NCBI GenBank assembly: GCA_965603825.1
Contig: CBFDEM010000046.1
Location: 620,001 to 684,000, forward strand
Direction of reading: 5' to 3'
Length of the DNA stretch: 64,000 bases
Origin: Blepharisma stoltei ATCC 30299
Taxonomy: Eukaryota > Protista > Ciliophora
Below are positions 1 through 64,000 of the stretch, one piece after another. The stretch's first letter is position 1; every line of letters begins with the position of its first letter. A program made the position numbers and the translations under genes. The notes under the pieces are model-generated. The model saw only the letters and a program-made list of their open reading frames with translations, searched no databases and was not told the origin of the DNA.

Positions 1-287
1 ACTGAATTCATTCAGTTCTTAAAGCTTTTGAAAGTATTCAGCTTGAATTTTCAGAAAGATTTTGATTACTAAAATGCAAGAAAACAGTGATGGCTATTCA
101 TGTTCTTTTCGTAGTCACTGGTTTCCAATGGCATTTTGCCTATACAATTTATTCGAATTTTCTAGTCAACGAAGTCGTCGAAGCATTGTGTGAGTGAAGC
201 TTAATTACACTAGCGTTAAGTTTGCCATATCAAATTTCCAGGATAACAAACACAAGTATCAGCTTGACTTGGCTAGCAAGAAAATAA
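1..287 (+). CDS. Partial 3' end of a possible membrane protein
   Basis: Frame 3 is open from the window start to TAA at 285-287 if TGA=W (...[22 protein letters not shown]...[14 protein letters not shown]...). No family recognised. Confidence 0.35.
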
Positions 288-321
288 GAGAAGAAACAAT
301 TTAATTGAATTCGTAATAAAT

Positions 322-1194
322 ATGATAATCTCAGCTATCAATAGCGTAAGCAGGAGCTTCGCAGGTGCTCCAGGCTTACTTTCTGACTTCCGTTTGATGC
401 TGCATGGGTTTGCAGCTGGAAATAAAGCTTACTTATTCCAAGAGGAGTCACAAATTGACAGAACCAGGATGACTGAATTCCATATTCATCGTTTTCTTCC
501 TGAGCAAGGCAAAGGAACGTTTGTCCAGTCATACTGGATTGATACCAAGCAGTGCGGGCCTATGGTCTTAGATGCTCTAATAAAAATCAAAAACGAAATC
601 GACCCAACACTGACCTTTAGACGATCATGCAGAGAAGGGATTTGTGGATCTTGCTCAATGCACATAAATGGATTGAATTCTCTTGCCTGCATCACTGAGA
701 TCACTCCAAATACCAGAATGACGATTGGGCCGCTTATCAGAATGCCAATCATCAAAGATCTTGTTGTGGATATGACAAACTTTTATAACCAATATAAATC
801 AATTGACCCTTGGCTCAAAAGAAAAGAGCCAAAGCCAGCTGGGACAAAGGAATACTACCAATCCCAAGAAGACAGAAAGAAAATCGATGGGCTATACGAG
901 TGCGTCCTCTGTGCTTGCTGCGCGACTATGTGTCCTTCTTACTGGTGGAATCATCAACACTACCTTGGCCCTGCAGTCCTTATGCAAGCTTACAGATGGG
1001 TTATCGATTCAAGAGACCAGGCCACTGCTGAACGTCTGGAGAAGCTGTCTGGAGCTTATACGCTGAATAAATGCTACCAAATTGGAACCTGCACTGTCAC
1101 TTGTCCAAAGGGCCTAAATCCTAAAATGGCCATCCACCAATTGAAAGGGATTGCTGCTGAGTATGAGCACGCTAAAGCTGAATGGGCAGTTTAA
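322..1194 (+). CDS. SDHB: Succinate dehydrogenase iron-sulfur subunit
   Basis: [49 protein letters not shown] and CxxxxxCxxxCPKGLNP Fe-S motifs; presequence-like N-terminus. Confidence 0.97.
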
Positions 1195-1242
1195 GTTAAA
1201 ATTCAATGAATTTAAACAAGTCTTATAAGAATTAATTATGAT

Positions 1243-1839
1243 TTACAGGGGTCTTAGGAAAGGATGCTTTTTCTGCTTGTGAAGCGCCAAGCTGTATTTA
1301 TTGCAGACTTCTTTACCACAGGTTTCACAAATGACCCTTGTGGATTTGTAGTGGACTTGGCTTTTATGAGCAGTTAGAGATCCATCATTTGAGAAATATT
1401 TCCCACAGATATGGCAATATGATCTTTGGGAGACAGGATGAACTTTGTTCATGTGGATTTTTAAGCCTTTTTGAGACTTGAATCTTTGTGGGCATAACTC
1501 GCATTTAGCTTTTAGAATTTTAACTTCTTCTAAGTTTTCTATTTCGTCATCTTCTAAAGAATTTCTGAATTTTTTTTTGCGAGAACTGAATTCTGAGTTA
1601 TTATTTGTACTGGGATTCAAGGTTTCGTAGCATAAAAGGTTATTATGATTGTCATTTGAACTAGCAGTTGCACTATCTTGGATTTCAATTACGGAATCAT
1701 TTCTAATAAATATATCTGAGTTTTCGCGGGAAGGGCGAGATTGAGAATATTTTGGGAGATCTTTTTCAGCATTATATCCAATAAGTCTATGATTTGAGTA
1801 TAATAGAAGTGATCTGATCGCTTTTAAAGTATTTTCCAT
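1243..1839 (-). CDS. C2H2 zinc-finger protein (3 fingers)
   Basis: CELC..F..L..HMNKVH, CHIC..F..L..HKSQVH, CETC..L..HKQKKH. Confidence 0.88.
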   Translation of the reverse strand: MENTLKAIRSLLLYSNHRLIGYNAEKDLPKYSQSRPSRENSDIFIRNDSVIEIQDSATASSNDNHNNLLCYETLNPSTNNNSEFSSRKKKFRNSLEDDEIENLEEVKILKAKCELCPQRFKSQKGLKIHMNKVHPVSQRSYCHICGKYFSNDGSLTAHKSQVHYKSTRVICETCGKEVCNKYSLALHKQKKHPFLRPL

Positions 1840-2063
1840 GCTAATATAAAATTTAAAGGCGCGATTTTATTATAAATAGTGCTGAACGAATTTATTTTAT
1901 AGAAAATTGATTTATAATAAGAATTGAGAGGAGAATTAAGAAAACAAAGATAATTACTTTCTTTATGAAATAAATACTAAATCCTTCTTGTTATATTTTT
2001 AATCTACACTATTTAGTTGATGTTTAAATAAATTTAGCTGATCACTATACATGTATTTTACAA

Positions 2064-2819
2064 CTACCAGCCATAGTAATTTGTTGGCTTGAATTTTCTA
2101 GGAAAAGATCTTATACTAATCGATGTCTCTTGCCTACCATACTCATCCATTATTTTATCTTTTCAAGCCTGCTTTGGTTTCAGCTCTTTAGAAGTGTTTA
2201 TAGTTGCTACTGATTTTGAGTTGCTCTTTAGCTCATTAAAATAATCGACAATGCTTATATTTTTCCTTAAATTAATATCCTCTTTCCACCTCATTACACT
2301 GTCCAGCATACTGTTGAACTTTTCATTATGTCATTTTTGCCTTTCTCTATATATAGAGTATGGCTTTTTTTTCTTTTCTTTTAGCTTAGCTTTGATAGTG
2401 GGCCAATAATTTTCTATTTTTCTATCTGTAGGTGAATATGATGACGATGATGATCCAAAAGTTAATTTTGGGATATCTAAAGAAACCATTCTAGAGCTTG
2501 GTCTCTGATCTCTTAGCGTACGGTTGTCACTCAATTCTCTTGTATCAAAACTTTTAGAAACAGTAAGAGGATGAATTATTTCATTCCGATTATGTATCAA
2601 AATCTCAGGAGCATGGACCTTATAATCCACTTCACTTTTCGATGCATTTTTATGATCGACTTTTTCAAGCTTGCATAATTCTATATTAATAGAAGGTGCT
2701 GCAAAATATGACGAAGATTTAGCACGGGCGTGAGACGTTAGCTTGAATCTTATAATATTCTTTCCTCATGCAATATTTTCTAAAGGAGTTTTTAGCATTT
2801 TTGATGATTTCATTTTCAT
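2064..2819 (-). CDS. Hypothetical protein (about 251 aa, three TGA=Trp)
   Basis: ORF 2331-2630 extends in frame to ATG at 2819 and TAG at 2064 when TGA is read as W. Confidence 0.65.
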
Positions 2820-2897
2820 TGTATATTTAAGTTAATTTAAAGTAATTACAAATAAAAATTTAATCAAAATTGTTCAACTTAATATTTTACACAAAAA

Positions 2898-3551
2898 CTA
2901 TGACCGCAGCATTTCAATTTCTCTTCTCAGAGCTTCAATTTCTTCTAAAATCATATCATTCTGTCCGTAAATTCTTGATTTTTCTTGCTCTTCTTCTTTT
3001 AATTTTGCTTTCACCAATTTTATTTCATTTTTCAGCTTATTTACTTCTTTATTCACAGATTCTTGCTTTTCCTGCACATTTTTTCGAGTATTTTCCCCGT
3101 TTATGATATCTTGGTCTAAACTTCTGATTTCTTTTTCGATGACAAGGATAGGCTTTTTCAATGAGTATCTTTCCATTTCTAGCTTTATGGTCTGTTTGCT
3201 TATCCTTAAAGACTCATTATGAAGCTTTTCTTGGTTTCTTTTTATATTTTGGGACTCTTGTATATAGGAAGCAATTTGCTGTTGGAGGCCTTCATTGGAA
3301 GCCATCAGGTCGTCTTTTTTTTTCTTCAAATTTTTCAAGGACTTTGTAAGGGTTTCAAGCTGTTTTGATGCTGATTGGTACATTTCATAATCTTCTTGGG
3401 CTTTTAAAACTGAAACACTTCTGCTTTTTGCTGCCTTAAAGCCAGTTGTATGTGGTCTGGATATGGGCATCCCAAGTGTGTGGGATGGGGAAGCATAACT
3501 TAAAACCATAGTTCTTGAAAGGGATGGTCTTCTGACTGCAATACTTTTCAT
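2898..3551 (-). CDS. Coiled-coil hypothetical protein
   Basis: 217-aa ORF with K/E-rich heptads, flanked by AT-rich spacers. Confidence 0.75.
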   Translation of the reverse strand: MKSIAVRRPSLSRTMVLSYASPSHTLGMPISRPHTTGFKAAKSRSVSVLKAQEDYEMYQSASKQLETLTKSLKNLKKKKDDLMASNEGLQQQIASYIQESQNIKRNQEKLHNESLRISKQTIKLEMERYSLKKPILVIEKEIRSLDQDIINGENTRKNVQEKQESVNKEVNKLKNEIKLVKAKLKEEEQEKSRIYGQNDMILEEIEALRREIEMLRS

Positions 3552-3858
3552 GAAAAAATCAATTGCGTTTTATTATGGTTAAATAAAATAAATAGTAATA
3601 TTTTATGTGCCCGCTATAAATCGGGTTTTTTGCTGAATTGTTCATATATAGCGTATGGAAAGTGGGATTTTTTAAAATTAGACGTAAATTTTCTTATGAC
3701 ATAAATAGTTTAAGGATTAAATTAACCTTTAATGGAAGTATTATATATTAAGGAGACAGAATTTAATTAATAGTTTGTTTATTATACTTTAAGTCAGATT
3801 CTTATATTTTGTTATTTTTATGACATAGTCAAAGCAATTTAATTAAAATCATTAAGAC

Positions 3859-5271
3859 TTATTTAGAACTAAGAAATTTAATTCTGGATAGAACTCTATT
3901 TGACTGTTCTTTCTCAAGATAATGTCCCAGCGTCTCTTTAAGCTTATTCATCAGTGGCTTTGGCATCCAATCTTTAGCAATCTCATAAATGTGCTGATTA
4001 GTCCCTTCTTCATTTCTTGCTTCCTTTTTGCTTGGCGTATAGCTCTCTGGATTGAATGGGTCTTCTTCTATACCTCCATTCTTACCCTCTTCTACTTTTT
4101 TTGGTGTCTTTTTTAGTAACAAATCCAATAAATCCGTACTTGTTTCATCAGCAATTAAGCCTTCATTTATAGATATAACAGCCTCCCCTTTACGTGTCTT
4201 AACCATCAGCTTTTCTCCAGATTCAGGCAAAACCAAGTTTTCCTCTGTATATTTCTTTTGCCGCTCCTGTCTGAAATTTTTGATAGCAGAAGAAGCCATA
4301 TCTTTTGACTGCATTTTTGATACTTCTTTTGCGTCAAAATCCCCTTTTAAAATCCCGAACCTAAAGTCAGGGTTTTTTTCATCACAAAGGTTAAAAAGCA
4401 ATGATCTTACTTTCCCCTTATAAGCTGGCGCCCCAGCATTATTTCCTGTTGAATAATAAAGCGCCGCTTCAATTTCCATAGCTTTTTTTTCAAGCTCGCT
4501 TATTGGATAAGAAAGTTTTGCCTGCTTGTTTTCTTCTATGGAAAGATATAACGCATAGATAATTTTGCAAATTAATTGTTGCCTTATTTTTTCTTCGTTG
4601 CTTAGGCTTGATTTTAGGGACAAAAAATTGTTGTGGGTTTTCATGACATTTTCTAGAAGTCTTTCTTTACTTTCTTCGTCAAGGATTTTATATTTGTCGA
4701 CATCAATAGGCAAGCTTGAGTTATCCACTGTCCGGGCTTTTGCAAAAGATTTTTGCTGCTTTTTGGGGGAGTCTAGGTCAAGAACGTCAACGCGCTGCCT
4801 TTTAAATGGTCAAGAGCAATCAGGGCATGAGGTAAAATCGGTGAGACAGGAGTCGTGGAAAATTTGATTGCACTTCTGACAGATGGTAAATTTGACGTCT
4901 GGATTAAGAGGCTGCTGGCAAAGGCAAACTGGAGGAAGCTTTTCAGGATTAAATGATTTTGTGTTTTCATAGTAAAATTGGCGCACAAGAAATCCTCTTG
5001 AGGAAGGATAGTCTTGAAGGGTTACTAAAGGGTAGGATTCTTTGACATTAGACTGGATAATATCAAAGAAATTGTTTCCACGGTAAAGTTCTCTGTCTCC
5101 ACAATATATGTGCCGCCCAACTACTTTATTATTACCTTTTGTATCTTCTGGCTTGATAAGATCTCGGCACTTAAAGTATCCATTCCCTAAGCCAAGAACT
5201 TCTGCGAAATTTTCATTAGAATTATCATCAAGATACTTAACAGCTTTTCCGACTAATGTGTCACTTTCCAT
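3859..5271 (-). CDS. BAH-like + PHD finger + TFIIS central-domain protein
   Basis: ORFs 4810-5301 and 3859-4728 join through TGA at 4810-4812. PHD: CLCQQPLNPD..CQKC..FHDSC..CPDC. TFIIS-M: YKGKVRSLLFNLCDEKNPDFR..ILKG..MAS. Start taken as ATG at 5271 (MESDTLVG). Confidence 0.85.
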
Positions 5272-5809
5272 TGAAATTATATCTAATTTTGATTCCCCCA
5301 CCCATATAATTTTTTATAATTAAAATTAAATATGTAAATAATTATTCTAAAATGGCAATGCTTTTAATTTTTAATATATTTTTCTTAGCAAATAGATTAA
5401 AGTTCGAGGGAAACTAATACTTAAAGGGATTAAAAAGCTATTTTGATATGCAAAAAATCATGGTTTATCAAAATATTTTGATTTTTTATCTTTTTTACCA
5501 CACCTGAGCTATAAACTTTTCCCATTTGGATAACTCACCAGACCCTATCGCTAAGGCTTATTCTCAAAACTACATATCTTTATTTATTTATGCTTGTGTT
5601 TCCGGCTGAATTAAATTGTATTCATTTTGACTAATAAATTTTCTACTCTTACCCTTGCTGCAATTGAAAAATCTAGCAAAAATTGTTTTATATAATTCTA
5701 TCTATAAAAGTACAAATTTAGTTTTCGATTTAATAAAGAAAATTTCCCATCCTGTAGAAAATTTAAGCACATTATGCTTATAATTTTTTGAAAATTCTGA
5801 ATGGCTAGC

Positions 5810-6350
5810 TTAATTAGCAATCTAGCATACAGCAGCATCAAGCTACCAATAGAATTAAGCACTTATCCGTCGACCTAGCTGATTGATGTTTGCAGTTTAT
5901 GCTAGCATTATTTTTATGATGAGTGCATTTTTTGCATTTTTTACATATTTTAAAATGAGCTTATTGAATCTTCGAGCTGATAACTGATCATTTTCCTCGT
6001 TGGCTCTCCTTCTAATATCAGCTAGCTTTTCCCTGAATTTTCTGTAAAATAGATTTCAGGATCCTCAGTAAAATTGATATCTCTTGATGAATTTCTTGTT
6101 CTAGCTGCATAATTGCATTTTTTCGATAAGGATTTCGCCTATATGTATCCTTAATTGGAGAGATAATATTTTTTCTCTTAACTCTGCATTTCTGAATCAC
6201 TCAAGGTAAGATATTTTCGAATTTTGTGTGCTTGTTTTAAAGGAGGAACTTGAATTTTTTCTATTAAGACTTCATCAATTGAGGTTCCTCTTGTTAGACT
6301 TGAGCTAAGTTGTTTGCGTTGTCCATTTTTTATGGAAAAAATATTCATGC
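5810..6350 (-). pseudogene. Possible decayed coding sequence
   Basis: Protein-like stretches hop between frames (DEVLIEKIQVPPLK; KFREKLADIRRRANEENDQLSARRFNKLILKY), with intervening TAA/TAG and no tiny intron that reconciles them. Confidence 0.3.
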
Positions 6351-7432
6351 TGTGATACACCAACAATTTATTAAAATATTTATTTGCAATTTTTAAGAAA
6401 GTAAAATTGATGATTATAAATTTCGAAAATATAATTAGTTTGCAATTATTAGTTAATGATTAATATATTGAGATTTAGATAAAATTGCAAACTGATTTTG
6501 GAAAATAATAAATACTTGGTATTCTAAAAAATAAGCCTATTTTAAATATAAATTAAAATAAATTATCTGCAGTCTATATATTATTTTGCTATTTCATTTT
6601 TATCAAAAAGTTGATATCCATAACTGTGCGACTTATAGAGCATAATGGTTAACAAAATTTTATTGGCAAGGCAAATTTTAAACTTAAAAATAGAATTCGT
6701 GATGTGAAGAAAGATTAAATAATTTTTTCAGCATGGTTTTCAATAATTTGTAAAATCTTCTTAAAATAATATGATATGGCTTCAGCTTATAGAAAAATTA
6801 ACTAAAATAATCAGCTATACAAAGTTAAACTCGCATTGGGATTATTATATAACTCAATATTTAAGTATATTGAAAATTAAAATTCCGATAATTATCATGA
6901 AACTATATTAATGCTTATGCTCAGGATTCAAAACTACTGTATGAGCTAGAGGCTTAGTAACAATGACATAAATTAAGAAAAAACAGCAGCCTCCATAGCC
7001 TAAAATTAATTTAGCTCTTTCCAATTATTGATCAGCTAGATATACCAATCAGGATTTTAATTTAAATTAGGATAAAAATAAATGCACACCAATTAATTAA
7101 ATTACTATAGGGAGATCAAAATAGGCGTCATTTAGCAGATAAATTATTTATTTAATCGTTTAACTTTGAATATAATTTTTACAAAAAATTATTTCCAATT
7201 TATTTTTATCTCAAGCTGATCACACATTATGCTGCTTTTCTCTTCAAAACATAAGCAAAATAAATAAAATTTAAATTTGGTTTCTCTGTCCCAAAATAAA
7301 TGGAAATCTAAAATCCTTTAAATGGCGTTTATGAGAGAATCAAATGATCCGTTAAGCATTAATCCATAGATATACGGTGATTCAAATCTCAATTTTTAAA
7401 TCTAATTAAATATTAAGTGCTAGTAATATTAA

Positions 7433-8224
7433 ATGTCAGCCACTGTTTGCTGCGTAAAGAAAGAATGCTGCTGAATTTTAACTATCCTATCTCTCTTGCT
7501 CATTATTGGATTGGAATTGGCATCGCTTGGAGTTGATAGATGGTTTGAACAAGGTGCTGACCCATACGATTGGGAAGGCGGCCTTTTATCTCCAACGTCC
7601 GACTCTAATTACTACTCAGACTCGATGAGCTACTCAGACTTCTGGGACGACTGTAACGATGGTTCCAATCGTAATAAGCAAGGATTATCTCCAGGAGAGT
7701 GTAAAGCCATGAAGCATCTCTGGGCGGGTGGAGTTATTTACATTCTTTTCGAAACTATTTCACTGTTTTGTATATTCTTGACAATTTGGTTCTTATTAAG
7801 AGATATCTGCAAAAAACCGAGATTCACATGGCTTGCAGTTGTCCTTATTTGGTTTGGTCTTGCATGGCACTTTTGGGGACTTGTTATATGGTCAGGTCTC
7901 GCAAAGATGTTCTGGGGCTATGAGTGTAGTAGACTTGACTGGGACCATCACCAAGAGCCTGCTAGAGTCTGTGGGAAAGAAGGCCCCAGCATTTCTTTAG
8001 CATGCGTCCTTTGGTACTTTGTAGTCTGCATCTTTTGGAGTCTATTCTACAGGCTATACAAAGGAGATGAAGAAAAGAGCGGAAAAGAAGCTACTGATAA
8101 TGGATACCAAAAAGCCCATAAAGCTAGCGAAGTCCAGGAAGACAAAGTTGAAGAGGAAGAAGAAGGAGAGCATAAGCATAGACATCGCCATCATCACAGG
8201 AATCGTGAAACAAGTCAAGAATAA
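7433..8224 (+). CDS. Four-TM claudin/PMP22-like membrane protein with acidic and His-rich tail
   Basis: ATG at 7433 is in frame with ORF 7496 via TGA=W. Four hydrophobic segments; WFEQG..WEGGLL plus two Cys in the first loop; C-terminal EEEEEGEHKHRHRHHHR. Confidence 0.75.
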
Positions 8225-8842
8225 ATATTTAAATAAGGATTAGGACCTTACAATACTTTAAATTGGCCTCATTTTAGATATTTATCATTAACTCCTAATA
8301 CTGAATAGCTATTGGATAAATTTTCAAATAAAATGGAAGAGATTGAGATGGATTTTTTGTTTGAATAGATTTGAATATCGCTGAATAGGTTTTTGGAAAA
8401 GCACATTTATAAAATTACTTTAAAATCCGAAGCTAGGATTCTGCAAGAAATGAAGAAAAAAAATTTAAAAATAATTGTCTATGGGTTTTAAAAGAGATAC
8501 TTATTTAGAGCTTTCTGCATATGTTTTTCGTATTTACGATCTAAAACACGAAAAATTATGCTTTAGATAGATGCGTTGTTTTGAGCTAAGAAAGATGTAT
8601 TTATATGGGTATTTCTTTAAATTGCTTTGATTTGTAGTATATCTTGGCTGTATAGCTTGCACTATATTGCAAATAATGATGTGACTTGAGAATTAAACTC
8701 CTTTAAAAATATCATTCTCATTTATTTCTTATATATCAATTAAAATTATAAATACTTGCAATTATAATTCTAATAGGTCTGGAAACAAATCATAAAATAA
8801 TCGAAATTAAAAACTGTTTAGTTACAATTATCCTTGATTTTA

Positions 8843-10027
8843 TTAATCTTCATTGTCAAGCGCTGATGTAGGTGGCACTAATTCCTTAATTTGAAGCAAG
8901 TTATTCCTCAAGCACTGTGTAGCAATATTTGTCTTTTTCCCATTATTATTCCTATTAGGTACATAAATAGGCAATTCTTCCTCATTTGCTATCACCGATG
9001 ATTGAGACCCTTTAAAAATGATCTGAAACCGCATCTGTGTTCTATATATTTCTGCGATAGTTTGTATTATATGAGAAATATACCCTAGCTTTTCCAAATT
9101 TTCTGTCTCGCTTTCATTGGCATTTCCTTCATCATCAATCATTTCAAGCCACTCAATGCTAAATAAATCAGGAAAAGCCACATATATTTCTCCAATCATT
9201 TTTATTCTTCTCAGCTGAACTAAAGCTTGTTTTGCTTCAACCTTCATCAGTCATTCATCAATAGACTCAATCCTTTCTTTAAACTTTCTACTATGGGCAT
9301 GAAGTAGTTTTTTCCCTACTTGTTCATGCCCAAAATAATCCTTTATTAGATTATGTGATTTTTCTGTTAATAAAGCTTGCTCTGCAATGCTTCTTTTAAA
9401 GTCATTTTCTTCTTCAGCTAAATCTTTTTTTTCTTTTAGTCTTTGCAGCTTAAAAGTTTTTGACTGTAGGATTTTTGAAAACGAGGCTTTTAATTCTTGC
9501 GTTTTTTGGTCTAAATTTATGAATTCTTTTCGGGCTCGTAATAGTTTCTTGTAATTTTCTTTTAATTCGAAAAAGTCTACAGCGGCATTAAAGGAGTCTT
9601 TGCGGATACTGCTTCTTAAAGGGGATAAGGAGAGTGATTCTTTCCTTGTAGCTCTTGTGAACTGTTGTATGGACTCTTGCTGGGCATATCAATTTTCGTC
9701 GGAAAATTCATAGCATATAAAAGGAAAGCTGAATTCTTTGAGAGATATTAAATCTTTTGTTAAGAAAACTAAATGTTTTGGATTTAAATAGTCTTCAAGT
9801 AGCACAGAATTTGAGGAATTTGTGACAATTACTAAAACTGGGTAGACTTTGTGAGGAATTTTTAAACTTGTTCAATAAGGATTTAAAGAAATAGGATGCA
9901 GTAGTTCAAGATGAAAATCCTTTTCTCTGTTGGATAATTTCAAAGAAAGCTCTGATGGTTGCCCTGGAAGATTTCGGATTGCTATAGACGATAATGATTT
10001 TCATGCGCAGTCATTTTCTAAAGACAT
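8843..10027 (-). CDS. UVRAG: UVRAG/VPS38-like subunit of class III PI3K complex
   Basis: 394 aa with TGA=W. N-terminal SLSSIAIRNL..SLNPYW..LVFL..FSDENWY, then a coiled coil, then LGYISHIIQTIAEIY..MRFQIIFKGSQSSV..ELPIY, matching the UVRAG/ATG14 BARA-like region as recalled. Confidence 0.75.
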
Positions 10028-10220
10028 TTTAATCCGTTTATTCATGCATTATGTTTTCATTACGCAGAGTTTATAGTAGGCTTCTTTGTATTATTGTTTT
10101 TTCCTCTAAAAATATCAGAATTATAAATTTTTTTCCATTCTGGAAGTAATATTAGAGATTTATATTATTAAATTTATAGTATTAAAAGGTGCATATGGTA
10201 AAATTCTTAATGTATCGTAA

Positions 10221-11066
10221 TTAATTATATCGTTTACCTGGGCTTAAAGATGACCTTAGAGGAGTTGTTAAATTAGACCTCGTATGAGGTTTAATTAAAC
10301 TTCCTTCCCACCTCCCAGCAGCTGTCGTATGTTTCCCTTTTTTCTTATTCGTCTCGATTTTCTGCACATTTTCCAACTCCCGCCTAATATTTTCATATTT
10401 TTTATTAGCCAAGTCAAACTCTACATTCCTCTGTTTACTTAGCTCATCCAGCCCCGTTTTCTGTCTTTTTTTAATATTTTCTATTTCTTTGTGTAATTTA
10501 CTTTCAAAAATAATCATTTGCTGCTCTATTTTTACCTGTCTTACATCCAAATGCTTCATTTGTTCAAAAGATTTCGTTTCTTCTATTTGTTTTAGCAAGC
10601 TATTTGCTTCCATATATTTTTGTGCCTTGACCGCTTTTTCTTTGCATTTAATCATGTTTAATAGCTGTGCACTTGGCTTAAAGGCTGTTGGGGTCGTGGA
10701 TTCTAGCCTTTCTCTTTCTTCTTTGGCTTGGGCTTGATGCTTTTGAAGGGTTTTTTCTTCTTGATCTTTGCATTTTTCGAGATAGTCTTAAATGACTTTG
10801 TTTCAGTGACTGTTAAACTCAGCCACTTCGGCTTGATATGAATGTTCAACGGTTTCTCTTTCTTCATTTTGCTTTGATTTTAGCTCGGCAACTTGGTCTC
10901 GCTTTAGTTTTTGTTTTAACTCCACGATTTTTTTAGCTGTTATTTGGGCTTCGATGTAGCGCTCTTCAGCTTCAAAAGCTCGCTGCTCTTCTTTTAAGGA
11001 ATTTATGAGTAAGAGCAGATCATTGTTTTCTGGGGAGCTTTGTGGAGGAGAATTTGAGGATTCCAT
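10221..11066 (-). CDS. Coiled-coil protein interrupted by one in-frame TAA (10788-10790)
   Basis: ORFs 10803-11066 and 10221-10655 are one frame: EFNSH-W-NKVI-[TAA]-DYLEKCKDQEE...FKPSAQLLNM. Confidence 0.65.
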
Positions 11067-11502
11067 AGGAAGATTTAACGAATTAATTTAATGATATATA
11101 TAAGGAAGTAGGATTTTTTCATATTTAATTGGACAACAGATAGTTATTGGAGGCTTGAGATCTAACTCCTATTTCCTTTCAAATAAGAAATATATTTTTT
11201 TATAAATGGATTATTTAAGGAATATGTTGCTGGATTTTTTTCATAAATAATAATTATTTATTTATTTAATAGCAGGTTTATTCTCAAAAAATTATTAAAT
11301 TTTCCTTTTATTAGAGATTTAAAACAACAAGACTGCTGGACATAAAGAAAATTCCTTTAATCCAAAAATACCTATTATTAAAAATTATTATCTTTAATTT
11401 TTCCTCTGCTAAATAATTCTCTTGAAAAGTAGATAGCCTAGTCATTCCATCCAGTTGCAATTTATTTAAAAAAATAATTAATCAAAACAATTTAAAAATA
11501 CA

Positions 11503-12144
11503 TTACTCATTGCTTGCCTCTAAATCTTTTTCAGTTGGCATTGTTGCCACCACTTGAATTATCGATCTTAAAACAGACTGTGGCGGATTCACAGGAATTA
11601 TAGGAACAAAGTCTACATCAATCTCTGTCTCCATAGACTCCACAAATCTTACAGGGTTAAATTCTATCATAATAAGCTTATTCTCAGCACTATAAGCCTT
11701 TTCTACAGGAGACTTCGAAGCCCTGAAATTTGGGTTTTTATTAATTTTAATATTTTCTTGTGCATATAAGTTGTCAATCTGCATGCTGCTTCTATAACTA
11801 GAAGGAATCCTTTTCCTCTGGGCAGGCTCAGCTTTGGTAAGTGCAGAATAGCTTTCTGAGTTTAAATATTCAGATAAAATCTTGGAATTTTCGCTGTAAT
11901 TTGAGAAGGACTGGTTGGATTTTGTGGAGGAATTTGAGTGGATTGAGAGCTGCTCTTTTTTGGTTTTGTGGATAGAATTGCGGTTTGTGGAGTGATCTTG
12001 GGATAAAATGTGAGGAATTGCTCGCAGATTTGCGTAGATGTGCTGGAGAACTCGTGGGGAGGATTTTATTGGGGAGTTTTTTGATCTTTTTGGAGGCTGT
12101 TTTGGGGTTAAAATGTCTTTGATTAGTTTAGGCTTTGAGTTCAT
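11503..12144 (-). CDS. Hypothetical low-complexity protein
   Basis: 213-aa ATG..TAA ORF, S/K/N-rich. Confidence 0.65.
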   Translation of the reverse strand: MNSKPKLIKDILTPKQPPKRSKNSPIKSSPRVLQHIYANLRAIPHILSQDHSTNRNSIHKTKKEQLSIHSNSSTKSNQSFSNYSENSKILSEYLNSESYSALTKAEPAQRKRIPSSYRSSMQIDNLYAQENIKINKNPNFRASKSPVEKAYSAENKLIMIEFNPVRFVESMETEIDVDFVPIIPVNPPQSVLRSIIQVVATMPTEKDLEASNE

Positions 12145-12253
12145 TAATATTATCTTGAATAAGTAAATTATGTAAAGATTTGAAAATAAGTTACATTGAT
12201 AATTAAAAAATTATTTTTGTTTATTTTATTACAATAAAACTTTTAAATTACAG

Positions 12254-14287
12254 TTATTCTATAATTTCAGCTAGTTTTTCATAAAGGATCTTCATATATT
12301 TTTCTCTCAATTCTTCTGGTAAAGTTTGGATACTTCTTAAAGCTTCTTGAGCTCTATTCATATCAGCTTCTATAACTGCCATCTTGACGTTGAAAGTTTT
12401 TAAGTATTTCTGCACCTTGAAAATATTATTTTTTATCTCTTGATAGCTAAATATTCTTTACTAGTCTGTCTCTTTAACTTCATCCTCTTTCGGAGGCTTT
12501 GGTGGTGTATATACAGGTGGAAGCCTATTAGATTTCCTCAACACATCTTCAGCTTTCTCTTTTGCCGCCTTTATTTTCCTCTCCCTTTCATTCGCAATAT
12601 ACTTCAAATGCTTCAAATCTTCCCTAAACTCTGCAAAAACATCAAGGAAATCCATCCTAGAAATAACCAAAAGCTCGGTCGTCCCATAGGACCTGACATT
12701 CATTTTCCTGATCGGCTTCTTTTTCAATATCTCTATTTCCCCAAAATACGACCCTTTTAAAAAACTTTTATAAGCCAAATTACTAGGACGCAGGACAAGG
12801 TTAAGTTTCCCTTTAATAATAAAAACAACCTCTCCTGCATAATTTCCTTCACAATATAAAAATTCTTCATTAGAAAGCTTCATTGGCTTTAGCAGAGGCA
12901 TAAAAGAAATCACAAAGGCTTTGTCTTTATCAGAAAAAAATTGGATTTCTCTAGCAGCACCATCATACATAGACAGACAGATTTCGTACCTTAAGTCTTT
13001 TCCCAGTTCTTGTAACAGTCCATGCTTATCAGCCCATATATTCCCTGATTTAGAGGTGTTGAATTTTATAGCGCGTCTTATTTTCTGCTTACATTCGTCA
13101 GAAATTCCTGTTGATTTTGAAAATTCATGAATGGCGCCTAGCTTGGCTTCTAGGACTGAATTTTTGGTGTCAATGTCAGCAAAACAGGACGCTAAAGAAC
13201 CAATTGTGACGGAATAAAAACCAATACCTACAAACATTCAAGCCATTGATACGCATTGCTCGACAGGAGAATAAGCGTGGATATCGCCATATCCGACTGT
13301 TGTTACTGTTACTAAAGCTCAGTATACAGAGTTTAAATATTGCTGGAAAACTGGGGTATTTATCATATTTCTTTCAAAAACCCAACTATCATAAGGAAAA
13401 TCCTGGAAATTGTCGATCATAAACCAGATGCAGCCCATAATATGGACCATAACACAGACAGAAACCACGAATTTTGTTAGCTTGAACATTCTGGAGTTCA
13501 TTTGTAAAAAGTCTTGGGCTTTTTCAATCAGTAAATTGTTCTTGTAATGTTTCATGACTTTTGCCATTCTTGTGGCTCTGATTATCTTATAAAGCCTTGG
13601 AAGTCTGGCGATTCTCATATAATGGTTAGTGCTGCCATGGGATTTTGACTCTACAACATAGCTTACTAAAGTAAAAGGTAAACTTGTAGTTATATCAAAC
13701 CAAAACCAGCCTGTTAAATAATTTTTAGCGTTTTTCTTAAATGACTTTTCAATTGTTCCATCCGCTCTATACGCAGCACTTAAAAGGTTCACAAAAATGT
13801 CAATCTCGAAAGCGCTGTCTATGATTAGTTCCATTATAGATAGCCAATCTCAGAAGTAAACATCTATAAATGCCAAATAAAAAGGGGTTACAATTGCAGT
13901 ATATAGTAGCAGCAAAAATAAAAAAGCATCCCAATTTTTTTTTCATAGAGATTTAGGGTGAATTAAATATTTTGGAAATTTGGTTGTGCTCGTTTTCAGC
14001 TTTTCTACCCTTCTAATAGTATCCCCACGTAAAGAATATAGAATCTGGTCAGCGTTTGACTTAAAGCTGCTGATTGTCTCAGTAAGCGTGCTTGAAGTCC
14101 CAAAAACCAAAATTTCTTCATTCATATAATTGATCATTTTCCTTATTTTAATTTTTCACATCGCTCTTCTCCAAACATCGTGGTAACTAAGTCTTCTGCT
14201 GTGGCTTTCTCCATTATAGCTGCTGGCTTCTTCTGATCCTCTGCGCGCTGTTGGCTTTTCTGAATTTGTCAAAGCTTGATTTTTCAT
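12254..14287 (-). CDS. Cyclic-nucleotide-binding (EAG/CNG-type) potassium channel
   Basis: Fragments join via TGA=W: IHPKSLWKKNWD S1, RIARLPRLYK S4, YWALVTVTTVGYGDI pore, cNMP-binding GSYFGEIEI. A 15-nt intron at 12447-12461 extends the C-terminus to TAA at 12254. Confidence 0.92.
12447..12461 (-). other. 15-nt spliceosomal intron
   Basis: GTAAAGAATATTTAG; removal converts TA|G into TAC and opens 63 more sense codons. Confidence 0.8.
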
Positions 14288-14353
14288 TAAGAAAATGAGT
14301 AAATAAATATAGGACATTTTTAAAAGACAGAATATCCGTTATATAATATAATT

Positions 14354-15619
14354 ATGTCAAGTCTGCTGCCTAGAAGAGTCGTCATTACAGGTTTAGGACT
14401 TGTCACCCCCCTAGGAGCTAATGTTAACGATACTTTTTCCAACCTCCTTGAGAAAAAGAGTGGCTTACGAATGGTAACCCCAAAAGATCTTGAGTTTTCA
14501 GACCAGCTATCAGTGAAAACTGTAGGGTTTTTGGATTCCTGGGACAAGGAAGGCTGGGTTAAGAAAGTCGCTGTCATTAAATCCGTTTATCATGCCCTTG
14601 GATTTAACTGTGCTACAGATGCTCTTATAGACAGTGCTTGGAGCCCAAAAACAGAACAAGAAATCACAAGGACTGGCGTTATGTATGGAAGCCCCAGAAC
14701 AAGCTCGCCTGATATAAGTATTGCTCAAAGAGAGGTTGTTAAGCATGGTTATATCAGACTTGACCGTTTAATCTTAGCAAAACTAATCCCAAGCATGATT
14801 GTAGGCACCATTTCTATCCCTCGTCATATTTGTGGTTTCGCTAATTCTTTTTGTTCAGGAAACTGCACTGGTGCTCATGCAGTTGGGGACACTTATAGGA
14901 CTATAGGAGTAGGTGATGCTGACATCGTTATAGCAGGAGCTGCTGAACATGACCATGATGCTGTCGTAATTGATGCTCTTACCAAAGGCAGTTATGGCTA
15001 CAATCTTAACGCTGACGAAAACCCTTCTGCCGCAGTAAAACCATTCGACACACACCGTAATGGTTGGGTTTACAGCATAGGAGGAAGTGCCTTGATTCTT
15101 GAAGACCTTGAACATGCCTTAAACAGGGGTGCCAAAATTTACGCAGAAATGGCAGGTTATTCTATGCTATCTGAAGCAGGCACACAAACTGCAAGAGAAG
15201 GAAACGGCATTTATAGGTCTATGAAAAGAGCTATAGAGCAGGCTGGGCTTAATAAGGACCAAATTGATGCTGTTTTTGCAGGTGCGTCAGGAAATTTTGA
15301 ATGGGACGAAGGAGAGGCTGCTGCTATTTTGAAACTTTTTGGGGAGAAAGGACCAGCAGTAACTTCAACCAAAGGAGGTATTGGACATATGCAAGGCACT
15401 AGTAGTGCATTAGATTTGGCAATTGCAGCTCTTTCAATGCAGAGAGGAGTTATTCCACCTATTACAAATCTTGAAAACCCACTCAGCGTCCAAGGGAAAA
15501 GACCTGACTTTGTGACAGCCGCAAGGGAAAAAAGAATCAAAGCTATTGTAGCGAACTCTATTAATTATGATGGGACTGGGTACTGCTCAGTAGTTCTTAA
15601 AGCATTCGAAGGGAGATAA
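14354..15619 (+). CDS. FabF/OXSM-family ketosynthase homolog with degenerate active site (CLF-like)
   Basis: RRVVITGLGLVTPLG, PFD..RNG, LILEDLEHA..RGAKIYAE and STKG.IGH motifs are present; the catalytic Cys position is Asn170 and the first His position is Gly310. Confidence 0.9.
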   Translation: MSSLLPRRVVITGLGLVTPLGANVNDTFSNLLEKKSGLRMVTPKDLEFSDQLSVKTVGFLDSWDKEGWVKKVAVIKSVYHALGFNCATDALIDSAWSPKTEQEITRTGVMYGSPRTSSPDISIAQREVVKHGYIRLDRLILAKLIPSMIVGTISIPRHICGFANSFCSGNCTGAHAVGDTYRTIGVGDADIVIAGAAEHDHDAVVIDALTKGSYGYNLNADENPSAAVKPFDTHRNGWVYSIGGSALILEDLEHALNRGAKIYAEMAGYSMLSEAGTQTAREGNGIYRSMKRAIEQAGLNKDQIDAVFAGASGNFEWDEGEAAAILKLFGEKGPAVTSTKGGIGHMQGTSSALDLAIAALSMQRGVIPPITNLENPLSVQGKRPDFVTAAREKRIKAIVANSINYDGTGYCSVVLKAFEGR

Positions 15620-15691
15620 ATTTAATATAAACAGATAAAAATTAAATAAAAAACAAGATGAAAGCCTTATGAAATTTATTTAAAACAAAAA

Positions 15692-17473
15692 ATGTCACTT
15701 CAAGATTTCGAACAGCTTAAAAAACTAGGAGACGGTGCCTTTGGGAATGTTTTCAAAGTAAGGCGCACTTCTGACGGACAAATATACGCCTTGAAAAAAG
15801 TCAGACTTGGCCCTTTAAAACCTAAAGAAAAAGAAAACGCTTTAAATGAGGTAAGGATTATGGCTTCTTATAATCATCCAAACATCATTGCATTCAAAGA
15901 AGCTTTTATTGATGAAGCTTCCAATACCTTGTGTATAGTCATGGAACTTGCAGAAGGTGGGGATATTTTAAAAAGAATTGAGGCTCATAAGGCAAATAGG
16001 TCACGATATCTTGAAAAAGATATATGAGACGCATTAATTCAAACAACGAGAGGGCTTAAAGCACTCCATGACCTAAATATTCTCCATAGAGATTTAAAAT
16101 GTGCAAATATATTTGTAGGGACAGATGGGACTTATAAGTTAGGAGATTTGAATGTTTCAAAAGTAAACAAAGGAGGAATGGCGTCCACACAGACAGGGAC
16201 ACCTTATTATGCAAGCCCTGAGGTGTGGAAAGACCAGCCTTATAACTCAAGCTCAGACATTTGGTCGCTAGGCTGCGTTATTTATGAAATGGCTGCACTT
16301 AATCCTCCATTTATGGGAAATGACATGAAGGCACTTTATAACAGAATTATAAGAGGAGTTTACCCTAATATTCCTCCTAACTATAGCCAAGATTTATCAA
16401 ATGTAATAAAAGCTATGCTGCAGGTTAACCCAGCACAGAGACCGTCATGTGCTCAAATTTTGGAAAATCCTTATGTTTTACGACATTTAAATCAAGCCCC
16501 AGTAGAAGAAGTAAGCCATGAGAATCCTGATTTGTTAGGCACAATTAAGTTTGAGCCTAATTTTCATAGACTGAATAATAAGCTGCCTGAGGCGAATTAT
16601 GAGAAAAAAGAAAGGGTCTTAAGTGCGAGGCCAATAGCGGAAGAAGATATAGATGAAATGCCGCAGAAGCCAAGAGTTATTTCGAGCGCAAAAGGACCTA
16701 GGCCTATGCCGAGTGAAGCTCAAAAGAAAATTGATGCTTCTAGGAATCCTTCTCAGCCATCATTAAATCAAATCCCAGAAAGTAGAGCGGTCCAAGGACC
16801 TAATTATCGTCCTGCAGTCCCAGTAAAAAATCCAATACCACAGCCTAAAGCAAAAGTCCAAAGTCCTAACGTCCCTGCTAAAGCACCTGTTCAAAATCCT
16901 AGTGTCCCTTATAAGCCAGTTGTTCAAAGCCCTAATATTCCACCAAAGCAAAATATTCAAAATCCCAATATTCCTCCTAAACCTGCTGTTAGTCCTAATA
17001 TTCAGCCTGCCAAAGCTCCTTTCCAAAATATTCAGCCTGCCAAAGCTCCAATCCAAAATCCAAATATTCAGCCTACCAAAGCCCCAATCCAAGGTCCAAA
17101 TTTTCAACCATCTCGGCCTGCTCAGAATAATCAGCCTCCTCAAGGCAAAATAGTCCAAAATTATCAGCCAAAATATCCGCAGCCTCAACAAAATATTCCA
17201 CAAAGGGTTGACCCTCGAAATAACGCCAAGCCAGACACCCGTGGAGGCTTAAGAGAAGAAAACAAGCAGCCAGGGCAGCCTCGAAACCTATCAGTCCCAA
17301 GTGTCCCAGTCAGCAAAGTCGCCCTGAATGATGTCGGGACTCCCAAACAAAGCCAAAGTCCAGACTACAGGAACCAATTAAAAGCCCAATACGACAGAGT
17401 CCCAAACGCAATAAACCCCAAAAACGCCCCAGTAAAAAAATATGAAGCCGTTAAGCCTGTATGGTGGGGTTAA
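15692..17473 (+). CDS. NIMA-related (NEK) Ser/Thr kinase with Pro/Gln-rich tail
   Basis: GDGAFG, YALKKV, EKDI-W(TGA 16025)-DALIQ, HRDLKCANIF, GDLNVSK, GTPYYASPEVW. Confidence 0.95.
16816..17110 (+). repeat. Degenerate coding tandem repeat (PAKAPxQNPN(I/V)(Q)P)
   Basis: About eight 27-39-bp units, e.g. aatattcagcctgccaaagctcc occurs twice. Confidence 0.75.
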
Positions 17474-17517
17474 AATCCTAATTATAAACTTTTCAAAATG
17501 ATTAAAATTAATAAATA

Positions 17518-18564
17518 ATGCTCCTGTTTTTATTTATTGGAGTTGCTGCATTTCCAGAATTATCTCTAAAGACAGAGGCAAACCTCCAAAGCCTGAACTG
17601 CCAAAAGTACATCTGTGGAGGCACAAAGCCAATGAACCCAAATACCTGCATTTATTATGGTGGAGAAGCATATTATTTGCAAGAATGCACAAATTCTCCA
17701 AACCTGTATTGTCCAGCGGTGTTTAATTTACTTAACCAGACATGCACAGTGCCTCCATCTCCGACTTCCCAAACGGCTTATCCAGGAGAATACTGTGAAG
17801 ATGATTCCTGGTGCTTATATGGGACCTGTAAAGGAGGTCTTTGTTATGGACAGGAATATGGGAGTAATTGTCAAAGCCATGGAGAATGTAATAAAGGCTT
17901 ACGGTGTAGTAATGGTAAATGTGTAAATCAAATCGCGGTAAACCAAACTGGCTGTGTAAATGATTATGACTGTGTCAATAATGCCGGGTGCGATATTAAC
18001 ACCTGCAGAGAATATTACAGTGTCGCGAATGGAGACTGGGTCGACATGTGTGAGAACTCTCAATCACAAATTTGTGGCAGCGGCTTTTGTGTGTATGGGC
18101 TTTGCCAGCCAGCTATTAAAAATTCTCAAAAATTGCCTCAAACTTGTTATTCGAATTCTGACTGTGTTTCTCATGAGTTGGCAAGCCAAGGAATCACACT
18201 TTATACAACTTGTCAATGCGGTTATGGGCGGAATGCCTTATCTTATTGCACTTTATTCCCAGGGGATGATCCTTTCCAAGATTTAATGAAAATTTATAAA
18301 AAATGAATTTCAAGCAAAGATGCGTTAAACTGTAACACTGCCAGAAGGTGGAGCACAGGGTGTGTCAAAACAATGCTGGGGGATAATGCAGCTGAAGAAT
18401 TTGACTATTACTCTTATAAAGTAACTTATTTCCCACAAGTCCAAAAAGTTGATGAATGTGCGCTAGATATAATATTCCCAGCTTATAGTGCTGAAGTCAG
18501 TGATAGAAATAGCAGCGGTTTGTGGATTTGTATTGGGATGGCGTTATATGGAGCTCTCATATAA
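17518..18564 (+). CDS. Cys-rich secreted, probably GPI-anchored surface protein
   Basis: Signal peptide, many Cys, YPGEYC and CxCGxxxxxxSYCxxxPGD motifs shared with 36033/38199; KKW(TGA) joins ORF 18373; hydrophobic C-terminus. Confidence 0.85.
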
Positions 18565-18754
18565 TTTGGACTAATTTTATTAGATTTAAGAGGTTTTATA
18601 AATTATCAAAATGGACGATTAACTAATAGCGACAGAAAGCATTGCTAATTTAAAGAAATTATGATTATGAGAAATCGGGAAAGTATATCATAATAAATTT
18701 CTTTATCCAAATAACCTGACATATTTAGTTAGTAATAAAAATTTTGTTCCATTA

Positions 18755-19132
18755 ATGCCGAAGGCTGTAAATCAACCAATTTCAATCCTCAAGAAAAACT
18801 CAAAACCCAAAGCATTTCTGCCTCAGATTAAGAACAAAGTACATATTCTGCATAAATACGCATCAGAAAACCAATACAAACCAGTTGAAAATGGTTGCCA
18901 AAGCATAAACTGTGAGACAAAATATTTAAGAGCACTTGATTATAAAAATATTCCTAAGCATCTTCAAGCTTATTTAGAAGTTTCCCATAAAAGAAATAAT
19001 GTTAAGCCTGATAAAACTGCCAGCAATAACACTATATCTTTGCATGCTTCTGAGAAATCTAAGGATCCATTAAGTGTATCGAAAAATGAAGACAACAGTC
19101 AGAATGAAGATTTACTTATGGAGTTAGTATAA
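18755..19132 (+). CDS. Hypothetical protein
   Basis: 125-aa ATG..TAA ORF. Confidence 0.55.
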   Translation: MPKAVNQPISILKKNSKPKAFLPQIKNKVHILHKYASENQYKPVENGCQSINCETKYLRALDYKNIPKHLQAYLEVSHKRNNVKPDKTASNNTISLHASEKSKDPLSVSKNEDNSQNEDLLMELV

Positions 19133-19258
19133 GTCATATTGTATGTTTAAAAAAAATAAAAATATATCAGGAAAAACCAAACTTTGACTAATTTAAATTA
19201 AATATGAAATATTTTTTTATTGAAATTGTGATGCTCAGATTTATGAAAAAAGAGGAAT

Positions 19259-19846
19259 TTAGTTTGTTTTACTGTCTTCTAAGGCTATTTTTTCTTCTCT
19301 TTTCTTTTTTTCTTCCTTCATAAATTCTATTAATCGTAATCAATATGTATGAAGATATAAAAAGTGGTCTTTAAAAGTATGTGTACTGTATGAAGAATTG
19401 TAGCTTAAAGCACCTTCACATAGCTCATCTAAGGCTTTATTTAGCTCTAAATCTCTTATTTTTAGTGGTGTTCTATGATTTATTTCTTTCCTCATCGCAA
19501 TTAAATCATCAGTTAGCGGATATTCAACATAAGTAACATTTCGCGATTTATATGTGTCAAAGTCTTCTATTGATTTCACTTTATATTGGTATGCTTTATC
19601 TGCATCTCTTTTATATTTATGAAGCAAGTGCTTGCATGTATGGGATAGCATTCTATGGAAAATCAGTCCTTGAGGCTTTGCTTCTTTTAATGGTGATGTA
19701 AAATCAATGCATATATCCAAAGCATTTGCAAAATTATAGGCTAAAATATGGTTGACCCCAGGCAGCATTTGTTTGTGAGGGATTTTTGGAGGGATTGGAG
19801 CATCATGAAGCAAAAATTCACATGTTTTTGCGAGATTAAAAGTCAT
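19259..19846 (-). CDS. Hypothetical protein (195 aa)
   Basis: ORF 19340-19846 reads through TGA (LHTY-W-LRLIEFMKEE) to TAA at 19259. Confidence 0.7.
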
Positions 19847-19872
19847 GATATTTTAATCTAATATTTATTTAC

Positions 19873-21930
19873 CTATGCTCTTTTAAAAGCGTAATTCTCT
19901 GCACCATCAAACTGCCTCTCCCCCAAAATCTCTACCAAATCCTGTGTCAAAATTCTTTCTTTCTCTATCAAAAGCTCTGCAACCCTCATAACTTGGTCTT
20001 TTTTCTCAGAAATAAGCTGCCTTGTCCTTTCCAAGCACCCCCTTACGATTTTTCTAATTTCTTCATCAATCAGTCTCCCAGTGTCCTGGCTGAATGGCTT
20101 GCTGTACCCTCCTCCTTCATACTTATACCCAACAATTCCAAAATTTTCGCACATCCCTAATTTCACTACCATAGATTCTGCGATTTTGGTAGCCTTTTGT
20201 AAATCATCTGAAGCCCCAGTGGTAGGCTCATCAAAAAACAGCTCCTCAGCGGCCCTCCCTCCAAGGATTACACAAATTCTGTCTAGTAATTCTTCTTTAG
20301 AATATAAAGAAATATCTCTTGGCAAGTATTGTGCAAATCCTAAGGCACCTTTGGAACGAGGCAAAATACTGACTTTTAAGATAGGCTCTGCACCTTCTAG
20401 AAACCAGCCAGAAACAGCATGTCCTGCTTCATGGTAAGCGACAAGTTTTTTTTCTTTTGGATTAAGCTTTTTTGATTTTTCAAGTCCTCCGATAACTCTT
20501 TCAGAGGCAACTTCAAAGTCAATTTGGTCTACAGATTCTTTGTCTTTGCGGGCTGCAGTGATTGCGCCTTCATTACAAAGATTGGCAAGCTCAGCGCCGC
20601 TGAAGCCAGGTGTGAGTTCTGCTAGTCTTTTGGCGTATCCGTCTAAAGTCATATCATTGCTTAGCGTGAGAGGCTTTAAATGAATTTTTAGTATCTCTTC
20701 TCTAGCTTCTATATCAGGCAAATTCAGTTCAATACACCTATCAAATCTCCCAGGACGTAGCAAAGCTTCATCTAAAATGTCTTTTCTATTCGTCCCAGCC
20801 ATAACCACAACTGAGCTATCAGTTGGAAACCCATCCATTTCTACAAGCAGCTGGTTCAAGGTGTTATCAGCCTCATCATTACCTCCAAATCTGTCATGTC
20901 TTTTTTTCCCTACCGCATCAATTTCATCAATAAAAATAATTGAAGGCGCCTTTTCTCTCGCCTGCTGGAACAAGTCTCTTACTCGAGAAGCCCCAACCCC
21001 TACATACATCTCCACAAAATCGCTTCCCGAAATAGCGAAAAATGGAACCCCTGCTTCTCCAGCTGTCGCTTTTGCTAATAATGTTTTCCCAGTCCCTGGT
21101 GGTCCTACAAGCAGCGCTCCTTTTGGCATTCTCGCTCCAAGATTTTTGTATTTTTTTGGATTTTTTAAAAATTCCACAAATTCCATGATTTCTTTTTTGG
21201 CTTCATGAAGGCCTGCTACATCTTTAAAGCCGACATCGATTTTTTTGTCAAGTCCATAGACTCTGAAATTTTGTTTTGCCATGCTGAAAATCCCTCCTTT
21301 TCCTGCTGATCCTCCTCCATTCATGTTTTTAAAGTGGTTGCGAAAAGATGCAATAAGAAGTACGAGGAATACAATATTGACAAGGAACCTTGAAGTACTA
21401 ACCCAATCAGACGCACTTTTGTACTCTATCGGGATTCGTGCCATTCTGGAAATCGATATTTGGTCCTGGTACAATTCATGAAGAAAGTCTTGGATGTTTG
21501 CAACTTTGAATATTCCGGCTTTATGACCTTTGCTGTCATAAATATAGATTGTGCAGAGAGAACGGAGAGTACCTTCCATAGGCTGGGACGCAACAAGTTT
21601 TTTGATATTACCAGGTATAAGATAGTTATTAAGAAAGTCATGATAGGTAATGAGGGGTACTGGACGCTGGGTATATAAGTAATAAACGAATAAAGCACCG
21701 CCAAGACCATATGCTAATCTGCGATTATTCTTGAAAAAGCCTTCAAATTGATTGGACCATGGGTTTGATGAAAATTTCATGTTGGATCTGGGTTCTTCTT
21801 CAGGTTTTATTTGCTCTTCAGGTTTAGCTTTTTTGTAAAACTTTTCAAAGCCCCTTGGTGGCTTCTTCTTAGAGAACTCCCTCATCAGTATGCTAACAGG
21901 ATAACTTTTAAGACATTGACGTGCAAACAT
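19873..21930 (-). CDS. AFG3: Mitochondrial m-AAA metalloprotease (AFG3/FtsH family)
   Basis: KKPPRGFEKF N-terminus, two TM segments, FKDVAG, GPPGTGKT, IIFIDEID, LLRPGRFDR, HEAGH, GALGFAQYLP, TTGASDDL. Confidence 0.95.
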   Translation of the reverse strand: MFARQCLKSYPVSILMREFSKKKPPRGFEKFYKKAKPEEQIKPEEEPRSNMKFSSNPWSNQFEGFFKNNRRLAYGLGGALFVYYLYTQRPVPLITYHDFLNNYLIPGNIKKLVASQPMEGTLRSLCTIYIYDSKGHKAGIFKVANIQDFLHELYQDQISISRMARIPIEYKSASDWVSTSRFLVNIVFLVLLIASFRNHFKNMNGGGSAGKGGIFSMAKQNFRVYGLDKKIDVGFKDVAGLHEAKKEIMEFVEFLKNPKKYKNLGARMPKGALLVGPPGTGKTLLAKATAGEAGVPFFAISGSDFVEMYVGVGASRVRDLFQQAREKAPSIIFIDEIDAVGKKRHDRFGGNDEADNTLNQLLVEMDGFPTDSSVVVMAGTNRKDILDEALLRPGRFDRCIELNLPDIEAREEILKIHLKPLTLSNDMTLDGYAKRLAELTPGFSGAELANLCNEGAITAARKDKESVDQIDFEVASERVIGGLEKSKKLNPKEKKLVAYHEAGHAVSGWFLEGAEPILKVSILPRSKGALGFAQYLPRDISLYSKEELLDRICVILGGRAAEELFFDEPTTGASDDLQKATKIAESMVVKLGMCENFGIVGYKYEGGGYSKPFSQDTGRLIDEEIRKIVRGCLERTRQLISEKKDQVMRVAELLIEKERILTQDLVEILGERQFDGAENYAFKRA

Positions 21931-22276
21931 TTATTAATAAAATTCAAGAACTATACTCAATCAATTTTAAAATAAATTATATCAGCCTTATAGACAAATA
22001 TAAACAAATTTTTTGCCTTTGAATTGTAAATAATTCCCAAAATCTTCCCACTTATAAAATAATATTTCTATATCAAATGTCCTTTATCCGGAATCATTCT
22101 ATAGCCGCTTTGCTGACTATAATTTTCTTATTTATATTTTACTAATAAAATTCCTGATGCAAAATTTCAGTCATTTTTAAATAAATGTGGGTAATTATGA
22201 GCTTCTAAATTCCATTTCACATAATTTCTTGATAATAAATACTTTTAAACACCAAAATAAGAATTAAATTCAAAAG

Positions 22277-23654
22277 ATGGAAAAGGAGGCTAAAAGGAGC
22301 AAAATTATTTTCAATGTATCAAGTAATATCTATTTAAGACACGAAATATGAAATAATCAAGCATGTAGGCAGCAATGTTTTTGGGTGGATTCTTTCGAAT
22401 AGTCCTACTGATTCTAATTGAGACCTGTTTTGGACTGATAACTCTGTAATCCCAGATCGCTTATCACGAATGAAGCCGCATCAAAAAATCAATCATTTCC
22501 CTGGGATGTTTGGAATTGCTAGAAAAAACTGTATGGCCAATAACTTAAATAAGATGAGAAATATATTTCCTCATGATTATAATTTTTATCCAAAATCATG
22601 GGTTCTTCCTTCAGATCTCAATGAATTCAAAGCAGAATTACAACAAAGTTCAAAAACTTATATAGTAAAGCCAGAAGCAAGCTCCCAAGGGAGAGGCATT
22701 TATTTAGTTAAAAGACTAGAAGACTTACGAACCCATGAGCACTGTATTGCCCAGCGATATCTTCAAAAACCATTTTTAATCGACGGCCTGAAATTTGACC
22801 TTAGAATTTATGTCCTCCTATCAGCATGTGATCCTTTAAGAATCTTTATCCATGAAGAAGGACTCGCCCGATTTGCCACCGAAGAGTACCAAAACCCTTC
22901 AAGAGGCAATCTCGACGAAATGTTTATGCACCTCACAAATTACGCAGTAAATAAGCACAACCCCAAATTCGTCCAAAATGAAGACCCAGAGCACTGTGAC
23001 ATAGGCCACAAAAGAAGTTTGTCCTCAGTTCTTATTCGGCTTGAAGAAGAAGGCTATGATGTAACTACTCTTTGAGATAGGATTTGTGACATAATTATAA
23101 AAACAATTTGCACGATCCAGCCATCTCTTTCCCATTTTTACAGGTCTTCTCAGCCAGACGACGTCAGCAATGGTATGTGTTTTGAGATTTTAGGCTTCGA
23201 TATAATTTTAGACCACAAATTAAGGCCTTATTTATTAGAAGTAAACCATTCGCCGAGTTTTACGACTGATTCTCAGCTGGATTTTAAGATAAAAGAAAGG
23301 ATTATTAGTGAAGCTTTGAATATTATGAATATTAAAGTGAAAAATAGAAGGGAATATGAGATGATCAGCAAGACGTTGTCAAGCAACAGAATAATTAATA
23401 AAAAATCAAGGCAGGAAAGCTTGGAAGAGAAAAAAGGACTAAGGGATGAGGCGACAAGGAAAAATGATAGGCATAGTGATAAACATTGTGGAGGGTATAT
23501 AAAAATATTTCCAGGAGAAAATGATGATTATTATCAACAATTTCTGGAAGCTGCGAGAGAGCTCTGGTCTGATGTAACTGCGGTAAAACAGAAAAGACAG
23601 ACAGAGACAGCAAGATCGTCAACACCTACTGCGATACGCCCAATTTCCGTTTAA
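22277..23654 (+). CDS. Tubulin polyglutamylase (TTLL6/7/13-like)
   Basis: FNVSNTKYEII after a 16-nt intron; WDLFWTD, QKINHFPGM, YIVKPEASSQGRGI, KFDLRIY, HLTNYAVNK, CFEILGFDI, LLEVNHSPSF; fragments joined by TGA=W. Confidence 0.93.
22323..22338 (+). other. 16-nt spliceosomal intron
   Basis: GTAATATCTATTTAAG; removal restores the frame between ATG 22277 and the TTL domain. Confidence 0.85.
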
Positions 23655-24221
23655 TCTAGTTAATGAAATATTAATTAAATATATTTCTTTTTATATATAT
23701 GAAAATTTTAAGCAAATTATATTTCCTGGTTGATCTTTGAAGTTTTTTAAAAATGTGTATGAGTGTTCGGCTTTCAAATACAGAAATTATACCTTTGCAT
23801 AATTAATTTTGAGGTTTACTTTACTGCTAAATTTAGCCCTATTCAGTCAGAGAAGCAGATGCTGAGAGTATTCTCCAGGCTTCTTAGGACATCGAATTTA
23901 CCAGAAAGAAACATCCTAAACGGTGTAGATTGGAACCGTTAAAGAGTCTGACTGATCTGAGCATTTCGCCTGAATTCAAAAAGGCCTTAAAGCTCAAATA
24001 CCCAAAACCGGCTTCCTTAAGAGCAAGACCGAAGTAGATACACCTTGTGGGCTTGAAGTAGATAGAGCTGATAGAGTCTCTGCTAAGTAAATTTAATAAG
24101 TACCTCATAGTTTCGGTTGACAGCTATTAAAAGACCCAAGGAAAATTATAATAAGCAAACCCAATTTTCGCTGTATTCTGCAAGCTGATTCTCATAAACA
24201 CTAATTCTAATTACTCACTGC

Positions 24222-24602
24222 TTATAAATTATTGTTAGTCCTTCCCGCATAACACAAAAAATATTGCATGCTCATCATTGCAAAGAACCACATCACCCTG
24301 AGTTGTTCTTGAGTCGGATTCATAGCTGGCGTCTCTTCTTTTATTTGTGGCTTTTCCATAGGGGGCTTAGAAGGCTTTCTTTTCGGGTGCGTCTTTTTCA
24401 ATTCCTTCCAATAATCGACATGTGTTTTTGATATGTGTCTATTGAGCCCCTTTTTGTATTTATAAGTTTTATGGCATGCTTCGCACACAAAATTCCTATC
24501 GCCTGAATGGACTGCCATATGCCTTTGCAAATATTGTTTTCTTTTGAATCGCAAGGGGCACATGTCGCATATGAATGGACGCTCTTCATTTAAACTAGAC
24601 AT
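24222..24602 (-). CDS. C2H2 zinc-finger protein (2 fingers)
   Basis: RPFICDMC..F..L.RHMAVH-SGDRNF-VCEAC..L.RHISKTH. Confidence 0.9.
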   Translation of the reverse strand: MSSLNEERPFICDMCPLRFKRKQYLQRHMAVHSGDRNFVCEACHKTYKYKKGLNRHISKTHVDYWKELKKTHPKRKPSKPPMEKPQIKEETPAMNPTQEQLRVMWFFAMMSMQYFLCYAGRTNNNL

Positions 24603-24694
24603 ATTATAATCAAGTTCTTTAGTTAGAAATTACAGCATTCAAAAATAGATAAAAGTTGGAAATTGGGCTATCTTAATGCACAGCTAAATAGTTT

Positions 24695-24754
24695 TATATA
24701 GAAATTGCCCGAGGATGGTGCAAGATAGCGCCATCCTCGGGCAATTTCTATATA
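24695..24754. repeat. Perfect 24-bp inverted repeat (hairpin), TA-bounded
   Basis: TATATAGAAATTGCCCGAGGATGG (24695-24718) is the exact reverse complement of CCATCCTCGGGCAATTTCTATATA (24731-24754); 12-nt spacer. Confidence 0.95.
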
Positions 24755-25007
24755 TTTTCTTTTCATTTTCATATTTTCTTCTGGGGTCCTTCCCCAGATA
24801 AAAAAAAAAGCCACATTTGTGCACAAACTTTGGGGCTGCCTTCAATTTCTTCAGTGATCGTTTTGCCCTTATTTTTCATATACCACAATTTTTGAATGCC
24901 ATAGGAAAATGGCCCCTAATTTATCTTGATTAATTTATATTTCTACTTCTTAAAGATTTACGCAATATAATAAAATTTGAAACTTTTGATCGAAAAAATA
25001 GCCATAA

Positions 25008-25483
25008 ATGGGGTTGACAGAAGAACAAATAACGCATTGCAAGAGCATTTTCAGTCAATTTGATAAGGATGGGACTGGAAGGATAGATAGGTTTGAGCTT
25101 CGTGTTGTATTAGAGCGTAGTTTTTAAATAGAGATGGGGCAAAAGCCAAGTGAAGAAGAACTTTTTGCAATGATAAATGAAGTTGACGATAATAATACAG
25201 GTAAAATTGAATTTTACGAATTTTTAAAAGTTTATGAGCAGCATCAAAATGCTGAGGATGGCAGGGATGAACAGGACATGAGTAAATTTTATATATAGTT
25301 GATGCATTTGTGGCAATGGGAGGAAATCCAGATACAACTGGTTCTATCGATACGGATAAATTGATAAATGTCATTCGACAACAATTTGAAATGACTATAG
25401 ACATAGAAAGGCTTATTGAAGACATTGATGAAGACCAAAGTCATACAATTGAATACCAAGAATTCAAAAGGTTACTCAGCTAA
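25008..25483 (+). CDS. EF-hand protein, outer-arm dynein light chain 4 (18 kDa, calmodulin-like)
   Basis: Absent from the ORF track. After removing two introns: FDKDGTGRID..ELRVVLEQMGQKPSEEEL..DDNNTGKIEFYEF..IDAFVAMGGNPDTTGSI..FEMTIDIERLI..DEDQSHTIEYQEFKRLLS. Confidence 0.9.
25117..25131 (+). other. 15-nt intron
   Basis: GTAGTTTTTAAATAG; contains an in-frame TAA. Confidence 0.9.
25282..25298 (+). other. 17-nt intron
   Basis: GTAAATTTTATATATAG; removal restores QDMIDAFVAMGG. Confidence 0.85.
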
Positions 25484-25552
25484 AGTATAATTTAAGCTAT
25501 AATGGCACTTAAGGTAAATATTTTTCATGTATTTATTTTTAAAGACTCTAGA

Positions 25553-28207
25553 TTACAAGCTAATCAAGCCTTGCTGCCTATATCTTGTGCTAAGTCTAAA
25601 CGATTTTTTAGAAATCGTAGATCTTTGAGAGTGCCTCGGCTTCTGAACTGTTCCTTCTTCGTCTTCTCTCTTTTTGCTGGTTTTTTTCAATTTCTCCAGC
25701 TCTGTTTTCCCTTCAGCTTTGCTCATATTTTCAATTGACTTTTTACATGACTGGGCAAAATTTCAAAATTTTTCAAAAAATTCTTTGCTTTTCATGCCTT
25801 TGGTTTCCCCATAAAATTCTATGGCTTCTTCTAATGATTTTTTGACTTCTATTAATTTTCCTTTAAAATCTTGAAGCCTAGGGGATGATTCTTCGACAAA
25901 TCTTGTCATTTTGATGATAAAAGTTTTAAGATCGTTAGAGTTTATTGATGAGGCTTGTTTTATGTATTTTCCTGCTAAATTGAACCCTTTTTCAAATTCA
26001 GCTAATTTTATATCAAGATCTGCCATATCAAATTTGCTGCAATATTGACAGGGCTCAAATTCTGTAATAAAATTCAGCACGGACCGATTAGAAGCCATTA
26101 CAGTTTGTATCACAAATTCCAAAAGCGGAGTTTTTTTGCCGTCAAAACCCCTCAGATTTTCTAGCTGATGCAAAATATTCAATGAAAACCCTTGTGCATT
26201 CCCTTTATTAGTCCCATAATTTAAAAAATTCCCAATTTTCAAAATGGCATATATCATTGTTTGGAAATTTTTAGAATTCTTAATAGTCTCTATCGCCTGT
26301 TTTATTGATGCAAGCTGGCTATACACCTCAGGAAAATCCACAGTAAAATTCAGCTTAAAATACAAGCATTCAATTCTTCCTTGAAAAATCGGCATTCCTA
26401 CCCAAAGTTCTAGCAAAAATCTCTCCGCTTGGACAAGATTTTCTAAAGGTCCTTTATATTCTTTTAGCTGGTCCATTTCTTCATCAGTCGGCACCAATTT
26501 TATTAATTTCCCTATTTGTTCTGGACTTGTCATATACTCATTCATAGAATTTACCATAACTTTTGTTTGCTCTATTGATAAAGGATAATTTGATATCACA
26601 ATACCTGTGTTATTAGCTTTTTTCATGCTGGTTATATAGGTAACTTGCTTTGATGGGGCTTTTACATCAGCGTTTTCTTTTTTCTGTTCTCCAAACACAC
26701 AGGCTAGCTTAGAAAAATCAATAGGAATTTCAAGCGTGGCTGGGGCTTGGCCTCAGATGGTAGATTTTAGCTTGTATTTTGGGATTACGTCTCAGTGAAT
26801 TTTTTTGGTTGCAATATCCGGAGGGGGTGCTATTTGGGGGACTTGTAAGGTAGCCATGTTTGGCTTTGTAGGAGATGGAGAAGGAAATTGGCCAGGAGGC
26901 GGAGGAGGGGGAGGGGCTCGGGAATTTGGAGGTGGAGGAATAGAGGAATTTGGAAGAGCTGGGGGTGAAGGGACTGATTTTTGGGTAGGAAGAGGAGGGG
27001 GAGGTGGAGGGATTTGTGTGCTTGGAAGATGAGGGGGAGGTGGGGTTGGAGGAGTCCTTGATGGAGGTTGAGGGATATTGGGAAAGCTTGCTTGAGTGCT
27101 TGGAAGTGGAGGAGGCGGAGGTGCTTTTTGGTTTGGAAGAGGAGGCGGAGGAGGTGCATTTCGTATTGGAGGTGAAGGTACATTTGGGAGTGGAGGTGGA
27201 GGAGGCACATTTGGAAGTGGAGGCGGAGAAGGTGCATTTCATAGTGGAGGTGGAGGAGGCACATTTGGAAGCGGAGGCGGAGGCGGTGCATTTCGTAGTG
27301 GAGGTGGAGGAGGACTAATATTTATTTGAGGATTTGGAATATTAAAAGCATTGTTCTTATTGATTCCATCAGCGCTTTCTGAGCAATCTTTTTTATCTCC
27401 ATTATACTCACCTTTACAATGTTTGCATTTATTATCTCTCATCGCTTTCAAACTTTCTACTGCCATATGCTTAGAGAACATAACTGCATTTACCATTGTC
27501 CTAGCCAAAAGCCTTACTGAGCATTCTTTAACTAAAGTTTTATGTGCATCAACTACATGTTTTACCAGCTCCTGATGCGCATTGGCGTACATTTCTTTGA
27601 CTTCTTCATACTCATCAGGAATTTCATCAAGGCTTTCATCGCTTCCTTCAGAATCCTCTTCTTGGTCTCCTTGATACATAGACCCAAATTGTTTTGAAAT
27701 AGACTGGGATATGGTTTTTCTTATATCTTTTGTAATATTTATTTTCGGGATTTCTACGATATCTTCCTCTTCACTTAAGTCTATAAGTTCTTCAACTTTA
27801 CTATACCATTTTCCAATAAAATTTCTTAAAATAAACAACCTTTGTGAGTTGTAGATTCTATCTATGATTGCTAACGATTTTAGCTTTGAAACTGGTGCTG
27901 GGGATTGAAGGTCTTGTTTTGACATTGCAAATTTTTCCATCTCAGAAAGATGCTTTTTTAATTTTGAGTTCATTTTCTTTAAGAAAGAAATCTTTAAAGA
28001 GTATGATTGTTTTTCACTGTTTAATTCAGAAATTGTTTGTTCTTGATTGCTAATTATATTCAGCTGACGAAGGAAATCTTCTTGAGCTCGCACTAGTTCA
28101 TGCTTTAGCATTCTGTTTAAAAAATACTCAGTTTCAGGGTTTTCTTGAGGTATTTCTTCTTCTACAGAACTGAAAGATTCAAATTCATCACTATCCTCTT
28201 CACTCAT
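25553..28207 (-). CDS. Formin (FH1 polyproline + FH2 domain), about 884 aa
   Basis: Three track ORFs join via TGA=W. Poly-Pro FH1; FH2 [43 protein letters not shown]; ends TAA at 25553. Confidence 0.93.
26890..27312 (-). repeat. FH1 polyproline tandem repeats
   Basis: About 27-30-bp units encoding PPPPPL(P/R/W)N(A/V). Confidence 0.9.
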
Positions 28208-28320
28208 CAAATTAAATTTTATACGTTTTTTTACTAATGACAGATAATACAAAAACCAAAAAATTATTAATTTTCATACTAAAACTTACTAAGAAATCAT
28301 GATTTTTAAATTATTTTTTA

Positions 28321-29424
28321 TTAATTTTTACATTTGCATTGATTATTGTGTCTTTCTATATCTTTTTTCAGTTTTTCAATTTTCCCTTGAGTAGTTTCTC
28401 TCTGGCATATAATATTTTCATATATTAGCTGCTGCCTATGCACCATATCTTTCCTCCTTGCAGCAAGCTTCATAAAATCATAGCAAATTTTTTCTTCTAA
28501 ATATTTGGCATGCTTGACCAAAATTGTAGTAATCTCCGATGCCTCATATTCCCCCATAAGCCCATAGGCAAACTCTCTAAATTTTTTTGTGTTTCCAGAT
28601 TCAAAGGCTTCTCTCAAAGAATTTAAAATTTGCCGATCAGAGTCTTCTTTTTGCCTTTGGTAAAAGCTGTTTTCTTCTCCTTCTCGGTATGATAAAATTG
28701 AATAATCTTTTACCTCAGACTCAGAATTGTCCCCAGCAGTTTTCGCAGCTTGGACTATCTGCAATTGTGTTGTCAATCCACTGTTTTCAGCCATAATTTC
28801 TTGTGATTTTTTTTTATAAACTGACAAAAGCCCAAGAACCTTGGAGCAGCCAGTCACAAACTGCATTTTCTTAGGCGACAGCCTAAACAGCTGTATCAGC
28901 ATGTTTTTCCTGTTTTTTTCTTCATTTATTTCTTCTGTGATTTTTATGATTTTATTTTGATACAAATTTGAGGCATTATTTTTTATTTCTTCATTAATAT
29001 TGAAAGCGTTGCCTTTTTGGTAAGTAGAAATGTTATTGAATCGCCGCATTTTGAGCTCTTCTCTTGCAATTGGCCGGTAGACTTGTGGGAAAGTTGGCTG
29101 TTTGGAATAGGAATTGTTGTAGGTGGTGGCGACTGAAAAATTGGCAGTGCCACGTTGGAATTCGTCTTCTGAGTTGGAGGCGACTGAGGTAGGAGTTTTC
29201 CCTTCGTCTCTCATAGCGAGCTGGTCTTGTAAGTTTAAATTGTCGTTTATTAAGACTTCTATTAGATGCTTCATGCCTTCATCACTGAGCTCTTGTAAAG
29301 CTTCTTTTGGGACTTTGCCTTGATTTTTATAAGCGCGCTGGAGCTGGTCAATAAAAGGTTCACCAGGTAAACTTTCTCAGCTTTTAAGCTGCTGAAGGTC
29401 GAGAAGAGGAATTTTGTTGCTCAT
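28321..29424 (-). CDS. Coiled-coil hypothetical protein
   Basis: ORF extends to ATG at 29424 (MSNKIPLLDL) through one TGA. Confidence 0.75.
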
Positions 29425-29466
29425 TTTTTCTAAAATTTTAATTAAATTACAATAAGCTAGATTATT

Positions 29467-30537
29467 TTAAATGAAAGATTTCACTGATGAAACAGCTTCT
29501 TTTAGTTTCTTTAAAGATTTTTCTGTATCTTCAACTGCAATCGCATTCGAAACCATTTTCATTGAGCTCTTAAAATCAATCTGCTGAATAACAGTCACAT
29601 ACAGTCTATCATTTTTATTTTCTATTTGTATCACACTAAACAGCATTTCTCCACATTTTTCATCTCTTTTCTCATCCCCTTTTGGACAAATTATAGTCAA
29701 AATTTTATCATCATCAACTTTTGTATCCCAAATTTCCAAGAATTTTCTTTTTTCTTTTTTCTGCATTCTTGTGCTTGAAACAATACAATTTCCATACAAA
29801 TACCCAGACAATAATTCCGATTCTTTTAAATTAATTTCCCATTTGCATCTTTTCTCAGGATCGTAAAATATCGATAAAATTGACTCTACTGGCAAATTTG
29901 TAGATATAGAAATATCAATACGGGTCGCCACAATATCTTTGTTAAATTTGTTAAAAAATCTTTTATAAGCAGTAGTTGTATTTGATTTTTTTATGACGGT
30001 CCATAATTTTGCATCTAATAAATCAGGCAAAAGATCGTAAATCTGTAAATATCGGTCAGATCTTTGTATGTCCTGAGACTCGTCATAATTTTCGAACAGT
30101 TCTAAAAATCCTCTAGGTGTTATTGCAGAATTGTCAAGAGAATAGGTTGATTCTTTTTCTAAAATAGTCATAATTGACTCATCAAGGCTTAAAATTTCAT
30201 TTAAATTGTATTGTTCACTGCCTTCTGTTGAACTTGGGGTGGCTGGCGCTTTATGTCGATGTCCAAGCTTTGGCTTGTAAAGTCTAGGAGAAATTAATGG
30301 ATAAGTGCATTGACTCTCTTTTTCTTCTGTTTTTATAGTGGTGTTATCTAATGATAGATGTTCAGGAATAGGCGTATGGAGGAATTCAGCACCGCTATGC
30401 ATAGCTTCAGACATGGTTGAGCCTTCACTATTTCGTCGTTCTTTTAGGGCATGGAATTGATCTATAATATCTGATTCTTTTAGTAAGATAGGTCTCTTTG
30501 AGTCATCTTCATTTTCTCGGCTTTGGCAGCATCCCAT
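29467..30537 (-). CDS. Lipid-anchored (MGCC) protein with START/SRPBCC-like C-terminal domain
   Basis: MGCCQS myristoylation/palmitoylation motif; W..IKK..., FYDPEKRCKWE, VIQQIDFK and a terminal helix resemble the START fold. Confidence 0.7.
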   Translation of the reverse strand: MGCCQSRENEDDSKRPILLKESDIIDQFHALKERRNSEGSTMSEAMHSGAEFLHTPIPEHLSLDNTTIKTEEKESQCTYPLISPRLYKPKLGHRHKAPATPSSTEGSEQYNLNEILSLDESIMTILEKESTYSLDNSAITPRGFLELFENYDESQDIQRSDRYLQIYDLLPDLLDAKLWTVIKKSNTTTAYKRFFNKFNKDIVATRIDISISTNLPVESILSIFYDPEKRCKWEINLKESELLSGYLYGNCIVSSTRMQKKEKRKFLEIWDTKVDDDKILTIICPKGDEKRDEKCGEMLFSVIQIENKNDRLYVTVIQQIDFKSSMKMVSNAIAVEDTEKSLKKLKEAVSSVKSFI

Positions 30538-30828
30538 TTTAGTGCTTCTGGATATTATTAGAGTAATTTATCATAGAAAAACTAAAACAGTATATTGCAA
30601 TTAAATAAAATTATTTCTGGGTCTATATTTTATGATTACGATATGAAAATAAAATAAGACTTATTACTATAATAGCCGTTATAAAGTTTTTTGTTTATAT
30701 AATTATAATTAACCTTCTATAAGATTCTTAAAATAATTAGGTTTTATATGGTAAAACTCCAAAAAATGAAAAATTTAAATATTCTCAAAACTTAAACTAT
30801 GCTAGTCAGATAATGCATTTATATTCAA

Positions 30829-32627
30829 ATGTCAGGGAAAATTCAAAATGACCTAATAACTGCAGCTGAGCAAGGAAATATCGAAAAAATACGAGCTTTA
30901 ATGGACAAAAATATTATTAATTACAAAAACCAGTCTGGATACACAGCTTTAGCCCTTGCTGTAAGATCAGGACACCTTGAAATCGCAAATGAACTAATTT
31001 CTCATGGGGCTGATATAAACTCAACAAATCAAGTATGGTTTTACTTAGATAGGCTGGACAAAGCGTTTTATTTATTGCTTGCTGACACAACCAAGCTGAC
31101 TGTGTAAAACTCCTTTTGAATAAAGGCGCTATAATTGATTCTTCAGATCAACGAGGGTGAACTCCTTTAATCATTTCTGTATACCATAACTACGCAAATA
31201 TAGTCCAAATCCTCTTAGATGCAGGCTGTGATATTGATCACAAAGACAGTGTAAGCTTTAAATAGTTTGGAAAAAAAGCGATTGACAGAGCCAAAAACAT
31301 TGAAATGATTTCTTTATTGCAAAAAAGTGGTGCTGAAAAACGAAAAAAATCAAAAGCAAACTCTTTATCCCTACCTGGAACCCCTGCAAAATACGAAATT
31401 CAGCAGCCTAAAGAAATAAGCACAAAAAACAGATCAATTTCTCCATCTGTTTTTAGCCGTTCTAGTTCTGTTTCCAGAAATAGCATATATATCGGCTCAG
31501 AGAAGTCAGATACCTCATTTAAATCAAATATCCGCCCCACAACTCCTCAAAAGCAGAGTTTTCAAAGCCCCGACACTATGAAATTTGACGAGAGAAAAAA
31601 AATAAAAAATGAAATTGAAAAATATTTAAATAAAGCTACCAGCAATTTTGAGAAAAAATTCACAGAAGATTGGACTAAAGATTTACAGTTTATTTTAGAT
31701 GAAGAAATAAATAAAGCTGAAATTTCTTTGCAGAATGAAGTTGATAAGCTCCTAATAAAATCCTCAAAAGATTTATTAGAAAAATTAAGAGGATTTACGC
31801 TCCTTACAGTAGATGATATTTTTTTAAATAATGGAATAAGTGTGGTAGAATTTTCCCCAGAAAGCTATAAAAGTGATGCTGATTTTTTTATACAAAAAAG
31901 CCCGCCTAAGCTGCAAGGAAAAGATTATACAAAAAATGAAGAATCCCCTATAATACAATGGCCAACTTTTGAAGGGAATTATGAGCATAAAGACCAAATT
32001 TTTAAGCATATAGACAGCCAATTTGAAGAGCTTGAAAGCAAGCTTAACAAGTTTAATATGAACCAAATCACTAAAGAAATAAACCAAAGGGTCGCACATT
32101 TAAAGCAGACTTTAATTTTAAATATCCAAGAAGAAGTAGTTGAAATCGGAAAGCAAATAAAAACTGAGCTTGAAAAAATCGCCCACGCCAGGATTAAGGA
32201 TATAATAGAAATGAATAATTTTCGTTATGAGTCCAGGCTTGAAAGCTCTCAAGATTTTTCATCAAATCATTCATCAGTTCGTAAACAAATGAAAATATCT
32301 TCAAGCACAGATTTAAATCCAAAAGAATCAGTTGTATGATCAGAAGAAAGCTCCGTTAAAATTCCTGACAGCAGCTATGTTTTTATAGAAAGCTTTTCTA
32401 AAGATTTCAGTGGGTATAAAAGCCCTCAGGTGAGACCATCAAGTGCACAGCCAAATGCTCGGAATAGCAGAAAAAATAGTTTTTCTAAAGAAGGGAATAA
32501 AGGGAAGCAGCCTTTAGGCTCAAGTAAAAACCAAAAATCAGGGAATTTTCCGAAAACAAATGTAAGTGAGGTATTGCAAGAGTTTCTGAAACGCGAAGAA
32601 AGCGTGAAAACGCAGTATCGTTTTTAA
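30829..32627 (+). CDS. Ankyrin-repeat protein with coiled-coil C-terminus
   Basis: GYTALALAVRSGHLEIANELISHGADIN, GQSVLFIACW, GWTPLIISV repeats; introns at 31033-31052 and 31251-31265; TGA=W at 32337. Confidence 0.88.
31033..31052 (+). other. 20-nt intron (skips an AG at intron positions 15-16)
   Basis: GTATGGTTTTACTTAGATAG; only the 20-nt excision keeps the ankyrin frame. Confidence 0.7.
31251..31265 (+). other. 15-nt intron
   Basis: GTAAGCTTTAAATAG; gives HKDS|FGKKAIDRA. Confidence 0.9.
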
Positions 32628-32669
32628 ATAATAAATACAATAATAATTACACTAAGAATGATTAGTTAT

Positions 32670-34154
<1,485 letters not shown>

Positions 34155-34440
34155 TAATTTAATATTAGAATTATATATGGGATCGAAAAAATAAGTTTTC
34201 ATCTTGATTTAATAGAAAGTTTAAGGCTTATTGATTGAAGCATTTGAATAGGAATAAATTTTTTAAAAAATAAGATATAAGGAATTATGTTTGTTGGTGA
34301 AAGATTAATTTTGCTGAAAAATAAAGCTTATGGGATAAAATTCAAAAGTAAAAAAGTTAGTAGGTTATAATGAAAATTAAATTAAGGTGATAAGGCATAT
34401 AAAGGAATTTTAGGAAATAAAATTTAATTATTCTTCACAG

Positions 34441-35046
34441 TTAAGCCTTTTCAGGGTCTTTAGTGCTTTTTCTTGGATGTCTAGGCGCTTTTCTAAAATA
34501 AGGCGTGCATCGGCTTTCTGTCATTGTTTTGGCTTTTAAATAATGCTTGGGCAATGCAACTTCTTCAACTAAATCAATTGAAATTCTTGGCTGTTTATCT
34601 TCTTCTTTTGCTATAGGAATTTGCTGCATACTTACACTTGTCTTATGCAGTGTTTTTTCATGACTTGCAAGCTTTGATACTCTTTTCCCATGCAGCGTTG
34701 ATAGAGGAACATCATTTATTTTGCTCTTTTGAGGTGCGCTTTTATTGATTTTTATATTCACAGCTTCTTCTGTATCGTCCATAGGCGTCTCACAAGCTTC
34801 TGTATACTGCGTGCTTAATGTTTCTGATAATGATCTCTCATGATCACAAGCAGTTGGCTTTAAAGTTTGCATTGAATTAAATGTTTCGACAGTGGATTTC
34901 AACATTTCGTTAGTGGATCTTAGCTCATCTCTTTTTTCTTCTAAGTCTTCTAAGCAGTAGCTTAGCTCTGAAATCGTGTTTTCAAAGCGGGCAACATTTT
35001 CCTTAAGGTCTGATAAGGAAAAAGTTTTTAGGATTTCTCTATACAT
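34441..35046 (-). CDS. Hypothetical coiled-coil protein
   Basis: First in-frame ATG at 35046 (MYREILK); true start uncertain. Confidence 0.6.
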   Translation of the reverse strand: MYREILKTFSLSDLKENVARFENTISELSYCLEDLEEKRDELRSTNEMLKSTVETFNSMQTLKPTACDHERSLSETLSTQYTEACETPMDDTEEAVNIKINKSAPQKSKINDVPLSTLHGKRVSKLASHEKTLHKTSVSMQQIPIAKEEDKQPRISIDLVEEVALPKHYLKAKTMTESRCTPYFRKAPRHPRKSTKDPEKA

Positions 35047-35284
35047 TAAAAATGTTTGGCATCCAGCCAATAAAGATGGAATTCAAATGTTAGAGCAAAG
35101 GAAAAAATTTAGCTCAAAATAAAGCTATGTTTTTATTGTAAACGCTGTAGTAAAAAAATAGTTAGAAATGAATTCAAATTAGTTATAAATTTAAAAAATT
35201 ATGAATTTTATGCTAAAAAATAAAAATTTTAAGATTTAACTTCTATATATAGCACAACGTAAATTTAACTTAATAATTAATAAA

Positions 35285-35803
35285 ATGAACTTCAGCTCAA
35301 GAAATGCACTTACAGGTAAAAGACTATTAAACCCAGAAAACCAAAGCAGCACTTCACCACCTAAATATTCTGATATAAGCAGACTTCCTCATCGTTGGAA
35401 AACTGATAAAATTAATTTTTCGACAATTGATGTTTCCGAGCTTCTTGGAAATAAAAAAATCATCCAATCTCCTCCAAGGACTGATTTTAACGTCCCTGAT
35501 TATCCTTTAAGAAGGATAAGAAAAGGAGTATCTGGCTGAGACTGGAAAACAGAGGCTGACGAGACTTTTGAGTCTTTCAGCCGCCCTGAAAGGTCGTCAA
35601 TTTCTTGTAAACCTACAAGAGACTCTTTCTCTGTAATTTTTCCATCAAGAAACTCAAAAATATACCAATCCCAAAGGAAACCATCCCCTGATATTTTGGA
35701 AAATATTCCCATAAGAGAATTTAATAGAAAAACAGACAGGCTTTCGACCTACAGTGAAGCTATGCTAAAAGCCAAGCAGCTGTTTAAAGGAATTAATAGA
35801 TAA
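35285..35803 (+). CDS. Hypothetical protein (172 aa)
   Basis: ORF reads through TGA at 35537 to TAA at 35801-35803. Confidence 0.65.
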
Positions 35804-36032
35804 CTATTAATGAGTCTAAATTAATCAAGCTTTACTTATATTGGGGTATTTACTTATAGTGTAACCACAGCTTTAATTTTAAAAAATTGTTAAAATGAAA
35901 TCTTTAAAGCATCTAAGGCTTCTTTCTTTTCAGGGAAATTTTCTTATACTATTATATAAAATTTATTATTTTTGAGCTATTTAGCATATCTTATAGCAAA
36001 AAACTGAAATTTACAGGCTTATATAATCATAA

Positions 36033-37172
36033 ATGGCTGTCGAACAAATGCAAAAATTGTTCATATCTCTATGCTTGCTCGCTACAGTAAGTTTAGCTGC
36101 TGATACTGTATGCTATCCAGTCGAATGCAAGTTGAGTACTCAGACTTTTACTTCAGAAACCTGTGCATATTGGGATAAAGCCTCAGACATCTATTATTTG
36201 GAAGCTTGCAGCTCAACTTCATACTGCCCATCCCTTGACTTTGAGGATCCTGCCAATTCTACTTGTGCTACAACCCCAACTACCACTTTAAATAAGTACC
36301 CTGGCGAAAAATGCACAGCTACCTCTGACTGTGACACTACTTACGCTACAGGTGGATGTGTCGGCGGTGTCTGTGTAGGTATAAGCGCTAACGGAAACTG
36401 CACACATTATGGTGAATGCGAGCCCGGGTACTACTGCGGCTCAGAAGGCAAATGCATTTCCCAAGTAAAAGTAGGCGGCCAATGCGAAAATGATTTCCAA
36501 TGCATAAATGGGGCTGGCTGTAACATTACAACCACAGCCACTTATGGTACATGTGTTTCTTATTTCAGCGTTGATGATCATGCTCGTGTAGCAACTTGTA
36601 ATAGCACTTTGAATAATTATTTATGTGCTTCTACTATGTGTGATACTGATAATGGAGAAGCTATCTGTTTAAGCTCTGTAAAATCGAAAATGGGCAACTT
36701 ATTGCCTATGATCTGCGAAAATAACGACCAATGTGAATCAAGTGCAGACCCAGTGACTGGCTACATTTATACACTAGACTGCGTTTGTGGGCTTAATAAG
36801 CACGGCTATAGCTTCTGCAACCAATGGCCTGGAGATCCAGACTTCGCGCATCTGATACAAATGTGGAAAAAGTGGGTGTTTTCAACAAATGTCGACAAAT
36901 GCAATACCTTGAGAAGGCAGAATTTCCAGTGCATTGCTGATTGGTGGGATTCCAATGATATGACACTTTTGAATTATTTCAGCCTTAAGACGAATTACTG
37001 GCCTTATCTTCAGATGAACGATGATTGTACTCAGAATATGTTTTTGAGCGATTATTATAAAGTGCAAGAATCTTATAATGCACTTCGTAATACTACCGAT
37101 CCTGATGACCATCATGAAACATCGTCAGCTATTTTATTAGGTTTTTCGTTGCCTCTTTTAGCTTATGCTTAA
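36033..37172 (+). CDS. Cys-rich probably GPI-anchored surface protein, tandem copy A
   Basis: Signal peptide, dense Cys pattern, KYPGEKC, CVCGLNKHGYSFCNQWPGD, C-terminal SSAILLGFSLPLLAYA. Confidence 0.9.
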   Translation: MAVEQMQKLFISLCLLATVSLAADTVCYPVECKLSTQTFTSETCAYWDKASDIYYLEACSSTSYCPSLDFEDPANSTCATTPTTTLNKYPGEKCTATSDCDTTYATGGCVGGVCVGISANGNCTHYGECEPGYYCGSEGKCISQVKVGGQCENDFQCINGAGCNITTTATYGTCVSYFSVDDHARVATCNSTLNNYLCASTMCDTDNGEAICLSSVKSKMGNLLPMICENNDQCESSADPVTGYIYTLDCVCGLNKHGYSFCNQWPGDPDFAHLIQMWKKWVFSTNVDKCNTLRRQNFQCIADWWDSNDMTLLNYFSLKTNYWPYLQMNDDCTQNMFLSDYYKVQESYNALRNTTDPDDHHETSSAILLGFSLPLLAYA

Positions 37173-37307
37173 TTTAATAGCGTTATTACAAACAATTTCT
37201 ATATGATTTATTTATTTTAATTAATTTTTGAGAATTTATTGTATTTATATTTATTGAGCATTTAAATAAAATTCCATTCATTTCTGTTAATAATTTTTGT
37301 GTAAAGT

Positions 37308-37910
37308 ATGAGGGAAATATACCTATTGGAGCTATAAGAATCAAAATCCAGGGTTGCAAGATATTGGAATAAACAACTTTAAATGCTAAACACCAAAGGC
37401 TATTTGTAAAAATGATGTAAAAATTACTTGGATCCAGTGAATGCTGAAATTCTCAATAATTGGATTATGACTGAAACAAAAATTATGTATGAAAATGGGA
37501 TAGAGCCACCTGTTATTTAGCAAATGTAGCCAACAGAGGACAGTTTGAGTAAGTATTTCTGGCCAATTATTTGGTATTTTGATGGAGCGTAATGTCATAC
37601 CGATCTGCAAGCTGACCAGATCATCTAGTTACCTTGTGGGGAGATGGAACTCCAGAAGTAAAAAGATGATTCTAGCAAGGTCAGAGGTGGTTGCTTTGAC
37701 ATTTGGACAATTCTTCATCGCTAGGAAGGTATTGCACAATGGGTTCTGGCTTCATCATGGTTGAAAGCCTGATTGAAAATTTGCTTTTAAAAATTTTAAG
37801 TAGGCAAATCTGTTTGCTAGCCTTCGTTTCTAGGCGAGTAGAACCTAGTCCTTTTAGATATGCAAGAACCTGGCTAAAAATTTACATTCCTAAATGCATA
37901 AGTTTTCAAT
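37308..37910 (+). pseudogene. Decayed zf-PARP/F-box family copy split by an insertion of about 340 bp
   Basis: 37308-37490 matches the 5' part of the 39628 gene (atacctattggag.tataagaatcaaa...aatgctgaaattctcaataattggatt); 37838-37910 resumes with VEPSPFRYARTWLKI, matching VESSPSRYRRAWLEI. Confidence 0.85.
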
Positions 37911-38198
37911 GAGGCTTATTATTTATCAGGAAAATGTTTTTATGAAAATCCAGCACTTAGCATGGTTTTTGAGTACAAAAACACTAAAATGCTGTAAAAA
38001 TCCTCAAATTATAACTTTTCCAACTTAGCTTTCTGTGAACAAAGAATTTTACCACATGTAGTGACCAAAAGCGTAGCTTTTTACACTTAAAAACTTTCTT
38101 ACAATATTATTGAACATTTATTATTTTGTAGCTATTTCGAATGATTTTGGTATAGCTTACCCCAAAAAATGGAATTTTATGAACTTAAATAATCATAA

Positions 38199-39338
38199 AT
38201 GGCTGTCGAACAAATACAAAAATTGCTCATATCTCTCTGTTTACTAGCTACAATCGGTTTAGCAACTGACATTGCATGCTATCCAGTCGAGTGCAAGTTG
38301 AGTACTCAGACTTTTACTTCAGAAACCTGTGCATATTGGGATAAAGTGTCGGACACTTATTATTTGCAAGACTGCAACTCAACTTCATACTGCGCATTCC
38401 CTGAATTTGAGGATCCTGCAAATTCTACTTGTTCTACAACCCCAGTTACTGCTTTAAATAAATATCCTGGCGAAAAATGCACAGCTGACTCTGACTGTGA
38501 CACTACTTACGCTGCAGGTGGATGTGCCAGCGGTGTCTGTGTAGGTGTAAGCTCTAACGGAAACTGCACACAGAATGGTGAATGCAATCCTGGGCTTTTC
38601 TGCAGTTCAGAAGGCAAATGTGTTTCTCAGTTAAAAGTAGGCAGCCAATGTGAAAACGATTACCAATGTATAAATTGGGCTGGCTGTAATATTACAAGCA
38701 CAGCCACTTATGGTACATGTGTTTCTTATTACAGTGTTTCTGACAATACTCGTATAGCCTATTGTAGTGATGCTATGCAAACTAATTTATGCGCTTCTAC
38801 TTTATGCGATACTGTTAACGGTGAAGCAGTCTGTTTAAGCTCTCTAAAATCTAGTAAGGGTAACTTATTACCTATTATCTGTCAAAATAGTGACGAATGT
38901 GAGTCAACAGTAGACCCAGGAACTGGCAGCAGCTATACAGTAGACTGTACTTGTGGACTTAATAAGCATGGCTATAGCTTCTGTGGCCAATGGCCTGGAG
39001 ATCCAGACTATGCCAATCTGATACAGATGTGGAAAAAATGGACTCTTTCAGCAAGTATAGACAAATGCAATACAGTGAGAAGGTTTAAAAAGGTCTGTGT
39101 GGCTGACTGGTGGGATTCAAATGATGTGACACTTTTGAATTATTTCAACCTGAAGGTGAATAACTGGCCTTATCTTCAGATGAATGATGAGTGTGTTCAG
39201 GATATATTTATGAGCCTGTATTATGAAGTGAAAGAAGCTTATAATGCAATTCGCAATACTACTGATCCTGATGAGCATCATGGGTCTTCCTCAGCTATTT
39301 TATTAGCGTTTTCGCTATCTTTTTTAGCTTATGCTTAA
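38199..39338 (+). CDS. Cys-rich probably GPI-anchored surface protein, tandem copy B
   Basis: Same length (379 aa) as and colinear with copy A; shared upstream ataatcataaATGGCTGTCGAACAAAT. Confidence 0.9.
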   Translation: MAVEQIQKLLISLCLLATIGLATDIACYPVECKLSTQTFTSETCAYWDKVSDTYYLQDCNSTSYCAFPEFEDPANSTCSTTPVTALNKYPGEKCTADSDCDTTYAAGGCASGVCVGVSSNGNCTQNGECNPGLFCSSEGKCVSQLKVGSQCENDYQCINWAGCNITSTATYGTCVSYYSVSDNTRIAYCSDAMQTNLCASTLCDTVNGEAVCLSSLKSSKGNLLPIICQNSDECESTVDPGTGSSYTVDCTCGLNKHGYSFCGQWPGDPDYANLIQMWKKWTLSASIDKCNTVRRFKKVCVADWWDSNDVTLLNYFNLKVNNWPYLQMNDECVQDIFMSLYYEVKEAYNAIRNTTDPDEHHGSSSAILLAFSLSFLAYA

Positions 39339-39627
39339 ATTAATAGATAGCGTTTTACATTTAGGTTTTAAATAGAAATAAATTGAGTGTTATCACGCCT
39401 GAGGCGCCATTTATTAATTAATTTACCAATTTTAAAATAAATTTCGCATTCATCTATGATTTCTCATTTATTTTTTCATTAAATTATTTATTTCAGCTGC
39501 AATTTAATAACAAATTTTGCCCTCTGGGCAGACTAATTTTTTCCCTTACAAGGAGAAAATCTTTACAGATTTTGAGTGCCTTAATATAAATTCTATTTAT
39601 TTCTATTAATTATTATATTATTTTTCT

Positions 39628-40614
39628 ATGAGGAAAAATACATTCCAAGCTGATATTGTTAAAAAAGGCTCACCAATATGCTGTGTATGCGGTGAAGCAA
39701 TACCTATTGGAGATATAAGAATCAAAGTTCAAGGATACCATATATTGCACTTATACCACTTTAAATGCTACACCCCAAAGGTAAAGCAGTATATTTGTAA
39801 AAATGATGTAAAAAATCGCTTGGACTCAGCAAATGCTGAAATTCTCAATAATTGGATTGATGAATGAAACCAAGATTATGTCCCACTTGATAAACCTTTT
39901 CGGGAACCGCCACAATTTTCTAAACTTGTGGAATCTAGTCCCTCTAGATACAGAAGAGCCTGGCTGGAGATTTTCAAATTCCTTGACGCAATAGAGGTTT
40001 TCAAATCTTACTCTTATGTCAACAAGGAATTCTACCACATATCATGAGATCAAGAATTGTGGCACTTTTACTGCGTCAGAGATTATGCTGATGTTGCACT
40101 ATATGATCAGGAAAAAAATTATCGCTCACAATACGTAATCATATACATGGAGTCATGCTTTTGATGCCATACGCGCCAAACTGAAGAAAACTTCAAAAGG
40201 TGCCCATTAATTAAAAAACCAATTTGCGATAGCTGCAAAAAACTTGAGAGGTTTAGCTGTATGTGTAAAAAAGATATTCAGGCTAGATACGGTATAAATC
40301 CTAACATTTTACAGCTTAATTTTGGTGAAGGAGGCTGAGGGACTAAAGTTGTCTATAGATATATGGCTGAAGAAGCAATAGAGTCATTTAGAAAACGAAA
40401 TAAAGATTTTTTGCTTGGATTTATGAAGGAAAATAACTCAGACCCAACTCTGATTGAATTTCTTGAAAAAAACGATATAAAAAATATGCCATCCTGGGAT
40501 CTAAATGAAAATGTTGTGGAATCCACAGATCCAATTTACCGACTGATATACCAATATGTGAAAGACAAAGTAAATGAAAAGAGACTTCTAAGCAAATTGA
40601 GAGCTCATAAATAG
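39628..40614 (+). CDS. zf-PARP + F-box + XPA-like protein, copy 1 (328 aa)
   Basis: Continuous with TGA=W. CCVC..I..G.IRI..HFKC; WLEIFKFLD..VNKEFY..W.QELW; CFWC..PICDSC; YRYMAEEA. Confidence 0.85.
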
Positions 40615-40859
40615 CAGCTTATTAAAAGCATTTAAAATTAAAAATTAGCTAACTCCAAAAATAATCCTTATGTAAGAGCAATGGTCTCCATTAACTATAA
40701 AGGCTACTTCTTATATAAAAAATTATCGATAAAATTGCTTATTACAGTTAAAAACTATAATTTTAAAGAGTTAAATATACTATAGATTAAGTCTTTACAG
40801 TTTTTGAGCACCTTAATATAAATTCTATTTATTTCTGTTAATTATTATAATATTTTGCT

Positions 40860-41845
40860 ATGAGAAAAAATGCATTCCAAGCTGAAATTGCAAAAAGAAA
40901 CTCAAAATGCTTAGCATGTGGTGAAATCATACCTATTGGAGCTATAAAAATCAAAGTTCCAAGATTCCAGGTATTTGACTTCTACCACTTTAAATGTTAC
41001 ACGCCAAAGGTAAATCAGTATATTTGTAAAAGTGATGTAAAAAATTGCTTGGACTCAAAAAATGCTGAAATTCTTAATAATTGGATTGATGAATGAAACC
41101 AAGATTATATACCACTTGATAAACCTTTTCGGGAACCCCCACAATTTTCTAAACTTGTGGAATCTAGTCCCTCTAGATACAGAAGAGCTTGATTAGAGAT
41201 TTTCAAATTTCTTGATGCAATAGAGGTTTTCAAATCTTACTCTTATGTCAACAAGGAATTCTACCACATATCATGAGATCAAGAATTGTGGCACTCTTAC
41301 TGCGTCAGAGATTATGCTGATGTTGCACTATATGATCAGGAAAAAAATTATCGCTCACAATATGTAACCATGTACATGGAGTCATGTTTTTGATGCCATA
41401 CGCGCCAAACTGAAGAAAACTTCAAAATCTGCCCACTAATTAAAAAACCAATTTGCGATAGCTGCAAAAACTTGAGAGGTTTAGCTGTATGTGTAAGGCA
41501 AGTATTCAGGCTAGATACGGGATAAATCCTAATATTTTACAGCTTAATTTTGTAGAAGGAGGCTGGGGGACAACTAAAGTTGTCTATAGATATATGGCTG
41601 AAGAAGCAATAGAGTCATTTAGAAAACGAAATAAAGATTTTTTGCTTGGAGTAATGAAGGAAAATAACTCAGACCCAACTTTGATTGAATTTCTTGAAAA
41701 AATCGATATAAAAAATATGCCATCCTGGGATCTAAATGAAAATGTTGTAGAATTTTCAGAGCCAATTTACCAATTGATATACCAATATGTGAAAGACAAA
41801 GTAAATGAAAAGAGACTTCTAAGCAAATTGAGAGTTCATAAATAG
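40860..41845 (+). pseudogene. zf-PARP + F-box + XPA-like copy 2, with 1-bp frameshift
   Basis: TGCAAAAACTT (5 A, 41466-41470) versus TGCAAAAAACTT (6 A) in copies 1, 4 and 5; otherwise intact and near-identical to copy 1. Confidence 0.7.
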
Positions 41846-42131
41846 CAGCTTATTAAAAGCATTTAAATTAAAAATTAGCTAACTCCAAAAATAATCCTTA
41901 TGCAAGAGTAATGGTGCCCATTAACCATATAAGCTCTTTCTTATAAAAAATATCAAAAATTTATAGATACAAATTGATTATTGCAGTCAAAAAATATAAT
42001 TTTAAAAAGATAAATATACTATAACTATAATAAAATTACAGCCCTGAGACCAGAAATTATTAATGTTTAGGTTATTATATTATTTTATGAATTTTTATAG
42101 AATCATTTTATAATTATAATTGAATTCATAA

Positions 42132-43115
42132 ATGAAGAGGATCTTAATTCATGCTGAGATGGCTAGAATGGACTTAAAATGCAAAGAATGTCAGAAAAGT
42201 ATAGCGATAGGAACTTTAAAGCTTAGAATTTTCCTTGGCTTTACAGACTTGCACCATTTCGGTAATTTTCATCTTAACTGTTATGATCCTCCAGTCAAGC
42301 ACTATATTCCTAAGACTGATTTAGTTATGCGTTTAGATCCAGAAAATACCAAAATATTAAACGAGTGGCTTGAAAATTGAAATAAAAATTTTACCACACC
42401 TGCTACAATTTTTTCTAAAAGTGTGAACTCATCCCCTTCTAAATATAGAAGATCCTGAATAGAGATCTTTAGATTTCTCGATGCTGTGGAGGTTTTAAAA
42501 ATTTATTCCCAAGTAAACAAAGAATTTTACCATATATCATGAGATGAGGAATTGTGGCACTTTTACTGTCTAAGAGAATACTCAAAGGATTTAATAAATA
42601 ATAATGAGAAAAGTTACCGTTCGCAATATATAATTCTACGAACAGAATGCTGCAATTGATGCCATATGTATTTGGGTGGAGAATATTTTTATAGGTGCCC
42701 TTTGATGGGAAAGCCTCTTTGTGAAAACTGTAAAACCCTTAAGAGATTTGAACTGATGTCGAAAGGCGAAATTCTTGGAGAATTTAGAATAAATGCAAAT
42801 ATCCTGAATATAAAATTTGTAGAAGGATGCTGAGGCCGAAAAAATACTTATAGATATATGGTAGAAGAAGCAGTGGAGTCTATGTGCAAACGAAATAAAG
42901 ATTTTTTGATAAAAATATTAAGGGAAAATACAAATCCAATTTTAATTGATTTTATTGAAAAGATTGATATAAATAAAAACAAAATTTCAATAATAGACAT
43001 CAATCAAGTTATAGACGAACCGAGAAAGGAAATGTGTACAATGATTTATGAATATGTAAAATATGGATTTCACAAAGCTAAACTTTTGAAATTGCTTAAA
43101 AAATATTATAACTAA
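42132..43115 (+). CDS. zf-PARP + F-box + XPA-like protein, copy 3 (327 aa, most divergent)
   Basis: CKEC..IAIGTLKL..FHLNC; WIEIFRFLD; CNWC..PLCENC; five TGA=W. Confidence 0.85.
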
Positions 43116-43477
43116 CAAAACTAAGCTAAATATAACTAATTACAGTACCTTTTTACAAATAACTCAATAGTAAGGTTAATGCCCATACAGTTATACAAAT
43201 AATTATTAAAAATGTATAAAAAACGTCACAAACACTTGCAGGCATTATTCCTATCCTGAAAATATATTGATTTTGCTAACCTTCTTTGAATTATTACAAA
43301 TTTCTCTTTAATATACAAAAAATCATCAATTTCTGATAAACAAAATTTTTCAAAATTTTATGAATTATAACTCCCAGTGCAATAAAAGTATAATTATTCC
43401 TAGCTGTAGAAATTACTGTTTTCTTGATTTATTAAAATCAAATCTATTCAATTCTGCTGATAATTAATAATCAAAAT

Positions 43478-44467
43478 ATGAAAAAGACCTCATTTCAAGC
43501 AGAGATTAGTAAAAGACAAACAAGATGCAAAGTATGCAAGAAAACTATAGATATAGGGATTATAAGAATTAAAATCCACTCATATGATCATTTTGATTAT
43601 TACCACTTCGAATGTTATACCCCAAAGATCAAACAGTACATTTCTAAAAGTGATTTAGGGATTAGATTAGACCAAGAAAATGCTAAAATTCTAGATGCAT
43701 GGCTTGAAAACTGGAATAAAGATTATGTACCTCTAGATAAAGCTTTCCATGAGACTCCAACTTTTTCTAAACTTGTAGAAACAGCTCCTTCTAAATACAG
43801 AAGAGCATGGCTAGAAATATTTAAATTTCTTGATGCAGTAGAATTGTTTAAGATTTATTCTCATGTGAATAAAGAATTTTACCACATTTCATGGGACGAA
43901 GAATTATGGCATTTTTACTGTGTAAGAGATTATACAAATGCTGCACTGGATGATCAGAAAAAGAATTATAGAACTCAATACATAATTCTTAGAATGGAGT
44001 CATGCTTTTGGTGCCATGCACATCAATCTCAAGAAAGATTCAATAGGTGCCCATTGATAGGAAAGCCAATATGCGAAAAGTGCAAAAAACTTAAAAGATT
44101 TGAGCAGCTGCATAAGTCACAAATCGAATCACGGTATGGGATAAATCCGAATCTTCTGCAGCTGAAATTTGGTTTAGGCTATTGAAATAAAAAAGTTGTA
44201 TACAGGTATATGGTAGAAGAAGCTCTTGAAACTTTCAGAAACAGAAATAAAGAATTTCTGCTTGAAGAAATGAAGAAAATTAATTTAGACCCTACTTTGG
44301 TTGATTTTGTTGAAAATATCGATATAAAGACTGTTGATAAGCCTTGATCAGAGATATTACAAAGCTCAGGAAATCTGTATCTTCTGCCAATTCATGAGAT
44401 AATTTATAATTATATACGAGACAGAAAAGCAGAAAAAAAACTCATAAATAAACTTAAATCTACATAA
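43478..44467 (+). CDS. zf-PARP + F-box + XPA-like protein, copy 4 (329 aa)
   Basis: FQAEISKRQTRCKVCKKTIDIGIIRI..YHFECY; F-box; CFWC..CEKC; ends TAA at 44465-44467. Confidence 0.88.
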
Positions 44468-44657
44468 ACTTAATTATTATTTAACAGCTTCCTATTTATA
44501 GTCTGAAAATTAATAGCGATTTGGGTTTTTGCTCTTTTAAAGAAAATACTATAATTACTACCAGTGCAAAAATCAATACAATTATACTCAGATGCATAAT
44601 TACTGTCTTTTTGATTTATCAAAATAAATTAAATTTTCTATAATTAATAATCAAAAA

Positions 44658-45638
44658 ATGAAAAGGACTTCATTCCAAGCAGAAATAAGCAAAAGAGATA
44701 CAAAATGCAATACATGCAAGGAGAGCATAGATCGAGGAGTCATAAGAATTAAAATCCACTTAATGGATCATTATGATTATTATCACTTAAAATGCTATAC
44801 CCCCAAAATCAAACAGTATATTTCTAAAAAAGATTTAGGGATAACCCTAGACCCAGAAAATGCTAAAATTCTAGATGAATGACTTGATAACTGGAATAAA
44901 GATTATGCCCCACTTGACAAAGCTTTCCATGAGCCTCCAACTTTTTCTAAGCTGGTAGAATCGACTCCTTCTAAATACAGAAGAGCCTGGCTAGAAATAT
45001 TTAAATTTCTTGATGCAGTCGAATTGTTTAAAATTTATTCTCATGTGAATAAAGAATTTTACCACATTTCATGGGACGAAGAATTATGGCATTTTTACTG
45101 TGTAAGAGATTATACAAATGCTGCACTGGATGATGAGAAAAAGAATTATAGAACTCAATACATAATTCTTAGAATGGAGTCATGCTTTTGGTGCCATGCA
45201 CATCAATCTCAAGAAAAATTCAATAGGTGCCCATTGATAGGAAAGCCAATATGCGAAAAGTGCAAAAAACTTAAAAGATTTGAACAAATGTATAAGTCAG
45301 AAGTCGAAGCAGTCTATGGGATAAACACTAATCTTCTACAGCTGAAATTTGGAATAGGCACTTGGAACAGAAAAATTGTTTATAGATATATGGTTGATGA
45401 AGCTCTGGTTATATTCAGAAAACGAAATAAAGAATTTCTGCTTGAAGAAATGAAGAAAACTAATTTAGACCCTGCTTTGATTGATTTTGTTGAAAATATC
45501 GATATAACAACTATGGATAAATCTTGATCAGAGACATTAGAAAGCTCCGAAGATCCAGTTCATGAATTGTTTTATAACTATATAAGAGACAAAAAGTCAG
45601 AAAAAAGAGTCTTAAACAAGCTCAAATCCATAAAATAA
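44658..45638 (+). CDS. zf-PARP + F-box + XPA-like protein, copy 5 (326 aa)
   Basis: Paralog of copy 4; ends TAA at 45636-45638. Confidence 0.88.
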
Positions 45639-45678
45639 TTAAATAATCATTTTGCTTACTATTTAAGAATTACTTAAA

Positions 45679-47052
45679 TTACAAATTCTTGCTAACAATG
45701 CTTTTTATTGCTTTTTCCCATCGAAGATTAAAAGGCGGATCAATATTGACCTCTGAAGAATTCAATAAATCTAACGGTGGGACTGGCTGGCTTTTTGTAT
45801 AGTTAGGCAAGCTGTCCATTGAAGATTCAAATGAATCTATTTCTTTATTTCTCAGCTGAATCATTAGTGGATTCTCCAGAAAATTATTCGCAATTTGTAT
45901 AAGTTCGCTAGTATCTTCTTCAGTACTTTGTCTAGACTGGAATTTCACACGTGATTCCCTGATTTCTTCATCCCTTGTTTGCTGTTTTCCTCTTAATGCT
46001 TCCATAGGCAGCCTTGGAGTTTCAAAGTCTTTATCAAATGGGATTTCATATAAAGAATCTTTTATAGACGCCCCTGATTTTTTAAATGTCCCTTCAAGAG
46101 ATGCATTTAAAGAGATTCCCATCTGCTGACCATACATAGAGTTGTTTCGTGATTCTTCAAGTAAAACTGAAGCTGATTCCATATGTTGATGGGCTTGTGT
46201 GTCTGAAAAATCAATAGTGGTTTGAGATTCTTGCTCTTTTCAAGGCAGCTCAGTTTGGACACCGAAATTTGTTTTGGAGACTTCTTGGAATACTGAGTTT
46301 AGATTTTTGTTTAGTGGTTTTTCTTCAGTTGGCTCTTCATCTCAAACTGGGATTTTTTGGTCTTCTATTTTGCTTATATCTATCATGTTTTTATAGCTGG
46401 CAATATCTCTAAGAATATCATCTCTTATTTTAGAATCCACTCCTTTCAAGTACTTAGGGATTGTCCTTTGTTTTACTGTCTCTGCTGAGTTATTTTGATT
46501 ATTATACATTGAATGTGAATATGTATTGATTCTAGGTGAAAATCTTTTTCGCGTTTCTGCATTTTCTTTTCTTGATGGAGACACATTTGGAGATGTGCGG
46601 AGCCTTGAGTTCTTTAAATTTGGGGAGCCATCGCTGCGGTTGCTTTGCTTTAGTTTGTCATCTCTCACTTTAAATCGAGGGGTTTCTTCTGATTTCAAAG
46701 ATCCTCGGATGCTTGATTTCGGAGTTTTTTGGTTGAGGGGAGGCTTATTTGTGATTGTTGATTGTGAAGAAAATTCTCGTTTAGGGGCTGATACATATCT
46801 GCGATCAGGATTAAGTGTTTTTGGCATCACAGTAATAATTTCTTCTTTATTTGAGTATTGGCTCCCTTGAAGTTCACTATTTAACGATTCTCCATTTTCT
46901 ACAAGATCTCACAACTCTTCTACTGTGTATTGTTTTCCGTTTAATTTAGAAAGTCCTAAAAGAAGCACTGCTAAAATACAATTGGGCCAGTCTTTACGGC
47001 TGTAAAGGGAAAGGAAGTTTGTTATGGCAGAGCTATTATAGATCACTTCCAT
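45679..47052 (-). CDS. Hypothetical protein (457 aa)
   Basis: Three track ORFs join in frame via TGA=W from ATG at 47052 (MEVIYNSSAITNFLSLYSRKDW). Confidence 0.8.
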
Positions 47053-47366
47053 TTTTTCAAATTTATCCTTAAGAAGAAAAGAGATATAATTAAAAAACAA
47101 GTCATTTTTGCGAGAAAATAATAACACAAAGTAGGAAACTCACAAAATTTTTATTTTTAAAGGAGTTAAATTTTTATTAATAAAATAATTTAATTTTTCA
47201 GCTGTTTTATTAAAAATTTCACTATTCTACTTATCAAGATATATAAAGAATTAAAAAAATGTATAAATGAATATACGATTAGTGAAAATATTTTTAAAAA
47301 ATATTATATATTATCGTTGTTAAATTTGTATTAGGATCAATTTAAATTTACCATCACATGCTACTA

Positions 47367-48251
47367 CTAATTGTGGCATTTATTTTTTTTCAAAGCAATT
47401 TCAATTAACTGCATCTTCTGCTTAGTTTGGGATATAAATGCATCTATTGTAGATATTTTATTGTATAATTCGAGCAATTTTTGTCTCTTTGCTCCAGAAT
47501 TATCGACCTGACTTTTCTTTTCAGTGAAATTAATTTCTTTTAAATGACTTTCGAGTTCATTTATTTGGGATTCATTTTTCTTAATTTGATTAATTTGACT
47601 AGGGTTCATAAGAAAAGAGTCGATTATGTCGTCCTCTTTCCAAGATTTGCCTTGATAAAGTATTAAATCTTTTGACTCTAATGAAAAATTTAACTGACTA
47701 TGCATGCTTTCTATAGTTGAACTTCCCATTGGGTTTCTCCTTCTCTTTAAAGTACCATAAAACCGATTTTTTATATCAATAGCAATTTTCCCAGGTAAGA
47801 AGGTAGATATTTTTTTCCAGTTTCCTCCATACTTGTTATATAACTCAAAAATTAAGCTATCCTCCTCTTTTGATCATTTTGGTTTTTTCTCGTATATATT
47901 TGTTTTTTCATTTTTCTTTTGACAGTAAATTTCTGGTTTTGCTCTTTCTAGAGAACCATTTAAAATATGGTTTAAAGGAGTTTTATCCAGATTTTCTATT
48001 TCCTTTTCTCCAATATTTAATTCTGGGATTCTAGAAATTTCATCTTCTGAAGAATTACTTGATAGTTCTTCAAATTCTGACGAGGAGATTGATCTTGGCT
48101 CTAATGAAAGCGATAATTGAGATATTCTTGATTCATAAGAACGAGGGGCAGATTCTTGTCATTTGAAGTCTTCTATGCATAAGGTGTTAATAATTGGGAA
48201 ATTGCTGTCCCAATAATCAGAAGCATTTTCCAGTGCCGGTAGCCAATCCAT
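47367..48251 (-). CDS. Myb/SANT-domain protein
   Basis: KPK-W(TGA)-SKEEDSLIFELYNKYGGNWKKISTFLPGKIAIDIKNRFYGTLKRR; ATG at 48251. Confidence 0.88.
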
Positions 48252-48880
48252 CTTATCCTTCTAAAAAATGTTTATTCCACAGAGTTTTATAAAATTACAG
48301 TCGAGATTTATTTGTAAATTATGGATTAATGAATGTTAAAAATTAGCCAAAGCTTATTATTAAACAGCAGTGGAAAAAATATAATTCAAAGAATATGGAA
48401 ATTAGTGATATTCTAATATTTGTATGCTAAAAAATGATCAGAAATGAGACTTAACGACTCCTAAATATATTTTTATCTCAGCCAACAAAAAAATAATAAT
48501 TATAAACAAGCTGAATTGGTTGAGCTTTATAGTTAAAAAATAATCAATCTCTTATCACAAATTTAATGAAAATTTGTCCTTGAATTTGAGGTAGCGTCAA
48601 TTTAGTTATTGAGGTTTCATCTGCTATCAATAATATTAAATCTAATATTAATGCGATTATTAGTTTTTTGAATAATTTATTGTTGAGCAAAATAGGTATT
48701 AAGAGACATAACTGGCCTGTGAAAAGTAAAAATAAATAAGGCAACCACAAATTAAGGAATAAGCAGGGATGGTTTACTGAAAATAAATGCTTAATTTGAT
48801 GTTTTGTAAATAAAATTATTAAGTTAAATAATTTCCAATAAATATGAAGTTTCATATGTGCAGCCCAAGTGCTCTTCTGA

Positions 48881-49390
48881 TTAGTTTATTGTGTCATATT
48901 GCTTACGAATAATTTCTGTTTTTTGCAGTAACTTTTTGTATTCATTTGCATGAGCGATTCTGATGCAGCAAATAGCGAGGATTCACAAACAAACCATTAC
49001 ATAAATTCCTCATATTATAGTAAAAATCATTGCTACCAATAAACAATTTTCATCATCTTCACATAATTCACTTGTATTATAAAAAATCTCAAACTCTACA
49101 AGCGCGACAATCAATTTATAAAGAAAATACAAATCGATTGCAGCGCATACTATCGATAGAATAAAATAAATTTTCAATCAAATCGGCTTATTTGTTTTTG
49201 TTGATATTACTCCAGCTAACAAAGGTGTTTGTGTAAGAATTGTAATAATGATAGCTTCAAATGTAAAATTACCAATTAGCATTAATATAGCTATAGGCCA
49301 ATAAATAAGCAGCAAAGACATGTTTTCTGTATACACTAAATTCCTGGCAGCCTCCAATTTTTCTTTATGGACGTCATCGTATTCAGCCAT
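48881..49390 (-). CDS. Small multi-pass membrane protein (169 aa)
   Basis: ORF 49178-49390 continues through three TGA to TAA at 48881; four hydrophobic segments. Confidence 0.75.
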
Positions 49391-49434
49391 AGCTTATTTT
49401 TTATTCCATTTTATTTAAAAATTAGCAAATTTAT

Positions 49435-50643
49435 TTAACTGGTTAGCAGATTTCTGCCTTTATGCTGAAAACTTTCATTTGGCTTCTCTTCTGGAGGCTT
49501 AAAAGGAATCTGTTGAAGCATTTCATCTAAATTAATCAATTTTTCATCAGTATGCTCCTCATCCTCATTTTTCGGAATTGTTGCAAATTGGCTTGCTCGG
49601 TATGGAAATAGCTTCTCATAAAGCATAATTAAAACCTGCTCATTAGATATAAGAAGTTCTAATATTTTTCGCTTATCTCCAGGGGTAAAATGATCTTTTG
49701 TATCTCTTTCAGTAAATTTTGATTTTTTGCCAAATTTTTGATTAAGAAGTGTTTTTGCTCGTCTCCTTAAAACTTCTTTTCTGACTTCTTCTACACATTC
49801 TAAGAATAAGCTTTCTGACTCACTTTTTTCTAAAAATACTGAGGTTTGTTGGGCTGTGATATTTTGAATTTTCTTTTTCTTATTATCTAATGTATTTTTA
49901 TAATGCTTTATAGCTTCATTGTATTGTTTTTCCTGGTTCAACAAATAATTTTCAATTTCTACATAAAAAGACCCATCCTTAATCGAATATTTTTGCAGTA
50001 AATCTAAAACTACAATCCCATACTTTGAAACTGGAGAATAATTTTTAATACTCGCTACTGATTCATTATGTATAGGCTCTTTTTGTGTAATAAATGACTC
50101 CTGAGGCTCTTCAATTTCATCTTTTATTATTGATTCTCCTTGCAGCAGCTTTATCTTTCTCTTCGCTGTTTTCAGCTGAGTCTCCAAGAATTTCCTATCA
50201 TCTTCTAAACTTTCTGCCTTTGCTTTCCATTTATCAGCTTCTTTTTTATAAAATTGTGCGCTTTCCCCAAGCTTAACCGCTTCTTCTCTGAATCATTCCA
50301 TTGATTTTTGTAGCCTATTTATTTGTTCATCTCTCTTAATCTTAAGCTCATTTTCGTCAGTTTTTTTCTTCAACTCTTTGAGCTGGGCATACAAATTATA
50401 CATTTGGCACTTAAAAGCGTTTAAAAAATCCTGCTCGTGACGCTGAAGAACGCCATCTATATGAGTATCTAATGTGGAGATCTGGGATTTGATTGCTGAA
50501 TAATATTCGCTGATTTTATCTTGATTGTTGCTATCTTTACTTTGTTTTCCAAGCTCAGTGAGAAAGGCTCGGTCTAAAGTAAGGGATGGGAGCCGTAACG
50601 GGCTTTCGTCACCAAAAAGTCTTTTTGAACTAAGCTCGGCCAT
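49435..50643 (-). CDS. Coiled-coil protein (possible cilia/basal-body protein)
   Basis: ORFs join at SME-W-FREEA; C-terminal LFLECVEEVRKE..DKRKILELL motif. The functional guess is weak. Confidence 0.8.
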
Positions 50644-50981
50644 TGTTTAAATGAAAATTAATTCATGTGTTTACAGTAAACTTATGATGAAAGAACACTG
50701 ATTTAATAAAATTTAAGATCTTCTTAGTTAAGGATGCTTGAAATAGATTTTTTAAATTTTTTAATTAAAATCTGCTTCAAATAAGTGGAATTATATCTTT
50801 ATTTAATAGCAACTCCAACTAACAGTTTTCATCTATAATATCTATGTCAGAATAATCGAAATCATAAATAGTAATCCCATATAATCATTTATCTCACTAA
50901 ATTATCAATTCAGTAATTTTATTCCCATTAAAAAAGCAATAATAAATCAATCCATCTAATACAATTTTCAGTTAGTTTTAA

Positions 50982-51908
50982 ATGGAAAAATATTTACCCG
51001 TCAGCATAAGTGATGCTACACGAAGCAACACAAATTCTTCTTCAAAACTCAGCAGTTCCCACATACAGATACACCCAAACAAAGGAATCCAAATGCACGC
51101 CCTAATTCAAGCTCGAAAGCACCTGGATAATCAAGTTTTACTACTCCAAAACCGCATAAAACACTTAGAGACAGAGCGCTGTAGGTCTGAACGCACCATT
51201 GAGCTTGCCAAAACTATGACGAAAAAGCGGCAAGAAGTCAGAAAAAAGGCCAACGATGACAAAGATCTCCAAACGCAAAAGAAAATAAATTCTACCAAAG
51301 ACTTAGATAACAAAAAGAGGATTGTTTCCGAAGAAAGGGAAAAAAGGAAAGAAAGTCTGATGCAAACAAAGCAAAAATTATTTTTGGAAAAGAAAAGAGC
51401 AAGCTCTTCAGTTAAAAATGAAAAAATGATGAACGAATCAGTGAGAAAAGAGAAGGAAGAACTCAATCAAAGTATAACAAAAAATAAGGCAGAAAGGATT
51501 TTGAGTGAGTTTAGGAAAAAAAAAGAAATTCAAGAAGAAAGAGCCAAAAAGCTTAAGCTTGAAGCTGAATTAAAATATATTAAAAGAATAGAAGACGAAA
51601 CAAATTATCAAGAAAATGTAAAGCAAAAAATAAAAGAACTGGAATCTTTAGAAGAAGAACTCAAAAAAAGCCTGAAGCAAACTTTACTAAAAAAAGAAAG
51701 CGTCATGAAGCAGATGGGCTCTCATTCCTTGAACTCCACGTTTTACTCCCAAAACTGATTTTCCCATTCCCCTTTAAAGCGGCCTTATATAGCAACTCCG
51801 AACCCCGAGGAGCAATTTTTGGACGAAATTTCGATAAATTACATTGAATACGTACCTTTCGATGTCACTGATATAGCAAATGATGAAAGTTTTGTTTTAA
51901 CTAATTAG
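50982..51908 (+). CDS. Coiled-coil hypothetical protein
   Basis: LLQNRIKHLETE and K/E-rich helix; reads through TGA at 51756 to TAG at 51906-51908. Confidence 0.75.
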
Positions 51909-51942
51909 TTACAATTTTATTATTAGAAGTTAGATATAAATA

Positions 51943-52602
51943 ATGTCGATTTATAGCGGATTTGCAACTCGATCTTTAGAGTCAACCTATAATGCCCAGA
52001 TATCAAGACTAATCAGTCTTCTTCATGACCATGTTTATGCAACAATCCGATGCTGTAAACCCCACATAGTGCCATTTGACAATCAATTGTGGATTGATGA
52101 TTTCTCTAAAACTTATCATACAATAGTTAAACTTGAAGACCAAAAATACCAACTTCCAAAATACTCAAAATTCACTCAAGAACTAGGAGAATATTTAAAA
52201 CCAAGGTAAATTCCATTAAGAGCTTCTTTATGTTCTTCTAAGCAAACAAGCACAGCTGATACAGCTTATAAATTAATTGATGAAAAGCTCAGCTTTATTA
52301 ATACATCGATTGGGCTAATAAACACAACTGACGATGATATACTGCCAAATTTGCCAAAAGGAAATGATACTGGCTGTTTTACGAGAATGGCTGATTATTC
52401 TGTGAATGCACAAAGCCGAGCGAAATCAAGAATGCATATTAAAAGAAAATCCCCACATGGAGAAAAAGATTGAAATAGGCATGCTAAAGAATTATATATG
52501 GCACCAATAACAGAAAAAAAGTCAACAAAATTAAAGCACCTGCATAAATACCAAGATGAAGCTTTAATGAGTATTTTGAAGGATCTGTCGAGACATGTAT
52601 AA
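51943..52602 (+). CDS. Hypothetical protein with tiny intron(s)
   Basis: MSIYSGFATRSLESTYN start; the intron at 52206-52220 opens the frame to TAA at 52600-52602. Confidence 0.75.
52055..52069 (+). other. Candidate stop-free in-frame 15-nt intron
   Basis: GTAAACCCCACATAG fits the GTA..A10..AG consensus but is not required for the frame. Confidence 0.5.
52206..52220 (+). other. 15-nt intron
   Basis: GTAAATTCCATTAAG. Confidence 0.8.
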
Positions 52603-52810
52603 CAATTTCATAATAAATTAAATTAATTAATTTATGATTAAATAGAAATTCTAGATATTTAAATAAAAAATATATGCAAATCTGCGTTTTTTGATTTTAA
52701 ATTATTAATAAATTCTTTTATTATACAGCCTGCAAAAATATTTAAAATCTATAATTAAAACACCTCTTATTGTTAGTTTAATTTGAAAATCTTTATATAA
52801 TACATATTTA

Positions 52811-53857
52811 ATGGCAACTGCTCAGCCAATTGTCCATAGATCAAGATTTGCTGAAGAGCTTTTATCTGTCCGATTTAATCAAGACTATTCCTGTTTTTGT
52901 GTTGGAACTGACAATGGTTTCAGGATTTTCAAAAGTAACCCTCTCAAATACTGTTTCCGAAGAGGTAATTTCTAATAAGATTTTTCAGGAGGCATTGGAA
53001 TCGTTGAACTTCTACATCGCTCAAATATAGTGGCACTTGTAGGTGGCGGCAAAACACCTCGGTATCCTCCAAATAAAGTGATTATATGAGATGACCATCA
53101 AATGAGGCCGATTGGAGAGCTAACATTCCGTACAGAAGTAAGAGGTGTTAAACTCCGAAAAGACCGTATTATAGTCGTTTTAGAAAACAAAATTTACGTT
53201 TATAACTTAGAAGATCTCAAAGTTCGTGATAACATACAAACTGCACCAAATCCTAAAGGCATTTGTGCTGTGTCTTATTTAGATGAAAGAATTGTACTAG
53301 CTTGTCCAGACAAAGTCAAAGGAAGTGTCAGAGTCCAAATCTACAACGAAGAAAAATCTGTATCAATCCATGCACATGGGACTGCTATTATGTGTCTTGA
53401 GCTTAATTATGATGGCACTATGCTGGCTACTGCATCTGATAAAGGAACAGTTATAAGGATTTTTAAACCAGATGACGGGAGCTTATTACAAGAGCTTAGA
53501 AGAGGTATCGATAGAGCTGAAATTTATTGTCTAAGTTTCCATCCGTCGTCAAAATGGCTTATATGCTCAAGTGATAAAGGGACAGTCCATGTATTTTCAA
53601 CTGATACCACAAAACATTTAAATCCCAGGTCAGCTTTTGCATTTATGAAATATATACTTAAAGGATACTTTGAGTCTGAATGAAGCTTTGCACAGTTTAG
53701 AGTCAGAGATGCCAAAACAATCTGTGCATTTGGGGCTGTGAAAAATACGATTATTGTACTTAATGCTGATGGCTGCTATTATTTAGCTTCGTTTAACTCT
53801 GATGAAGGAGGAGAATGCCAGCTGATTCACCAAGAGCAAGTAGTAGATATCGAGTAA
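52811..53857 (+). CDS. ATG18: PROPPIN WD40 autophagy protein (WIPI3/4, ATG18 family)
   Basis: [34 protein letters not shown](TGA)-[41 protein letters not shown]. Confidence 0.95.
52965..52979 (+). other. 15-nt intron
   Basis: GTAATTTCTAATAAG; gives [12 protein letters not shown]. Confidence 0.92.
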
Positions 53858-53924
53858 AATAATTTATATGCATATCTATAAATATCTATTAAATTTCCAC
53901 AAAAATCAAATTGACTGAATTAAA

Positions 53925-54539
53925 ATGAATTATGGTCTCTATGACGCATATCAAAGCCAAAAAGGAAAATTCTTTGCCCCATCGCCTCCTAAAAAGCCTT
54001 CAAAATCCTTATTAAAGAAATTCAATGTAATATCCCGTAATATTGATATACATAAAGAACTTAACACAGATAAAATTTCAAATGCAAATCATCATAAATA
54101 CCGACATCGAGGAACTGAAATAGCGGATTCTATTATAGCAAATCTACCTTGTGAAAAAGAAATACCGAATGATAGCTGTAGCTCAGTAAGCTCATATCGA
54201 CTAAAACGAGAATCTTTAACTGGAGTTAACACTCCTGTCGATAAAAGTACATCACCGCCTATACGATTATTCATACATTTGCCTTCGTTAAAAGGCAGTA
54301 GGCCAAATACAAGCTTAAAAAGCAGAAATAGCATTATAGAAGAAAATTCAAAAGATTTAGAAAATACCAATTGGGAAGAGAAAAATAAAGACAATGATGA
54401 TTACGATTTGATTAAAAATAGAGGAAAAGCTGGATATAAAAATAATTTCCATAAGCATACTGCGAGAAGTATTCTGAGTAAACAGATACCAATTATCCAT
54501 TACCAATTATACAAGCCATTTTCTTCACATTTTTCATAA
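53925..54539 (+). CDS. Hypothetical low-complexity protein
   Basis: 204-aa ATG..TAA ORF. Confidence 0.65.
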   Translation: MNYGLYDAYQSQKGKFFAPSPPKKPSKSLLKKFNVISRNIDIHKELNTDKISNANHHKYRHRGTEIADSIIANLPCEKEIPNDSCSSVSSYRLKRESLTGVNTPVDKSTSPPIRLFIHLPSLKGSRPNTSLKSRNSIIEENSKDLENTNWEEKNKDNDDYDLIKNRGKAGYKNNFHKHTARSILSKQIPIIHYQLYKPFSSHFS

Positions 54540-54654
54540 AGTATTTTATGAATTTATCTACTATCCTTACTCGAATTAATTATTTTTAAAATAAATTCTA
54601 TAGAAATAATTTTTGAAACAGACTTTATCTTATTTATCCATTTTTGAAAAATTG

Positions 54655-56808
54655 CTAATTCCACCAAATTTTCTTGACGTCCATTTCGCCAAACTTAGTA
54701 AGGCAACTTGGGCATTTTCTTTTTCTTAAGGCCAAATTGTCGTCAATACATTTTTTGCAGAAAGTGTGGAAACATTTTGTAATGACCACTTCTCGGATCC
54801 TCTCGGAGCACTGAGAGCACCTGATCATTTTCTATATAGGAATTACCCTGTATCTGGTAAGATCTGTATTAAGAATTTCATCTGTTGATCTTAAGTTGTC
54901 AGTATTTATTTCTTTTTTGTGCATTTCTTCTTGCTCAATATATTTTTCTTCAGATTCTTGGAGTTTTATTTTTAATTCAAAAATATCTTTTGCGTTTTTT
55001 TCGCAATGCTGCCTGCCTTTTTCTAAATTTTGTTTGAGTTCTTTATTTAATTCTTCGATTTCCTGGTATCTTTTAATGCTCTCTTCATGTTTTTCTTGGA
55101 ATTCTCTAAGTTTGTGTTCGCTTTTTCTCATCGCTGATTCAAGACTATCAATCATCGTCTTCAATTCGTTATACTGATTTTCTTTTTCTTTTACTACACT
55201 ATTTAGCTGATTAATTAGCTCTTCAAGTGACTGAATCTTCATTTCATAAGCTTGTTTTTCTTTATCATGAAGAGCTTTCCATCCGCTTTCTTTCACCCTT
55301 TCATTCATTAATTGTATATAATTTTGTTCCTGCTCATTAATTTGTTGTGCAAGTGTTTTATTTTTCTTAAGGGATTCTTCATAAGCGGTTCCAGTGACAT
55401 CAAGCTCTTTTATTAAATTTTCATTGGTAGACTGCTCAATTTTTATTTCTTTTTTTAGCTCGTCTATTTGTGCTTTTAGCATTTGGATTTCTTTAGCTCT
55501 TCTATCTTCTCCTTCAACATTTTTAAGAGTTTCTAAAGAATCAGTGAGTTTTTTGTTGGCAGATTCCAGCCTGTATGAGAGCTCACTGTTAAGCCTCCTT
55601 AATTCTTCATTTGAGCTTTTTCTGGCTGTGCATTCTTTTTCAAGAGTCTCAATTAAATTTAAATAATGTGCTTGATTTGCAGGCTCTTTACTAGCTGATT
55701 GCAAATTTTCTAATTTACTAGCCAAAGCATTTTTTTCATTTTCAATAGCATTGATTTTTTTATTAAGCTCATGTATTTGCTTCAATAAATCCTCTCTTTT
55801 TTCCTCCTCTCTTTTCCTTATTTTATAGGTTTCTCTACTGATTTTATCATCATAATCTTCTTTATATTTATAAAGATCGTCATTCGTATCCCTATATCTA
55901 TCAAGCCTTTTCTTTAAAGTCCTAGCCTGGTATAATATATTTTTAAAGACTTTTGACTGTAAAAGCCGCTCTTCTGATGTTAAATCTTCATACCCTGTTT
56001 TAAATTTCGCTAAAAAATCGTCCTCAAAGCCTTTTTTAAACATGTCTCTTTCTTTGATTATTTGTTTTAGCTCTTCAGTTACCTCGACTACATCTTTGAT
56101 TTCTTCACCATTATTATTTTGATTTCTGGCTCCACACTTGCAGGGGCATTTACAATTTCCATCAGTTTTCGAATTTGAGAGCCTTACATTGAGCCGTTCA
56201 TTTAGGCTGCGTAAATCTTCATTTAAATTGGTTAAATTAGAAATTTCCTGTGTTAAAGCATTTTTAGTATCATTAAGAACGCTAAGTTCTCCTTGGAGCT
56301 CATGTATCTGTGCAGAAAGATTAATGTTTTTTTGAAACAATTCTTCATTATTTACACATGTTTCATGGTGGTTTTGGCTTTTTTTCAAAGAATCAATAAG
56401 CAAGAGAAGCTGCTTAATAGAACCATGGGTGAGTTCTGAGAGCTGCTCTAAGCCTTCTTCATCTTTGAGAATAATGTCAAACGGGCTCGGCTCCATGTTT
56501 GTATCTATTTCTCCAGGCTCATTACTAAAGGCTTGGATAATAGATCGGATATTGCTTATAAGCTATTTATCAAATACCTTTGCTCAAGATGCATTGAATT
56601 TAGATAAAAAAGAAGATATTTGATTGAATTTTGTGGATAACTGGGATTTTTCATTTTTTAGCTGGGAAATTTCAGCTCGCATATCGTGTAATCGTGCAGA
56701 AAGACGAGTAGACTGAACAGAAGGCAAAGATTCCATAAGGGAAATAGCTGCTTCACCGTCATCAGAAATTTTTTGCCGCTTAACAGGTTCCCCCAGTGGT
56801 TCAGACAT
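54655..56808 (-). CDS. BRE1: BRE1/RNF20-40-like histone H2B ubiquitin ligase
   Basis: Long coiled coil with LIKELDVTGTAYEE; after the intron at 54832-54846 a C-terminal RING: CSQC..VVITKCFHTFCKKC..RKRKCPSC..FG..DV. Confidence 0.92.
54832..54846 (-). other. 15-nt intron
   Basis: GTAATTCCTATATAG separates the coiled coil from the RING exon. Confidence 0.92.
56563..56577 (-). other. 15-nt intron
   Basis: GTATTTGATAAATAG; gives NASWAK|LISNIR. Confidence 0.88.
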
Positions 56809-57092
56809 ATTTATATCTGAGGTAAATATATTGATTTATTTAAGATTTATGAAAACTTATAAATGTTACAAGTTAATGATAATTTGAAATATATAAGATA
56901 AAAGTAAACAAGAGAATTTATGTATGCAATATGAAAAATATTTATAAATAATTGTTTGAAGGCTTTAAACTTAAAATATTGGGATTTTTTTATTTTATTA
57001 TGCTAAATTTATCAATTAAATATTTCTATTTTAGTCGAATTTGTGTGTATTTTGAAAGTCTGGTGACAAATTTTAATAATATTTTGATTGAA

Positions 57093-57350
57093 ATGGAGGC
57101 GCTTAAGCACTACAGAAAGATAATGAAAACCTGCAGGAAGTTAAAGGATTATAACTATAGAGAATATTTTCTCAGGATTTCAAGAGACAATTTTCGCGAA
57201 AAATCACTGGATTTATCGAAAATACAAAAAAATATTGAGATGCTAGAAAGACAAGCTGCAGTTCAGTCACTTTATCCTCCACAAAATTCAATTATAGAGA
57301 CATTAAATATCCCTCAGAAATTAGGCATCAGAAATAGAAGTATTAATTAG
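57093..57350 (+). CDS. ISD11: LYR-motif protein ISD11/LYRM4
   Basis: HYRKIMK..DYNYREYFLR..RDNFRE..LERQAAVQSLY; start taken as ATG at 57093. Confidence 0.85.
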   Translation: MEALKHYRKIMKTCRKLKDYNYREYFLRISRDNFREKSLDLSKIQKNIEMLERQAAVQSLYPPQNSIIETLNIPQKLGIRNRSIN

Positions 57351-57589
57351 CCTGAAAGTTATATAACTTAAGATTTATTATAAAAAATCTCCAATATTAG
57401 AATAAGTTTGCTATGAGGTCTCTTAACAAATATTAGCTTTGAATATACACTTTTCTAAATAAATTATAAAATAGCTGCCTTTTGAGATTTTATCTGCTGT
57501 TGAGCGATTCCAAATGACAATTTAATAATCAATATTTTGCTTTAATTATAATATTATTTTGCACAATAATCTTAATCAGGCACTGAAAA

Positions 57590-57844
57590 TTATTGATCTA
57601 TTTTGCTTTCATTATGTTTCCACCCACATCTTGTGCAGATGTCTCCGCTATTTAAAAAGGTGCATCCTTCGCATCGCCATCTTCCATCAGTATCGTCACC
57701 TATTGTATTTGGTCTATTTCCTGCTTTTTGCTGTGATTTTTGCTTCGATTTAGCACTTTTAGTTTTGGTCTGAGCTTGCTTTGTTTCTTCATTTCTGCTG
57801 TGTGCTTGAGTTCTTGAATTTTTCAGTGTGACTACTCTAGACAT
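57590..57844 (-). CDS. Small RanBP2-type zinc-finger protein
   Basis: WRCEGCTFLN....CTRCG. Confidence 0.8.
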   Translation of the reverse strand: MSRVVTLKNSRTQAHSRNEETKQAQTKTKSAKSKQKSQQKAGNRPNTIGDDTDGRWRCEGCTFLNSGDICTRCGWKHNESKIDQ

Positions 57845-58211
57845 TTATATATATAATGTGGATTAATTACCTGAACTATCTTCAAGTCAGGCTTATTAGA
57901 TTTGAAAAATAAATTTTCCTTTTTGGCTCGTCCTCCAGATTTTCATCATATATGGCAAATCAAATCAGCTTTTACTAGAAAATTTTATATATTTTTCCAA
58001 TCTTTCCCCTCAAGCAATAAATTTTTTTTGCCTAAATCAATTAAAGAATTTCAGTCCGCCCTATTTGAAGGTTGCCATAATTAGTTCATGGATGAAAGGA
58101 ATTATAAGCAAGACTTGAATAAAATTTCATAATTATATTAGTCTTACCTTCATATCTAACTGACTGACTTTAAATTTCTTATTTCATTTGATTTTAACCA
58201 CTTAATAAAAA

Positions 58212-60587
58212 ATGCAATCTCAAAGAAAAGTTAAAGCAGCCTCCGATGCGCTCGACCCAAAAACCAGAAAGATAAAGACTTCGATTTTACCAAAAATTTC
58301 ACACCAAGCTCAATTAGATTACTTAGATATTACTAGTACAACTCAGGAGCCTTCTAATTGCGTTTTTTGCAAACGTTCAACTCCTACTTTGCTACAACTT
58401 CCCGCAAGCATTTTTATTAACATAAAGGGCCTAGCACATAAGGCATGCATTGAATCAAAAGGGTGTTTTATATGTGGAGAAAGTGGCTTGTTATATCAAT
58501 GTAGTATCAGAGATTGCTCCCAATTCGTTCATAAGTGGTGCTCAATTTATCATCATTTTGCTAAGCATGATGTCAAAGATGATATGCTTCATTGTGACAT
58601 TCATAATTCTGGATTTAAAAGAAAAGACTCTTATAAGTACCCTAACATCAGAAACCAATGCAAAAAGATTCTTTATAGCAGAATCTGGCAAAGTGACTAC
58701 AAACAGAAAGATTCTCCAGCATCTCTGTGCAATGGTTACATCCTATGATACATTATTGGTGTCGAATATTTCCCGCAAGGCTTTAATCTAAGCAGCATTC
58801 CTGAATTTCCATTAATGAGTGGTGCCAGTCTTGACTATATTTCGTTCTCTTTAAAAACCAAACCTAAGCCAGCCAAAAGTCCAAGTTTCATTGATTCCTT
58901 AATAAAATATTATGATACTGAACATAAAAATGCGGAAAAAGAGTTACAGCCTATTATTCAAGAAATTCAAGATGCATTATTTTTGAAAGATAAAACAAAA
59001 AAAAATTCTGGAATTTCTGAAGAAAAAATCCATGCTGAACTAGCAAAATTAGATCTAGGCACTATTCAGCAAGATTACATGCATTATTTTGAGGAGTCTG
59101 CATTAACCTTGTCAAGCAAAGAAAATGGGTTTTCGTCATTAGGGTTGAGGAAGAATTTAGAAAAAACGCAAAATGAAGGCTGTTGGGTGTGCTCTGAAAA
59201 TACTAATGAAGAGGCTGATCCGCTAATAAAATGTGTGAAATGTGGCATGGAAGTTCATATGAAATGCTATGGAATTTCTGAAAAAATTAATGACTGGGTC
59301 TGTGAGCCTTGTCTATTATTATCTCCAGATAGACGAACTTTATGCCAATGTGCTCTATGTCCTAAACCTGGAGGTGCTTTGAAGAAAACAGTTCATATTA
59401 ACAATAATTCAAACCATTTTCCAAATTATTCACCATTGAAATTAAACAAAGGAAAAACTGATAATTTTGTTTGGGTTCATGTATTTTGTGCACTAAGAGT
59501 TGAAAAAGTCCATATTTCTAGCCCATCAAAATTAGAAGAAATTGATATATCAAAAATTAACAATATCTGTTATTCCTCTATCTGTGAAGTGTGCAAAACT
59601 ACCAATGGAGCTTGCGTATTTTGTAGCTTCAAAGGCTGTATAAAAGCATTCCACCCTGAGTGTGGGAAGGATCATTTCGCTACAAAGCGCGGCTTTGGAA
59701 AACACAAAATTTATTGTGCGCTTCATAAGCCTTTGCAGTTAAGAAAAATGCTTGAAACAAGGCAAAAAAAAGTGACTGATGATATTTTCAAATTTTATAA
59801 AGCAATAGAAAAATGGGAACAAAATGCAAATACAGCAACACAAAGAGGCATCAAAAGAAAAAGAGAAAAAAAATTATTGGCACAGCCATCAAAAATTTTT
59901 ACAACAATTGAAGACCAAAATTTGGAATTTAAAATCCAAAAATATTTGCATAAATTAAATGTGGGACAAAATAGACCATTTTTTATTCATATAAATTTGA
60001 CAGCGTCGACGAGAAAATCACGTGTTGACGTTGATAGACCGCAGTATTTTACATTGATCCATCCAGAAGTAATTTTGGAAGAGTCCATTGCGATAGAAAA
60101 AAGGACGCCAGAAGAGTGCTTTAAGAGATACCAAGACACGCTTTATACAAGGATAAAAAATGATATTTTATTGAGAGGAGATCGGCTATCAATTTATTAT
60201 GGCCAAAGCATTATGCCAGGCTCCCTTAAAAAAGTCAGGCCAGCTGGCAATAGAAATTCCTATAAAGGATCCCATCAAAAATCCCAAGCAAAAAAGCTAA
60301 AAAAACTCGTCCCAAAGCCTGTCATAAGCAAAGACACATATTGCTACTGCAACAAGCCTTTTTATTACCAGCTTCCATGGCTTCCTGAATGGTCACAAGA
60401 AGAATATGAAACCAAAATAAAAGAAAACGAAATGATAGAATGCCCTCAATGCGAAAGATGGTTCCATTTCGGTTGCATTGGATATGTTGGAACCCTTGAA
60501 CAAGCCCAATGTGATGAAGACTGACTATGCAATGACTGCTCTCTAAAGAAGCAAAAAGCCATTGAAATGTCTACAACAGAAGAATAA
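58212..60587 (+). CDS. Multi-PHD chromatin reader (PZP module, JADE/BRPF/Nto1-like)
   Basis: CWVC..CVKC..VHMKCYG..WVCEPC; CALCP..GGALK..WVHVFCA..CEVC..GAC..C..FHPEC..YCALH; terminal PHD closed by W(TGA)LCNDC. Confidence 0.9.
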
Positions 60588-60625
60588 TTTTGAAAAATTT
60601 AAAAAAGAAATAATTAAATAAATAT

Positions 60626-61780
60626 ATGGGAAATGTATGCTGCACAGGGCGAACTCCGAGAAAATCATCATATGAATCTTGTGATGACTTCCAGAAATCA
60701 ATGGAAAAAGCAAAGAATAAGCAACTTTCTAAGTCACAAATAGTGACATCATTGCTAAAGAGAACAAATCTTTTTCCAGAAAAGAAATCTAAAAGAACTG
60801 TTAAAGAAAGAACTGAAGAAGATTTATTAGAAATTTCTCCAATTATAGATGAGGAAAATAAATCAGAGAGAACGTCATCAGAGTATTCACAAGATTCTAT
60901 AATCGAATATGATTTAAATTCTGTAAGCGAGCTCAGCTCAGTTCAACAAAATATGATATACGAAATTCTTGAAAAATATAAAGAAAATTATGGAGAAAAT
61001 CTAGAAGAGCTGGCAGATGGGATTACTGAAGTAACAGAATACACACAAGATTCTTCAGTAATCCGGACGATGATGCTCACAACATTTGCAATTTATTTAT
61101 TTGAACAAGACGATTTTTCAAAAGTAACAAGGAGGATTCAAATTGATACAATTTTATTTTTCTGAATTGCTGAAGGTAGGCTGAGTGTATTATTTCAGGT
61201 AGAACAAGGAAATAATAATGAAGGAAATTTGATTATTTCAAGTCCAAAAATGGAAGATATTCTGAGGGCTATTGAAGATTTAAGCTTTGAGTCCACCAAA
61301 CAGTTTATTCCATGATATACTGAAGGTGCACTAAGCTTACTAAGGCTAAAACGAAATAAAGTCAGCCCTGAAGAGATTTTTTCAAGATTTTATAACCAAG
61401 AAAACATGCTAATTGCAGAAATTTTAATTAAGCACGGGAAAATAGGCGAAAACGTGCTTTATTTTGAGCCGTGCTACAGATACCCTGAATCTTCTGATTT
61501 TTTCGACACATATTTCTTAATGACTGATTTGGCGCTTTATTCCTTAAATATCGACCACAAATTCAAGGTCAGGGTGGCTCTAAATAAAATCACAAAAATA
61601 GGGATCGACCGAAAATATGAAGCAGTTATCATAATTGCAGGAAAATCTGCCTGCATGTGAATGCTTCCGATTTACTATAGTGAATACATTAAAAAAGCAG
61701 TACAAAAACAAGGGAATTTTGGTATAGACGTAGAATGATTTGACGACGATGCCTACTTGAACAGCCGATTTTTGAATTAA
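60626..61780 (+). CDS. Lipid-anchored (MGNVCC) hypothetical protein, possible C-terminal PH-like domain
   Basis: ORFs join through four TGA to TAA at 61778-61780; FLMTDLALYSL..KVRVALNKITKI is PH/TH1-like. Confidence 0.7.
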
Positions 61781-61824
61781 TTTGCTATATTTTTAGCATT
61801 TATAGTAAATAATAAAATTAAAAA

Positions 61825-64000
61825 TTATTTATCGTGGAGCTCTCTATATCCAGGCCACCCAGCTGGGGCACGATTTCCTTCTTCTTTCATAAAATTCAAA
61901 AGTGTTTCACAAGGGCCGTCATGTCCTCCTTTGAGTTTTTGGACATTAGTAAATCCTTCTATCGCCTTATCCCATTTTCCAGCAAAATAATATTCCAATG
62001 CCCTTGTAAATTCTCCTAGAAAAGTTTTCGGGATGTTTTCCTTCATTGCTTTTAAATCAGGGTCATCATTTCATAGTAGGTGGATTGGGTATTCTCCACT
62101 TTTAGCTTGAGACCTTAGCTTATCGCGAGCAATTCTTGCTAAAACTCTGGCTTGCTTGGCCTCTGCGCCGCTTAAAGTAACTTCTGGTACTGGTGTGAGG
62201 GCTTCTAAGTCTAAGTCACATGTAAAAAGTTCTATAGGTTCTTTGCTGCCTTTTACAGTCACCCTATCAATTTTCCTCATATTCGTTTTTGTTACATTTG
62301 AACATATGTGGAACAGCGCGTTACTTATAAGAATTGGCACTCCAAACTGCTTTGTCGCTGCTTCGAGTCTTGAAGCCATGTTTACATTTGGTGAAAGATA
62401 AGAGGCGTCGATCTTAAACTCGCTGCCTATTGCACCTTCTATAGCCCATCCTTGATGAAGCCCGAAGCCCATTTTTACAGAATATCCTGGCATACGGTCA
62501 TTTAAGCCTTGGTGGTCTCGATATTTTAGCACTTTTCCGCTTTTATTTATTTCTGCGATTATTTTTATGAAGCTGATAACTGCCATATCAGCGTACTCTT
62601 TAATTAAAGGGTGTCTTCCTAAAACTCGATTTCCTGGGTTCATTGTATCAGCTTCTATGCATTCTTCTGGAAATTTCCAGCATAATAAAAAGGCGTCACC
62701 TATATTTTTATTCGCAGTCCCTGAATATTTATCAACCAGACTGTGGACTATATACGCAATTTCATTCACAAAAGCCATGACTTCGTTTTGCAGCACTTCT
62801 GTAGTGTCAGTGAAATTTCTTATATCGCAAAACCCAAAAATGCAAATCGTCCGTTTCCCAGCTATCATTGGGTTTACCTCACCTCCACCTTTTTGAATAT
62901 TTGTCGCAATAATTTCAGAACCAGCTTCTCCAAAGCCTAATGCTAGCAAAGCTCCGATTTTTGTAATGGTTTGTTCAAGAAAAGCAGTTTCCATTGGTTC
63001 TTGGTCTTTTTTCTTTTTGTCACTTGAGGTCAGCCCTTTCATGACTTCGTTTTTCTCTTCTTTTTGGGCAGCTTGAAGAGGGTTTTTCGCGATGTTCTGG
63101 ATTTTTTTGATCATGTTTTCCAGAGGGTTTAGAAGCATTTTTTGGGCATCATCTGAAAGCAGCATTGTGGCAGCTGATAAAAGGATGCAGATATAAACAG
63201 TTCGGATGATATTTAGCCCAGCTCCTAGCCGAGATTCATTTCTTATATCAAAAACAGCATAACTTGAATAGTAATAATCGTCAGACATGTTATCCAGATA
63301 CACAGTAGTTTTTTCAACGTCCCTCAAGTCATCTGGACTTATATCTGTTTCCCAGGTCTTCCTATTTGCCACATATAAATAGCATAATGGCAAATATAGT
63401 TTTTTATGTTTTTTAATATAGTTGTTTCAAGCTATCAAAAAGGAGTCATGGTCATGGACAACAGAATTCATAGCTTCTAGTCCATAAGTCCCCGATGTAT
63501 TAGCGTCCACATACAGTGTGGGATAAAATAACGGTAGCATCACCATAATCGAAATAACAAGTATTATGACTCTTTTTGTAGTAATATCGTTTAATTTTTT
63601 TCCGACATTGCTTTCTTGAGGGATCTCGATTTCTTCTGCCAAACTTTCGGTGTCAGAAAAATTTTGACTTGACCCTGCAGAAAAAGAATTTTTTCTGTCG
63701 TCCATTGCAGTTTGATCTTCATGGGATGTAAAAGATTGGGAGGCTGAAGCTTGGCTTCCTTCTTCAATTTCATCAAAACCACGATTTAAATTACGGGGCA
63801 AGTGGATAGCTTCTTCTCCTCTGTATTTTATATTTGTTCGCCTCAGTATTGGACGATTTTTCTTGGCCGCTTCACGAGCTTCTTTAGCGATTTTGTACAG
63901 TTTGGTGATTCTTATGAGTCGGATAACTCGGATAACTCTAATAACCCTGGCAGCTCGGGCTGCTCCTCGAGATGCTTTGCCTGCGCTTGCTATTTTTTTA
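61825..64000 (-). CDS. Alveolate-type adenylyl cyclase fused to a voltage-sensor/ion-channel domain (5' part outside window)
   Basis: S4-like RAARVIRVIRVIRLIR; KIGALLALGFGEAG; FGFCDIRNFTD; KNIGDAFL; GAIGSEFKIDASYLSPNVNMASRLE; C-terminal YFAGKW..DGPC..WPGYREL. Confidence 0.93.

Follow-up and report, generated by a model that had tools for sequence, protein, structure and literature searches.

A tandem array of F-box protein genes with PARP-type finger and XPA/Rad14-like modules in the ciliate Blepharisma stoltei

Results

Five paralogous genes lie head to tail

The window analysed here is the whole 64,000-nucleotide stretch of Blepharisma stoltei DNA. Positions 39628-45638 on its + strand contained five head-to-tail genes when TGA was read as Trp (translation table 4). 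The genes, named g1 to g5, and the associated features are listed below, with database entries of the encoded proteins in brackets.

39557..39627, + strand: 5' flank of g1; a second copy lies upstream of g2 (40789-40859) at 90% identity
39628..40614, + strand: g1, intact, 328 aa (P0003), with 4 in-frame TGA=Trp codons
40860..41845, + strand: g2, frameshifted, with frames of 221 aa (P0004) and 118 aa, otherwise open until the homologous stop
41466..41470, + strand: A5 run of g2, the site of the 1-nt frameshift (A6 in g1, g4 and g5)
42132..43115, + strand: g3, intact, 327 aa (P0005)
43364..43476, + strand: 5' flank of g4; a second copy lies upstream of g5 (44551-44656) at 84% identity
43478..44467, + strand: g4, intact, 329 aa (P0001), the copy used for the AlphaFold model
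44658..45638, + strand: g5, intact, 326 aa (P0002)

Four of the five copies (g1, g3, g4, and g5) were intact and encoded proteins of 326-329 aa. A previous inspection of the letters without database searches (the sequence-only reading) had proposed five colinear genes of about 327 aa with TGA=Trp at exactly these limits. This held, as did the motifs that it quoted, all of which were present on the table 4 translation, with the correction that g2 is not intact. Compared with the homologous A6 run of g1 (40237-40242), the A-run of g2 lacked one base, which split the frame. Homologous A-runs of g4 and g5 showed length heterogeneity among contigs from public runs, and the g2 frameshift could be genuine or could reflect an error in homopolymer length. 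For computed comparisons, g2 was read with X at the frameshift.

The in-frame TGA codons all aligned with TGG (Trp) in some paralogue, and UGA=Trp is stated for B. stoltei in its genome paper (PMC9942806). Searches were performed with TGA-free pieces (43478-44182, 44883-45524, and others) and with the full-length database entries P0001-P0008.

The g1/g2 duplication unit also took in about 170 bp downstream of the gene. At the protein level g1 and g2 were 88% identical, g5 and g4 82%, and g3 was the most divergent copy (48-51% identity to the others). Overall dN/dS between array copies was 0.17-0.37, indicating purifying selection; by part, it was 0.03-0.13 in the F-box, 0.23-0.92 in the finger, and 0.30-0.66 in the tail. 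Because the copies were 48-88% identical in protein and under purifying selection, the array with its motifs was far beyond chance. The five paralogous genes form a locally duplicated array, and their products belong to a family of F-box proteins of about 330 aa.

Contigs from four runs covered coding parts of g1, g3, g4, and g5, with zero depth in all bins confined to intergenic sequence, and one 944-nt contig matched 43484-44427 exactly. These runs were only guessed to be RNA, and the comparison was made at the contig level, without expression level, timing, or strand. Since the contigs covered coding parts only, the array genes are likely transcribed, provided that the runs are RNA as presumed.

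Each protein joins three known modules and a variable tail

In each protein, a PARP1/DNA-ligase-III-type finger was followed by an F-box and its linker helices, then by an XPA/Rad14-like module, and finally by a variable tail of helices. The parts of g4 were as follows.

43478..43723, + strand: residues 1-82, PARP/ligase III-type zinc finger with ligands C17, C20, H43, and C46
43790..44002, + strand: residues 105-175, F-box and linker helices, by profile and structure matches
44003..44263, + strand: residues 176-262, XPA/Rad14-like module, net charge +9
44264..44464, + strand: residues 263-329, tail of four helices, poorly conserved

The full-length AlphaFold model of g4 had a pLDDT of 94.8 and a pTM of 0.88, and it predicted that all parts pack into one compact body. 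Structure comparison of the tail (residues 263-329) gave no convincing known fold. A sub-threshold Pfam match to EDS1_EP recurred (E about 2e-4, residues 145-231) and was taken as spurious, since neither structure nor profile comparisons backed it. Conservation and charge counts reported here rest on 74 aligned family members, in which the F-box and the tail were near neutral in net charge.

The N-terminus is a PARP-type zinc finger

The N-terminus was a zf-PARP-type finger by sequence and fold, without data on DNA binding. Its zinc ligands were near-invariant (C17, C20, and H43 in 73 of 74 members, C46 in 72 of 74). Searched against PDB sequences, the family profile matched PARP1 F1F2 (E 3.4e-11), Zn1 alone (5.9e-6), and the Lig3 finger (1.9e-4). 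Structural matches to PARP1 Zn1/Zn2 reached Z 9.0-9.1 (rmsd 2.1-3.0 over 74-77 residues) and to Lig3 Z 7.2, with a Foldseek probability of 1.00. Against Pfam zf-PARP itself, the window copies gave E 6.6e-6 to 0.028 and 15.6-27 bits, below the gathering cut-off of 39.3. UniProt labels the paralogues P0006 and P0011 'PARP-type domain-containing'.

In PARP1, R34 is the 'backbone grip' residue and F44 lies in the base-stacking loop. The equivalent of R34 is R30, which was Arg in 47 of 74 members and Lys in g2 and g3. The loop between ligand pairs was 22 residues in the B. stoltei array family versus 28-30 in PARP1, and alignments placed the roughly 6 missing residues exactly at the F44 base-stacking loop. 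Recognition of break ends by the array finger may therefore differ or be lost.

The middle part is an F-box

The middle part was an F-box both by sequence and by its three-helix fold. Pfam F-box-like (PF12937) matched 8 of 8 close members, with a best E of 2e-6; the window copies scored 22-23 bits, just below the cut-off of 24.3, which was passed by the relatives P0012 (26.9) and P0036 (30.9). The family profile matched the F-boxes of beta-TrCP1 (E 2e-6), KDM2A (2.4e-6), and Skp2 (4.5e-5). In structure comparison, residues 103-175 matched FBXO31 (Z 8.3), Fbs2 (8.2), FBXO3 (8.0), and FBXW8 (7.1), with rmsd 2.6-3.6 across 67-71 residues; the FBXO31, Fbs2, and FBXO3 structures were all solved with Skp1. 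No canonical Leu-Pro was evident at the F-box start, the Pfam match beginning at profile position 10. The B. stoltei genome contained 11 loci with a Skp1 domain. Binding of the array proteins to Skp1 and assembly with Cul1-Rbx1 are inferred, with neither an experiment nor a complex model behind them.

Residues 176-262 form an XPA/Rad14-like module

The third module was composed of a C-x2-C-x19-C-x2-C zinc finger, an alpha/beta subdomain of DNA-binding type, and a long helix. C176, C179, C199, and C202 were invariant in 74 of 74 members. The x19 spacing characterised the window family, and the paralogue P0190 had x17, the exact XPA spacing (C-x2-C-x17-C-x2-C).

XPA was not recovered in every search. 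Scanning the window copies directly against Pfam produced no XPA match, and full-length profiles against PDB returned no XPA among 25 matches at E<=10, nor among 60 of the 66 matches of a second profile. When a module-only profile was searched against PDB, the six best matches were all Rad14/XPA (E 5.5e-4 to 1.3e-2). An unbiased structure search of 48,161 chains returned XPA 6j44 at Z 6.9 (90 of 95 residues) and Rad14 at Z 6.0 (87 residues) and 5.7, these being the only structures that spanned both subdomains of the module; within the full g4 model, XPA/Rad14 matched at Z 6.1 and 6.0. A Z of 6-7 is moderate by the aligner's own caution. Foldseek ranked Rad14/XPA first to sixth with the domain model (probability up to 0.97) and XPA only at rank 38 with the whole model (probability 0.35). 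By hhalign, the module matched P0190 (probability 97.4, E 1.3e-11), a paralogue that scores 31.3 bits for Pfam XPA_C, above the cut-off of 25; a direct XPA_C match was found in 1 of 74 family members (E 9.2e-6). Residues 176-262 are thus an XPA/Rad14-like module by profile and fold, without DNA-binding data.

All three domain calls of the sequence-only reading were supported when tested by sequence-profile and structure searches. The zf-PARP call stands below Pfam gathering and with a short loop, the F-box call with window copies just under gathering, and the XPA-like finger and DNA-binding subdomain with moderate Z. That reading had named the absence of a structural match to XPA or to zf-PARP as grounds for refutation, and both matches were found.

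The module was basic: its net charge had a median of +9 and was positive in 74 of 74 aligned members. XPA K141 and K179 have roles as DNA contacts. In the window copies K213 and K239 aligned with them; family-wide, Lys was present at the K141 equivalent in 27 of 74 members and at the K179 equivalent in 33 of 74. The other structural neighbours of the C subdomain were all DNA-binding domains of MerR/excisionase type. From charge, Lys positions, and structural neighbours, we infer that nucleic-acid binding by the module is plausible; binding data are lacking.

Profile and structure searches outside residues 176-262 found nothing XPA-like, the ERCC1-, RPA32-, and TFIIH-binding regions being absent. 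The array protein therefore carries an XPA-like domain and is a domain homologue of XPA, not an XPA orthologue. This bears on one alternative, that these proteins are DNA-repair scaffolds taking over part of the XPA role in heterotrichs, with the F-box as a Skp1 docking or regulatory handle and not primarily for substrate ubiquitylation. In its favour, a six-frame Pfam search found no XPA_N in the B. stoltei genome, and the sole above-threshold XPA_C match there was the F-box-like protein P0190. Against it, the family lacks the three XPA partner-binding regions, twenty paralogues are hard to square with a single core repair scaffold, and a divergent XPA, or one split by introns, could escape a six-frame search with short models. 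We consider this alternative unlikely.

The family is large

As the sequence-only reading had suggested, family members were counted genome-wide. The B. stoltei genome yielded about 20 loci, and public data contained at least 241 clusters. The names returned by 30 cluster look-ups were B. stoltei, Stentor coeruleus, and one plant multi-finger protein, so that the family members with an organism name were those of the two ciliates; the other clusters were metagenome, Logan, MMETSP, and EukProt entries. Two contigs retrieved in this survey were gene-dense eukaryotic DNA. The ESM Atlas gave nothing informative on the family.

The literature searched held no description of the zf-PARP, F-box, and XPA-like architecture, and no papers on B. 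stoltei with F-box or on zf-PARP with F-box in ciliates. The B. stoltei genome paper and its supplement (PMC9942806) did not mention PARP, XPA, F-box, or ubiquitin. The sequence-only reading had not recognised the architecture among characterised proteins, and this held: as far as the literature searched goes, the three-domain design is undescribed, and the combination of a PARP finger and an XPA domain with an F-box is not known from characterised proteins.

Discussion

Our main reading is that the array proteins are SCF substrate receptors held on unusual DNA structures, to which we assign a probability of roughly 0.5, both DNA binding and Skp1 binding being inferred. Through its F-box, each protein would dock onto Skp1-Cul1-Rbx1 and act as an SCF substrate receptor, and the two repair-sensor folds would keep this receptor on nicks, gaps, or single-strand/duplex junctions. 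Proteins at such DNA structures, or the receptor itself, would be ubiquitylated, and the variable surfaces of the tail and finger may give each paralogue its own preference. The roles raised by the sequence-only reading, SCF ubiquitylation at breaks or junctions with DNA elimination or defence as a possible setting, remain a hedged inference.

A possible alternative is that these are ordinary fast-diversifying F-box receptors whose zinc modules and tail recognise protein substrates and not DNA. By analogy with the contact of the XPA zinc subdomain with RPA and the interdomain contacts of PARP fingers, repair-sensor folds may have been reused as protein-binding scaffolds. This is supported by a large, tandemly arrayed family (about 20 loci in the B. 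stoltei genome, with 241 or more clusters elsewhere), by surface variation, dN/dS being highest in tail (0.30-0.66) and finger (0.23-0.92), by the truncated base-stacking loop, by the lack of family-wide conservation at the XPA DNA-contact equivalents, and by a compact packing (pTM 0.88) that could hide DNA-binding faces. However, the XPA-like module is strongly basic, with a positive charge in 74 of 74 members, and the structural neighbours of its C subdomain are all DNA-binding domains. Moreover, all zf-PARP domains characterised to date are known to bind DNA discontinuities, which also counts against this alternative.

If the DNA-structure-reading receptor is correct, these small proteins of about 38 kDa would fuse a ubiquitin-ligase adaptor to DNA-lesion or junction sensing in a minimal, naturally occurring form, and would offer a simple system for how ubiquitylation gets aimed at DNA structures. 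The XPA DNA-binding domain would then have a role outside nucleotide excision repair. The question is sharpened by the organisms themselves, whose somatic nuclei are highly polyploid and which contain photosensitising pigments and carry out programmed DNA elimination on a large scale. The family also prompts one to ask whether a canonical XPA exists in Blepharisma at all. A bolder version, against which we lean, is that heterotrich ciliates evolved DNA-structure-reading SCF receptors with two repair-sensor folds and dozens of paralogues, in effect cullin-RING readers of damage or junctions. These may stand in for a canonical XPA, which the genome seems to lack, or police the breaks of massive programmed rearrangement.

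A special case of the DNA-sensing reading is action in sexual development, at programmed-elimination breaks of the new macronucleus, or against proteins bound to transposons or foreign DNA. The support is circumstantial only: IESs in the tens of thousands are removed from the genome of this organism (PMC9942806, PMC9942856), and homology marks the modules as sensors of breaks or junctions. Against it, no such genes are mentioned in PMC9942806 or its supplement, and expression timing is lacking. We regard this case as very unlikely.

Comparison with known systems

PARP1 Zn1/Zn2 and the DNA ligase III finger (PF00645) share with the array proteins the fold, the C-x2-C...H-x2-C site, and, in 47 of 74 members, the Arg at the R34 position. 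PARP1 and DNA ligase III pair their fingers with a catalytic PARP or ligase partner, whereas the array proteins join a single finger to an F-box, with a base-stacking loop about 6 residues shorter and a Pfam score below gathering. With XPA/Rad14 the array module shares basicity and a C4 finger followed by helix, beta-hairpin, and long helix; it differs by x19 instead of x17, an extra conserved Cys-Pro, and a shorter hairpin.

An 'F-box clade' of remote XPA homologues was noticed in a survey of eukaryotic XPA and set aside as an outgroup (PMC10810185). Its members resemble the array proteins in having F-box/F-box-like matches and some XPA_N/XPA_C matches. However, that clade is said to lack conserved cysteines and is uncharacterised, whereas the four cysteines of the array family are invariant. 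No ciliate names appeared in the examined supplements of that survey, and identity with the array family is thus not established.

FBH1 (F-box and UvrD helicase), which was among the fold matches of the array protein model, and KDM2A/KDM2B (CxxC finger, F-box, and LRR) likewise carry an F-box and a DNA-binding module in one chain. The DNA-binding-type modules of the array proteins are entirely different, and these much smaller proteins have no helicase, demethylase, or LRR. CRL4-DDB2 is a cullin-RING receptor that itself recognises UV-damaged DNA and ubiquitylates the proteins present there. Its likeness to the array proteins is a functional analogy only: DDB2 belongs to the WD40 DCAFs on Cul4-DDB1 and not to the F-box proteins on Skp1-Cul1, and it is unrelated to the array proteins in sequence and fold.

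Organization of the gene array

The window belongs to the Blepharisma stoltei macronuclear assembly (contig C46, 620001-684000). Translated with TGA as Trp, it contained five paralogous genes, g1 to g5, arranged head-to-tail on the + strand:

39628-40614, +, g1, 328 aa, ORF read with TGA=Trp
40860-41845, +, g2, split into 221-aa and 118-aa frames, TGA=Trp
42132-43115, +, g3, 327 aa, ORF read with TGA=Trp
43478-44467, +, g4, 329 aa, ORF read with TGA=Trp
44658-45638, +, g5, 326 aa, ORF read with TGA=Trp

The sequence-only reading had proposed five colinear genes within 39628-45638, and with this translation its limits proved exact, except that g2 was not intact. UGA encodes Trp in B. stoltei (PMC9942806). 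The 17 in-frame TGA codons of g1, g3, g4, and g5 were confined to seven columns of the codon alignment, and at every one of these TGG was present in another copy.

The A-run of g2 consisted of five A (41466-41470), with six in g1 (40237-40242), g4 (44084-44089), and g5 (45264-45269); being one base short, it broke g2 into its two frames. No other lesion was found in g2, and all zinc ligands were kept. Some public contigs carried one extra A at the g4 and g5 runs homologous to the g2 site, indicating that length errors or slippage do occur there, and given these g2 may or may not be a pseudogene. Technical homopolymer error, slippage, and allelic variation are all conceivable causes of the varying run length across g1, g2, g4, and g5.

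A second local duplication adjoined the array directly upstream, a tandem pair of 379-aa paralogues (36033-37172 and 38199-39338, +). Judged by sequence alone, these cysteine-rich proteins with a hydrophobic N-terminus look secreted or surface-type.

Domain architecture of the encoded proteins

The g4 protein was modelled by AlphaFold with high confidence (pLDDT 94.8, pTM 0.88), and the model was compared exhaustively with 48,161 chains. The finger (residues 1-82) matched PARP1 Zn1/Zn2 with Z 9.0-9.1 and rmsd 2.1-3.0 over 74-77 residues, and its Foldseek probability was 1.00. Pfam zf-PARP matches to the finger pieces of g1, g3, g4, and g5 remained under the gathering score (E 6.6e-6 to 0.028); with the 74-member family profile, E was 3.4e-11 for PARP1 F1F2, 5.9e-6 for Zn1 by itself, and 1.9e-4 for the finger of ligase III. 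The zinc ligands C17, C20, H43, and C46 were near-invariant among the 74 members, and R30, which aligned with PARP1 R34, was Arg in 47/74. Unlike PARP1, however, the family finger lacked about 6 residues exactly at the base-stacking loop in the alignments.

The F-box (residues ~105-175) was supported by F-box-like Pfam matches in 8/8 close members, with the window copies scoring 22-23 bits versus a cut-off of 24.3 and relatives scoring 26.9 and 30.9 bits. The family profile matched beta-TrCP1 (2.1e-6), KDM2A (2.4e-6), and Skp2 (4.5e-5) in an alignment typical of F-boxes. By structure, residues 103-175 matched FBXO31, Fbs2, and FBXO3 (Z 8.0-8.3, exhaustive comparison), all three solved with Skp1, and the B. 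stoltei genome contained 11 Skp1-domain loci. The N-terminal zf-PARP finger and the central F-box proposed earlier thus both held.

The boldest earlier assignment, an XPA-like module (residues 176-262), was not recovered by direct Pfam scans of the window copies, nor did full-length family profile searches surface an XPA match. It nevertheless held on three independent lines: module profile, structure, and a paralogue bridge. In the first, Rad14 and XPA took the six top ranks (E 5.5e-4 to 1.3e-2) when a module-only profile of 74 sequences was searched against 177,635 PDB sequences; the alignment spanned the zinc finger and the next helix, and one family member gave a Pfam XPA_C match at 9.2e-6. 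In the second, the module region of the full model had XPA (6j44, Z 6.1) and Rad14 (5lcl, Z 6.0) as its only good matches, the next unrelated match restricted to this region having Z 3.8. When the module was modelled alone (g4 residues 168-262, pLDDT 89.5), Rad14/XPA filled Foldseek ranks 1-6 with probability up to 0.97, and the exhaustive aligner ranked XPA at the top (Z 6.9, 90/95 residues), followed by Rad14 (Z 6.0, 87 residues). No other match covered both subdomains; all remaining neighbours were MerR/excisionase-type winged-helix DNA-binding domains matching the C subdomain only (Z 4.7-5.9).

The third line was a paralogue encoded elsewhere in the genome:

contig C6 (L024:1264-2247), -, P0190, 327 aa, weak F-box-like N-terminal part, no PARP finger

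P0190 had the sole XPA_C match over the Pfam threshold in the whole B. stoltei genome and the exact XPA cysteine spacing, C-x2-C-x17-C-x2-C. The module of the window family aligned with it by hhalign with probability 97.4 (E 1.3e-11, 85 columns). A Pfam search found no XPA_N match anywhere in the genome; with the lone XPA_C match lying in an F-box-like protein, Blepharisma may lack a canonical XPA. On this possible absence rests the alternative that the family is a repair scaffold standing in for the missing XPA, which was less supported and which we consider unlikely.

The module cysteines C176, C179, C199, and C202 were invariant in 74/74 members. The module was positively charged in all 74 (median net charge +9), whereas the F-box and tail were near neutral. 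XPA K141 and K179 contribute to DNA binding; K213 and K239 of the window copies aligned with them, and Lys occupied these positions in 27/74 and 33/74 members, respectively.

The C subdomain also resembled part of a human SLC30 zinc transporter, its putative DNA-binding domain (Z 4.5), a resemblance that recalls a published survey where a 'cation efflux' clade grouped with relatives of XPA (PMC10810185). A plant EDS1 EP domain match in g4 residues 145-231 (43910-44170) and its g5 counterpart was repeated yet sub-threshold (E 2-3e-4, 21 bits versus a cut-off of 23.1); without support from structure or profile searches, it was probably spurious. The remaining residues, 263-329, formed a tail of four helices, the least conserved part of the protein, for which the exhaustive comparison of the g4 model gave no convincing fold match (Z ~4).

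Expansion of the family and selection on the array

Protein identity was 88% for g1/g2, 82% for g4/g5, about 60% between the two pairs, and 48-51% for g3 versus the other copies. The dS was 0.16 for g1/g2 and 0.39 for g4/g5, and saturated (at least 1.3) between the pairs and for g3 versus the others. The g1/g2 duplication unit took in flanks of about 71 bp (upstream) and about 170 bp (downstream) at 90% identity, and that of g4/g5 about 105 bp upstream at 84%. A quick maximum-likelihood tree was built from 83 family members, without the g2 fragment and one ORF cut at its end. In it, the four intact copies formed one clade (SH-aLRT 92) nested in a B. stoltei-only clade (SH-aLRT 99) with paralogues from contigs C53 and C44, and the array therefore grew in place.

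About 20-23 family loci were found in the B. stoltei genome; 18 were full-length ORFs, distinct from each other, in which both zinc motifs were present (again without the g2 fragment and the end-cut ORF). They included:

contig C44, around 639038 (L013:1273-2715), 480-aa member, PARP-type finger motif and XPA-like match
C47:742771-746003 (L009, L010), -, tandem pair P0011 and P0159, same family

The 480-aa member had about 150 additional C-terminal residues. P0011 and P0159 were nearly identical (branch lengths 0.03-0.04), and this second tandem pair indicated that tandem duplication was recurrent in the family. Elsewhere in the tree, B. stoltei paralogues fell in several clades intermixed with sequences of other organisms, and a second large clade contained no B. 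stoltei member; the origin of the family therefore predates that of the species. Among 1.84 billion cluster representatives, searched exhaustively, 241 matched at E<=1e-3 and 151 of these at E<=1e-10; the majority had about 330 aa and aligned end to end. In 30 clusters that were looked up, family members with a named organism belonged to only two species, B. stoltei and S. coeruleus (Stentor; OMJ69623.1), and UniProt gave them no more than the labels 'PARP-type', 'F-box' or 'GATA-type domain-containing'; a plant multi-finger protein was the one further named entry, and the rest were metagenome, Logan, MMETSP, and EukProt sequences. Confinement to heterotrich ciliates is likely, without having been shown.

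The array genes were under purifying selection (dN/dS 0.17-0.37); the F-box was the most constrained part (0.03-0.13), and the tail (0.30-0.66) and N-terminal finger (0.23-0.92) were the least constrained. Between g4 and g5, pS was 0.12 in the F-box core versus 0.31-0.42 elsewhere, consistent with local gene conversion, which remains a tentative explanation. On these data of duplication and uneven constraint, the main rival to a DNA-reading role is an ordinary expanding F-box family that reused its zinc modules as protein-recognition surfaces, and it remains possible.

Probable transcription of the array

Logan contigs from four runs of one study covered the coding regions of g1, g3, g4, and g5, and covered g2 in patches, with zero depth in all wholly intergenic bins in 4/4 runs. 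A 944-nt contig was identical to 43484-44427, with no differences. That these runs are RNA is a guess; on this basis at least four copies are likely transcribed, at a level, strand, and timing that the data do not give. A development-specific role at programmed breaks was less supported and is in our view very unlikely.

A putative DNA-structure-reading SCF receptor

The architecture, zinc-site conservation, basic XPA-like module, purifying selection, and presence of Skp1 genes in the genome were shown. The mechanism is inferred: the F-box would dock onto Skp1-Cul1-Rbx1, the finger and XPA-like module would keep the receptor at nicks, gaps or single-strand/duplex junctions, proteins located at those DNA sites would be ubiquitylated, and paralogues would be differentiated by their tails and variable surfaces. 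The earlier proposal of SCF ubiquitylation aimed at DNA breaks or junctions thus remains an inference, and we give the mechanism as a whole a probability of roughly 0.5.

The array proteins are likely F-box substrate receptors, the receptor role being inferred, with an undescribed domain combination. The sequence-only reading did not recognise this architecture from characterised proteins, and no paper describing zf-PARP, F-box, and XPA-like modules together was found in the literature searched. A survey of XPA evolution mentions an 'F-box clade' that gave some XPA_N/XPA_C hits; the clade was left uncharacterised, discarded as an outgroup, and said to lack the conserved cysteines (PMC10810185). 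It may or may not be the present family. By domain, the closest relatives are the PARP1/Lig3 fingers and XPA/Rad14. By logic, they are the DNA-binding F-box proteins FBH1 and KDM2A/B, together with CRL4-DDB2, a receptor that reads damage.
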